From Podarcis muralis (taxonomy: Eukaryota), in NCBI RefSeq assembly GCF_964188315.1, contig NC_135667.1:18042001-18106000 (forward strand): a DNA stretch of 64,000 nt, read 5' to 3'. The position numbers and the translations under genes were made by a program. A model generated the notes under the pieces. The model did not search any database, was not told the DNA's origin, and was given only the letters and a program-made list of their open reading frames with translations. Positions 1-64,000 of the stretch are shown here, piece after piece. How positions within the stretch are numbered: position 1 is the stretch's first letter; every line of letters starts with the position of its first letter.

Positions 1-189
1 GGAAAAATAGTGGAAGTGAACAACTGGCTTCGCAAATGGTGCAAACAGGAACGGTTCGGATTCTTAGATCACGGAATGCAGTTTCTTGAAGATGGACTTC
101 TGGCAAGCGATGGGCTGCACCTCACAACGGTTGGGAGGAATGTTTTTGCAAAAAATCTCAGAAACCTCATCAGGAGGGCTTTAAACTGA
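1..189 (+). CDS. CR1 ORF1 C-terminus (SGNH/GDSL esterase-like domain), partial
   Basis: Frame 1 reads [66 protein letters not shown] matches the DxxH block of the esterase domain of vertebrate CR1 ORF1p. TGA at 187-189. Confidence 0.85.
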
Positions 190-194
190 CTAAT

Positions 195-3116
195 GTGGGG
201 GAGGGAGACAGTGCTCCTGAAGGTAGGAGTCTATCAATTGATGAAGATGATCATCCAAATGTCATAGACCGAATGGAGCAAAGAGCATGCAGACCTAGTG
301 GTGGGAGGAGAAAATCCTTAAATAAGAGACACGGGGGAATGATTAATGGACTTCAATGTCTGTACACTAATGCGCAAAGCATGGGAAATAAACAAGATGA
401 GCTTGAGCTCCTGGTACAGCAAACTAAATATGACATAATAGGAATCACTGAAACCTGGTGGGATAAATCCCACGATTGGAATGTAATAATGGAGGGATAC
501 AATCTATTTCAAAGAAACAGACCAGACAAGAAAGGAGGAGGAGTGGCGTTATATGTCAGGGATGTGTATACCTGTGAAGAGATCCAAGATTTAGAACCTC
601 AAAGCCAAAGTGAGAGCATTTGGGTCAAAATTAAGGGAGAGAAGAATAACAGTGACCTCATTGTGGGAGTTTACTATAGATCCCCAAGCCAAACGGAGGA
701 CATAGATGATGCCTTCCTGGAACAGATGGCCAAGCATGCAAAAGGAAGGGAGATAGTAGTAATGGGGGACTTCAATTACCCGGATATTTGTTGGATGTCA
801 AACTCAGCCAAGAGCATAAGGTCAAACAGATTCCTCACTGCCCTTGCAGACAACTTCATTGTCCAGAAAGTGGGAGAAGCAACAAGAGGAACAGCCATTT
901 TAGATCTGGTCCTAACCAATGTTGATGACCTGGTTAGTGGGGTAGAAGTGGAAGGATCATTAGGCGCGAGTGATCATGCTCTTCTGAAGTTTACTATACA
1001 GCGGAAAGGAGCAGCCAAGCATACTAGGACTCAATTTCTCGACTTTAAGAAAGCCGACTTCATAAAGCTTAGGGAAGTGCTGGGTGAGATCCCATGGACA
1101 GTAATACTAAAAGGAAAGGGAGTTCAAGATGGCTGGGAGTTTGTTAAGAGGGAGATAGTAAAAGCACAACTTCAGGCAATACCAATGAGACGGAAACATG
1201 GAAGGTGCCTAAAGAAGCCAGGGTGGCTATCTAAAGAACTTTTAACTGAGTTAAGATTAAAAAAGGATGTGTACAAAAAATGGAAAAGGGGGGAAACCAC
1301 CAAAGAGGAATTCAAACAAATAGCCAGCACGTGTAGACACAAAGTCAGAAAAGCTAAAGCACAAAATGAACTCAGGCTTGCTAGAGAGGTTAAAAGCAAC
1401 AAAAAAGGCTTTTATGGGTATGTTCGTAGCAAAAGGAAGAACAAAGAAACCGTGGGGTCACTCAGAGGAGAAGATGGTGAAATGCAAACAGGGGACACAG
1501 AAAGGGCTGAACTCCTCAATGCCTTCTTTGCCTCAGTCTTCTCCGATAAAGAAAACAATGCCCGACCTGAAGAATTTGGAGCAAATGATTCAGCAGAGGA
1601 AACACAGCCCAGAATAACTAAGGAGATAGTACAAGAATACTTGGCTAGTCTAGATGTATTCAAGTCTCCAGGGCCAGATGAACTGCATCCAAGAGTATTA
1701 AAAGAACTGGCAGATGTGATTTCAGAACCACTGGCAGTCATCTTTGAGAATTCCTGGAGAACAGGCGAAGTCCCGGCAGACTGGAGGAGGGCAAATGTTG
1801 TCCCTATTTTCAAAAAGGGGAAAAGAGAGGACCCAAATAATTACCGCCCAGTCAGTCTGACATCAATACCAGGGAAGATTCTGGAGCAGATCATTAAGCA
1901 AACAGTCTGTGAGCACCTAGAAAGGAATGCTGTGATCACCAATAGTCAGCATGGATTTCTGAAAAATAAGTCATGTCAGACTAACCTGATCTCGTTTTTT
2001 GACAGAATTACAAGCCTGGTAGATGAAGGGAACGCAGTGGATGTAGTCTACCTTGATTTCAGCAAGGCATTTGACAAGGTGCCCCATGATATTCTTGTAA
2101 AGAAGCTGGTAAAATGCGGTCTTGACTATGCTACCACTCAGTGGATTTGTAACTGGCTGACTGACCGAACCCAAAGGGTGCTCATCAATGGTTCCTCTTC
2201 ATCCTGGAGAAGAGTGACTAGTGGGGTGCCACAGGGTTCTGTCTTGGGCCCGGTCTTATTCAACATCTTTATCAACGACTTGGATGATGGACTCAAGGGC
2301 ATCCTGATCAAATTTGCAGATGACACCAAACTGGGAGGGGTGGCTAACACCCCAGAGGACAGGATCACACTTCAAAACGACCTTGACAGATTAGAGAACT
2401 GGGCCAAAACAAACAAGATGAATTTTAACAGGGAGAAATGTAAAGTATTGCACTTGGGCAAAAAAAATGAGAGGCACAAATACAAGATGGGTGACACCTG
2501 GCTTGAGAGCAGTACATGTGAAAAGGATCTAGGAGTCTTGGTTGACCACAAACTTGACATGAGCCAACAGTGTGACGCGGCAGCTAAAAAAGCCAATGCA
2601 ATTCTGGGCCTCATCAATAGGAGTATAGCATCTAGATCAAGGGAAGTAATAGTGCCACTGTATTCTGCTCTGGTCAGACCTCACCTGGAGTACTGTGTCC
2701 AGTTCTGGGCACCACAGTTTAAGAAGGACACTGACAAACTGGAACGTGTCCAGAGGAGGGCAACCAAAATGGTCAAAGGCCTGGAAATGATGCCTTATGA
2801 GGAACGGCTAAGGGAGCTGGGCATGTTTAGCCTGGAGAAGAGGAGGTTAAGGGGTGATATGATAGCCATGTTCAAATATATAAAAGGATGTCACATAGAG
2901 GAGGGAGAAAGGCTGTTTTCTGCTGCTCCAGAGAAGCGGACACGGAGCAATGGATCCAAACTACAAGAAAGAAGATTCCACCTAAACATTAGGAAGAACT
3001 TCCTGACAGTAAGAGCTGTTCGACAGTGGAATTTGCTGCCAAGGAGTGTGGTGGAGTCTCCTTCTTTGGAGGTCTTTAAGCAGAGGCTTGACAACCATAT
3101 GTCAGGAGTGCTCTGA
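195..3116 (+). CDS. CR1 ORF2 endonuclease/reverse transcriptase, uninterrupted (973 aa)
   Basis: EN motifs: YTNAQS, GITETWW, GVYYRSP, MGDFN, SDH. RT motifs: [31 protein letters not shown]. No stops or frameshifts. The frame is open from 90; the first ATGs are at 273 and 339. Confidence 0.96.
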
Positions 3117-4320
3117 TGGTGTTTCCTGCTTGGCAGGGGGTTGGACTCGATGGCCCTTGTGGTCTCTTCCAACTCTATGATTCTATGATTCTATGATTCT
3201 ATGATTCTAATTTTCCTGTATGTATGCATCTCATATGACACATCATATGTCATTCATAAGCATGCAAACCATTATCTGGATTTGATTAGGACTCTAGTAA
3301 GCTGGCTGGCTAGTGCTATTGAGTTAGAAATCTAAATTCTGGTTGTTCCAGGTAGAGGGGATGAATTGAATTCTGAAGTCTTGTGTTGAGCTGTACATTT
3401 TGAAAGCATTGCTAATAACTCTTGCCAAAAGAAAAGGATTTCTCACGAACACAGAGACAATCTCAAGTTTTAAGCACCTGTGCTCAGGCGCACGTAGACT
3501 GACTCAAGTGGAAGAATCTGGCAAAATGTTTTGCCTGCGTATGCAGCAGAAGTGTCCTACAATAGCCAGACACGTGCCCCCCAAAATGGCAAGTGACAAC
3601 AAGCCTAGAGGCATGGTGACAAGCTGGGGGGTCAGTAAGAGCTATTTGGTACTATTTGTACTTTTCTCCCCTCCCCATCTCAGGCTGTTTACAGACGGCT
3701 TATTTATTGTGGTACAAAAAATGTAATTTTTCTACAGTGGAATTATTCGTGCTCATCCTCAACAGGCTCCTTTCAACCTAGATTCAGGTCCTACTGTCCA
3801 CAAGGGTGGGTGAGGTTACTTGATACTTATTTGAAAAGCTTCCCCTTTATAAAATTATCCACTCCTTTTCCTCCCTGCACATACCCCAGGTGAATGAAGA
3901 AGGAGGTCGTGACTGATCTTGGTAGACGTCCACCCACAACATCATTGTGCAGGTGTGGACACACACGCCCCTATTGTTGGGACCGCCAACATCTGTTTTC
4001 TTGGTATATCTCTAGAATGTTTGGAATGGGAAAGCCATAGAATTTGGGAGAGGTGACACATCCTATCCAGCTGTGTGTGTGTATAAGGAAGGAACAAAAG
4101 AAGCAGTTTTAGGGACGGGCAGAAAAGAGGCAGGGTGTGAGCTGAAGTCTCTTAAAGCATCTTAGGGTACAAGATGCTTCTGCCTGGAGATATTATATGA
4201 GCTGGCATATCTACAAACTTGTAGGAGTGTGCATATTCCTTTTTTCTGTTTGTGCTTTGCACTGTATATAAATACATACATGTAAATATGTAAATAAAGC
4301 CAATATTTGAAAGATACATA

Positions 4321-4562
4321 CAGTGGTACCTCAGGTTAAGTACTTATTTCGTTCCGGATGTCCATTCTTAACCTGAAACTGTTCTTAACCTGAAGCACCA
4401 CTTCAGCTAATGGGGCCTCCTGCTGCTGCCGCGCCACCGGAGCACAATTTCTGTTCTCATCCTGAAGCAAAGTTTTTAACCCGAGGTACTATTTCTGGGT
4501 TAGTGGAGTCTGTAACCTGAAGCGTATGTAACCTGAAGCATATGTAACCCGAGGTACCACTG
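4321..4562 (+). mobile_element. Tc1/mariner (Tigger-like) MITE
   Basis: TIRs CAGTGGTACCTC...GAGGTACCACTG with TA on both sides. Near-identical copies at 55009 and 56564. Confidence 0.85.
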
Positions 4563-4944
4563 TATTACAAAGGCACAATGCTGGCTGGAATGGATAGGAG
4601 TTGTAGTCCAAAACATCTGGAAGACATGAGGTTGGGGAAGGTTACAGTAAGCCATGAGCCATGGTTTACTGTGAACAAGCAGAGTGCTATTGCATGTGCT
4701 GGAATGGTCTTGCTTCACTTCTCCGCTAGCAAGAGCAGGAGCAAAAAATGATGAGCCTTGGTTTGCTGTGGCCTCTGAACCAGTGCTTATGGTTTGTTTC
4801 TCTCAAACAAACCATGATCAATCAGGAAGCCAAGAACAAACTTTGGCTTCAGACTGTGTTTATTGGAAGGAGAAAAAGTACTGAGCACTGGTTTTGTACT
4901 TCCACGGCTGCTGCTCCTACTAAGTTTCTAGCTTCCTGGGTTGT

Positions 4945-5292
4945 CCAGGGACGCGGACTTATAAAAAATATTGGGGGGGCCCGGGAAAGCTCATGAATAA
5001 TAAATAAGCTCATGAATATGCAAATAAAGTGGCGCCGCCTCCTCGTGAGCGAATAGGGGAGAGCGTGCTGCGCCTATTAATCAGCTCCAAAGGAAATTGG
5101 GTGGAGCTTTTGCTCGGGAGGGAGGGCAGGAGGCATGCAGCCCGCCCCTCCCTGTGCATTTTGGGCTGGGGGAGGGGCGGCGATGGCGCTCTGCTGGAGG
5201 GGCGCCAGAGATTATTGGGGGGGCAGAGCCCCCCCAAACGAATTTTTGAGGGGGCTCGGGCCCCCTCAAGCCCCATGGAGTCGGCGCCTATG
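4945..5292. mobile_element. GC-rich non-autonomous DNA transposon-like element
   Basis: GC-rich island in AT-rich flanks with imperfect terminal similarity (CAGGGACGCGGAC versus reverse complement CATAGGCGCCGAC). No clear TSD. Confidence 0.4.
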
Positions 5293-5354
5293 GGGTTGTC
5301 CAAATGTAGTCATTCGCTCCTCTAAAGGAAAAGCCAACCGCAGGCAGCTGTGTT

Positions 5355-5418
5355 GCAGCTTCATCCCAGTTGTGACAGTGGGAAGCTGCAGCTTCATCCC
5401 AGTTGTGACAGTGGGAAG
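5355..5418. repeat. 33-bp tandem duplication
   Basis: GCAGCTTCATCCCAGTTGTGACAGTGGGAAG(CT) occurs twice in tandem. Confidence 0.9.
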
Positions 5419-8400
5419 TAGCAGAGCGCAGAGATAGGACTTCACACGGTCACCATTCTGGTAGGTGGCTGAGACTTGGCCAATAAGATAAGTCAATTGA
5501 CATCCTGGTACCAGCTTGGCATAGGGATGGTGCCAGTCTAGAGGGCAAAATGGCATCTGATGCTCACAGATGTTGCCAGCTCCTTGCCTTGAGCTGCTGT
5601 GCGATTCCCCACCCCAACCCTGCTGCCAGACTGTGCATAAGGAGGGATGTACATATATCAGCTGAAAAGCATTGTCTCTCCTAGCTACAGATGGCCCCCA
5701 ACATACAAGTGTTGTCCAGAGAACTTCCCTGCTTGCAAAACTGTCTTTTGGAATGGCAGCTGCAATCAGCTGCTTGCACTGAGAGACTCTATGCTCCTGG
5801 GGGGCCTGGGTAACCTTTGAAAATGCACTGCGTTGATCTCTTCTTGATCAGCTCCAGGCTGCAGGGCAGCTGCAACATTTCAGGTCAAGGGCTCCCAGAG
5901 TGAATCCGCTGAGGTGCCAGGGTAGGAAAGGCTGCAGCCTAGTCGCCATGCCTGCCCTTCTCCCTCGGACCCTCAAATATGACATGTAAGCAATATACAC
6001 TGCCCCCCCTTCCAATCTTCCAACCCGAGGCTTTCTCCCTGCTCTTCCTAGGCTGCCTCTCTGCCAACCCTGGACTGCAGCCATCTCTCTGAGACAGGAA
6101 AGGCCCCAGATCGCATTTCATGACACTCTTTCTGCATATAAACAGCCGCCCCCAGCCCAGAGGCAGCCACATGGCAATGCCAGGCGAGGGATCCCTGCTT
6201 TTTGCAAGTTCCACATTGGATTCCTCACTCCCACCCTGAGCTTATCCGGCCTGGAGGAGGGGGGCTGGGTATTGGCATTTTTGCTCAATTAGCTGATGTT
6301 TCCCAGTGTGTGCAATATCATCCAGTTTCCATGGTGATGGGAGTGCCACGGTAACCAACAGGGCCTCTTTTCTTGTTCGCTACCTACTTCTCCCCATGCC
6401 ATGCTGGCATGAGGAGTTGCACAAGGACAGGAGTGGGAAGAGACCCCAGGAACAGGGCTGGGCCTAGCTCGTTTGCCTCCACAGGGGAAATCAATTCCCC
6501 CCCACCCCTTCTCCCCTTTCATCTCAAGAAATTTCAGCACACGTCTTCAGATCCTGTAGCGAGAAGTAAATTAGGCAGGTCTTAGCAGGAAGTGCCATTG
6601 AAAGGACAATTTTCTTGCCATCATGGGCACGTGGGCGTTTGACACCTAGGTAACGCCTGCCCTGGATTTAGTGCCAGTTCTTTCTCCACTTCCTCTTTCT
6701 CCACCTCCTCCTCCTTTTAGCAGCCCTCTGGAGGCCCAAGAAGCCAATCTTTTCTCTGGTTATGTTCACACAATATTTTACCCTGAGGAAACGTTTTTGT
6801 GTTGCTTCAATGACAGACACTACGGGCATGCTAAAATGCTTAAGGAGACAGGCATAATCCCATCGTCAATTACGGAACCCTTTTGGTTAGGCCTGCCAAC
6901 TCCCTTGATTCTGTTTCTCAACATTTCTGTGTCAATAGCCCCATGAAAACACGCCCTAAGGTGAAAAAGAAGAGGTCTGGTTCTCAGGTCTTGGTGGCTG
7001 AGCATACAGCAGCCCCCCAAACTTCTGCTGTCTGGTAGAGGATCCATCTTGCAGCAGTAGGCCATGCTACTACATGCAAATAAACAAGGCCTACTCAGTT
7101 GCCACCCCAGAACTGTGGGATGTCCTTCAATCAGCTGTGTGCTTGGCTCCTTTCCTTCTGATGTTCCACAGGCATGGACACTTTCATGTTGCTAGTCTGG
7201 GTCTGTTGTCACTGTTGTCTTTCTGTCCCTTTTTGTGTTTTCATTGTTCTTTGCTTTATTTGGGTTGGTTTCCATAGCTTTTAATGTTGTTTTGATTTAC
7301 CCTTCTGTAAATCACCTCAAGCCCTTCGTGGTGAAAGCCAGCGTGCAAATTTAGTAAAGACAGATCATCACCACCATCAATAACAACAGCAGGGTTGCTT
7401 CCACCGCCAATGCCAAATTGCACCGGTAAAACATGAACTGGGCCTAAATTGGTGCTCTCTGGGGCTTCAGCTGCAGTGTTTTCTAAAACAATGTTTAGGG
7501 GTCCTCTCATTTTCCTACTCATATTGAAAGACTGCCCCTCAATAAGGCCAAACTTAGATTTACAAAATGTTTAGGGCTATCCCTCCAGAGAAAAAGGACT
7601 CTTGAGCTGTACACCTTAATCTGGTACTTGAAGCTGACCTCACACTCTTCTTTGTGCATGGTAAGGAATAGCAGCATGTAACATCAGCCCCCATAACTGG
7701 TCGGTTTCTGGACTCGTGTGATCTTCCTCTTGCTGCTCTTTAGCTTCAGATCTAGATCTGGGTACAACCATTGTTCTGTCCTGACTCTTCCAAGCCAGCT
7801 TCTGGATGCTTCCAGACAACCTGCTTTATTGAGCATTTATTCTGATTTGTTTTCAGGGAGATGAGACAATAGTGGCTAATTAATGAGTTTTCATTCTGAT
7901 TTGTTTTCGAGGTTCAGTGTTATTGCGCACTTTCCAGTGCATTTCCCGCTCACATTCCTTATTGCAAAAAGACTGGTCTTTTGGAGAAGTGGATTTGTTG
8001 CACAAGCCCTTCCAATCAACTATAATTGTGCAACCTGAATTTGCTGGTGTGTGACTGAATCCTACCCAGAAATAGTGACAGTCTGAAAGCTTCCTCTGTC
8101 TCGTATTCTCACTCTCCCACCCATACCTTGTTGCCTGCCCATCTCTTATATTTGCTTCAAGGATGCGACTTTTTTTTTTAAAAAAAAACTGCTCTAGGAA
8201 ACCTGGGAGTGCTGAGCAGTAAGCATGCCCACGGTGTTGTCTTGAATGTTATGCCCCCCTCCACTAGAGTTGGGAAAGTTAGGGCCCAGAAGATGCATAT
8301 TCGAGATAAAATTTACTGCTGCTACAGTCTTCTACCTGCAGTGCCTTTACCCCGCCTCATAATTAGGACAGTCTTGCTGCAAACTCATGAAAATAACTCC

Positions 8401-8604
8401 TGCCACACCTGAACTGCTAGATCAAAGGAAGGCAGCTGGCAAGTTGGGCTCCTTTGCGAGTTAATTATACTTTGTGTGTGTGTGTGATGTGCTAAATCTG
8501 GGTGCCAGATAGCTAGACACCAAAGGTCATGCACTTTCCCCTTTCTATTAACATGGCTAAAGCCTTTAAGGGCTACTGATGCATTGCTTTTCTGCAATTT
8601 GCTG

Positions 8605-8839
8605 GTAGTGGTTAAGAGCGGTGGACTCGTAATCTGGTGAACCGGGTTCGCTTCCCCGCTCCTCCACATGCAGCTGCTGGGTGACCTTGGGCTAGTCACA
8701 CTTCTTTGAAGTCTCTCAGCCTCACTCACCTCACAGAGTGTTTGTTGTGGGGGAGGAAGGGAAAGGAGAATGTTAGTCGCTTTGAGACTCCTTCGGGTAG
8801 TGATAAAGCAGGATATCAAATCCAAACTCCTCTTCTTCT
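8605..8839 (+). mobile_element. tRNA-derived squamate SINE (Squam-type)
   Basis: A-box-like TAGTGGTTAAG, B-box-like GGTTCGCTTCC, CORE-like body (GTGACCTTGGGC...TCTCTCAGCCTCA), and a (TCT)n-like tail. Confidence 0.75.
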
Positions 8840-9518
8840 AAATTAAAATGGTGGTTCGGTACAAGCATTTTATACGGCATTATATTATATGGCAGTGTCC
8901 ATCCCAATGGCCAATATCCATCTAAAAGGTTTACTAAGAATAATAGAATCATAGATTTGGAAGGGACTCTGAGGATCATCTAGTCCAAACCCCTGCTGTG
9001 CAGTAAAATGCAGCAGTCCACATAAATTTAATTCAGCAACAAATGTGGCTGCAACAAATGCGGGCCACTGGATTTGTGAGTCCTTGCAGAGAGTCCCCAA
9101 GTCCAGCAAGATGGATGGTAAGTGGCCACGTATGTCTTGAAACCACAACACTAGAGTTCCTTGGAAGATTCAGGAAGCGGCCGTAGAAGGAAAAGATTTC
9201 ACACAACAGGTTCTACCTGCCTTGGAGTTAGTTAGGTGTTGTTGTTTTTCCTTTGCTGGGGGTGCAGTTTGCTTCCTGGTGCTGGTTAAAAAAGAAAAAA
9301 CTCAATAAAAATGCTTCCAGATTCCCAGATAGTTTTACATTTTTGTTTCACCACCACTAGGATTAAAGGTCAGATTTGGGTTTGGCCGTTTCTCATTTTC
9401 CTGGTTAGATTATCTCTACAGAACAGGTCATGCTGCTTTCTTTGTCCCTATAGCATTGGCAAGGAATCAGTGCTTTAGGTCTGTGAGTTTCAGACTTCAT
9501 TTGGGGAAGCCTTAAGGA

Positions 9519-9866
9519 TATGGGTGGCGCTGTGGGTTAAACCACAGTGCCTAGGACTTGCCGATCAGAAGTTTGGCAGTTCGAATCCCCGCGACGGGGT
9601 GAGCTCCCGTTGCTCGGTCCCTGCTCCTGCCAACCTAGCAGTTCAAAAGCACATCAAAGTGCAAGTAGATAAATAGGTACCGCTCCGGCGGGAAGGTAAA
9701 CGGCGTTTCCGTGCGCTGCTCTGGTTTGCCAGAAGCGGCTTAGTCATGCTGGCCACATGACCCAGAAGCTGTACGCCGGCTCCCTTGGCCAATAAAGCGA
9801 GATGAGCGCCGCAACCCCAGAGTCGGTCATAACTGGACCTAATGGTCAGGGGTCCCTTTACCTTTA
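9519..9866 (+). mobile_element. Sauria SINE, subfamily A
   Basis: GGTGGCGCTGTGGGTTAAACC head, B box GTTCGAATCC, ACCTTT tail, TSD CTTAAGGA (9511-9518 / 9867-9874). Confidence 0.9.
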
Positions 9867-11662
9867 CTTAAGGACATAAGGAGAGGCTTGATGGATCAGA
9901 CTAAAGATTCAGCCAACTGGGCATCTATCTTCCCTCAGCAGTCAGTGGATGCCTATGAGAAACCCACAAATAGGACAAATCCTCCTGTTGTTCCAGCAAT
10001 CAGTATTCTCTGGCATGCTGCCTATAATCCTGGATGTTGTGTATATAACTATCATGGAGCCCATCTCCACCATCTCAGAAAAACCAGTTATCATTGCAGC
10101 CATCCATCAACTTCATTGTGGAGGAACTTATACACCATCTGCCCTAGAGAGTTGCAAAGAATTCTGGGACATGTACAGCCACTCCACTTTATGATTTGCA
10201 AATTGCTGCTGCTAATTAGTTACTTAACAATGTCTGTACTTTTCTGCATTTCCTTTCCCTCAGTTTAACCTCACAATCCCCACCCCTTTCCCCAGCCATG
10301 TGTATAAGTACTAGGATAAGGAAACTGTTGAAATGTAAATGTGAAATATTCTGGGACCAAGAGGGCCTGGACTGGAGTTCAGTGTCATTTATCTGTGGGG
10401 GAAGACAAAAACTAGTATAATGGCATATTATTACTTAAGGTGTGTAAACGACAACCATCCTTGCCCCTTGCTTTTTTTGCAGGCTGGTTCAAAGGAAACA
10501 AGTCAACTCTCAACTTATGCAGGGGTTACGTTCTGGGAATAGCGCATAAAACCAAAATTGCATATAGTCAAAACACTCAACCTGAACTTTCTAACGCTCT
10601 CCCAAGGGCACTGGACACTCTCCCTGCACCTGTAGGATTGCCGACAGAAAATACATCTATAAATAAAAAACCAATCTAAACCAGAGTAATGATCAGAAAA
10701 CAAACAGATTGTAGGAGTGCATTTATAAATAAATAAATAAAATTAAACCTGAGCAATAATCCCAAAGTAAACAGCCTGTACAAACACCTTGTTTTAAATG
10801 GCAAAAACTGCTGTAACAAATAACTCGGACAGAAAAACAATAAATAGAAAGAATCCAGTTTTGACAGGTGGCATAATGATGCAAATAACCGCAACTAGAA
10901 AAACAAATGAAGAATAACATAGGCAGCTGATTACTTTAGATGATTTTCTCAGCAACACAGATTTAATTTAACAAAATTGCATCTGATTTTTGCAGCTGCC
11001 ACCACAAACAGACCCAATTTGAACATTATCGTTTGCCATTTAGTAAAAGCTCAGGACTGTGGTGGTTGTTTGAGCAGAAGATCTATAAGCAATTCTTTCC
11101 AAAGAGAGTAAACTGGTATGCAATGTTGACAATTATCCACCTCCTTGGAGCCACAAACAGAGAGTATCGTGTTCTTTCTACTAGGATCGGGCCATTGTTT
11201 CCTCATGCCAGTGAGTAACCCCAAATGTGAAGAAGTTTTGTTTTTTTCCAACACCAGGAACATTGGCAGAAAAGCCAGCTTCCCATTCAAGTTATTCACG
11301 GCTTGGGCTCAGATGGGCTCTTGCAAATTGCTGTAATTTTTCGCAGTTTATTGCAGAATGCTATCTGCTGTATCCTGGGATGGGCAAACACAGCCAGAAC
11401 CCAAGCAAGAAGCTTGGTGGCCTCCCTCTGAGAAAGGACCCTGTGTGTAGAAGGGATAGATGGGAGGGAGGTAGAAGAGAGATGAAGCCCAAATATATTC
11501 AAAACACAGGCGTGAGTGTGAGATAGAGAGAAATTTTTTAAAGGATGATCCATTTGATTAACAAATTATGTAGTAGGACATCTCCCTGGGCCTACAGAAC
11601 GGTTGAGAAGGGAAGTGGGGAGGCCCCATGAGAGACTAGAATGCTGGTAATGTTGCAATTGC

Positions 11663-12020
11663 ATGGGACGCGGGTGGCGCTGTGGGTTAAAGCCTCAGTG
11701 CCTAGGACTTGCTGATCGAAAGGTCGGCGGTTTGAATCCCCGTGGCGGGGTGCGCTCCCGTCGTTCGGTCCCAGCGCCTGCCAACCTAGCAGTTCGAAAG
11801 CACCCTCGGGTGCAAGTAGATAAATAGGGACCGCTTACTAGCGGGAAGGTAAACGGCGTTCCGTGTGCTGCGCTGGCTTGCCAGATGCAGCTTGTCACGC
11901 TGGCCACGTGACCCGGAAGTGTCTGCGGACAGCGCTGGCTCCCGGCCTCTAGAGTGAGATGAGCGCACAACCCTAGAGTCTGGCAAGACTGGCCCGTACG
12001 GGCAGGGGTACCTTTACCTT
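11663..12020 (+). mobile_element. Sauria SINE, subfamily B
   Basis: Full head, body and ACCTTT tail. 14-bp TSD AATGTTGCAATTGC (11649-11662 / 12021-12034). Confidence 0.92.
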
Positions 12021-12349
12021 AATGTTGCAATTGCCTTTGCAAAAGTCTCTGCAAAAGTTGTTTATAACAGTAACACATTATCCCTATCTGTACATATAAG
12101 TGACATATTAGCGCAAGACGCTTGCTTTGCTACTGTTCATCCCTTTCTTCTACGTAGAAACAAAGTCTGGCTAGATGTGCACTCCAGCACAGCAGCGCAT
12201 AGGAAGTAGCTGCCTTAAACTAAGCCAGACCATTGCTCATTCTAGCTAGACAGCTACACTGACTGGCAGCAGCAATCCAGGATTTCAGTAGGGGTGGACC
12301 CCCAGCCCTACCTGCAGGCCAGCAATTGAATCTGGAATCTTCTGCATCA

Positions 12350-12660
12350 ATATCATCATCATAATTTTATTCTTTATATGCCACCCATCTGACAGGATTG
12401 CCCCAGCCACTCTAAGCGGCTCCCAACAAAATGTTAAAAAGACAATAAAGCATCAAACATTAAAAACGTCCCTATACAGGGCTGCTTCAGATGTCTTCTA
12501 AAAGCCATATGGTTGTTTATTTCCTTGACATCTGATGGGAGGGGGTTCTGCAGGGCAGGCGCCACTACTGAGAAGGCCCTCTGCCTGGTTCCCTGTAACC
12601 TCACTTCTTGCAGTGAGGGAACTGTCAGAAGGCCCTCAGAGTTCGACCTCCAAGCAAAGC
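12350..12660 (-). mobile_element. L2-type LINE 3' fragment
   Basis: Reverse complement of the same 3' end seen at 49280-49657 (CCCATCAGATGTCAAGGAAATAAACAAC..., GGCTGGGG...GATGGGTGG). Confidence 0.7.
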
Positions 12661-14374
12661 AGATGCTTTGGCATTAAGTTATGGCCTGTTCACAGTCTCC
12701 AAAGAGGTTTAAAATTCCCAAACTGGTGGAGCATCGGAGTGAGGTCGATTTACTGCCCTTTCACAATTTATAATGAAATGGTAGATGAGCACAACCACCA
12801 AATCGTTGACTGGGAGAAAACACAACATCTACAGAATTAAGGATATGTAAATTAAATTTTAAAAATTTCCAAAACTGTATGGGTGCTTGGACAAAGGGGA
12901 AGTTATATCACTCACAATGAATGACATCACAGAAAGCAGCCAACTGGTGCTCTTGAGAAGCGGTCAATCACCTTTATGCAGCCTTGAGGGATACAGTGCA
13001 TACAGGTGCAACAAATGGGAACTAAATGCGTATTACCACCCACACTCCAAAGCAATGTTTGTGCATAAATGTCCTGTGTCTGGAGACATGGCTCCAAGTG
13101 TGATCTGATCATGCAGATATCCCAAGAACCAAGGAGAAAATAGGGGGTGTCGCCTACACCCCTAGTCATGCAAATGAAGGGGACAACCAGAGCTCACCTC
13201 TCTCCCACCCCACCCCTGCTTGGTATGCAATTGTCTCATTAATTAAAATTCTCCGCAGGCTGCATTGTTTGCTTACAGGGGAGGGCGATTCCTCTAAGCT
13301 ACCTTGGCAGCCAGACTCCTAACAGGTGCTTTGCAAATAATCAATCCCTGGGCTTCCGGGATCGGTGAGCTGCTTCTACTCTCCACCTGGCAACAAGCGC
13401 AGGAAGGGCAGCTGCTGAAGACAACTCCAAAAGTCGGTTTGGACAGAAAGAGAGTGTGTTGGGCATTCCATGGCTTCCCTCTGAGCACAGTCCTGGATAC
13501 AGCATCTCATGAGGAAGAGCAATAAACAGGGGACTTAAAAGAGGATATACACCCGGAACTCCTAAGCAAGCAGGTATGCGGTGTGAAAAAGGAAGAATGA
13601 ACTGGATAGTTTAGCGAGGTCTCCTAGAAGGGTGGGCGGAGAGCATGAGGTTTTTGCTTGTTACTCCTTCGCAAAGGAGCTGGTGTCTGCTGTGTTGGTA
13701 AAGGCGAAAAACAACAACACCTAAGTAACTTGCGGGAGCAGCTATTAAGTTAGGGCTCATGTGTTTTTGGAGAAGGGAGATTTGAGTCCTACAGAGTTAA
13801 GGAGAGGAAGGAAGGATGGAAGAATACAGGCTGCTGGAGAGGGAAAATTATGTGATCCTGTTGTAAAATAGGTAGGGGACCCTGTACCTTTAATAGCTAT
13901 GTCAAAGGCAGAAGTTGTGTTGCTGGCCTTCTCTGCAATTGTAAAAGGCATCTATGCTACAACTTCTTATAATCCGTCACCCTGGGGGGGGGGGCGTTTT
14001 ATAGAACCACAGCTCCCCCCTCCCTTTCTTTCCCCCATTTGCTTGGGTGGCTCTTGTGCTTTTAAAGCTGGCAGAAATTCAACAGGTTGGGCAAACTTTC
14101 CCTATCGCTGCATCAGTTCCTGCCACAGACATTTAGAGACAGATGACGAGAAAACTCCTGACTGAAAAGTGTGGTGTCTCTAAAGCGGGTGGACATAGTC
14201 CAGGATTTTCTCTGGAAATGAATGGGTGGAATGGGAACATGACTCCAAGATGGTTTGATGGCCTTACGATTTTATTTTTTTAAATCATCCTGACTTACAG
14301 CTCCTTAATTAATATTTATTTTATCATTACTTTCATGTCACAACTTTCCTCCAAGGAGCTAAAAAGTGGTGTGC

Positions 14375-14527
14375 CAAGTTCTCCCCAACCTAATTTCACC
14401 CTCCCAACAACCCTGTGAGGGAGGTTAAGCTGAGAGATGGTGGCTGGCCCCATGTCACCCAGTGAGTTTCATGGCTGAGTGGGCATTTGAACCCTGGCCT
14501 TCCAGATCTCAGCCCAGCACTCAAACC
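14375..14527 (-). mobile_element. MIR/CORE-type SINE fragment
   Basis: CORE-like ACAACCCTGTGAGG...GCTGAGAG...GTCACCCAGTGAG...GATTTGAACCC, homologous to 30755-30963. Confidence 0.65.
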
Positions 14528-17155
14528 CCTGCACTGTATGTTACACCCTCCTCTCTTTGTAGAGGACCCAAGAGTCTCTGCTTCCTTTGGTTTCTATATA
14601 GCCCTCTAACTCACCATAAAGGTGGGGTTCTAAATAAACAAGGTAATATAATCTTATCTGCAATTTCCTGTGTGGCACCTAACGTACCTGGCAGGCTTGG
14701 GTTGGACAGGCAGTGAAACAGGAGTGGCTGTTTTCTCAAGGAAGTCCACCACAGTCTTGTAAAGTACTGTTTCCTTCACTCTTCTGGAGAAACACGAGCA
14801 GAACAATCTCATTATACTATTCCTCCACTCTTCTTGTATGCTTTAGGAACTGTGGCCGTACAAAGGGATGCCCCCCGATTCAACCGAGGAGATGCACCTG
14901 CAGCTGTGAAAGGACGCCCTTCTTTAAACTGGTGGCTTCCTCCTCACCTCCCTGGGAAAGCAATTTCCACCCACTGCATAACAGGAAAATCAGCCTGCAG
15001 AAGATATGTTCAGTTGTGACCCTGTCACACATCTGAATGGCTGAGATCTAAGAAGCTGAGCAGGTAAAAAGAGGACATGTGCTCCTGTTCATTGGATGAA
15101 AATCCCAGTGCTTAATTTTGAAAGCTGATTGGCTAAGAAGAATCAGCAACCTTAAACTCTTCCTTGGATAAAAGGAGGAAAGATTTCATAATGCTAATTC
15201 ACCAGCCAGCAGGGATGCACTGTTCATCCTCATAGGCTAAGAACAGAATATTATTTCACTGGTAGATTGGCTGGAGAGTCTGGCCGGCATGGGATTTTAA
15301 TTTCTTCTTCATTCATTGGGTCTGCTTAAGGCACTTGTTCCAGGAACTGACAGACTGCCATTGGCCAAGAACTGTGGGAATTTCCACCTTTGGGGTGACC
15401 TAGACCCTCAAAGCTGACACATTATTTGCTTTAGCCAAGTACTTCCCACTGCTCAATCACTTAAGGAAAGTAATAAAGCCAGAGACATTTCCCAGTTGTT
15501 TATTCACAGAAAATAGCAATCATCCTAGCAGATAACGGGGCAGAATATTCTCATTGCCTAGGTGAGGATAACTTCTGACGTCTGGCCCGTAATAGAAGAC
15601 GACACTTCTCACCAGAAACAACTGGACCTAGGAAAGTTGGAACTCTTTGATTAATCACTTTGAGATGTTTCTACTCTCTCACACAGCCATTTTCTGCAAG
15701 TGTGGGAAAGTGTCTGCAAGTGGAAGGACGAGTAGTGGTTTCTCCAAATGAACTTCTGGGAAGAAGGTTTCGGCTTTGTGAATGTGTAGGAGGTGTATTT
15801 CCTTTTTGTAAAAAAATAATTGTCTGAAGCTGCAAAAAAGAGGATTGCACAGACTGGCAGAAGACGTCAGAGAAAGAACTACTGTTCTCGAGATGTGCCT
15901 TGAAAGGTTACCTGGCAAGACAAGATAATATTGTGCCGGTTGATGCACTGTTCCACAAACTCAACAAGAGAACCTAGGAGATTTATGCTCTTGGGTGCTG
16001 TTTTTTAAGCCCAATAGGCTCAACCCCCAACCAGAGAGCCCAGCTTGTATTATTCTCACTGTTCTAACCTTCTAGACCTCCCTGTCCACCCAAGTGTCAC
16101 ACAGCTTGCTGGTTCCCTTTAGTCTTTGCCTACTAAGCAAGAGTTTCCTCCTGCTATACATTCTGCTAATCTCGTCATCCCCCATAAAGATTGCAGAGTC
16201 CAGTTGCATGCAAGAGAGCTGACAGCCCAACTAGAGATTTGTTCCACAGGCTCTTAGTTTCAAATGAATTTCCCATAATTTCCACCAGTGGGAACGAAGA
16301 CAATTCACAAACTGAAGTGGGTGACAGCTCAAGTAGGTTTCTTTTGTTTGTAGAGGTGGCACAACCTTGAATTATGATTCAAGGAGATGCTAGAGTAACA
16401 GGCAAACAGTTGTGTGGCCACCAGCTCTAGCACTGGTTAGTACAACTGGTACTTGTTTTGCATTTTACGGCTGTTCCCCATCCACCCCCGGACACATTTT
16501 TTGAGCAGTGATTACCAGGATAACTACCGTTACTCATACCTTTGGATGTAGCTCATATTGTGTTTAGGGTTAAAAGGGTTTTAGAATCAAATTATACTCT
16601 TTGTGAGGCTGAGATTTGGAATCTAGGGGCGCCGACTCTATTTTGACGCGTACCATGAAAACAGGTTGCCTATATGATAGTTCCCATGAATGTAAATAGA
16701 GAGCAGGTGATAAGGAGCTATGGATGTGGTAAACTGAGATGCAGTGTCAACTTTAGGCTTATCTGGACAAGGGGTGGAAGGAGGTCGTGAGTCCCGGTAT
16801 CCAGCATTAGAATAATCCAGTGTACCATCAGGGTTTAGAAAGTGAAACTAAGGCAGTTAGGCCACCTGAAAACGGTGAAAGTTATGGTTGAACTAGCCAC
16901 TGGGCTGTCCCATGAACAATGACCATTCTTTATCTCTATGCCCTGAACAGCTTCAGAGGCTAAAATCCACACACAGAAGTTCTGTTAAAGAGGCAGGAGC
17001 AGGGCACGCTGTTTCTTTTTCGACATGACAGAAGAATTTTAGGTCAAGGATGCAAGATTATATGGCTGCTTACCCAGAGGGTTTGGAAAGGCCCACTCTG
17101 GTTACAGGGTAGAGTTGTGGGTACTGTATAATTTAATGCCCTTTCCCCAAAGGCC

Positions 17156-35150
<17,995 letters not shown>

Positions 35151-37789
35151 AACCTCTCTGAAAATCTCAAGGCAGGGGAAAAAAATACTGGGAGGATAAT
35201 CTGGAACAGACTGGAATATTTCCTAGAGGAACAACAGTTTATAGAGAGATTATTCATGTGACAGGACAGAATAGTCAGAGATGGCTATAAAACTGTGGTT
35301 TCTAGCTTTTAATAAAATATACTGGGAGACTTTTCTATCTGATGAACACCGACCCCAGTGAACTGCAGAATGAGATCCTAAACTGTGACAAGCATGTTTT
35401 AGTGAGATTTTAAGTTTCATCTGCCAATAAGGGAAGCCAAACACTTTTCCTTCAATGCAACTACACTAGAGCAATTCAAGTTTGTGTAGGATGAACTGGG
35501 AACAAGCAGGAGGTTTGTAAACTTACACTGATGAGCTGCTCAAGGGATGCTGGGTGCAGCTACTGAGACAATAAAAAGAATATATAAACGATTATACTAG
35601 CAGAAATCTGGAATTACATTTATCCAGCCCTCAAATCAATGTTTGTAAAAATAGAAGACATTCATACAGAACAGTTGATGCTGCGTGGTTTTTTCCCCTT
35701 AATAATAATAATAATAAATTTTATTTATATCCCGCCCTCCCCAGCCGAAGCCGGGATCAGGGCGGCTAAAATCAATAAAATAATAAGTTGAACCATAGAC
35801 ACTAGGTTGTATTACAAAAAATCTCCCTCCATGATCAAAATACAGTATTTTGGCACTGGATCAAAGCAGCCTGCAGAATATGCTTTGACGTTTAAGAGGT
35901 TAGACTAATTGCACTGAACCCCACTGGTTTGGTAAAGGGAAGAGTTTAGAAAGGAAGAGTGACTGTTCCAAGGTTTATACACACCCAGGGGTTTTGACCC
36001 AGGGCAGATGATAAACAGCATGCAAAAGACATCTTCTGTAAAGTAAAGCAAGGCAAGGAAATCCTTCCCTCCCTCATTGGATCTAGAAAAAGGAAATGGA
36101 AATTAAAAGAGGGAACTGGAAAGAGATTCATACATGCTTGAAACTAAGCTACAAAAAGGGAGAACAGGCACAACCCAGATGATTTATTGAAGGCCGGTCC
36201 ATCTGTGACTATTACCCATTTGTTCAAAGGCTCCAGTGTTCTGCCACTGCAGTGTCCTAAAGCAAGTGGGAAGAGATGCCTGAGACTCATTGACAAAGGG
36301 AAAAAATAACATACTGTTGCATCATAGAACAATATATCAGCATGGATTGAAGTGAATTATGGTTGCTAGGATCCAGATTCAAGAGAGCTCTCATCTCTTC
36401 AGTTGTTGTGGAGAAGGGAAAATTCCAGCAAGGTGCAGATTCTCCAGTTGCTTCGTCTATGCTGATAGTGGAAGAGCAGCTTGAGGCAGCAAAATATTCG
36501 CTCTTGTGCCCCTTTTAAAGGCAGACGAGTCCTTTGAGGGCCTGGATCTTGTATCCTGCAGGTAGAACCCCCAGCCTCATATTTGTCAGGAAATCAAGAC
36601 GCCAATAAGAATCTCAGGGTTTGTTTACACTGGACTTGCACCCGTCTCTCTACTAATGGAGAGCCTCCCACATGATGCTGCCCTGCATCCTTCCCCCTTT
36701 AAATGCAGGGTTTTTCAATCCTGGCTGTTTTGTTTTGGACTTTCCAAGGAAGAAAAAAACAAACAAACAAAAAACCCCACCCTTCCTGCCTGTCTCCCCT
36801 CTAAGACAACACTGGGATGGGAAGGATCTCATCTGGATGCCCCTCCCATTATTGGGGAGACAGGCAGGTACAAGTCCACATTTTTTGCGGCAGTCCTAGT
36901 GGCCCAGTCCTAGGATTTCAGAAGCCTTCTTTCAAAGAAATGTCTGCATCAAAGGGAAAGCAGTTCTCCAGCACTTAAGATGCAGGATATTTTATCATGC
37001 AACACGTCTACCCCATCACTGCACCAATTCGAGTATTTAGTGCAGTTCAGATTGTGGCTGCACAAATCTATTGGCTAGTACCAATGATTGCATCACTAAT
37101 CAGAGACACTATCTTCCCCCACCCTTTTGATAAAGCCAACAGCCCCGAGGGAAGATGCCCACCGGCTGCATACTAAGCGTTCCTTACAAAGTAGCACAAA
37201 TTACACAGGCTTCCACAATTCAAGTTATCTTCCTTTCTCTTACTGTTAAATAAATGTTTGGTGTGCTCCAGTGCTGGGAATCCATTTCCAAAGCTCCTTT
37301 AAATACTTTCCTCCATTAGCTATTAACACCAGGCATAAAAGTGCTAGGTTATTAAGATGCCAAAGAAATGGGGGGGGGGGGGGGTTACACACAAAAATAT
37401 GGAAGTTGCTCCCTCTAGAGGTTTGATCCCTAAAGGCACCTCTTTTCAAGACCAACAACTCCCAAGTCTGACGGATCAAGGTAGTAATGCAGGGCACCCA
37501 ATACATTCACTTTTTGGGGGGAGAAGCTTGTTATAATGAAACCAGCACCGTTCAACAAAGTCCACCTGATGCTGGAATCCAGTTTCTTTCACGGCATCAG
37601 GATCCTTGCAAAGGCAAAGCAGAACTCGTTATGGTTCTTGCAGTGCCACACAGTTCCTTGCTTGCTGTGTTTGCAGGCTGATAGGACAAACGATAAGGAC
37701 CAGCTATAAAAGGGAGGGGCAGAAGACAACACACTCAAGATATCCAAGGGCCATAAAACAGAAATCCAAAGATAGGAAGCTACCTTCAG

Positions 37790-37916
37790 ACTAGTGATCC
37801 ACCCGCGTAGGAAGCTGCTTTTTATACCGGTTCCCCGGCCAGTAAAGTGAGATGAGCGCCGCAACCCCAGAGTCATCCGCGACTGGACCTAACGGTCAGG
37901 CGTCCCTTTACCTTTA
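37790..37916 (+). mobile_element. 5'-truncated Sauria SINE (subfamily A-like)
   Basis: GAGATGAGCGCCGCAACCCCAGAGTC...ACTGGACCTAACGGTCAGG...TTTACCTTT tail. Confidence 0.8.
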
Positions 37917-38419
37917 GACCAGGTAATTTTCTGGACTACACCAGTTCAGACTGCAGGTGGGGGAAGGACCAAATTTCAATGCTCCCCTTGCATTAAAAAA
38001 ACAATTCATGTTTGTGCATATATGCATATACACAGTTTCTCCCTCTGGAGATAGCTTAACTACATCAAGAAGAATAACCAGAATTCTGTCCCCTCCTTCT
38101 GTGCAATTGTAACTCTCAAAACATTGCCAGCTCATCTGAGAGCCATGCAGCAAACAAGGCCAACCGTGAGGTGGAAGTTCTAGAAGTCAACACCGAGGAG
38201 GGCTGGGAATGTCCCCTGACTGAAACATGGACAGCAGCTGCTAGTCAGTGCAGGTAATGCTGAGCTGGGTGGACCAATGGTCTGGTTCTGTTTAAGGCAG
38301 CTTCCTTTGGGGGACAGTAAATCCTTGCCTCCTGACAACTATGCACACACTAAATGTTTAAAACACATTTGGCACACATTCTTTCCCTCAAATAATTCTG
38401 CGCACTCTAGTTTGCCCCT

Positions 38420-38520
38420 CTGAGTTACAATTCCCAGCAACCCTTAGTGAACTACAGTGCCCAGAATTATTTGAGGGAAAGAATGTGCTTCGAAAGCGCT
38501 TTAAATGTATATAGCATGTA
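38420..38520. repeat. Short dispersed repeat (ACAATTCCCAGCA...ACTACAGTGCCCAG...GCTTTAAATG); related copies near 27190-27370, 42975-43100, 47865-47970, 51580-51745, 53310-53375, 53830-53940
   Basis: The same motif set recurs at these positions on either strand. Class not determined. Confidence 0.65.
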
Positions 38521-39043
38521 CACAGCCAGTAGCTTGGAGATTTCACCAAGCTCATTTTTTTTTTAAGCCAGCCTTTGAAACAATAATACCCAGTGGAACA
38601 AAATGCATTCTTGCCCACGTACAGTTAAGCCTCAGGGGTTTCCCAAAATGGGCGGTGCAAATCCACTGGGACTGAGAGTTACTTACTGAAGACTAAAGCA
38701 ACATGGGAAAAGCAGAGTGGAGAAACCAGCAGAGAGAAGTGGCCTGGAGGTGTACAAAAGCTGAGCAGAAAGATATTGCCACCTCCAGACAGCATCAACA
38801 GCAGCTTTTCTGGAACTAAGCAGATCTTGGTCTCGGGAGTGCCTGGATGGGAGACCACTTTGAAACCCCACACAAACCACTTTGAGCTCCATTCTGTACT
38901 AAAGGCAGGTTATAAAAGCAAGACATTTGAAAAGCAAGTGGAGTGAGGCGTGGTACAGAGTACTCTTAATCTTGGGGAGGGCTTTTAAATATTGGGGTTT
39001 GTTTATTTTGCCCTTTCCTGCTGTTCAAAAGGAGGGTTAAATA

Positions 39044-39100
39044 ACAAAACAACAAAACAAAACAAAACAAAACAAAACAAAACAAAACAAAACAAAACAA
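39044..39100. repeat. (AAAAC)n microsatellite
   Basis: Seen directly. Confidence 0.95.
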
Positions 39101-39852
39101 GGTCTCCTTATAGCAGGTCAGACTACAGGCCCTTTATTGTCTACACTGCCTGCAGTGGCCTTTCCACATCTCAGAGGCCTTTGCATCAGCTGCTATCTGA
39201 TTCCTTTGTGCTAGAAATATTGGGGAACTGATCACAGGACCCCCTTCGTTTAGAGCATGTGCTCCGGCCACTGCTTCCCACCCAGATCCCTTTAAATCAG
39301 GCAGACCAACAGGAGTCACCAACCTTTCAGGGCCAGGGGGCACATGTGGAATTATGAGGAAGTGCTGACACGGCGTGGTATAACATGAAAGGGATGCCAC
39401 ATCCAAAGGAGCATAAAAACAGCCGGGATCACAAAAAGCAGCGGCCATGCCTCACAAAAGAATGTGTATCAGCCACTGCCATATACACTCACAGAGAAAA
39501 GCTCACTGAATCTCTCCTCTGCTCAGAATGGATGGGAAGTTGGGTGTCCAATCCTGGCATCCCGAAAAATATGGGCACATTTAAGGGTGTGTGTTCGAAG
39601 TAAGAGAGCAACAAAGCCAACCCAAACAGGAAATGAGCAGGTACGGCAATCAGGCTCTCATGCATTATGGATTTTTGAGGTGATATTTACCGAGACATTT
39701 TGTGAGATGATATTTACTAAGACATTTTGCCGGAACCGTATGATGCTATGGCAGGCACCATGGGGCGAGCAGGTGCCGCATTGACAACCTCTGAATAAAA
39801 TTAGGCCTGTAGATTATTTGCAAGTTGCTTCTTGGAGATCAGATACAAACCT

Positions 39853-42800
39853 TCAATGACCTAGAAAAGCATAAAATTAAGGCCAAAGCTTGCCAGGCTG
39901 TGGGTCCTGTAGCTCTCCTGAGAGAACACAAGGTCAGGCTGGAGGAGAGAAACACTCACCTGGGTCCAACAGCACAAGGCACCGGAAAGTCCCTTTGCCG
40001 GAGGGTTTGAGCCTGATCCCAGGTAACACCTCCAAGAACTTCAGGCTGTCACTGTAGCCTCGCTCCAAGCACAGTTTCCACAGCTTGACCTTGTGCTCCT
40101 TCCACACCAGGGCCTCCAGCTTATCCAGACGCAAACCTAAAGGAAACTGGCCCAGAGTGCTTCGGAGGAGAGGGATCACATCCACACCACCTGAAAGATA
40201 CAAAGAGGCCTCGATGATGATAAAAAGGCTTTTAAGTAGGACTCTGCATGCCCTCCCCACCGATCCAGTGTTCCAGATCTGTCCTGGGCAGACTTGACCT
40301 GGATCTGGGCCCCAAACTGGGGCCCTAGCGCACTGTTTAATTGTGGTTTTAAACCCTATTTTATATGTGGTCCAAGGGCAGGGGAAGAGACACAGACAGG
40401 CTGCCTGCACTTCCTCCTTCTCCTCCATCCTGCTCCTTGCCACCCGATTACCACCCCTTGGGACAGCTCTAGATGACTTTGGGTGGACCTAACCTGGGGC
40501 TGCCTCAAGCTGCTCCAGGCAATCAGCCCAATTTGGCTCAGGACCTAGAATTCGGACAGAGTGGCCCCACAGCCCTACTTTTTAGTGTTGTTTGGAATGG
40601 ATCTCAGTTACCTGGAACAGCTAGCCCATTTGTCAGTGGGTGCTAAGTGTGGAACCAGTGCTTTACTTGCACACAAGTTTTTGTACTCTTCATGCCAAAT
40701 TCCTCTTGATTATTTCTCGACTATACTACAAACTGTCAAAGTCACAGGACTCCTGACTTTTATTATATTTCTTTTCCCTTAGCCTCATTAGGCTTCAGTT
40801 CCCATTGCAACTGCTAAAGACCTCTCTCCAGTTAAGGAAGTATTTACAGAACCTCCGATCAGAAATTAAACTGAAACAGGCTTCATTAGGATGAGGGTAT
40901 TCTTCAGAAAGCTGGATGATTTTCTTCCTGCTGCACACCTGCTGACGGTGGGGAAGGTATGGCCAGCCTGCTCTACACAGAACGAAGTGATAAACGAGTG
41001 TGCTGAACAGAGAGGACAAACTGTACCTCTTCACACTGCAAGTAAATCATCTCATTTTTGAAAGTTTCCCCATGTTAAGATTTCTCCATGATGATAAATT
41101 CAGCATAGTAGGAAAGGGCTGAGGAAGCACACAGCTACAGTCTATGTGTTCTATTTCCTGAGATGGGTGGGTGTTTTTTAAAGGATAAGTATGCAAAAGT
41201 GGACAACCAACCCCACCCTCCTGTAATCTGATGCAGTCCATTCCCCCACTTCATTCCCTTGAATGTGTAGCAGTAGGCCACACCTTCTCAAACAGACCAG
41301 TCTCCTTGTCTTACCTTCACCATCTCTCCCATTCTAGCATAAAAACCACACGTTTTAGATCTCCTATTTTTCCATGCTCACATACCAGGGTCCCTTCCAA
41401 AGAGCATACAAACATTACTAGTCAGCTCCTCCATGCATCTTACTTTGCCTTGCAGAAGAAGATTCCCTTGGCCACTCATAGGCAGGGTCCAGCTCGTCTG
41501 AGGTGAAATCAAAGGGATGATAAGCAGCCCTGCGTGAAGGTTTCTTGCACTGGTGTGTGGACAAAGGCGGAGCTGTGGAGCAGGCTGGAGGGGGCGCTGT
41601 GGGGCAGACTGGAGTAGAAGCTACAAATCATTTGGATACAAAACATTAAAAAGTCAAGAATGTCTGGAATCCCTATTTTCACATTACGTATGCATTGAGT
41701 TGGATCCTAAAGGTGTCTTTCCACTAGCAGAAAGCCTATTCCTGTCAGAGAAGGCCTATTTCTTCCTTAGCAGAAAACCGCTGTATGAGGAAAACCAACA
41801 CCAAATCCACGAGTTCCTCCAACTGCACACAGGCTTAGTCTCAAGCGAGACCTTTTTTATGGCCTTCTACATCTTGCTCGTTATTAAACATCATGATCGT
41901 TACTAAATTTATTCCCCGCCCTTCACCAGCAGATCCCAGGGCAAATGACAACTACACTATTTAAAATTCAAAATAAACAACAGTTAAAGCAGATTAAAAT
42001 TACAGGAATAGGGTGGACCCTGGGAACACACATCTCATGAGCCAAAGCCCAGGGTAAAAAAGTGTGTCTGCAGCATTTGCCAGGAGCTGAATTGTGAAGA
42101 AGCCAGACACACCTCTGTGGGGAGGAAGTTCAACAACTTGGGGCTGCCACAGAGATTGCCCTTCCCTGAGCCACCACCCCAAACTAATTAAAGTATTATT
42201 ATTCAATAATAAGATTTTATTATTTTTCCATGTTGAAAGCCACCCCAAACTTCTGAGGGAGGTGGAACTACCAAGAGGGCCCCATCTGCTGATCTTAAGA
42301 CCCCTGGAGGGTTTGTAGGGAAAGAAGCAGTCGTTGGGGCCTAAGTCATTTAGGGCTTTCAACATTAATGTGAGCACCCTTGAACTGGACCTGGAAGCAA
42401 AGAGTACGGCCTATGTTTTCCTCATGCACTGTTTCCTTCATGCCAAAATGCAACCCTGCTTCCCCCCATACATTATGGCACTACAGCCTAAGTAGCCTTC
42501 CATTAACTCTGGCACAATTGTTCCCGGAGGAGCACAAATGCATTTTCACCTTCCGCTCACGCTTCTTTAGATTAATCCAAGCCACCCGAAGCATGAGAAA
42601 AGGGGACATAGCATGAGAAAAGGGCACAACCAGTTTTACGTGAGGAGCAAATGCAGCCTGGGGACCCTCCTCTCACCTAGCAAAATCAGCGACAGACACA
42701 TCGCCACGCAAACCCATCTCCCCACAACTTCTCTTACCTCTGGAGAAGCTGCAGGTGTCCCAGCTCAGGGGCTGGATTTGGCTCCAAGGCCTTTGTATGT

Positions 42801-43440
42801 TGACCCCTAAGCCAGAGGCTGCTGTTATGAATAACTAATCGAAGGCCCCATTTGGACAGTAGCAGGTTGCTTTAAACCCAGAGTGGCTTAACAAAGCCAA
42901 AGTGGTTTAACAGGCGGGATAATAAATGTACAAAGTAAATAATAAATAAGCATTCAATCCCCCTTTATAATGAGCTCTGGGAATTGTAGCTCAGAAGGAG
43001 AAGGGGGGGGTGTCTCCATACAACTCTCATCACGCTTAACAAACTACAGTTCTCAAAGAGTCATTGCTGGAAACCTATTTAAAGTGTCTTAAATGTTTAG
43101 CGCAGATGGGGCCTAACGTTAAGTAATCTTGAATACACGTTAATCAATAGGAGTTACCACCTCCATGGAGACAATCCTTCTTTGCAACACCCATATCACA
43201 CTCCTGCTGCATCCCCCATCTTTAAATCAAATTTAAAGGAAAAAAAACAGTTTCCCCACAATTAGAATAGCTCCACATACTCTTCTCTGGTGGTAGAGAG
43301 GCCTCCGACTCGACTGGATGAACTGGCGAATCCATCCGTACTCTTTTATAAATAGGTTGTTCTTCCTCAGACGCTGGGCGTTTCTGACAAAGGTCTTCTT
43401 CCGTGGATCTCACCACAACTTCCAGGAGCGGTTTTTCCAT
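39853..43440 (-). CDS. Putative uncharacterised LOTUS/OST-HTH-domain protein; core exons 43440-43281, 41620-41444, 40190-39960, 39860-39853 (191 aa)
   Basis: Strong Kozak ACCATGG with an upstream in-frame stop. All exons have canonical AG/GT sites and join in phase 1. The 231-nt exon encodes a LOTUS-like winged helix. AATAAA on the minus strand at 39133-39138. Confidence 0.6.
39960..40190 (-). CDS. LOTUS/OST-HTH-like domain exon
   Basis: tctttgtatctttcag|GT...CCAG|gtgagt, 231 nt, phase 1-1. GVDVIPLLRSTLGQFPLGLRLDKLEALVWKEHKVKLWKLCLERGYSDSLKFLEVLPGIRLKPSGKGTFRCLVLLDP fits the LOTUS pattern hhRShh...G h.L..L......G[YF]..h..hL..hP.h. Confidence 0.72.
41444..41620 (-). CDS. Pro/Ser-rich linker exon of the LOTUS gene
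   Basis: atttgtag|CT...CAAA|gtaaga, 177 nt, phase 1-1, open: STPVCPTAPPPACSTAPPLSTHQCKKPSRRAAYHPFDFTSDELDPAYEWPRESSSARQ. Confidence 0.6.
41900..42365 (-). mobile_element. Older L2-type LINE 3' fragment
   Basis: TTATTCCCCGCCCTTCACC...CCCAGGGC tail-like motif, plus TTCAACAACTTGGGGCTGCCACAGAGA..GCCC resembling the L2 3' region. Confidence 0.5.
43281..43440 (-). CDS. First coding exon of the LOTUS gene
   Basis: MEKPLLEVVVRSTEEDLCQKRPASEEEQPIYKRVRMDSPVHPVESEASLPPEK; donor AAGA|gtatgt, phase 1. Confidence 0.6.
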
Positions 43441-44009
43441 GGTCCTAATCTGGGCCTCAGATCATAACATCCTCTCACCTCCCTCCCCAAGCTTGCCTAA
43501 CCCTCAACTCTTTCCCAGAAAATACAGCTACCCTTGCAAGTCAGGGTACTGGGGGGGTGGGGAGCACAAAGCCCACCCACATTCTCCTCCAAGCCAGACA
43601 AATCTATTTCTTTAAAAGCAAAGAAAAGTAAAATATTTTCAAGCTGAAGAAAACCACGAACAATTAAAGCGGGGGGGGGGGGGGGATGCGCTTCACTACT
43701 GATGCCCCTTTAATAAACCTGCATTTGTATGGGTGTGGCAAGAGTCAATTAACCCAAAAGGGTGTAGCTTGAAAAAGGGCCATACTCAGACCCAATCACA
43801 ACTTATTTAAAACCACAGCCTCACCTCCTCAGCCCATTGCAATAGAGGGGGCACTTTACCTGCATAACAAGCAATAGCTACTTTGATAGGAAGCAGCTGA
43901 GCCCTCTGCGGTTACAGGGGAAAAAGAGGATCCTTTTCACATCTACTGCTGGCAAGTCAGGTGTCCCACATCTTATATTGGTGCAGCTGGTTTTTCCTGC
44001 CTAAGTGTA

Positions 44010-44305
44010 GAAGCTTACATTTGCCAATCTGTTAAGGTCATATTGAATCCTGATTCCATGTTGAGTGGCATTGGCTACCCCTCCCGGTTTGGTGTCACCT
44101 GGAAATTGGATGAAGGAATTGAGGGGATGCTCATCAAAGTCATTTATAAAGAGGCTGAACAACAATGGGCTCAGGATAGAACCCTGTGGCACCTCACTTG
44201 TCCCTTTTTTTTTGCAGGATAACTAGGAACCATTAGTGGACACTATTTGGGTTTGGTCAGTCAACCAGCTACAAATCCACCTAAAAGTTACCTCGTCCAG
44301 TCCTT
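44010..44305 (-). mobile_element. Degenerate CR1 RT fragment with an internal micro-inversion
   Basis: PQGSILSPLLFSLFIND...GDTKPGGVAN is homologous to ORF2 at about 2230-2400. Confidence 0.85.
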
Positions 44306-46696
44306 TACTGTTGCGTACAATTAATTATTATCAAATATAACTATCAATTGATGTTCCAGTCACTTGTCATTCATTTTAATACATTAATATTTTTGGTTGA
44401 AGACCTTTTCTCTGCATGCTTTTCCTACCACAAGTTTGCAATGCATACATCCCAACTTTAGAACGCTCTTTCCAAAGAGGTACGACTGGTGCTGACATAA
44501 CATTCTTTTCATTAGTAGGTTAATATATATTTATTTTTACAGGACATAGCAGAAGGACTTCATAATTATTTATATATGTTACAAAACTTATATACCGTTT
44601 GGAAAAAGAAACTACACTGCTTGTTGGTAGACACACACAGGTGAAAAAAAAGAATAAAATTATCAGTAAAATCAGTTAAAAGAAATATTTAAAACATTCA
44701 GAAAACAAACTAAACACATATCAACTGTCTATAAAATTGGATAGGCTTGCCTAAAAAAAGAGTTGCAATCAGACTCCAGTTCAGAAGAAATCAGACTAGG
44801 CAAATCTAAGGCAAGTTTCTTCTGTCTCTGCCCCTTTATGGAGGAGAAATATTGAAGAGGGTGCAATAGGTCATACAAGACCTGTGGATAGATGGGGAAT
44901 TCTCAGATGGTTCAATTCTAACCTTTGGAAGAAATGTTTGGGAGTTCTGGACACTTGAGCTTAGGAAGGAGGAGGCAGTGTTTTTGAAGTGTGCTTAATA
45001 GAACTGAGGCTTTCAAATTTAAGTGCCACCTCACAAACTGGCACAGAGGTGCAGGTAATGCTTAAAACAGCTTTCAGCTCAATATCCCGCCTGAAGCAGA
45101 GTCCAAATAGTGCCCCTGCCTCCAAGCCCAACACTTACATTTATTTATTTTTAAAATACCCCACTGAACAATTCAGATATTAATTCCTGCCTTCACCTTA
45201 TACCACTACGGGTCACCTCCAGGTGACCCTCCCTGCCCCGTACTCAGTTAAGTCTACCTGCACAATACAGCCACTCCATGAGGCTTTGTCAGTGGGTTCC
45301 CTGCAGGAGCGTGGTCCCTCAGCAGCGGCCCTACCATGACAAACCCTTGATACCAGTCGTGCCCTTCCCCACGCAATGGTGCCAAAGCAGGCTACTTCAC
45401 AGCAAGGCTGGCTGTTAAGGCATGTATTTCTTAGTTCTTATCCTCCATCCTCCTCCCTCAAATGCCCAACAGGCAATTGTCTAAGTTGGCATGACACACC
45501 ATTATTTTGCATCTAAAAGGACAGAACAGGCATTTTTCCTTCCTCTCACTTGCACAGTCGTGATTTCAACCAATCATTACAGTATTCCTATCCACCAGTG
45601 TGCCCTAACTAGCAATTTATACCAGCCCCCTCAAACATTAAAGGCAAACCTGGCTAACAGAATTTTACCTGAGAAGGCAGTCATTTTTAATATGCTGCAG
45701 CTGCCCCTTCTCTTGTTCTGCCCCCCCCCCCCACCTTCAGGCAGAGAACTCTCCTCTTCTGGAGTTGCTCCCTTTTTTCTAAATGGTTCTTATTAACAAC
45801 ATGATAAAAAATGATCACATAATTCATATTGTGCCAACATAGTGGTATGTGGTTTATCTAGCATTCCAAAAGGAGACAAAGGACCAGTTCTGAACAACAA
45901 AGAACACACATTTCATTCTGTCCCTCCCATCAGTTAATATTCATTCAATCATTTATTGTTATATCCTGCCCTTTGTCTATTCTGGAGCACTGGATGGCAT
46001 AACATTATAAAACAGGAGTTGAACAACATTGAAAATGAATAAAGCATCTAGAGTTACAGCAAAAAAATGCAAAAGAACAGAAGCTGTATATAACTACAGG
46101 ATCATGCATGAAAGCAATACTTTCATGATGAAAACACTTAAACAAATAAGAATTTCCGCTCCTCTCACTGGCCTGAGGTGCTAGTGTCTATGTCACTCTG
46201 GAAATCAGTTGTGTGAAGGCCGAGATTGTGGTTACTCACTGGTGAGGCAAAGGCATTCTGTGCCTGCCCACGAGCAAATTCTTCTTGATAATTACTGGAC
46301 ATGATCTAGGACTGAATTATGCTGGTCAAAACTGGTTCCGAGTTCGGCCTCAGGTTCAGCAAGGGGTAGGGGACTTGTGGCCTTCCAGATGTTGCCAGGC
46401 TACGGCTCCCATCATCCCTGACCAATGGCCATACTGGTTGGGGCCAATGGGAGATGGAGTCCAACAACATCTGGTGGCCTGCATGTTCCTTATTCCTGTA
46501 GGCCAAAGCTCCTGTTTCAGAGGAGCCATGATGTGGTGACTGTGAGGTAAATTGGTTGAGGACTGCTGTCTGACAATCTCTGTGTGTGGTTCCCAATCCA
46601 TCATTATGTTCCTTCCCATCCAAAGCAGCCACTGGAACCTGCGGTTTCAAACCAGACTCGGTCAGCTTAGCGGGATCCTGCTGATCCAGGATCCCT

Positions 46697-46836
46697 TCAT
46701 TTGGCCCAGCTCTCCTGATGCTTCTCGCTCCACCATGCTTCAGCTATGAAGAACAGGGCTAATAAGAGGACGCAGGCCCCGATCCCAAGTCGCAGTGAGT
46801 TGGCTGCGGTGAAATCCATGGCCTGGGAATGTGAGT
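46697..46836 (-). CDS. Ig receptor TM/cytoplasmic exon
   Basis: tttctccag|AC TCA...; DSHSQAMDFTAANSLRLGIGACVLLLALFFIAEAWWSEKHQESWAK*. Confidence 0.85.
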
Positions 46837-49800
46837 CTGGAGAAATTAGAAAATGCATATCAATGTAAAAATAGTTTTCGGTATACAGCAGGCTTTCTTC
46901 TTTCATCAATCACTACGCAGCCTGAGAACTGTCCCCATGAAGATGGATTTGCCCCTGAGCAGGCGGCAAATGAATGGGGCATTAGCACTACGGGAGCCGC
47001 CTTGAATCCACTTGCCTGTGCTTGGTTTCCTTGGCAGCCATTAACTGGCAGTGCCATCCTGTTCAAAGGGGCTTCTCCCAGCTAAGTGTGCTTATCACCG
47101 CAGCCTGAATCATCTGTGCTAATATAATCTGAAAAGGGCAACATTCCAGTGGCGACAATGACACCACCAGAACCATCGCACAGCAATCCTTTACATACGT
47201 GGAAAGCACTTGTCGAGTGCAGGGGGGCGGGGGAAGAGAAGTGGCGTGACGTCTAGATGTGAAACATCACATGAAATTATTCCAGTGCTGTGTTCCTTTA
47301 TGGAAAAGCAGCAACTAATGGCGGCTTCTTACTGTGCGTCCCCTGTAAGCCTTTCAACCACACACATGCCCGTGTGATTGCCACAGATGAAAATTTGCAT
47401 ACAGCTGTATGTTGCTTTTTCCTACAGAATTTTCCATGTAGGGAAAATAGCAACGTTAAAGGAGACATGCAGCATGACCTATCAATCAACTTGCATACCA
47501 ATGACCAGCTGTGGGTAGCACCAAAGGACAGAGTGGTAAACCTTGTTTTGCTGCTACATAGGATTGCAGAAACAGAAGTATGTGTTCTCCGTCCCACCCA
47601 CCCCACACCCATCCAAGTTATTTTCTGTGGGAATATGGTTGTGTTTGATTCTCCAGCCAGTCATTCATTTTGTGGGCATCCACTCAACCTCACAATATCT
47701 TCCATACTTCCATATTCAAATCCATTTTTAGATTGGAAGCTCCTTGGGACCAGGGACTTACCCTCTTTTACTCTGTAAAGCACCATGAATGGTACAATTA
47801 TCATCATCACCTAAGGCTGTGCGCTATACACATTCAAACCACTTTTATTTCCCTCAAAGAATTCTGGGCCCTGTAGTTTGTTCCTTGCAGGGTTACAATT
47901 CCCAGCAAACTACAGTGCCCAGAATTCTTTGGGGGCAGAATGTGTGTGGAATGTGCTTCAAAGGTACACAGGCTAGCTCTCTGCTAGAGTACACTTCTCC
48001 CATCCCCCCTGGACTCACCTTCTGTCCACGCTTCAGTGTCATTGAGCTGATATTCCTTATATTGGCAGCTCAGCTCTCCTATGGTGATGTTAATGGCCTC
48101 TTCTGTGAGGTTGAAGCTTGCAATCGCCCCATCTTGCCAAGCTCTGGTTTCAGCAAAGAGCTGCCCACCTTGGTAAAGATAAAACCAGCCCTCAGCAGCA
48201 GAAGGGACTGAGCAATTCACTCGATATCTTCCCGCAGAGTCCACCAACACCTCCAGGTAATTGGGGACCACAGTTGCATCTGGAAGAGGAGAAGTGTGAA
48301 AGCAAAGAGATATAGCTTAAGGGATGCTCAGTGTTGAACTGGCTTTCTTTCTTTTTCTTTTTTAAAAACACATTTGTAATCCTTGTAGCCATACATACAT
48401 ATTCTAAGTAGAAGATTAGTACTTTACAGCCACTGCAAACATTATGGGAATTTCGCATAATTCAAGGTTGATGGCTGAGAATCAAGTAGGACTCTCAGAA
48501 TGCTCCAGGATGCAACAGATAAATGGAAGGGCAAGGAATGCGTAAGCAAAATAAATTGCAATTCTTTAAAGAAAAAAGTGGGCATGATTAAAATGTGACC
48601 AGTCCAGTCTTTCCCTAACCTATCCTTCCCTCCCCCGCAACCTTTGGCACTTTGTGCAAAATTGGGAGCTCAACACTAAATGATACAAAAAGTGTAAATG
48701 CACAAAATCTCCATTGTAGGATCAGGATAGTTCAGACATTTTAGTAAAATCTGAGTACAGTTATTAATGTTTCACTTTGGGTTATAGGGCTACATTCAAC
48801 TGCCTTTTACTCAACAAAGGCCCATTAAAATTAATGACCATGCCTAAGTTCCATTGCTTTCAGTTGCCTATCCTGAGTAAAAGTTAGCTGAATACAACTC
48901 ATAATTTATTTTTAGCTGTCATCTGCTTTTCGGGCTTGGGAGTCCTGGAATGTCAGTGGACAAATGAGGTGACTGTAGCTTTTGTCAAGAAATGCTTTTG
49001 CAAGACCTATTTTCTTGATTACTGGAATTCTCTGGAGTTTTCTATTTCCAAACTATGTAAAAAGTAACAAGTCCATGAGTCTTAACGCTGAAACTCTTCC
49101 TGTGCCTTGATTGTGGGAAATTGGGAAAATATTTGCAGATAGAAAGATGAGAAGTCCTCTGCTGGCATTATAATTAGGAGTTAAGTATGCAAGCTGGGGG
49201 AGCACTGAGGACGACTGAAGCTAGCTCAACTCCCAGGCTGCATTTCTTGTCACTCTCCAACTTGTAGAAGATGCACTAGATGCCCTAAAGCCCTAAACGG
49301 CCTTGGCCCAGTATACCTGAAGGAGCATCTCCACCCCATCGTTCAGCCCGGACACTGAGGTCCAGCTTCGAGGGCCTTCTAGCGGTTCCCTCACTGCGAG
49401 AAGTGAAGTTGCAGGGAACCAGGTGGAGGGCCTTCTTGGTAGTGGCACCTGCCCTGTGGAATGCCCTCCCATCAGATGTCAAGGAAATAAACAACTATTT
49501 GACTTTTAGAAGACACCTGAAGACAGCCCTGTTTAGGAAGGTTTTTAAGGTTTGATGGTTTATCGCGTTTTTAATATTCTGTTGGGAGCCACCCAGAGTG
49601 GCTGGGGAAACCCAGCCAGATGGGCAGGGTGTAAATAATAAATTATTATTATTATTATATAAGGTGGGGAGGAACTTTCTGTCATGTCCTAAAGCACATG
49701 GGGAACCTCTATGGGAGGGGGTGGCTTTCTGCTTCAGAAGTGCACTCTCCATTAGTTGGAGGGCAGCAGGGACAGTAATGGGGGGTGGAGGTGGAATCAT

Positions 49801-51200
49801 CGTGCTTATCCCTGGTACATCACACTCATGTATTAATTTACTTAACTCTCAGTTATAATGCCTGAAGAGAGGTGTCTAGCTAGCCCAATGTTGCCCTTCC
49901 TCCAAGGAGTTCAGGCTGATGCACATTGTACTCCCTTTTATTCCCATGGCGCCCTCGTGAGGTAAATTAGACTGTGACAAAGTGGGTGGCCTTATTATCA
50001 GTGAGCATCATGGCTGAGTGGGGATTTCAATCCAGGCATTCTTGTTCCCAATCTGCCACTCTATCCAACACATCACACTGGCTTTCTGACTGAATATACT
50101 GCTTAAATCTCAATCCAGAAAGGATGATGGCCCATATCTACAACAGCTTCCCCTTGCATCAGTTCAGTTCCCTTCCTCTCAACCTCTGCTGTCTCCCAAA
50201 CCAGCAAGTGCCATCCTTAAAACCACTCCTCCACCTAACAAGGTCCCCTCTTTTTTTCTGGCAGGGATCCTTTAGCAGCTCCACAACAAGCAGAAGTTCA
50301 ATGCGTTCTGGTTTTTCCCATGCCAGAAAAAGAAAGAAAAACCCAGCCAATTTAATTTCTGCTTACCATATGTCTGCTGAAGGCACAGAAAAAGAAAGTT
50401 GGAAATTCTGCCCCCAAGATAGCAAAAGGTTTCCTCACCGATAACTTTCAGCTGCACTGGGTCACTGGCGTTTGACCAGATGATGGGCTCTATGGTGCTG
50501 TGGTAATAACAGGTGTATCGGCCTGCATCGGCCATGGTGACATTCTTCAAGGAGAATTCAGCAGTGTCAGAGTCCCCTCGAGGAGTGACCTCTATCCGAA
50601 AGTCCCTGGCCTGGTAGAGGACAAAGTTGACCCCTAGCAATGGAGCCTGACAACAGACAGTCCAGTCCTGCCCTGCAAGGACCTCAGTACTGGGACTCGC
50701 AGAGATGGATGGCTTGGGGTAATGGTCTGTGAGTGGGAGAGAAAAGCTGTTTACTGGGCCTCAGACCTTATTCTCTGCTGTTAATAAAAATAATAATAGG
50801 TTGCTTCTTTTTGCATAGTAATACAAGGTGGCCGGAAAAAACATCAATATCATTTTTAAAACATTCCGCATGAAACAGCAAAAACCAATTCATATCAAAA
50901 TACACAAGCGGCATACAGTGGTACCTTGGTTCCCAAACGCCAAAACCCCGGAAGTAAGTGTTCCGGTTATCAAATGTTTTTTGGAAGCCGAACGTCCGAT
51001 GCAGTTGTCGACTATTGTTTCCGGGGTGCCTGCACCAATCAGAAGCTTCACTTTGGTTTTTGAGCATTTCAGACGTCAAACAGACTTCCAGAATGGATTG
51101 AATTTGGTGCTTTTGTTTTTGCTGTTTATTTTGCGTTTTTGTTTTTGAGGCTTTTTAGGTTAATTTGTTTTTGTGACTGTGTGGAACCCAGTTCAGCTAC

Positions 51201-51234
<34 letters not shown>

Positions 51235-53533
51235 CATGACTGTGGAAATGGATAAAAGCTCCCCGGGGATCCAAACAATGACTATCATCAGTGCAGGTAA
51301 GGGGGGGAAATAATTTTAATTTTTATCATCTACAATACTGTCATATTTATTTTATAGTGCAGTATATTGATTATTGCTTCCATTTTATGGATCAATCGTC
51401 TTCCCAGATAGTAAAATTCATGTTAAATTGCTGTTTTAGGGGTTGTTTTTAAAAGTCTGAAACGGATCAATCCGTTTTGCATTACTTTCTATGGGAAAGT
51501 GCGCCTTGGTTTTGGAACACTTTGGTTTTGGAACAGACTTCCAGAACAGATTAAGTTTGAGAACCAAGGTACCACTATACACACTATACCTTTAAAGCAT
51601 GTTTGAAACACACACACCCTCAGAGAAGTCTGGGCACTGTAGTTTGTTAAGGGTGCTGGGAATTGTAACTCTGTAAGCAGTAAACTAAGGTGCCCAGAAT
51701 TCTTGTAGGTTAAGAACATGCTTCAAATGTGCTTTAAAGGTATATAGTGTGTTTGCAAAATTACAACAGTAAAAACAGTAGCGACAAACCTTTGGAAAGA
51801 GAAGGGGTTCAAACATACTGCCTTTGTGTGCTTCTCTGTTTATTATTTACATTTACCGTATATTATAAATGTGCTCAAAGCAGCTTGCAGCAGAACAACA
51901 AAAATGCAAATCAGTACAGTATATGTTTAGAATAGCTCAAATACTAAATCACTTCAAAATATAGTATGACAATCCAGCAAATAACTCTGTGTGATTATAT
52001 GAACATTGCAACATTTTAAAGCCATCATAAAATGAACTATCAATCATTAAAGGTATCAATCAATTACAAATATAATGCACATTCCAGTGCAATTGCATGT
52101 CAACAATAATATAACCAGCAGCTGCTGCATGGCAGAACCATACCAAATGGTACAAAAACTAGCAAAATATGTGAAAATTTCATAGAGTCTTAAATGTTTA
52201 TGTTTCCATAGTGACCAGAAGCTTGAACATATGTTATAAAATACATAGTAATAAATAGATCTATACTGTAAAGTGTACAAATGATTTGTAAATGCTAAAA
52301 GTTAAAAGTGCACACATTTCATAGCAGCTTGATCGTGTAAGTATAGGGTATAGTATAAGCAATCCTAGGGTTGCTATATTCCTGACACTCACAAAGTAAG
52401 TTGACCTTTTTTAAAGGAAGACCCAAAATTGTTCAGCTTTTTGGGAACAAACCCTTGTTGTTGAGCTTTTTTAGGGAAACCTCCCCCCCAAAATAGTGAT
52501 TTTAAGCTTTTGGAGCTGTTTCTGTTGCTTTTTCCTTCGCGTTGCCATACACACAGGTTTCCCCTGTCATTGCAGATTCGGCAAAATCCCCCTGATGCCA
52601 TTTTTACACCCGAAAACCAGGACATGTCAATAATTTTCCTGACATATGGCAAGCCTAAATAATCATAACAAGTATTCAAAAAAAATCAACCCCTTCTCAT
52701 CAGCCTTCCTCATAGGGTGTCATCTCCATCAAGCTCAAGATCCTGACTGATGGAATCCAACAATGTTGGGAGAGCCACAGGTTCCTCATCCTTGCTAAAG
52801 GCCAGCATCATTGCCCTAAGTCCTTCACTACCATAAAGTCCTACCTATTCCTAGACCAGTCACAGTCCCATTGGTTCTCACACCAACCCTCCTTGCATGC
52901 ACCACTTTGGGCCTATTATTGCGCATGACCTTCCCAGTATGGTCACTGAGTTGTACGGCCCAACACTTACCCTCTGTGATGTTTGCAAGGCTGCTGAGCG
53001 GGGAGCGAATGGGCTTCCCTGCCTCCCAGATCTCATAGCTGCAGCGGAATTGGTCCCTGGGCCCAAAGTTGTGCACCTCAAAGGTCACTTCAGATTGGGT
53101 GGGCAAGGCTTTCTTTTCAGCCACGGCCTCCGGGCTCCCTCCCTGGTACAGGTAGAACCAGCTGCCGAAATATGCCCCTTGAACCGTACATCGGAGGTGG
53201 TGCTTCTCATCTGCATCCGGAGCCTGGAGCCAGAAGATGGAGGGCTTCGGCAGGGCTGAAAGAGAGAAGGGCCGATTGCCAAAACCCAGGAATGCTGATT
53301 CAAGATCCCATGTCTACAGTTCCCAGGATTCTTTGAGGCATGTGGGCTTTGAATGCGCTTTAAATGCATGGTGTCTATGCAACTCAAATCCTCGCTCTCG
53401 TCTAACTACCCACCCTGCAGTCCCAGAGTTCAATGCCCCTCTGATTTGACCAGCTGAATAGAAACTTCCCGCCCCATTGAGCTAAACTATACTCACAGAT
53501 CGTAAGCAGTAAGAAGGGGAGAGTAACAGGCAT
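46697..53533 (-). CDS. OSCAR/LILRA-like activating Ig-superfamily receptor; exons 53533-53497 (leader, tentative), 53255-52971 (D1), 50726-50439 (D2), 48279-48019 (D3), 46836-46697 (TM/tail); about 336 aa
   Basis: All exons are phase 1 with GT-AG sites. LRC-type Ig motifs (LPKPSI, YPKPSIS, FVLY, DAGRYTCYY, WSxxSDPVxL). TM DFTAANSLRLGIGACVLLL with a conserved Arg and a short tail. Head-to-head with NDUFA3, as OSCAR is in mammals. Confidence 0.8.
48019..48279 (-). CDS. Ig receptor domain 3 exon (short, divergent)
   Basis: cttccag|AT...GAAG|gtgagt; RVNCSVP...GWFYLYQGG...ELSCQY; 261 nt. Confidence 0.82.
49280..49657 (+). mobile_element. L2-type LINE 3' end
   Basis: AAAGCCCTAAACGGCCTTGGCCCAGTATACCTGAAGGAGC... 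(RAFSVVAP-LWN-LP-like region) and a 3' UTR ending in (ATT)n. Confidence 0.8.
49900..50085 (-). mobile_element. MIR/CORE-type SINE fragment
   Basis: CCCTCGTGAGGTAAATTAGACTG...GTGAGCATCATGGCTGAGTGGGGATTTCAATCC, homologous to 14375. Confidence 0.55.
50439..50726 (-). CDS. Ig receptor domain 2 exon
   Basis: cacag|AC CAT TAC CCC AAG...ATC G|gtgagg; HYPKPSISASPSTEVLAGQDWTVCCQAP...DAGRYTCYYHS...WSNASDPVQLKVI; 288 nt. Confidence 0.9.
50916..51577. mobile_element. Tc1/mariner (Tigger-like) non-autonomous element containing a (GATT)n microsatellite (51201-51234)
   Basis: TIRs CAGTGGTACCTTGGTT / AACCAAGGTACCACT(A), TA flanks. Confidence 0.8.
52366..52657. mobile_element. Probable hAT-type MITE
   Basis: TIRs TAGGGTTGCTATA / TATGGCAAGCCTA. 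TSD not convincing. Confidence 0.5.
52971..53255 (-). CDS. Ig receptor domain 1 exon
   Basis: ctctttcag|CC CTG CCG AAG...GAG G|gtaagt; LPKPSIFW...LRCTV...SWFYLYQGG...FRCSYE...SPLS; 285 nt. Confidence 0.88.
53497..53533 (-). CDS. Candidate leader exon of the Ig receptor (MPVTLPFLLLTI)
   Basis: 37 nt, phase 1, donor gtgagt. Size and hydrophobicity resemble LRC leader exon 1. Confidence 0.55.
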
Positions 53534-53644
53534 CCTTAAAACATGCAGAGTCCTCAAATAAGAATCTGAGTGTCTGGACATCCCAGTATATAAATATGAT
53601 GCCCAGGAAATGATGATCCATCATCAGTCATAATGTTGGGTTGG

Positions 53645-53646
<2 letters not shown>

Positions 53647-53684
<38 letters not shown>
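53647..53684. repeat. (GA)n microsatellite
   Basis: Seen directly, about 110 bp upstream of the candidate Ig-receptor ATG. Confidence 0.95.
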
Positions 53685-53687
<3 letters not shown>

Positions 53688-54423
53688 AAAAGGACAGTTC
53701 CCTTTCTGACAAAGGCAGCAATAAATGGCTTCTTGTTTGATGTTTTCAGTTGCTCTAAAGACAGGGGTATAATTCTCAGAGTGGTTTAACAGTCAATTCC
53801 TCTTCACAGGGTACTCTGGAAATGGTAGTTGTCTGCGGGGAATAGGGGCCTCCGGACTACTGTCAGCACCCTTAACAAACTTTAGCACCTAGAATTATTT
53901 GGGGGAAGCCATGACTGTTTGAAGTGCTTTAAGTGTGTGGTTTGTGTGGCCTAGAGGCAGCAAAAAATTGGAAGCCAGAGATTCAGTAAAAGTACACTGG
54001 CTCCTTTCTGTAGCTGCAGTATCCTCCTCCCCAACTTGCTTCTGCTTCAAGGTAGCTTTATAAGGAAAACTTCATGCCATATGCGTCTGCAATAATTTTG
54101 CCACACATCGTACACACTCAGCCTTTTGTTCCTTTGTCTGTTGTTTCAACAACAGCACGGCTGCACATCCCTGAAGGCAACATCTTGGCAGCAGTCTGCT
54201 TTCAACAAATACCGGTATCTTGTTCTGCCTTTGTGCACACTATTGCCAACTTTTGTTCACACAATGCAGTATGGACTGCTATCTAAAAATAAACCCATGC
54301 CTACCTATGTACACACACCGACTTTCATATTTCATTATAGATCTGTGGGTGCTAAATGCTTGTATTTAATAAATGTTAGAATTTAATTGGAACTGGTATG
54401 TTAGAACTGGGAAATAGCTAGAA

Positions 54424-54660
54424 CAGTGGTTCCCAACCTTTTTTTGGCTATGCCCCACCTAAGCATCTCTAAAATCCTGCAGCCCCCCCCCCCCCCCCGC
54501 CGTGACATATACTGTAATTCTTATTATTCAAAAAGTAAACTCCTATTCACATGGAGGAAGCCTAAAAGGCCATTAACTGTTAATAACTCATTCTCGAATT
54601 CCCCCCCCCCAAATCAAATTGCCCCCCTGTGAGGCATGTGCCCCATGTTGGGAACCATGG
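54424..54660. mobile_element. hAT-Charlie-type MITE
   Basis: TIRs CAGTGGTTCCCAAC / GTTGGGAACCATGG. TSD AGCTAGAA / AGCTAGAC (7/8), NNCTAGAN-type target. Confidence 0.75.
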
Positions 54661-55008
54661 AGCTAGACCCAAGTGTGCATTGGGGTAGTAAGAGGTGTGA
54701 TGGACCCACCGATAAGCTTGTGTTATTAGCACACATAAAAGCTAGTTAAGTAGGCACACTTGCTGGGTTGTGTATTGGACAGTGTAATCCTAGTTAATTT
54801 GACAAGTGTTAATGAAGTCAGGCAAACTTGGGTGTTAGAATGCAAATAAATGGAGTCCTCCCTCTGTAGATAAAGCAGGGGGGAATTAATGTAACCAGGA
54901 GGCAGAGAGAGAGCATCATTAACCATTAACCCCAAAATTTGGGATCCTCTCCAAACTTTTGTAGGGTTTTGTAATAATTTTGTAGAGTTTTGTAGAACGA
55001 TCCATGTA

Positions 55009-55234
55009 CAGTGGTACCTTGGGTTAAGAACTTAATTCGTTCCGGAGGTCCATTCTTAACTTGAAACTGTTCTTAACCTGAAGCACCACTTTAACTAATG
55101 GGGCCTCCCGCTGCTGCCGTGCCGCTGCCGCACAATTACTGTTCTCATCCTGAAGCAAAGTTCTTAACCTGAGGTACTATTTCTTGGTTAGCGGAGTCTG
55201 TAACCTGAAGCATATGTAACCCGAGGTACCACTG
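55009..55234 (+). mobile_element. Tc1/mariner (Tigger-like) MITE
   Basis: Same family as 4321. TIRs and TA flanks. Confidence 0.88.
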
Positions 55235-56563
55235 TATTTTGTTTTGCTCAACAAACATCAAATGGGGGTTTGTAGTTAACAGCCAGAAATCCAACATTGT
55301 CCAATTCACTCCAAACCTGTGTCAATGTTTTATAGTCATTTCAAACCCCCCAGTTTGTAGCGCCCCCACAACTGAGTAATTGATATTCAAACCAGGGGTA
55401 GCTTCATTAACTACAAACCCCAGAATTTGGGATCCGTTCCCAACCTCTGCCAATATTTTGTTGCCGTTTTGTAGCTGTGAGCCCCTCCAGCGACAGTTTC
55501 AGGTTGTGTGTGTGTGTGTGTGTGTAATCCATATATAATAATAAAACACTATAGCCTCCCTTGTGCCCAATTTTCTGAAGGAAACACAAACCCCATGCAG
55601 CCATCAGTGGAGACTATGGCAGCATGTAACAATATCAAACATGTTATGAAGCACGTCACATATCAAACTTGGAGTTTGCCTAATGGCTGGGCGCCAGACC
55701 AGGCCTTCAACCTGGGAATAAATGAAGTGATAATAAGGAAGGGCTTCTTGGTTACTTGAGCCAGCTGTGCAACACATCTGGCAAACAGCAGCAGAGCTCT
55801 CAAGATGCAAAATGTAGACTCTCTCAGTATCTGTCTCCCTTCCCAAGTGGTTTTGCCTGAACTGGCAAATCTCATAATGGATGAGTAATAGAAAGGGAGG
55901 CATGTGTGCGTATAGAAACTAGCTTCCTTTAAGATGGTTGCTCCCCGCCGCCTTTGGTCTCGGGCCCTATCCACCACTAGCATGTGGCCCTCAGAACAGA
56001 AGTTTGTTCTGAAGGGAATGTGACCTACTGGCTGAAAAAGATCCCCCAACCCTGTTTTGTTTGCCTCTAGAATATACCCCTGTAGAATAGAATATTTTTA
56101 TCCAACAGACTGGTCATTTCAAAGGGGAACTGAACGTAACAGTATGTAAAAAACTGGAGTTTTGCGGTCAAACAAGGTCGAAAGCTTCCTTATCTTAGAC
56201 CCGGAAAGTCCCTGAGGTGACTCAAAAGGAAGCAGCTGCCAGTGTGTTAGTAGGGCTGCCGGTGTCTTTGGCATTGACAGAGGAGGTGGAAATATCGCTA
56301 TTTGGAAGGAAATTGTCCCCGAATGGTTAATTGCAGAGAAGTTCAGAGGCTAATTTTTAAAAAGGATGCCACACCCACAGCTCAACCTGTCCCCAGGGCT
56401 GTAAAGGGGATTATGCAGTGGTCAGGGAAATACACTCTGCACATGCTCTGGGGCAGAGTGTCCTATTGCAACTTTTTTCTTTTAAGTCATCAAATAATTC
56501 CCGCTACATTAGCAATGATAATGTCATGCAACTTCACATTTTTCAGGACATTCAAAGAAAGTA

Positions 56564-56789
56564 TAGTGGTACCTCGGGTTACATACGCTTCAGGTTACAG
56601 ACTCCGCTGACCCAGAAATAGTACCTCAGGTTAAGAACTTTGCTTCAGGATGAGAACAGAAATCATGCTCCGGCGGCACAGCAGCAGCAGGAGGCCCCAT
56701 TAGCTAAAGTGGTACCTCAGGTTAAGAACAGTTTCAGGTTAAGAATGGACATCCGGAACGAATTAAGTACTTAACCTGAGGTACCACTG
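56564..56789 (-). mobile_element. Tc1/mariner (Tigger-like) MITE
   Basis: Reverse-complement copy of the 4321/55009 family. TA flanks. Confidence 0.88.
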
Positions 56790-57558
56790 TATAGCATCTG
56801 ACTCCGCTACTTGCCTCCCCCCCACCTGCCATCAATCAAATGCCCATTGGGTTGTATCTAAGCCAACAGAAGAACAGGCCTATTGAAACCAATGAATGTG
56901 ATTAACTTAAGTTTATTAATTCAGCAGGGTTTCTCTGCAGCTGACACACCATACATTAAAGCACATCTCCCACCCCCTGCAAAAGAATCTGGGGGCCTGT
57001 CCTTTACCCCTCACAAAGCTACATTTCCCAGCACCCCTAACATACCACGGTTCCCAGGATTTTTGGGGTGTGTGTATTCATTTCTAGCCACCTGGATTCA
57101 CAGCCAGCCACTAAACGGCAAACGTGCACCAAGTGAAAAGAAATCCCCTATGCCTTCTTTTCCCTAGCAAAGCACCTTCAGGACGACGTGATTGGCCGTC
57201 TGGCGTTATTCATGTGCACGTGTGAACGCACTGCAGCAAAGAAACGCGGGGGAGGGTTTGAACTATTGTAAAATTGCACGCATGCACTGGGCAACTTACT
57301 AGGGTTCCTCCCCACCCCCCGTGTTCTCCATTCATATTACAACCCAAAGCAAACACCTGCATGAAAACGTCCGGAGATGTAAGAAATCCATTAACGATGT
57401 GACAAAAAGCCGGCGTGCATTATCCTGTATTGCAAACGTCCAGTCTTGTCGAAGAGAAACAGGTTATAACAGTTTGAAAGAAACAAAGTAGCGATAATAA
57501 TAACAACAACAATAATAAGTATTATTAAAGGGTGCAAAATCACATTGGAAATGCAGGG

Positions 57559-57560
<2 letters not shown>

Positions 57561-57599
<39 letters not shown>
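57561..57599. repeat. (AG)n microsatellite in the NDUFA3 proximal promoter
   Basis: Seen directly, ending about 55 bp before the ATG. Confidence 0.95.
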
Positions 57600-57600
<1 letters not shown>

Positions 57601-57601
<1 letters not shown>

Positions 57602-57661
57602 ATAAAACTACAGTTCCCACAATGCATTGCGCCTCCTCAGCTTTCTTTTCAAGATGGCGGC
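57601..57661 (+). promoter_or_regulatory. NDUFA3 core promoter: TATAAAA, ZNF143/THAP11-type motif, YY1 motif
   Basis: TATAAAA at 57601. ACTACAGTTCCCACAATGCA at 57607-57626 matches the ACTACAnnTCCCAnnATGC SBS motif. CAAGATGGCGGC at 57650-57661 is the YY1 consensus overlapping the ATG. Confidence 0.6.
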
Positions 57662-57669
57662 GCTGAGCA
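57654..57669 (+). CDS. NDUFA3: NDUFA3 exon 1 (coding part)
   Basis: ATGGCGGCGCTGAGCA|gtaagt. Confidence 0.85.
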
Positions 57670-60600
57670 GTAAGTGCCCCAACTGTGTCTCTTTTTCTTT
57701 TTCTCCCTACTTATTCGGCTGGTGGGTCCGTGTCTTTTGAGTGGCGCGGGGTTCGTGGAGGGGTTTCCCCCCTTTGCTAGAGGGAGCCAGGGTTATGGCA
57801 ATGAGTGTTAAGTGGGGATCCGTTTTTGGGCGGGTTGTAAAGATAAACAAGGACATTCAAATTGTTAGGAGGATGACCTTCTTAAGTGGGTCGGTGGAGA
57901 AGGAAGGTGGCGGAGTCTTTAGGGCACGTGCAAACTGTGTGCACGGGGGAGGGTTGCCAGGTGGTACACGAGTACTTTGTGTATTTTCAGTGGACCACGA
58001 CCATAGTGTTGGAAGGGATCACAAGAGGCATCTAGCTCAACCCATTGCAGATACTGAAAATCCGCTACAGAAACATTTCTGATAGGCAGCCACCTTCCCT
58101 CTGCTTTTAAACCCCTAGTGAAGGAAAAGCGACCTGTGGGTGCCCACTCAGTCCTGAGCACAAGACACGTTACAAAACCTGTTCTCTCAGCTATGTTGTG
58201 AGCCAAGTGTGGTGGCAACCCCTTTCATACTTAACAGGGGTTAAGTCTCATTGAACTTGGTGGGACTTACTTCTGAATAGATTTTCGTAAGGTTCCACTG
58301 TGCATCCATTATTTTTACTTACTTAAAAAAATATGTCTCGGCTTTCCCATTAATAATGTGTCAAAGCGGTGTGCAGTATTATAAATGATCAGAAAAACCA
58401 AGGGCAAACCTTGGAAGCAGGAGCAAGAATAGCTCCGGGGAAATAAAAGTGTTCATCTGGCGTGTAGGCACCAAGCAAGTATCTGGTTGTTCCAAAGATG
58501 CAGTGAAAAGAAAAGGCCCCAACTCTGGTCACCACCTTAGAAAAATTGGGGTACCTAGAACAGAGCCTCTATAATTAAGGTCTTAATTATTGTTTCAATT
58601 TTTCAGATGGAAAAGTGAGGCGCTGAATGACAGATCTGCTCACGGTCTCCCAGTTGAGCAATTAGTGCCTCGTGCAACTCCTGGTTCCCAACCCTCTTAA
58701 ATTATGAATAAAAGATGCCCCAAAATCTGTCCTTTGTAGATCTGCCTGCACAAGCCAACTCCCTACTTTGCCACTAGCAATAAGACACTGTTTTTTAAAA
58801 GGAGATGCTGTTCCTGCCATGTTGGTAAGCTGCAGGGGCAGGCAAATATTAGATGCGAAAAATTCCTATCCTCCCAAATACTCTGATAGCTTCCTCCTGT
58901 TCTAACTTATTAGGCCTCCAAACATTGTCAGAGAAGCAAGTATTCAAAACAGTTCTAATAAGTGTGCATACTTCCTTATCCCACAGAAATTATCCCATTT
59001 CTGAAAAATGCATGGGGAAAGGATCCAGTTGTCGTTCTCTCTTTCGGCATTGGTTTTATGGGTGAGTTTGCATTACTTTTCCCTGCAGCCCAGGAATCCA
59101 CTTTCTTACTTAATACATTTTTGCAGTTTGCTCGTGGGTGCTGTGTATGGGGTCCCAGAGCTTGTTGCATCCAGACACTGACCAGGGCCAGTCCTGCTTA
59201 GCTTTAGAAAGGGTGCTGCACTATGGGTCTTCAGACCACATCCTTGGTATGTTATTGACCTAGCCCCCAATTTCTGGCCTTACACAATTTGCAGCATACA
59301 ACCCATACTGCAGTGGCATCACTGTCAAATTGTACTTTTTCAGAAACATACCAAATTTATACCATGGGTGGACTAATTCATAGCGATTGCTTTCAGGTAT
59401 TGGAGATATCAAGCAGACTTTCAGAAAGGTGCAGCCAGATCAAAGAGAGTGCAGTGGGGATGTTTTTGGGACTGCATACTGTACCATACTGTACCACCAA
59501 CCTTCCAGAAAACTGGAAGAAATCCTTTGTGTAGGCTAGGGACAGGGAACCTGTGGCCCTCCAATGACACACAATTTCTAGGGCAGTGTTTCCCAACCGG
59601 TGTTCCGCGGCACACTAGTGTGCCGCGAGATGTTGCCTGGTGTGCCGCGAGCGAGTCCAAAAAAGGTTGGGAAACACTGGTTTCTCTTTCAAAAAGGAAA
59701 CGTGGGTTAAAGCGGCGACGCCGCCTCCCACTCACTTTCCTGCTCTGGCTTCCCTAACAGTTTTCCGAGTTGCGTCACTGGATCCAGCCCCCTTTTCCAC
59801 ATGTGACACGGGGCTGGAGGGAGGGAAAGAGGGCTTTACGTCGCGCACAAAGGCAGCCTCCTAGAAGCGCTCTGGGCCGGCGCCGTTTCGCCGAAGGCGC
59901 CGGAGGACCCCCGGAGGATAGAAATCCATCTATCCTGGAGTGGGGCTTACCTGGGCGCCCCCCAATATTTTAATCCATTTGGCACCCCTGCTGCCCCCCA
60001 ACCGGAGGTCGCCCACTCTCCACCGGAGGAGACGCTGGAGCGCCACGACCCATCTGGATCAAGGCCCTCGGGCCCCGCTGCAGAGGAGGGGGTTCCCCTT
60101 CCCTTCCCCCGCGGGCGCCCCCTCGGCTCCCGCATCCCCCAGCGCGCCTGGACGCCGCCGCGCGCAGCCTCCCGGGGCTCGGAGGCTCTCCAGCAGCGGC
60201 AACATCTGGCGCACCGCCTCCCAGGCCGGGCGGCCGCGGTCCCTGGACGCCGCCGGCGCCTCCCCTCGAGGACTGCCGGTACCTGGCGCCCCGCCATCCC
60301 CGGCCAGGCTGGGCGGCCGCAGCCGCGTAGCCTCCGCTTCCGCCGGTCGGAGTGCAAAGGGCGCTCGGGTAGGCGCTGCGAGCCGGCGCTGCCTTTTTAT
60401 CCCGCCCCGTCGAGCCGGGGCCTCGCGGAGGCTCCCAGCTCCGCACCGGGCGCCCCTCCGCGCCCTCCCCTACCTGCTGGGCTGCTGGGAGAGGCGGCGG
60501 CGGGACGGCGCCCCGCGCCCCCCAAAGCGCCTTCCTTCCCGTCCCCGCCGTCCTGGCTCCCGGGGCGCACGGCGGGCTGGAAGGCAGCCTCCCTCTCCCG

Positions 60601-63600
60601 GAGCCGGAGCTGAGCCTCGCCGCCTCTCCAAATCGAGAACAAAGCCCGGGGGACAGGCGAGAGGGGGGCGCGGGACCCCCGACAGAACAATGGGGGGCCA
60701 GGGAGGGGAGGGGGCTTCCAAAGGATTAGGCAAATCCCGCGGGGATCCGAGGCCGGGATGTAGCTACAATGCAGCCACAGTTTTTATTTATTCCACATGT
60801 GACACGGGGCTGGAGGGAGGGAAAGAGGGCTTTACGTCGCGCACAAAGGCAGCCTCCTAGAAGCGCTCTGGGCCGGCACCGTTTCGCCGAAGGCGCCGGA
60901 GGACCCCCACCCTCAGCTCCTTCAGAAAGGAAGCCCCGCCCCTTGGCTCCCTACGCCGCCAGGCAGCTCAGCTGACTGATGAGGACGTTCTGTGGCGGCG
61001 GCCGCCGCACAACCACCGCAGTTGCTGGCAGCGTCCGCAGCGCAATAAGTAACAGCGCCTGGTGCTGCCAACTCTTTCTCTCTCTCTCCCGCCCCGCCCC
61101 CAAGCTCTCGCGCGCCCCGCGTCAACATCGCCGCGCGCAGCTTCCCGAGCTCGAGGCCAGCCGCTGCACGCACGCGCCGGCTCGTCATCAGCTCCGGTTG
61201 TTGCCTTTCTCCGCCGAGGTCGGTGGACCCCGAGCCTAGGCTTCCTTCCCGCACCCCGCTTTCCGAAGACCGCACACCAGTTGGGCCAGTACATATTCCC
61301 CTCCCGTGACTGGAGCGGAATAGCCCTTTCTCTTCTTCCCCAACCCTTGTCGTTGGAGGAGTCCCTCAGTCCCTCGCTTTGCTGCCTCCTCCCCCCCCAC
61401 CCCCAAAGCTTGGAGGTTCCCCGGCAAGGGGGAGGGGAAAAAATGGAAAGTTACACTTTCGTGCGTCCCTCCCGGCGTGACGCTGCGCGCTGACGTCACG
61501 GGGCTGTAATGGTGGTGTGCCTCGAGATTTTTTTCATCAAACAAGTGTGCCTTTGCCCAAAAAAGGTTGGGAAACACTGTTCTAGGGTGTAGCAAATGAG
61601 GGCCTTTGTGGATGATGTGATTAAGAGCTAAGGGCTAAAATTTGTTGCTTAGTGATTTTTTAATATTTTTTCAAAAACAGCAACTAAAAATTCCTTCACA
61701 TAGTAACATTCCCACCATAGATGCTAACTTCCTCCCCTTTTCCCAGACTCTCTCTAGCAGTCTGGAGAGATGTTGGGTTGATTCTTTTTAATTTAACTGG
61801 AACCCAGTGTCATCTATGTATTACTTTAAAAGTAGATGCCTGAACTTTTGTGGGCATAGTTTTAAATGGAGCTTTGCCCCAGAGAGCATTCGTTCTCCTC
61901 ATGTGTCTCTTGTCCTAAGTCAACTTCCCATACTCTTTTCAAGCCTAGTGTATTACCAGTCCATTCTGATAGGAGTGCCTTATAAATGCTAGATAGCATT
62001 CTTTTGGAGTTGGTGTTTGCCCATGACGGTGTTAGTGGCCAAGTATTAATGCCTGATTTGAGTTGTTGTTGAGCAAAAGAGCACACTTGGTATAGTTGAA
62101 ACCAATTAGGACAATTATCATCTAGTATTTGGCATAGCTTGTCTGTCAATGGTTTATTATTTTTATAATAAACCATTGACAGCAGGTCACATAATCTATA
62201 GATACCCTTTTCTCCCAGTTAGAGAATTGCCAGTGTTTATCTCTGTATTTAAAATCAGTATGCTCTATTATGGGTGTTCCCCTCCCAATATAGACAAAGG
62301 GTAGCCAGAAGATACAATTAGGATTTGTTGGTGGATATTTTGTGTAATTTGAAGTAGATTGGCAACTACTTCTTACTCCCAGTTGCTTAAAAATGACAAC
62401 TTTGAGATAACCTCCTGCCCAAGTTATACTGTTGAAATGTAGAAAGCCAAGAAAGTAGGTAACCAGAGGTAACTCTTCTATGGAAGGGCTCCTTTCTGGA
62501 ACTAGAAACCAATTCCTGGACTCAGAATTCTTGACTTCAAAGCCTTTTGCACTGGACTCTGATTGGCGGATCTCTTGAGTTTTCAAAAACAGAGCAGGTC
62601 CTCAAGGCTAAAGTCTTGCCCATCCCTATACTGATCTAAAGAGAGCAGTACTCTTGAGTTTATTTCTTTTGTTGTTAGTGGCTTGGTGTGCAATTTATGT
62701 TTTCAGTTTCTTTCTGACTCACACCTGTTTTTTTCCTTTCCGATTTCAGCTTTGGTGGCACCGTGGGTCAGTCCCTTAACAAAATACAGTTCCATGATGA
62801 CCCAGGCTGTACCATATACATATCCAGGTATAACCGCCTCCACAACACCTATCCCTTTAAAGGCAGTTCCTTAGGAGAGGAGCAGCATGAAATATTTGAC
62901 TCTATGTTTAGTGCAGCTGATGTTAGACAGGAATCTATGGCTGAGCTACTTCTTTGGAGCAAGGCAACTGAAGGTCTAATAGAAGTGATATGTGATGTCG
63001 TTGTTGGGATACTTGACAAATAAAAAATTAAAGCATACGCACCCAAATAAAATAACTGACTGCCAGGTCTGGAAGGCACGTACTGGAGAACTCCCAAAAT
63101 AGCTCAATTGTCATATTGTTCACCTTTTAACAAAACAGTCAAATTTTCACTACAATTGGCCTCCTTGCAGGAGAACTGAAAGTTGGCCAACACATTCTTG
63201 AAAATGAATCCATAGTTACCAGTGTACCGTTGCATATTACCACCCTACACACTGATTTGTGGGCAGATGGTCTGCACCTATAAAGCAAGCTGATTGGCTG
63301 GCAAAACCAGAATGGGCATAGTTTTCCCATCATTGCATCTCTATGCTAGGAGGAAATGGTTCTCCCTTAGCATTTCTCCCTGTAGCACAGCTTTTGTCAG
63401 GAAGAAAAATGTCAACGATGGCCGCACACACTTTCCAAAAATGAGGGTGGAGATGCAGTGGCGAGGTGACAAGCCAGTGGGCTACTTTGTGTTGAGGCAC
63501 CATTTTGTTCTGTACAGGGTCTCTTACTCAAATACTTGTTGTGTCCTTCCCTAACAGAAGTATTTGATTGTATCCAAGCTGCATTTGGGAGATAGACACA

Positions 63601-63721
63601 CTTGATTTCTGTTCTTTTCCTCTCTCCAGTTCCAGTTCGGGATGATGGCAATATGCCAGATATTCCCTCCCACCCTTGTGACAAGGAAGGACCAAGTCTT
63701 GAATGGCTAAAGAACTTCTGA
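57654..63721 (+). CDS. NDUFA3: NADH:ubiquinone oxidoreductase subunit A3; exons 57654-57669, 58987-59061, 62750-62827, 63630-63721; 86 aa
   Basis: The spliced product [86 protein letters not shown] matches NDUFA3 ([35 protein letters not shown]). GT-AG introns; AATAAA at 63829. Confidence 0.96.
58987..59061 (+). CDS. NDUFA3: NDUFA3 exon 2
   Basis: ccacag|AAATT...ATGG|gtgagt, 75 nt. Confidence 0.95.
59584..61579. mobile_element. Composite non-autonomous hAT (Charlie-like) element with ~1.8 kb GC/CpG-rich cargo (Pack-TIR-like), in NDUFA3 intron 2
   Basis: Outer TIRs CAGTGTTTCCCAACC / GGTTGGGAAACACTG. Perfect TSD TTCTAGGG (59576-59583 / 61580-61587). An extra internal right TIR ends at 59679. 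No transposase ORF. Confidence 0.9.
59795..60908 (+). repeat. 118-bp direct repeat pair (59795-59912 and 60791-60908) inside the hAT cargo
   Basis: TTCCACATGTGACACGGGGCTGG...GGAGGACCCCC occurs twice; one mismatch found by eye. Confidence 0.93.
61830..62500 (-). mobile_element. Degenerate L1 ORF2 C-terminal fragment
   Basis: WFQLYQV...[13 protein letters not shown]...[10 protein letters not shown] resembles the non-mammalian L1 ORF2 C-terminal region (FQYLQL...SKIYKLL...KWERDLG). Broken across frames. Confidence 0.55.
62750..62827 (+). CDS. NDUFA3: NDUFA3 exon 3
   Basis: atttcag|CTTTG...CCAG|gtataa, 78 nt. Confidence 0.95.
63630..63721 (+). CDS. NDUFA3: NDUFA3 exon 4 (coding part)
   Basis: ctctccag|TTCCAGTTCGGGATGATGGC...TTCTGA. 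Confidence 0.96.
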
Positions 63722-64000
63722 GACGGGCCCTTGTGATGAACAGGCCTAGAGAACCAACACTGAAGGGGCAACCCAGGCCTGCACTGTTCTCTGCTCTTTT
63801 GTGTACATGTGTAACATTTTCAGGATATAATAAACTTGCTAACTTAAAAGCAGGCTTCCTCAACCTTTCTCTTTGTTACCCCCCTCCCCCCAAACAAAGC
63901 ATTGCTAAAGGGGTTGGGACACTTAACCAAACTTAGGTATCACAGCTTCCTCTTTCAAGGGACACTGGGTATTGCTGTTCACCTGAGAGTAATTCCTGGC

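Follow-up and report, generated by a model that had tools for sequence, protein, structure and literature searches.

The minus strand of the Podarcis muralis window analysed here (64,000 nucleotides in all) carries a genuine spliced protein-coding gene, LOC114582295, whose small product combines a disordered N-terminal half with a single predicted LOTUS domain. Taken as a whole, our account of it, namely that of a single-LOTUS gene that belongs to a squamate-wide family and that we propose to encode a nuclear RNA-binding adaptor, has in our judgement a somewhat better than even chance of being correct. The first-pass annotation of this DNA had taken the gene for an unrecognised one, which is contradicted by RefSeq, where LOC114582295 is already listed for P. 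muralis as an "uncharacterized protein" and where entries under the same description exist in four lacertids and many other squamates. A full-text literature search on DUF7515 and six of the gene's LOC identifiers found no paper.

Exon structure and transcript evidence

Four exon stretches join in frame into the 191-aa open reading frame that had been proposed from the DNA, with GT-AG borders and pyrimidine-rich acceptors, and exons 1-3 (43440-43281, 41620-41444 and 40190-39960, minus strand) form a constant part of 189 aa that translates cleanly. The features of the gene and its surroundings are the following:

43281..43440, minus strand: coding part of exon 1, 53 codons plus 1 base, from the open reading frame, the Kozak context and the X1 contig
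42114..42365, minus strand: alternative, repeat-derived first coding exon (tblastn, 89% identity), present in some annotated P. raffonei isoforms
41444..41620, minus strand: exon 2, 177 nt, both borders in RNA contigs
39960..40190, minus strand: exon 3, 231 nt, phase 1, encoding the entire LOTUS domain (residues ~115-189)
39853..39860, minus strand: terminal coding piece (..G-H-stop) of the first-pass model, from AG acceptor and frame and from Lacerta agilis X4
39133..39138, minus strand: AATAAA, proposed as polyA signal, from sequence only
36515..36555, minus strand: alternative last coding exon, tail GYKIQALKGLVCL-stop, giving a 202-aa product
30074..30147, minus strand: alternative last coding exon, 24-residue tail and stop, giving the 213-aa RefSeq product
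28939-29550, plus strand: last coding ORF of FAM83E

No other in-frame ATG lies between the proposed start codon at 43440 and the stop upstream of it, and this codon has the Kozak context claimed for it (A at -3, G at +4). Exon 1 encodes the conserved MEKP-LEVVV start and the basic motif KR-x10-KRVR, and its 5' UTR reaches at least 43900 in a contig of run X1 that spans 43281-43900, so that the 5' end placed at 43610 has to be moved upstream. Exon 2 encodes a Pro-rich linker, the basic patch KKPSRR and the motif DFTSDELDPAYEW. Between the two first exons, at 42140-42283, we found numerous partly fitting reads with loose ends, as a dispersed repeat would give, and an Rfam search of 36000-44500 returned nothing but sub-threshold look-alikes of mir-4520.

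RNA contigs carry two of the three proposed junctions. One contig from X1, 1052 nt long and with a depth of 141, contains both 43281>41620 and 41444>40190, and the latter recurs in an X5 contig of depth 1214. These are assembler contigs from two related species rather than raw reads, and their depth is a poor guide to expression. A deep RNA run with the same species label (X14, ~12% read) gave zero reads on the exons, and splicing therefore rests on assembler contigs instead of read-based junction counts. The LOTUS exon was found in RNA-type runs of six organism labels. The third junction, 39960>39860, was not seen in the four RNA runs compared. The X1 transcript is spliced from the donor at 39960 to an exon that begins at 30147 and encodes the tail VEKWCGEAD..., and the continuation of the contig matches this exon exactly. 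An X5 contig with a loose end at 39959 runs on into another exon, which begins at 36555 and encodes the tail GYKIQALK..., with 1 mismatch in 26 and a frame that is open in the window. Thus, the GH-stop piece is not supported as the main last exon, as had been assumed, and is more likely a minor or alternative one; the model that ends on it is matched by L. agilis isoform X4 (XP_033025203.1, 189 aa, ending in GH). Tails of the 36555 type also occur in the annotated isoforms P. raffonei X4 and L. agilis X3. Joined to the 30147 tail, the product is identical to XP_028559051.2 (P. muralis, "uncharacterized protein LOC114582295"), 213 aa, and this exon lies just beyond the 3' end of the oppositely oriented FAM83E. 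The alternative last exons add between 2 and 24 residues, which are not conserved and are predicted to be disordered. The AATAAA was indeed found at 39138-39133, but its use is not supported because RNA depth is 0 across 38985-39575 in all four runs.

A predicted LOTUS domain behind a disordered half

An AlphaFold2 model predicts four helices and a beta-hairpin with pLDDT 84-91 for the domain and below 60 for the remainder, and no folded region outside residues 115-189. According to this model, the 77-aa exon has the LOTUS fold that had been read from its letters. The top 29 PDB matches in Foldseek are all LOTUS domains, with TM by target of 0.63-0.78 for the predicted structure and an rmsd of 1.6-1.7 Å across 72-73 residues against TDRD7, while VIA-align gives Z 8.2-11.3 for eleven LOTUS entries (TDRD7, TDRD5, Tejas, Oskar and MARF1) and Z 7.1 for the best non-LOTUS winged helix. 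Among Swiss-Prot models TDRD5 and TDRD7 rank first, and in the Atlas the feature score to OST-HTH clusters is 0.91, with TM 0.71-0.77. In a 70-sequence family alignment, the core positions L49, G55, L56, L61, L73, G81, L89 and P93 are near-invariant, and every squamate orthologue contains FPLGLRL..KL, GY.DSL.FL and PGI. By direct sequence comparison, the PF12872 match expected for the exon 40190-39960 peptide did not appear: the three exon peptides and residues 77-192 matched neither PF12872 nor PF24359 in Pfam at E up to 10, and the sole match of the LOTUS exon to PDB sequences in phmmer was a chance one to Seh1 (E 8). The profile of the family described below reaches the TDRD7 LOTUS chain 2ly1 (E 0.014), and the assignment holds through predicted structure and transitive homology.

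LOTUS is a winged-helix fold, and the structures that rank behind the LOTUS entries are forkhead, MarR, PadR-like and linker-histone domains (Z 6.4-7.1), which, together with the basic domain and the NLS-like motif, could point to a nuclear DNA-binding factor that regulates transcription or chromatin. We regard this as distinctly unlikely, since every DNA-binding winged helix scores at or below 7.1 against 8.2-11.3 for the LOTUS entries, the homologous families are OST-HTH and DUF7515, and LOTUS domains showed no preference for DNA G4 in one study (PMC7498356).

No helix of four or more residues follows the strand at 183-187, where DSSP gives only a 3-residue turn (189-191), and the tail behind the hairpin has pLDDT 32-47 and varies among isoforms and species. 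The model thus lacks the C-terminal helix of extended LOTUS domains, as the first-pass annotation held, and because no helix follows the hairpin we place the domain in the minimal LOTUS class. Vasa binding requires the C-terminal extension (PMC5458760), and activation of Vasa/DDX4 in the manner of Oskar, TDRD5 and TDRD7 seems unlikely on the strength of the model. A Vasa/DDX4-binding germ-granule factor might still be argued for from the top Z-scores, which belong to the extended class (the N-terminal LOTUS domains of TDRD7 and TDRD5 and that of Tejas), and from the gamete genes nearby, such as a SPACA4-like ORF; however, the helix that defines this class is missing, with only 2-24 poorly predicted, non-conserved residues in its place, the matches to Oskar chains end at about residue 221-224, ahead of Oskar alpha-5, and an NLS-like motif is a poor fit to cytoplasmic germ granules, so that we give this reading little probability. 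Pfam and structure matches found neither Tudor, NYN nor RRM domains, which bears out the description of a small stand-alone single-LOTUS protein (191-213 aa) and therefore sets it apart from TDRD5, TDRD7 and MARF1.

The basic NLS-like motif and the disordered linker that had been noted were both recovered, the former as a sequence pattern and the latter in the predicted structure. Within the disordered N-terminal half are two motifs, one basic, conserved and bipartite-NLS-like, the other acidic-aromatic, DFTSDELDPAYEW. Of 12 squamate proteins, 9 retain the pattern [KR][KR]-x9-13-[KR][KR]x[KR] and 11 the pattern K[KR]x[KR], which is also found in turtle, although NLS-like motifs are frequent in disordered basic stretches. 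The first KR of the motif is lost in Anolis, and the basic motif of exon 1 is also found in the turtle protein P0049. The acidic-aromatic motif spans 13 residues, is near-invariant in all squamate orthologues recovered (17 species) and was not found in the larger family relatives; a reading of YEW(P/L) as an LC3-interacting motif was rejected, its fourth position fitting snakes only. The LOTUS domain itself is strongly basic, with a pI of 9.6-11.3 in all orthologues.

A tetrapod family of LOTUS repeats

Tetrapods have a larger, uncharacterized family of LOTUS/DUF7515 repeat proteins, in which the squamate gene is the single-domain member. Among the 49 relatives that phmmer recovered, E-values go down to 1e-41, identity per repeat is 28-42%, and many of the proteins match in 3-8 stretches. 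Versions with 2-9 domains occur in turtles, alligator, some lizards and amphibians, a range drawn from the taxa named for about half of the 49 relatives, and the multi-domain members contain 2-9 copies of the family unit, a linker exon followed by a LOTUS exon. Only OST-HTH and DUF7515 pass Pfam cut-offs in the members scanned. PF12872 is matched by 8 of 70 homologous domain pieces and by the N-terminal domain of all seven large relatives scanned, in which a canonical OST-HTH thus comes first, and PF24359 (DUF7515) is matched by 20 of the 70 pieces and, Sceloporus P0018 and Crotalus P0019 aside, by the same large relatives. The P. muralis protein lacks the PF24359 match of its relatives, which makes it a divergent relative and not a scored DUF7515 member.

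Geckos, iguanians, snakes, Varanus and lacertids have orthologues of 190-230 aa that share the exon plan and the neighbours, and the proposed lineage restriction agrees with the finding of single-domain orthologues in Squamata only. In Anolis, Paroedura, Lacerta and Varanus, an Ig receptor gene, the LOTUS gene and a converging FAM83E follow each other, and the LOTUS exon measures 225-231 nt in five other squamates and 228 nt in the turtle gene. A Ly6/uPAR SPACA4-like ORF is also found in the neighbourhood. In turtle, family members flank FAM83E on both sides, with a 2-LOTUS gene at the place of the squamate gene and an 1856-aa gene across FAM83E, and the squamate gene retains the position adjoining FAM83E. 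A tblastn search with all family proteins found no second LOTUS exon in the 64-kb window, and a turtle-like local tandem cluster is therefore absent here. In a tree of 69 domain pieces the squamate LOTUS domains form one clade (support 100/98), and the columns are too few to identify the turtle repeat ancestral to them.

Descent from a multi-repeat family, with one repeat unit and an invariant short linear motif kept, could also suit a protein-protein adaptor or decoy that does not bind RNA, its single LOTUS domain competing for or docking onto the partners of multi-LOTUS paralogues or recruiting a complex such as CCR4-NOT, which the Drosophila LOTUS protein MARF1 is reported to bind (PMC6168497). 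This appears improbable to us, as no large lacertid paralogue came up in the searches or in the 64-kb window and the conserved basic charge of the domain better suits binding to nucleic acid.

The gene evolves fairly fast (~50-60% identity between squamate families), with an orthologue dN/dS of 0.23-0.43, and for the LOTUS exon the ratio is 0.17-0.47 in 14 of 15 pairs and 0.74 in one. A functionless, transcribed remnant of a decayed multi-LOTUS gene might display what is seen here: no more than moderate constraint, with dN/dS reaching 0.43, numerous alternative exons at either end, part of them repeat-derived, and non-conserved tails. Such a remnant is very improbable indeed, given that the open reading frame, exon phases and synteny are preserved from geckos to snakes and lacertids, that dN/dS is clearly below 1 in every pair, that the 13-residue motif has hardly changed across the species compared, and that some RNA runs give a high contig depth.

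Proposed function and known LOTUS systems

We infer that the product is nuclear-targeted and that its basic LOTUS domain binds RNA. The NLS-like motif would carry the protein into the nucleus, the strongly basic domain would bind RNA, most likely G-rich or G-quadruplex RNA, and the invariant motif DFTSDELDPAYEW would recruit a partner protein, so that RNA binding and partner recruitment would together make a small RNA-to-protein adaptor. LOTUS domains across phyla, from bacteria to animals, are reported to bind G-rich and G4 RNA (PMC7498356).

These squamate genes form a separate family, as old as squamates and related to the multi-repeat proteins of turtles, crocodilians and amphibians. More tentatively, and with the odds against the full proposal, we suggest that non-mammalian tetrapods possess a fourth vertebrate LOTUS lineage (OST-HTH plus DUF7515, around FAM83E/SPACA4), one member of which squamates might have reduced to a nuclear single-LOTUS adaptor between RNA (G4) and a partner, with a new invariant docking motif and a reproductive role. 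Automatic annotation gives the squamate members no domain, and a domain annotation for "uncharacterized" reptile genes is thus a practical gain. In addition, a protein of only 190 aa, whose one LOTUS domain is of the minimal class, would offer a simple system for the function of minimal LOTUS alone, and the gene would help to date LOTUS gene gain and loss in amniotes.

Research on animal LOTUS proteins has mostly dealt with Oskar, TDRD5, TDRD7, MARF1 and the nematode MIP-1/EGGD-1, MIP-2 and LOTR-1, all of which are, to our knowledge, large germline scaffolds. The minimal LOTUS domains of MARF1 and the second and third LOTUS domains of TDRD7 (PDB 5yad, 2ly1) share the fold and likewise end at the beta-hairpin (Z 8.2 for both), but sequence identity to them is just 19-23%, and MARF1 is a protein of ~1740 aa with NYN, RRM and eight LOTUS domains, whereas a single LOTUS domain is the only folded part of the P. 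muralis protein. TDRD5 and TDRD7 carry Tudor domains after their N-terminal LOTUS, which the P. muralis protein lacks. The extended LOTUS domains of TDRD7, TDRD5, Tejas and Oskar (3rco, 2lh9, 3s93, 8wxs, 5nt7) are the closest structural matches (Z 8.7-11.3), yet the P. muralis protein has neither the alpha-5 extension nor an OSK domain and instead has an NLS-like motif. Its true sequence relatives include Carettochelys LOC142024733, Tiliqua XP_066486183 and Ambystoma XP_069493568, which combine OST-HTH with repeated DUF7515. These large relatives have 1200-2056 aa and up to 9 domains against one in the squamate gene, whose N-terminus differs from theirs and is common only to the turtle 340-aa gene, and whose invariant DFTSD motif is its own.

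Gene structure, annotation and transcripts

The window sequence bears out the features of the gene model in the first-pass annotation, which had placed a four-exon minus-strand gene for a single-LOTUS protein at 39133-43610, with exon borders, ATG and AATAAA all lying where they had been claimed. In-frame joining of 43440-43281, 41620-41444, 40190-39960 and 39860-39853 gives a minus-strand ORF of 191 aa, whose introns are all GT...AG with a pyrimidine-rich tract ahead of each acceptor, and the ATG at 43440 (A at -3, G at +4) is the earliest in frame downstream of a stop. Gene structure and domain had been read correctly from raw sequence; the gene is, however, not unrecognised, as had been supposed. 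A search with the LOTUS exon (exon 3, 39960-40190) retrieved entries named 'uncharacterized protein' from Podarcis muralis, P. raffonei, P. lilfordi and Lacerta agilis; there are as many as seven isoforms per species, and none of these proteins has a precomputed Pfam domain. As XP_028559051.2 of P. muralis is identical to window exons 1-3 and, with the tail at 30147, across the whole 213-aa product, the gene is LOC114582295, already in RefSeq. The novelty lies in assigning the domain and in placing the gene in a family, not in the gene itself; our literature search found no publications on the LOTUS/DUF7515 family. Among the annotated isoforms, only the first exons and the short last exons vary.

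3' features of the LOTUS gene
39138-39133, minus strand: AATAAA polyA signal (window sequence)
39371-39403: short last exon of annotated isoforms
37249-37335: short last exon of annotated isoforms
36518-36574: short last exon of annotated isoforms
35985-36083: short last exon of annotated isoforms
30034-30205: short last exon of annotated isoforms

Four public RNA runs were compared with window 38000-43900. One 1052-nt contig (depth 141) of run X1, from a close relative, spans 39960-40190, 41442-41620 and 43281-43900 and contains the proposed junctions 43281>41620 and 41444>40190 exactly; the exon 2-3 junction is also present in run X5, from a second organism, at depth 1214. Since the X1 contig reaches upstream to at least 43900, exon 1 exceeds the 5' limit originally set for it, which was too short. 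The acceptor at 39860 is used by neither contig, and the main last exon had probably been chosen wrongly: past 39960, the X1 contig continues with sequence that encodes VEKWCGEAD and is identical to the window at 30147, and the X5 contig with an exon at 36555 that encodes GYKIQALK, both frames being open in the window, with products of 213 aa and 202 aa, respectively. The proposed form ending in GH and a stop corresponds to the annotated Lacerta agilis isoform X4 (189 aa, GH end), but its acceptor is the one that both contigs leave unused. For the polyA signal at 39133, which is present in the sequence, the four runs give no transcript support, RNA depth being zero throughout 38985-39575. Among the raw reads covered in run X14 (about 12% of it), whose species label is that of the best DNA matches, none fell on the exons of the gene. 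RNA-type runs under six organism labels contain the LOTUS exon, and because it occurs in only some samples of organism C, expression seems to be sample-restricted.

Three short stretches (38450-38494, 42140-42283 and 43012-43052) show RNA depth in all four runs with loose ends on both sides and share the core ctacaattcccag; their behaviour is that of fragments of a dispersed repeat and not of exons of the LOTUS gene, and P. raffonei isoforms take an alternative first exon from one of them.

Neighbouring coding features in the window
195-3113, plus strand: LINE ORF2 (973 aa; endonuclease and reverse-transcriptase domains)
17156-17707, plus strand: FAM83E (SACK1 domain), first coding part
23882-24334, plus strand: Ly6/uPAR (SPACA4-like) ORF, between the two FAM83E coding parts listed here
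28939-29550, plus strand: FAM83E, last coding part

The 64-kb window holds no LOTUS exon besides exon 3. The farthest last exon of the gene (30074-30147, minus strand) lies just beyond the FAM83E coding end, and the two transcripts may therefore overlap tail to tail.

Assignment of the exon 3 domain

Direct sequence comparison of the lizard protein gave nothing among PDB sequences and nothing in Pfam, and the suggested PF12872 check of the exon came back empty even at E 10. An AlphaFold2 model from a 70-sequence family alignment has a domain pLDDT of about 84 (88-91 in the full-length model, which is below 60 elsewhere) and consists of a helix, a short strand, three helices and a beta-hairpin. 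Its best 29 Foldseek matches in the PDB are all LOTUS domains (Oskar, TDRD7, TDRD5 and Tejas), followed by MARF1, with an rmsd of 1.6-1.7 A to TDRD7 across 72-73 residues. VIA-align scored eleven LOTUS entries at Z 8.2-11.3 and the top non-LOTUS winged helix at 7.1, TDRD5 and TDRD7 headed the Swiss-Prot model matches, and the ESM Atlas agrees. Homology leads to the same family: phmmer found 49 relatives among 1.84 billion representatives, and those scanned match PF24359 (DUF7515), except small Sceloporus and Crotalus proteins, and many also PF12872. DUF7515 is matched by 20 and OST-HTH by 8 of the 70 pieces with homology to the lizard domain, and a search with the family profile picks up 2ly1, a TDRD7 LOTUS chain, at E 0.014. 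The LOTUS call of the first-pass annotation is thus upheld, with the modelled structure and transitive homology, and not a direct sequence match, identifying the domain as LOTUS.

The modelled hairpin is followed by no helix, and the tails are predicted to be disordered and are unconserved. By the definition of Jeske et al. (PMC5458760), which separates minimal from extended LOTUS domains, the missing helix makes the modelled domain a minimal one. A Vasa-binding role is disfavoured, as the C-terminal extension is missing.

Squamate orthologues and larger relatives

Exon-conserved orthologues, which had been proposed as a check on the gene, were found across squamates as single-domain proteins of 190-230 aa in geckos (Paroedura, Gekko), iguanians (Anolis, Sceloporus, Phrynosoma), snakes (Crotalus, Naja, Liasis, Pantherophis), Varanus and lacertids. 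In Anolis, Paroedura, Lacerta and Varanus, as in the window, the gene has an Ig-receptor gene on one side and, on the other, FAM83E, which converges on it. The exon arrangement is also conserved: exon 1 measures 160-220 nt, the linker exon about 160 nt and the LOTUS exon 225-231 nt, and a short variable tail comes last. Squamate domains form one clade in the tree (support 100/98). Pairwise NG86 dN/dS is 0.23-0.43 overall and, for the LOTUS exon, 0.17-0.47 in 14 of 15 pairs, with 0.74 in the remaining one. Such conservation speaks against a functionless remnant, a reading we disfavour. We regard the gene, its splicing, its fold, its subclass by structure, its orthology and purifying selection as shown. 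In GenBank, the Varanus komodoensis orthologue P0079 (stretch L007, 10001-14795) bears the name 'Phosphoribosylformylglycinamidine synthase subunit PurL', which agrees with neither its sequence nor its position and is apparently a naming error. Two similar 201-aa copies in Crotalus horridus (P0019 and P0078, on 132-Mb and 131-Mb records) could reflect a duplication or two haplotype assemblies.

Larger relatives, from turtles, alligator, skink, cordylid, agamid, caecilians and salamanders, carry the linker-plus-domain unit of the squamate gene in 2-9 copies, with a canonical OST-HTH domain first in all seven large members scanned; no Tudor, NYN or RRM domain was found among the family members scanned. 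In the syntenic position, and converging towards FAM83E, the turtle Carettochelys has a 340-aa two-LOTUS gene whose first exon is homologous to squamate exon 1, with a 598-aa OST-HTH gene upstream; a 1856-aa member lies on the opposite side of FAM83E, behind a GSG1-like claudin-family gene immediately upstream (L008, 4096-7932 and 10001-37865). This adjacency in the turtle probably accounts for the name 'germ cell-specific 1-like protein 2' given to the alligator member KYO23532, in which the two gene models seem to have been fused. In the skink Tiliqua scincoides, a pair of large DUF7515/OST-HTH genes, of 1620 and 1288 aa, is arranged head to tail (L004, 10001-40658); no FAM83E was called within this stretch, and skinks may therefore have a second family cluster.

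Motifs and possible function

A basic motif, KR-x10-KRVR, matches a bipartite NLS pattern and is found intact in 9 of 12 squamate proteins; 11 of the 12, and the turtle protein, retain the second half, K[KR]x[KR]. The acidic-aromatic motif of exon 2, DFTSDELDPAYEW, is squamate-invariant (DFTSD[EDQ]L[DN]P-x-x-EW in every squamate orthologue and no larger relative), and every orthologue has a basic LOTUS domain (pI 9.6-11.3, net charge +3 to +10). We infer a protein that the putative NLS would bring into the nucleus, whose invariant motif may recruit a partner and whose basic minimal LOTUS domain would bind RNA. A protein-only adaptor or decoy is an unlikely alternative to such RNA binding, and a DNA-binding winged helix somewhat less likely still. 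By analogy, the RNA bound by the LOTUS domain would most likely be G-rich or G-quadruplex RNA, as PMC7498356 reports for LOTUS domains across phyla.
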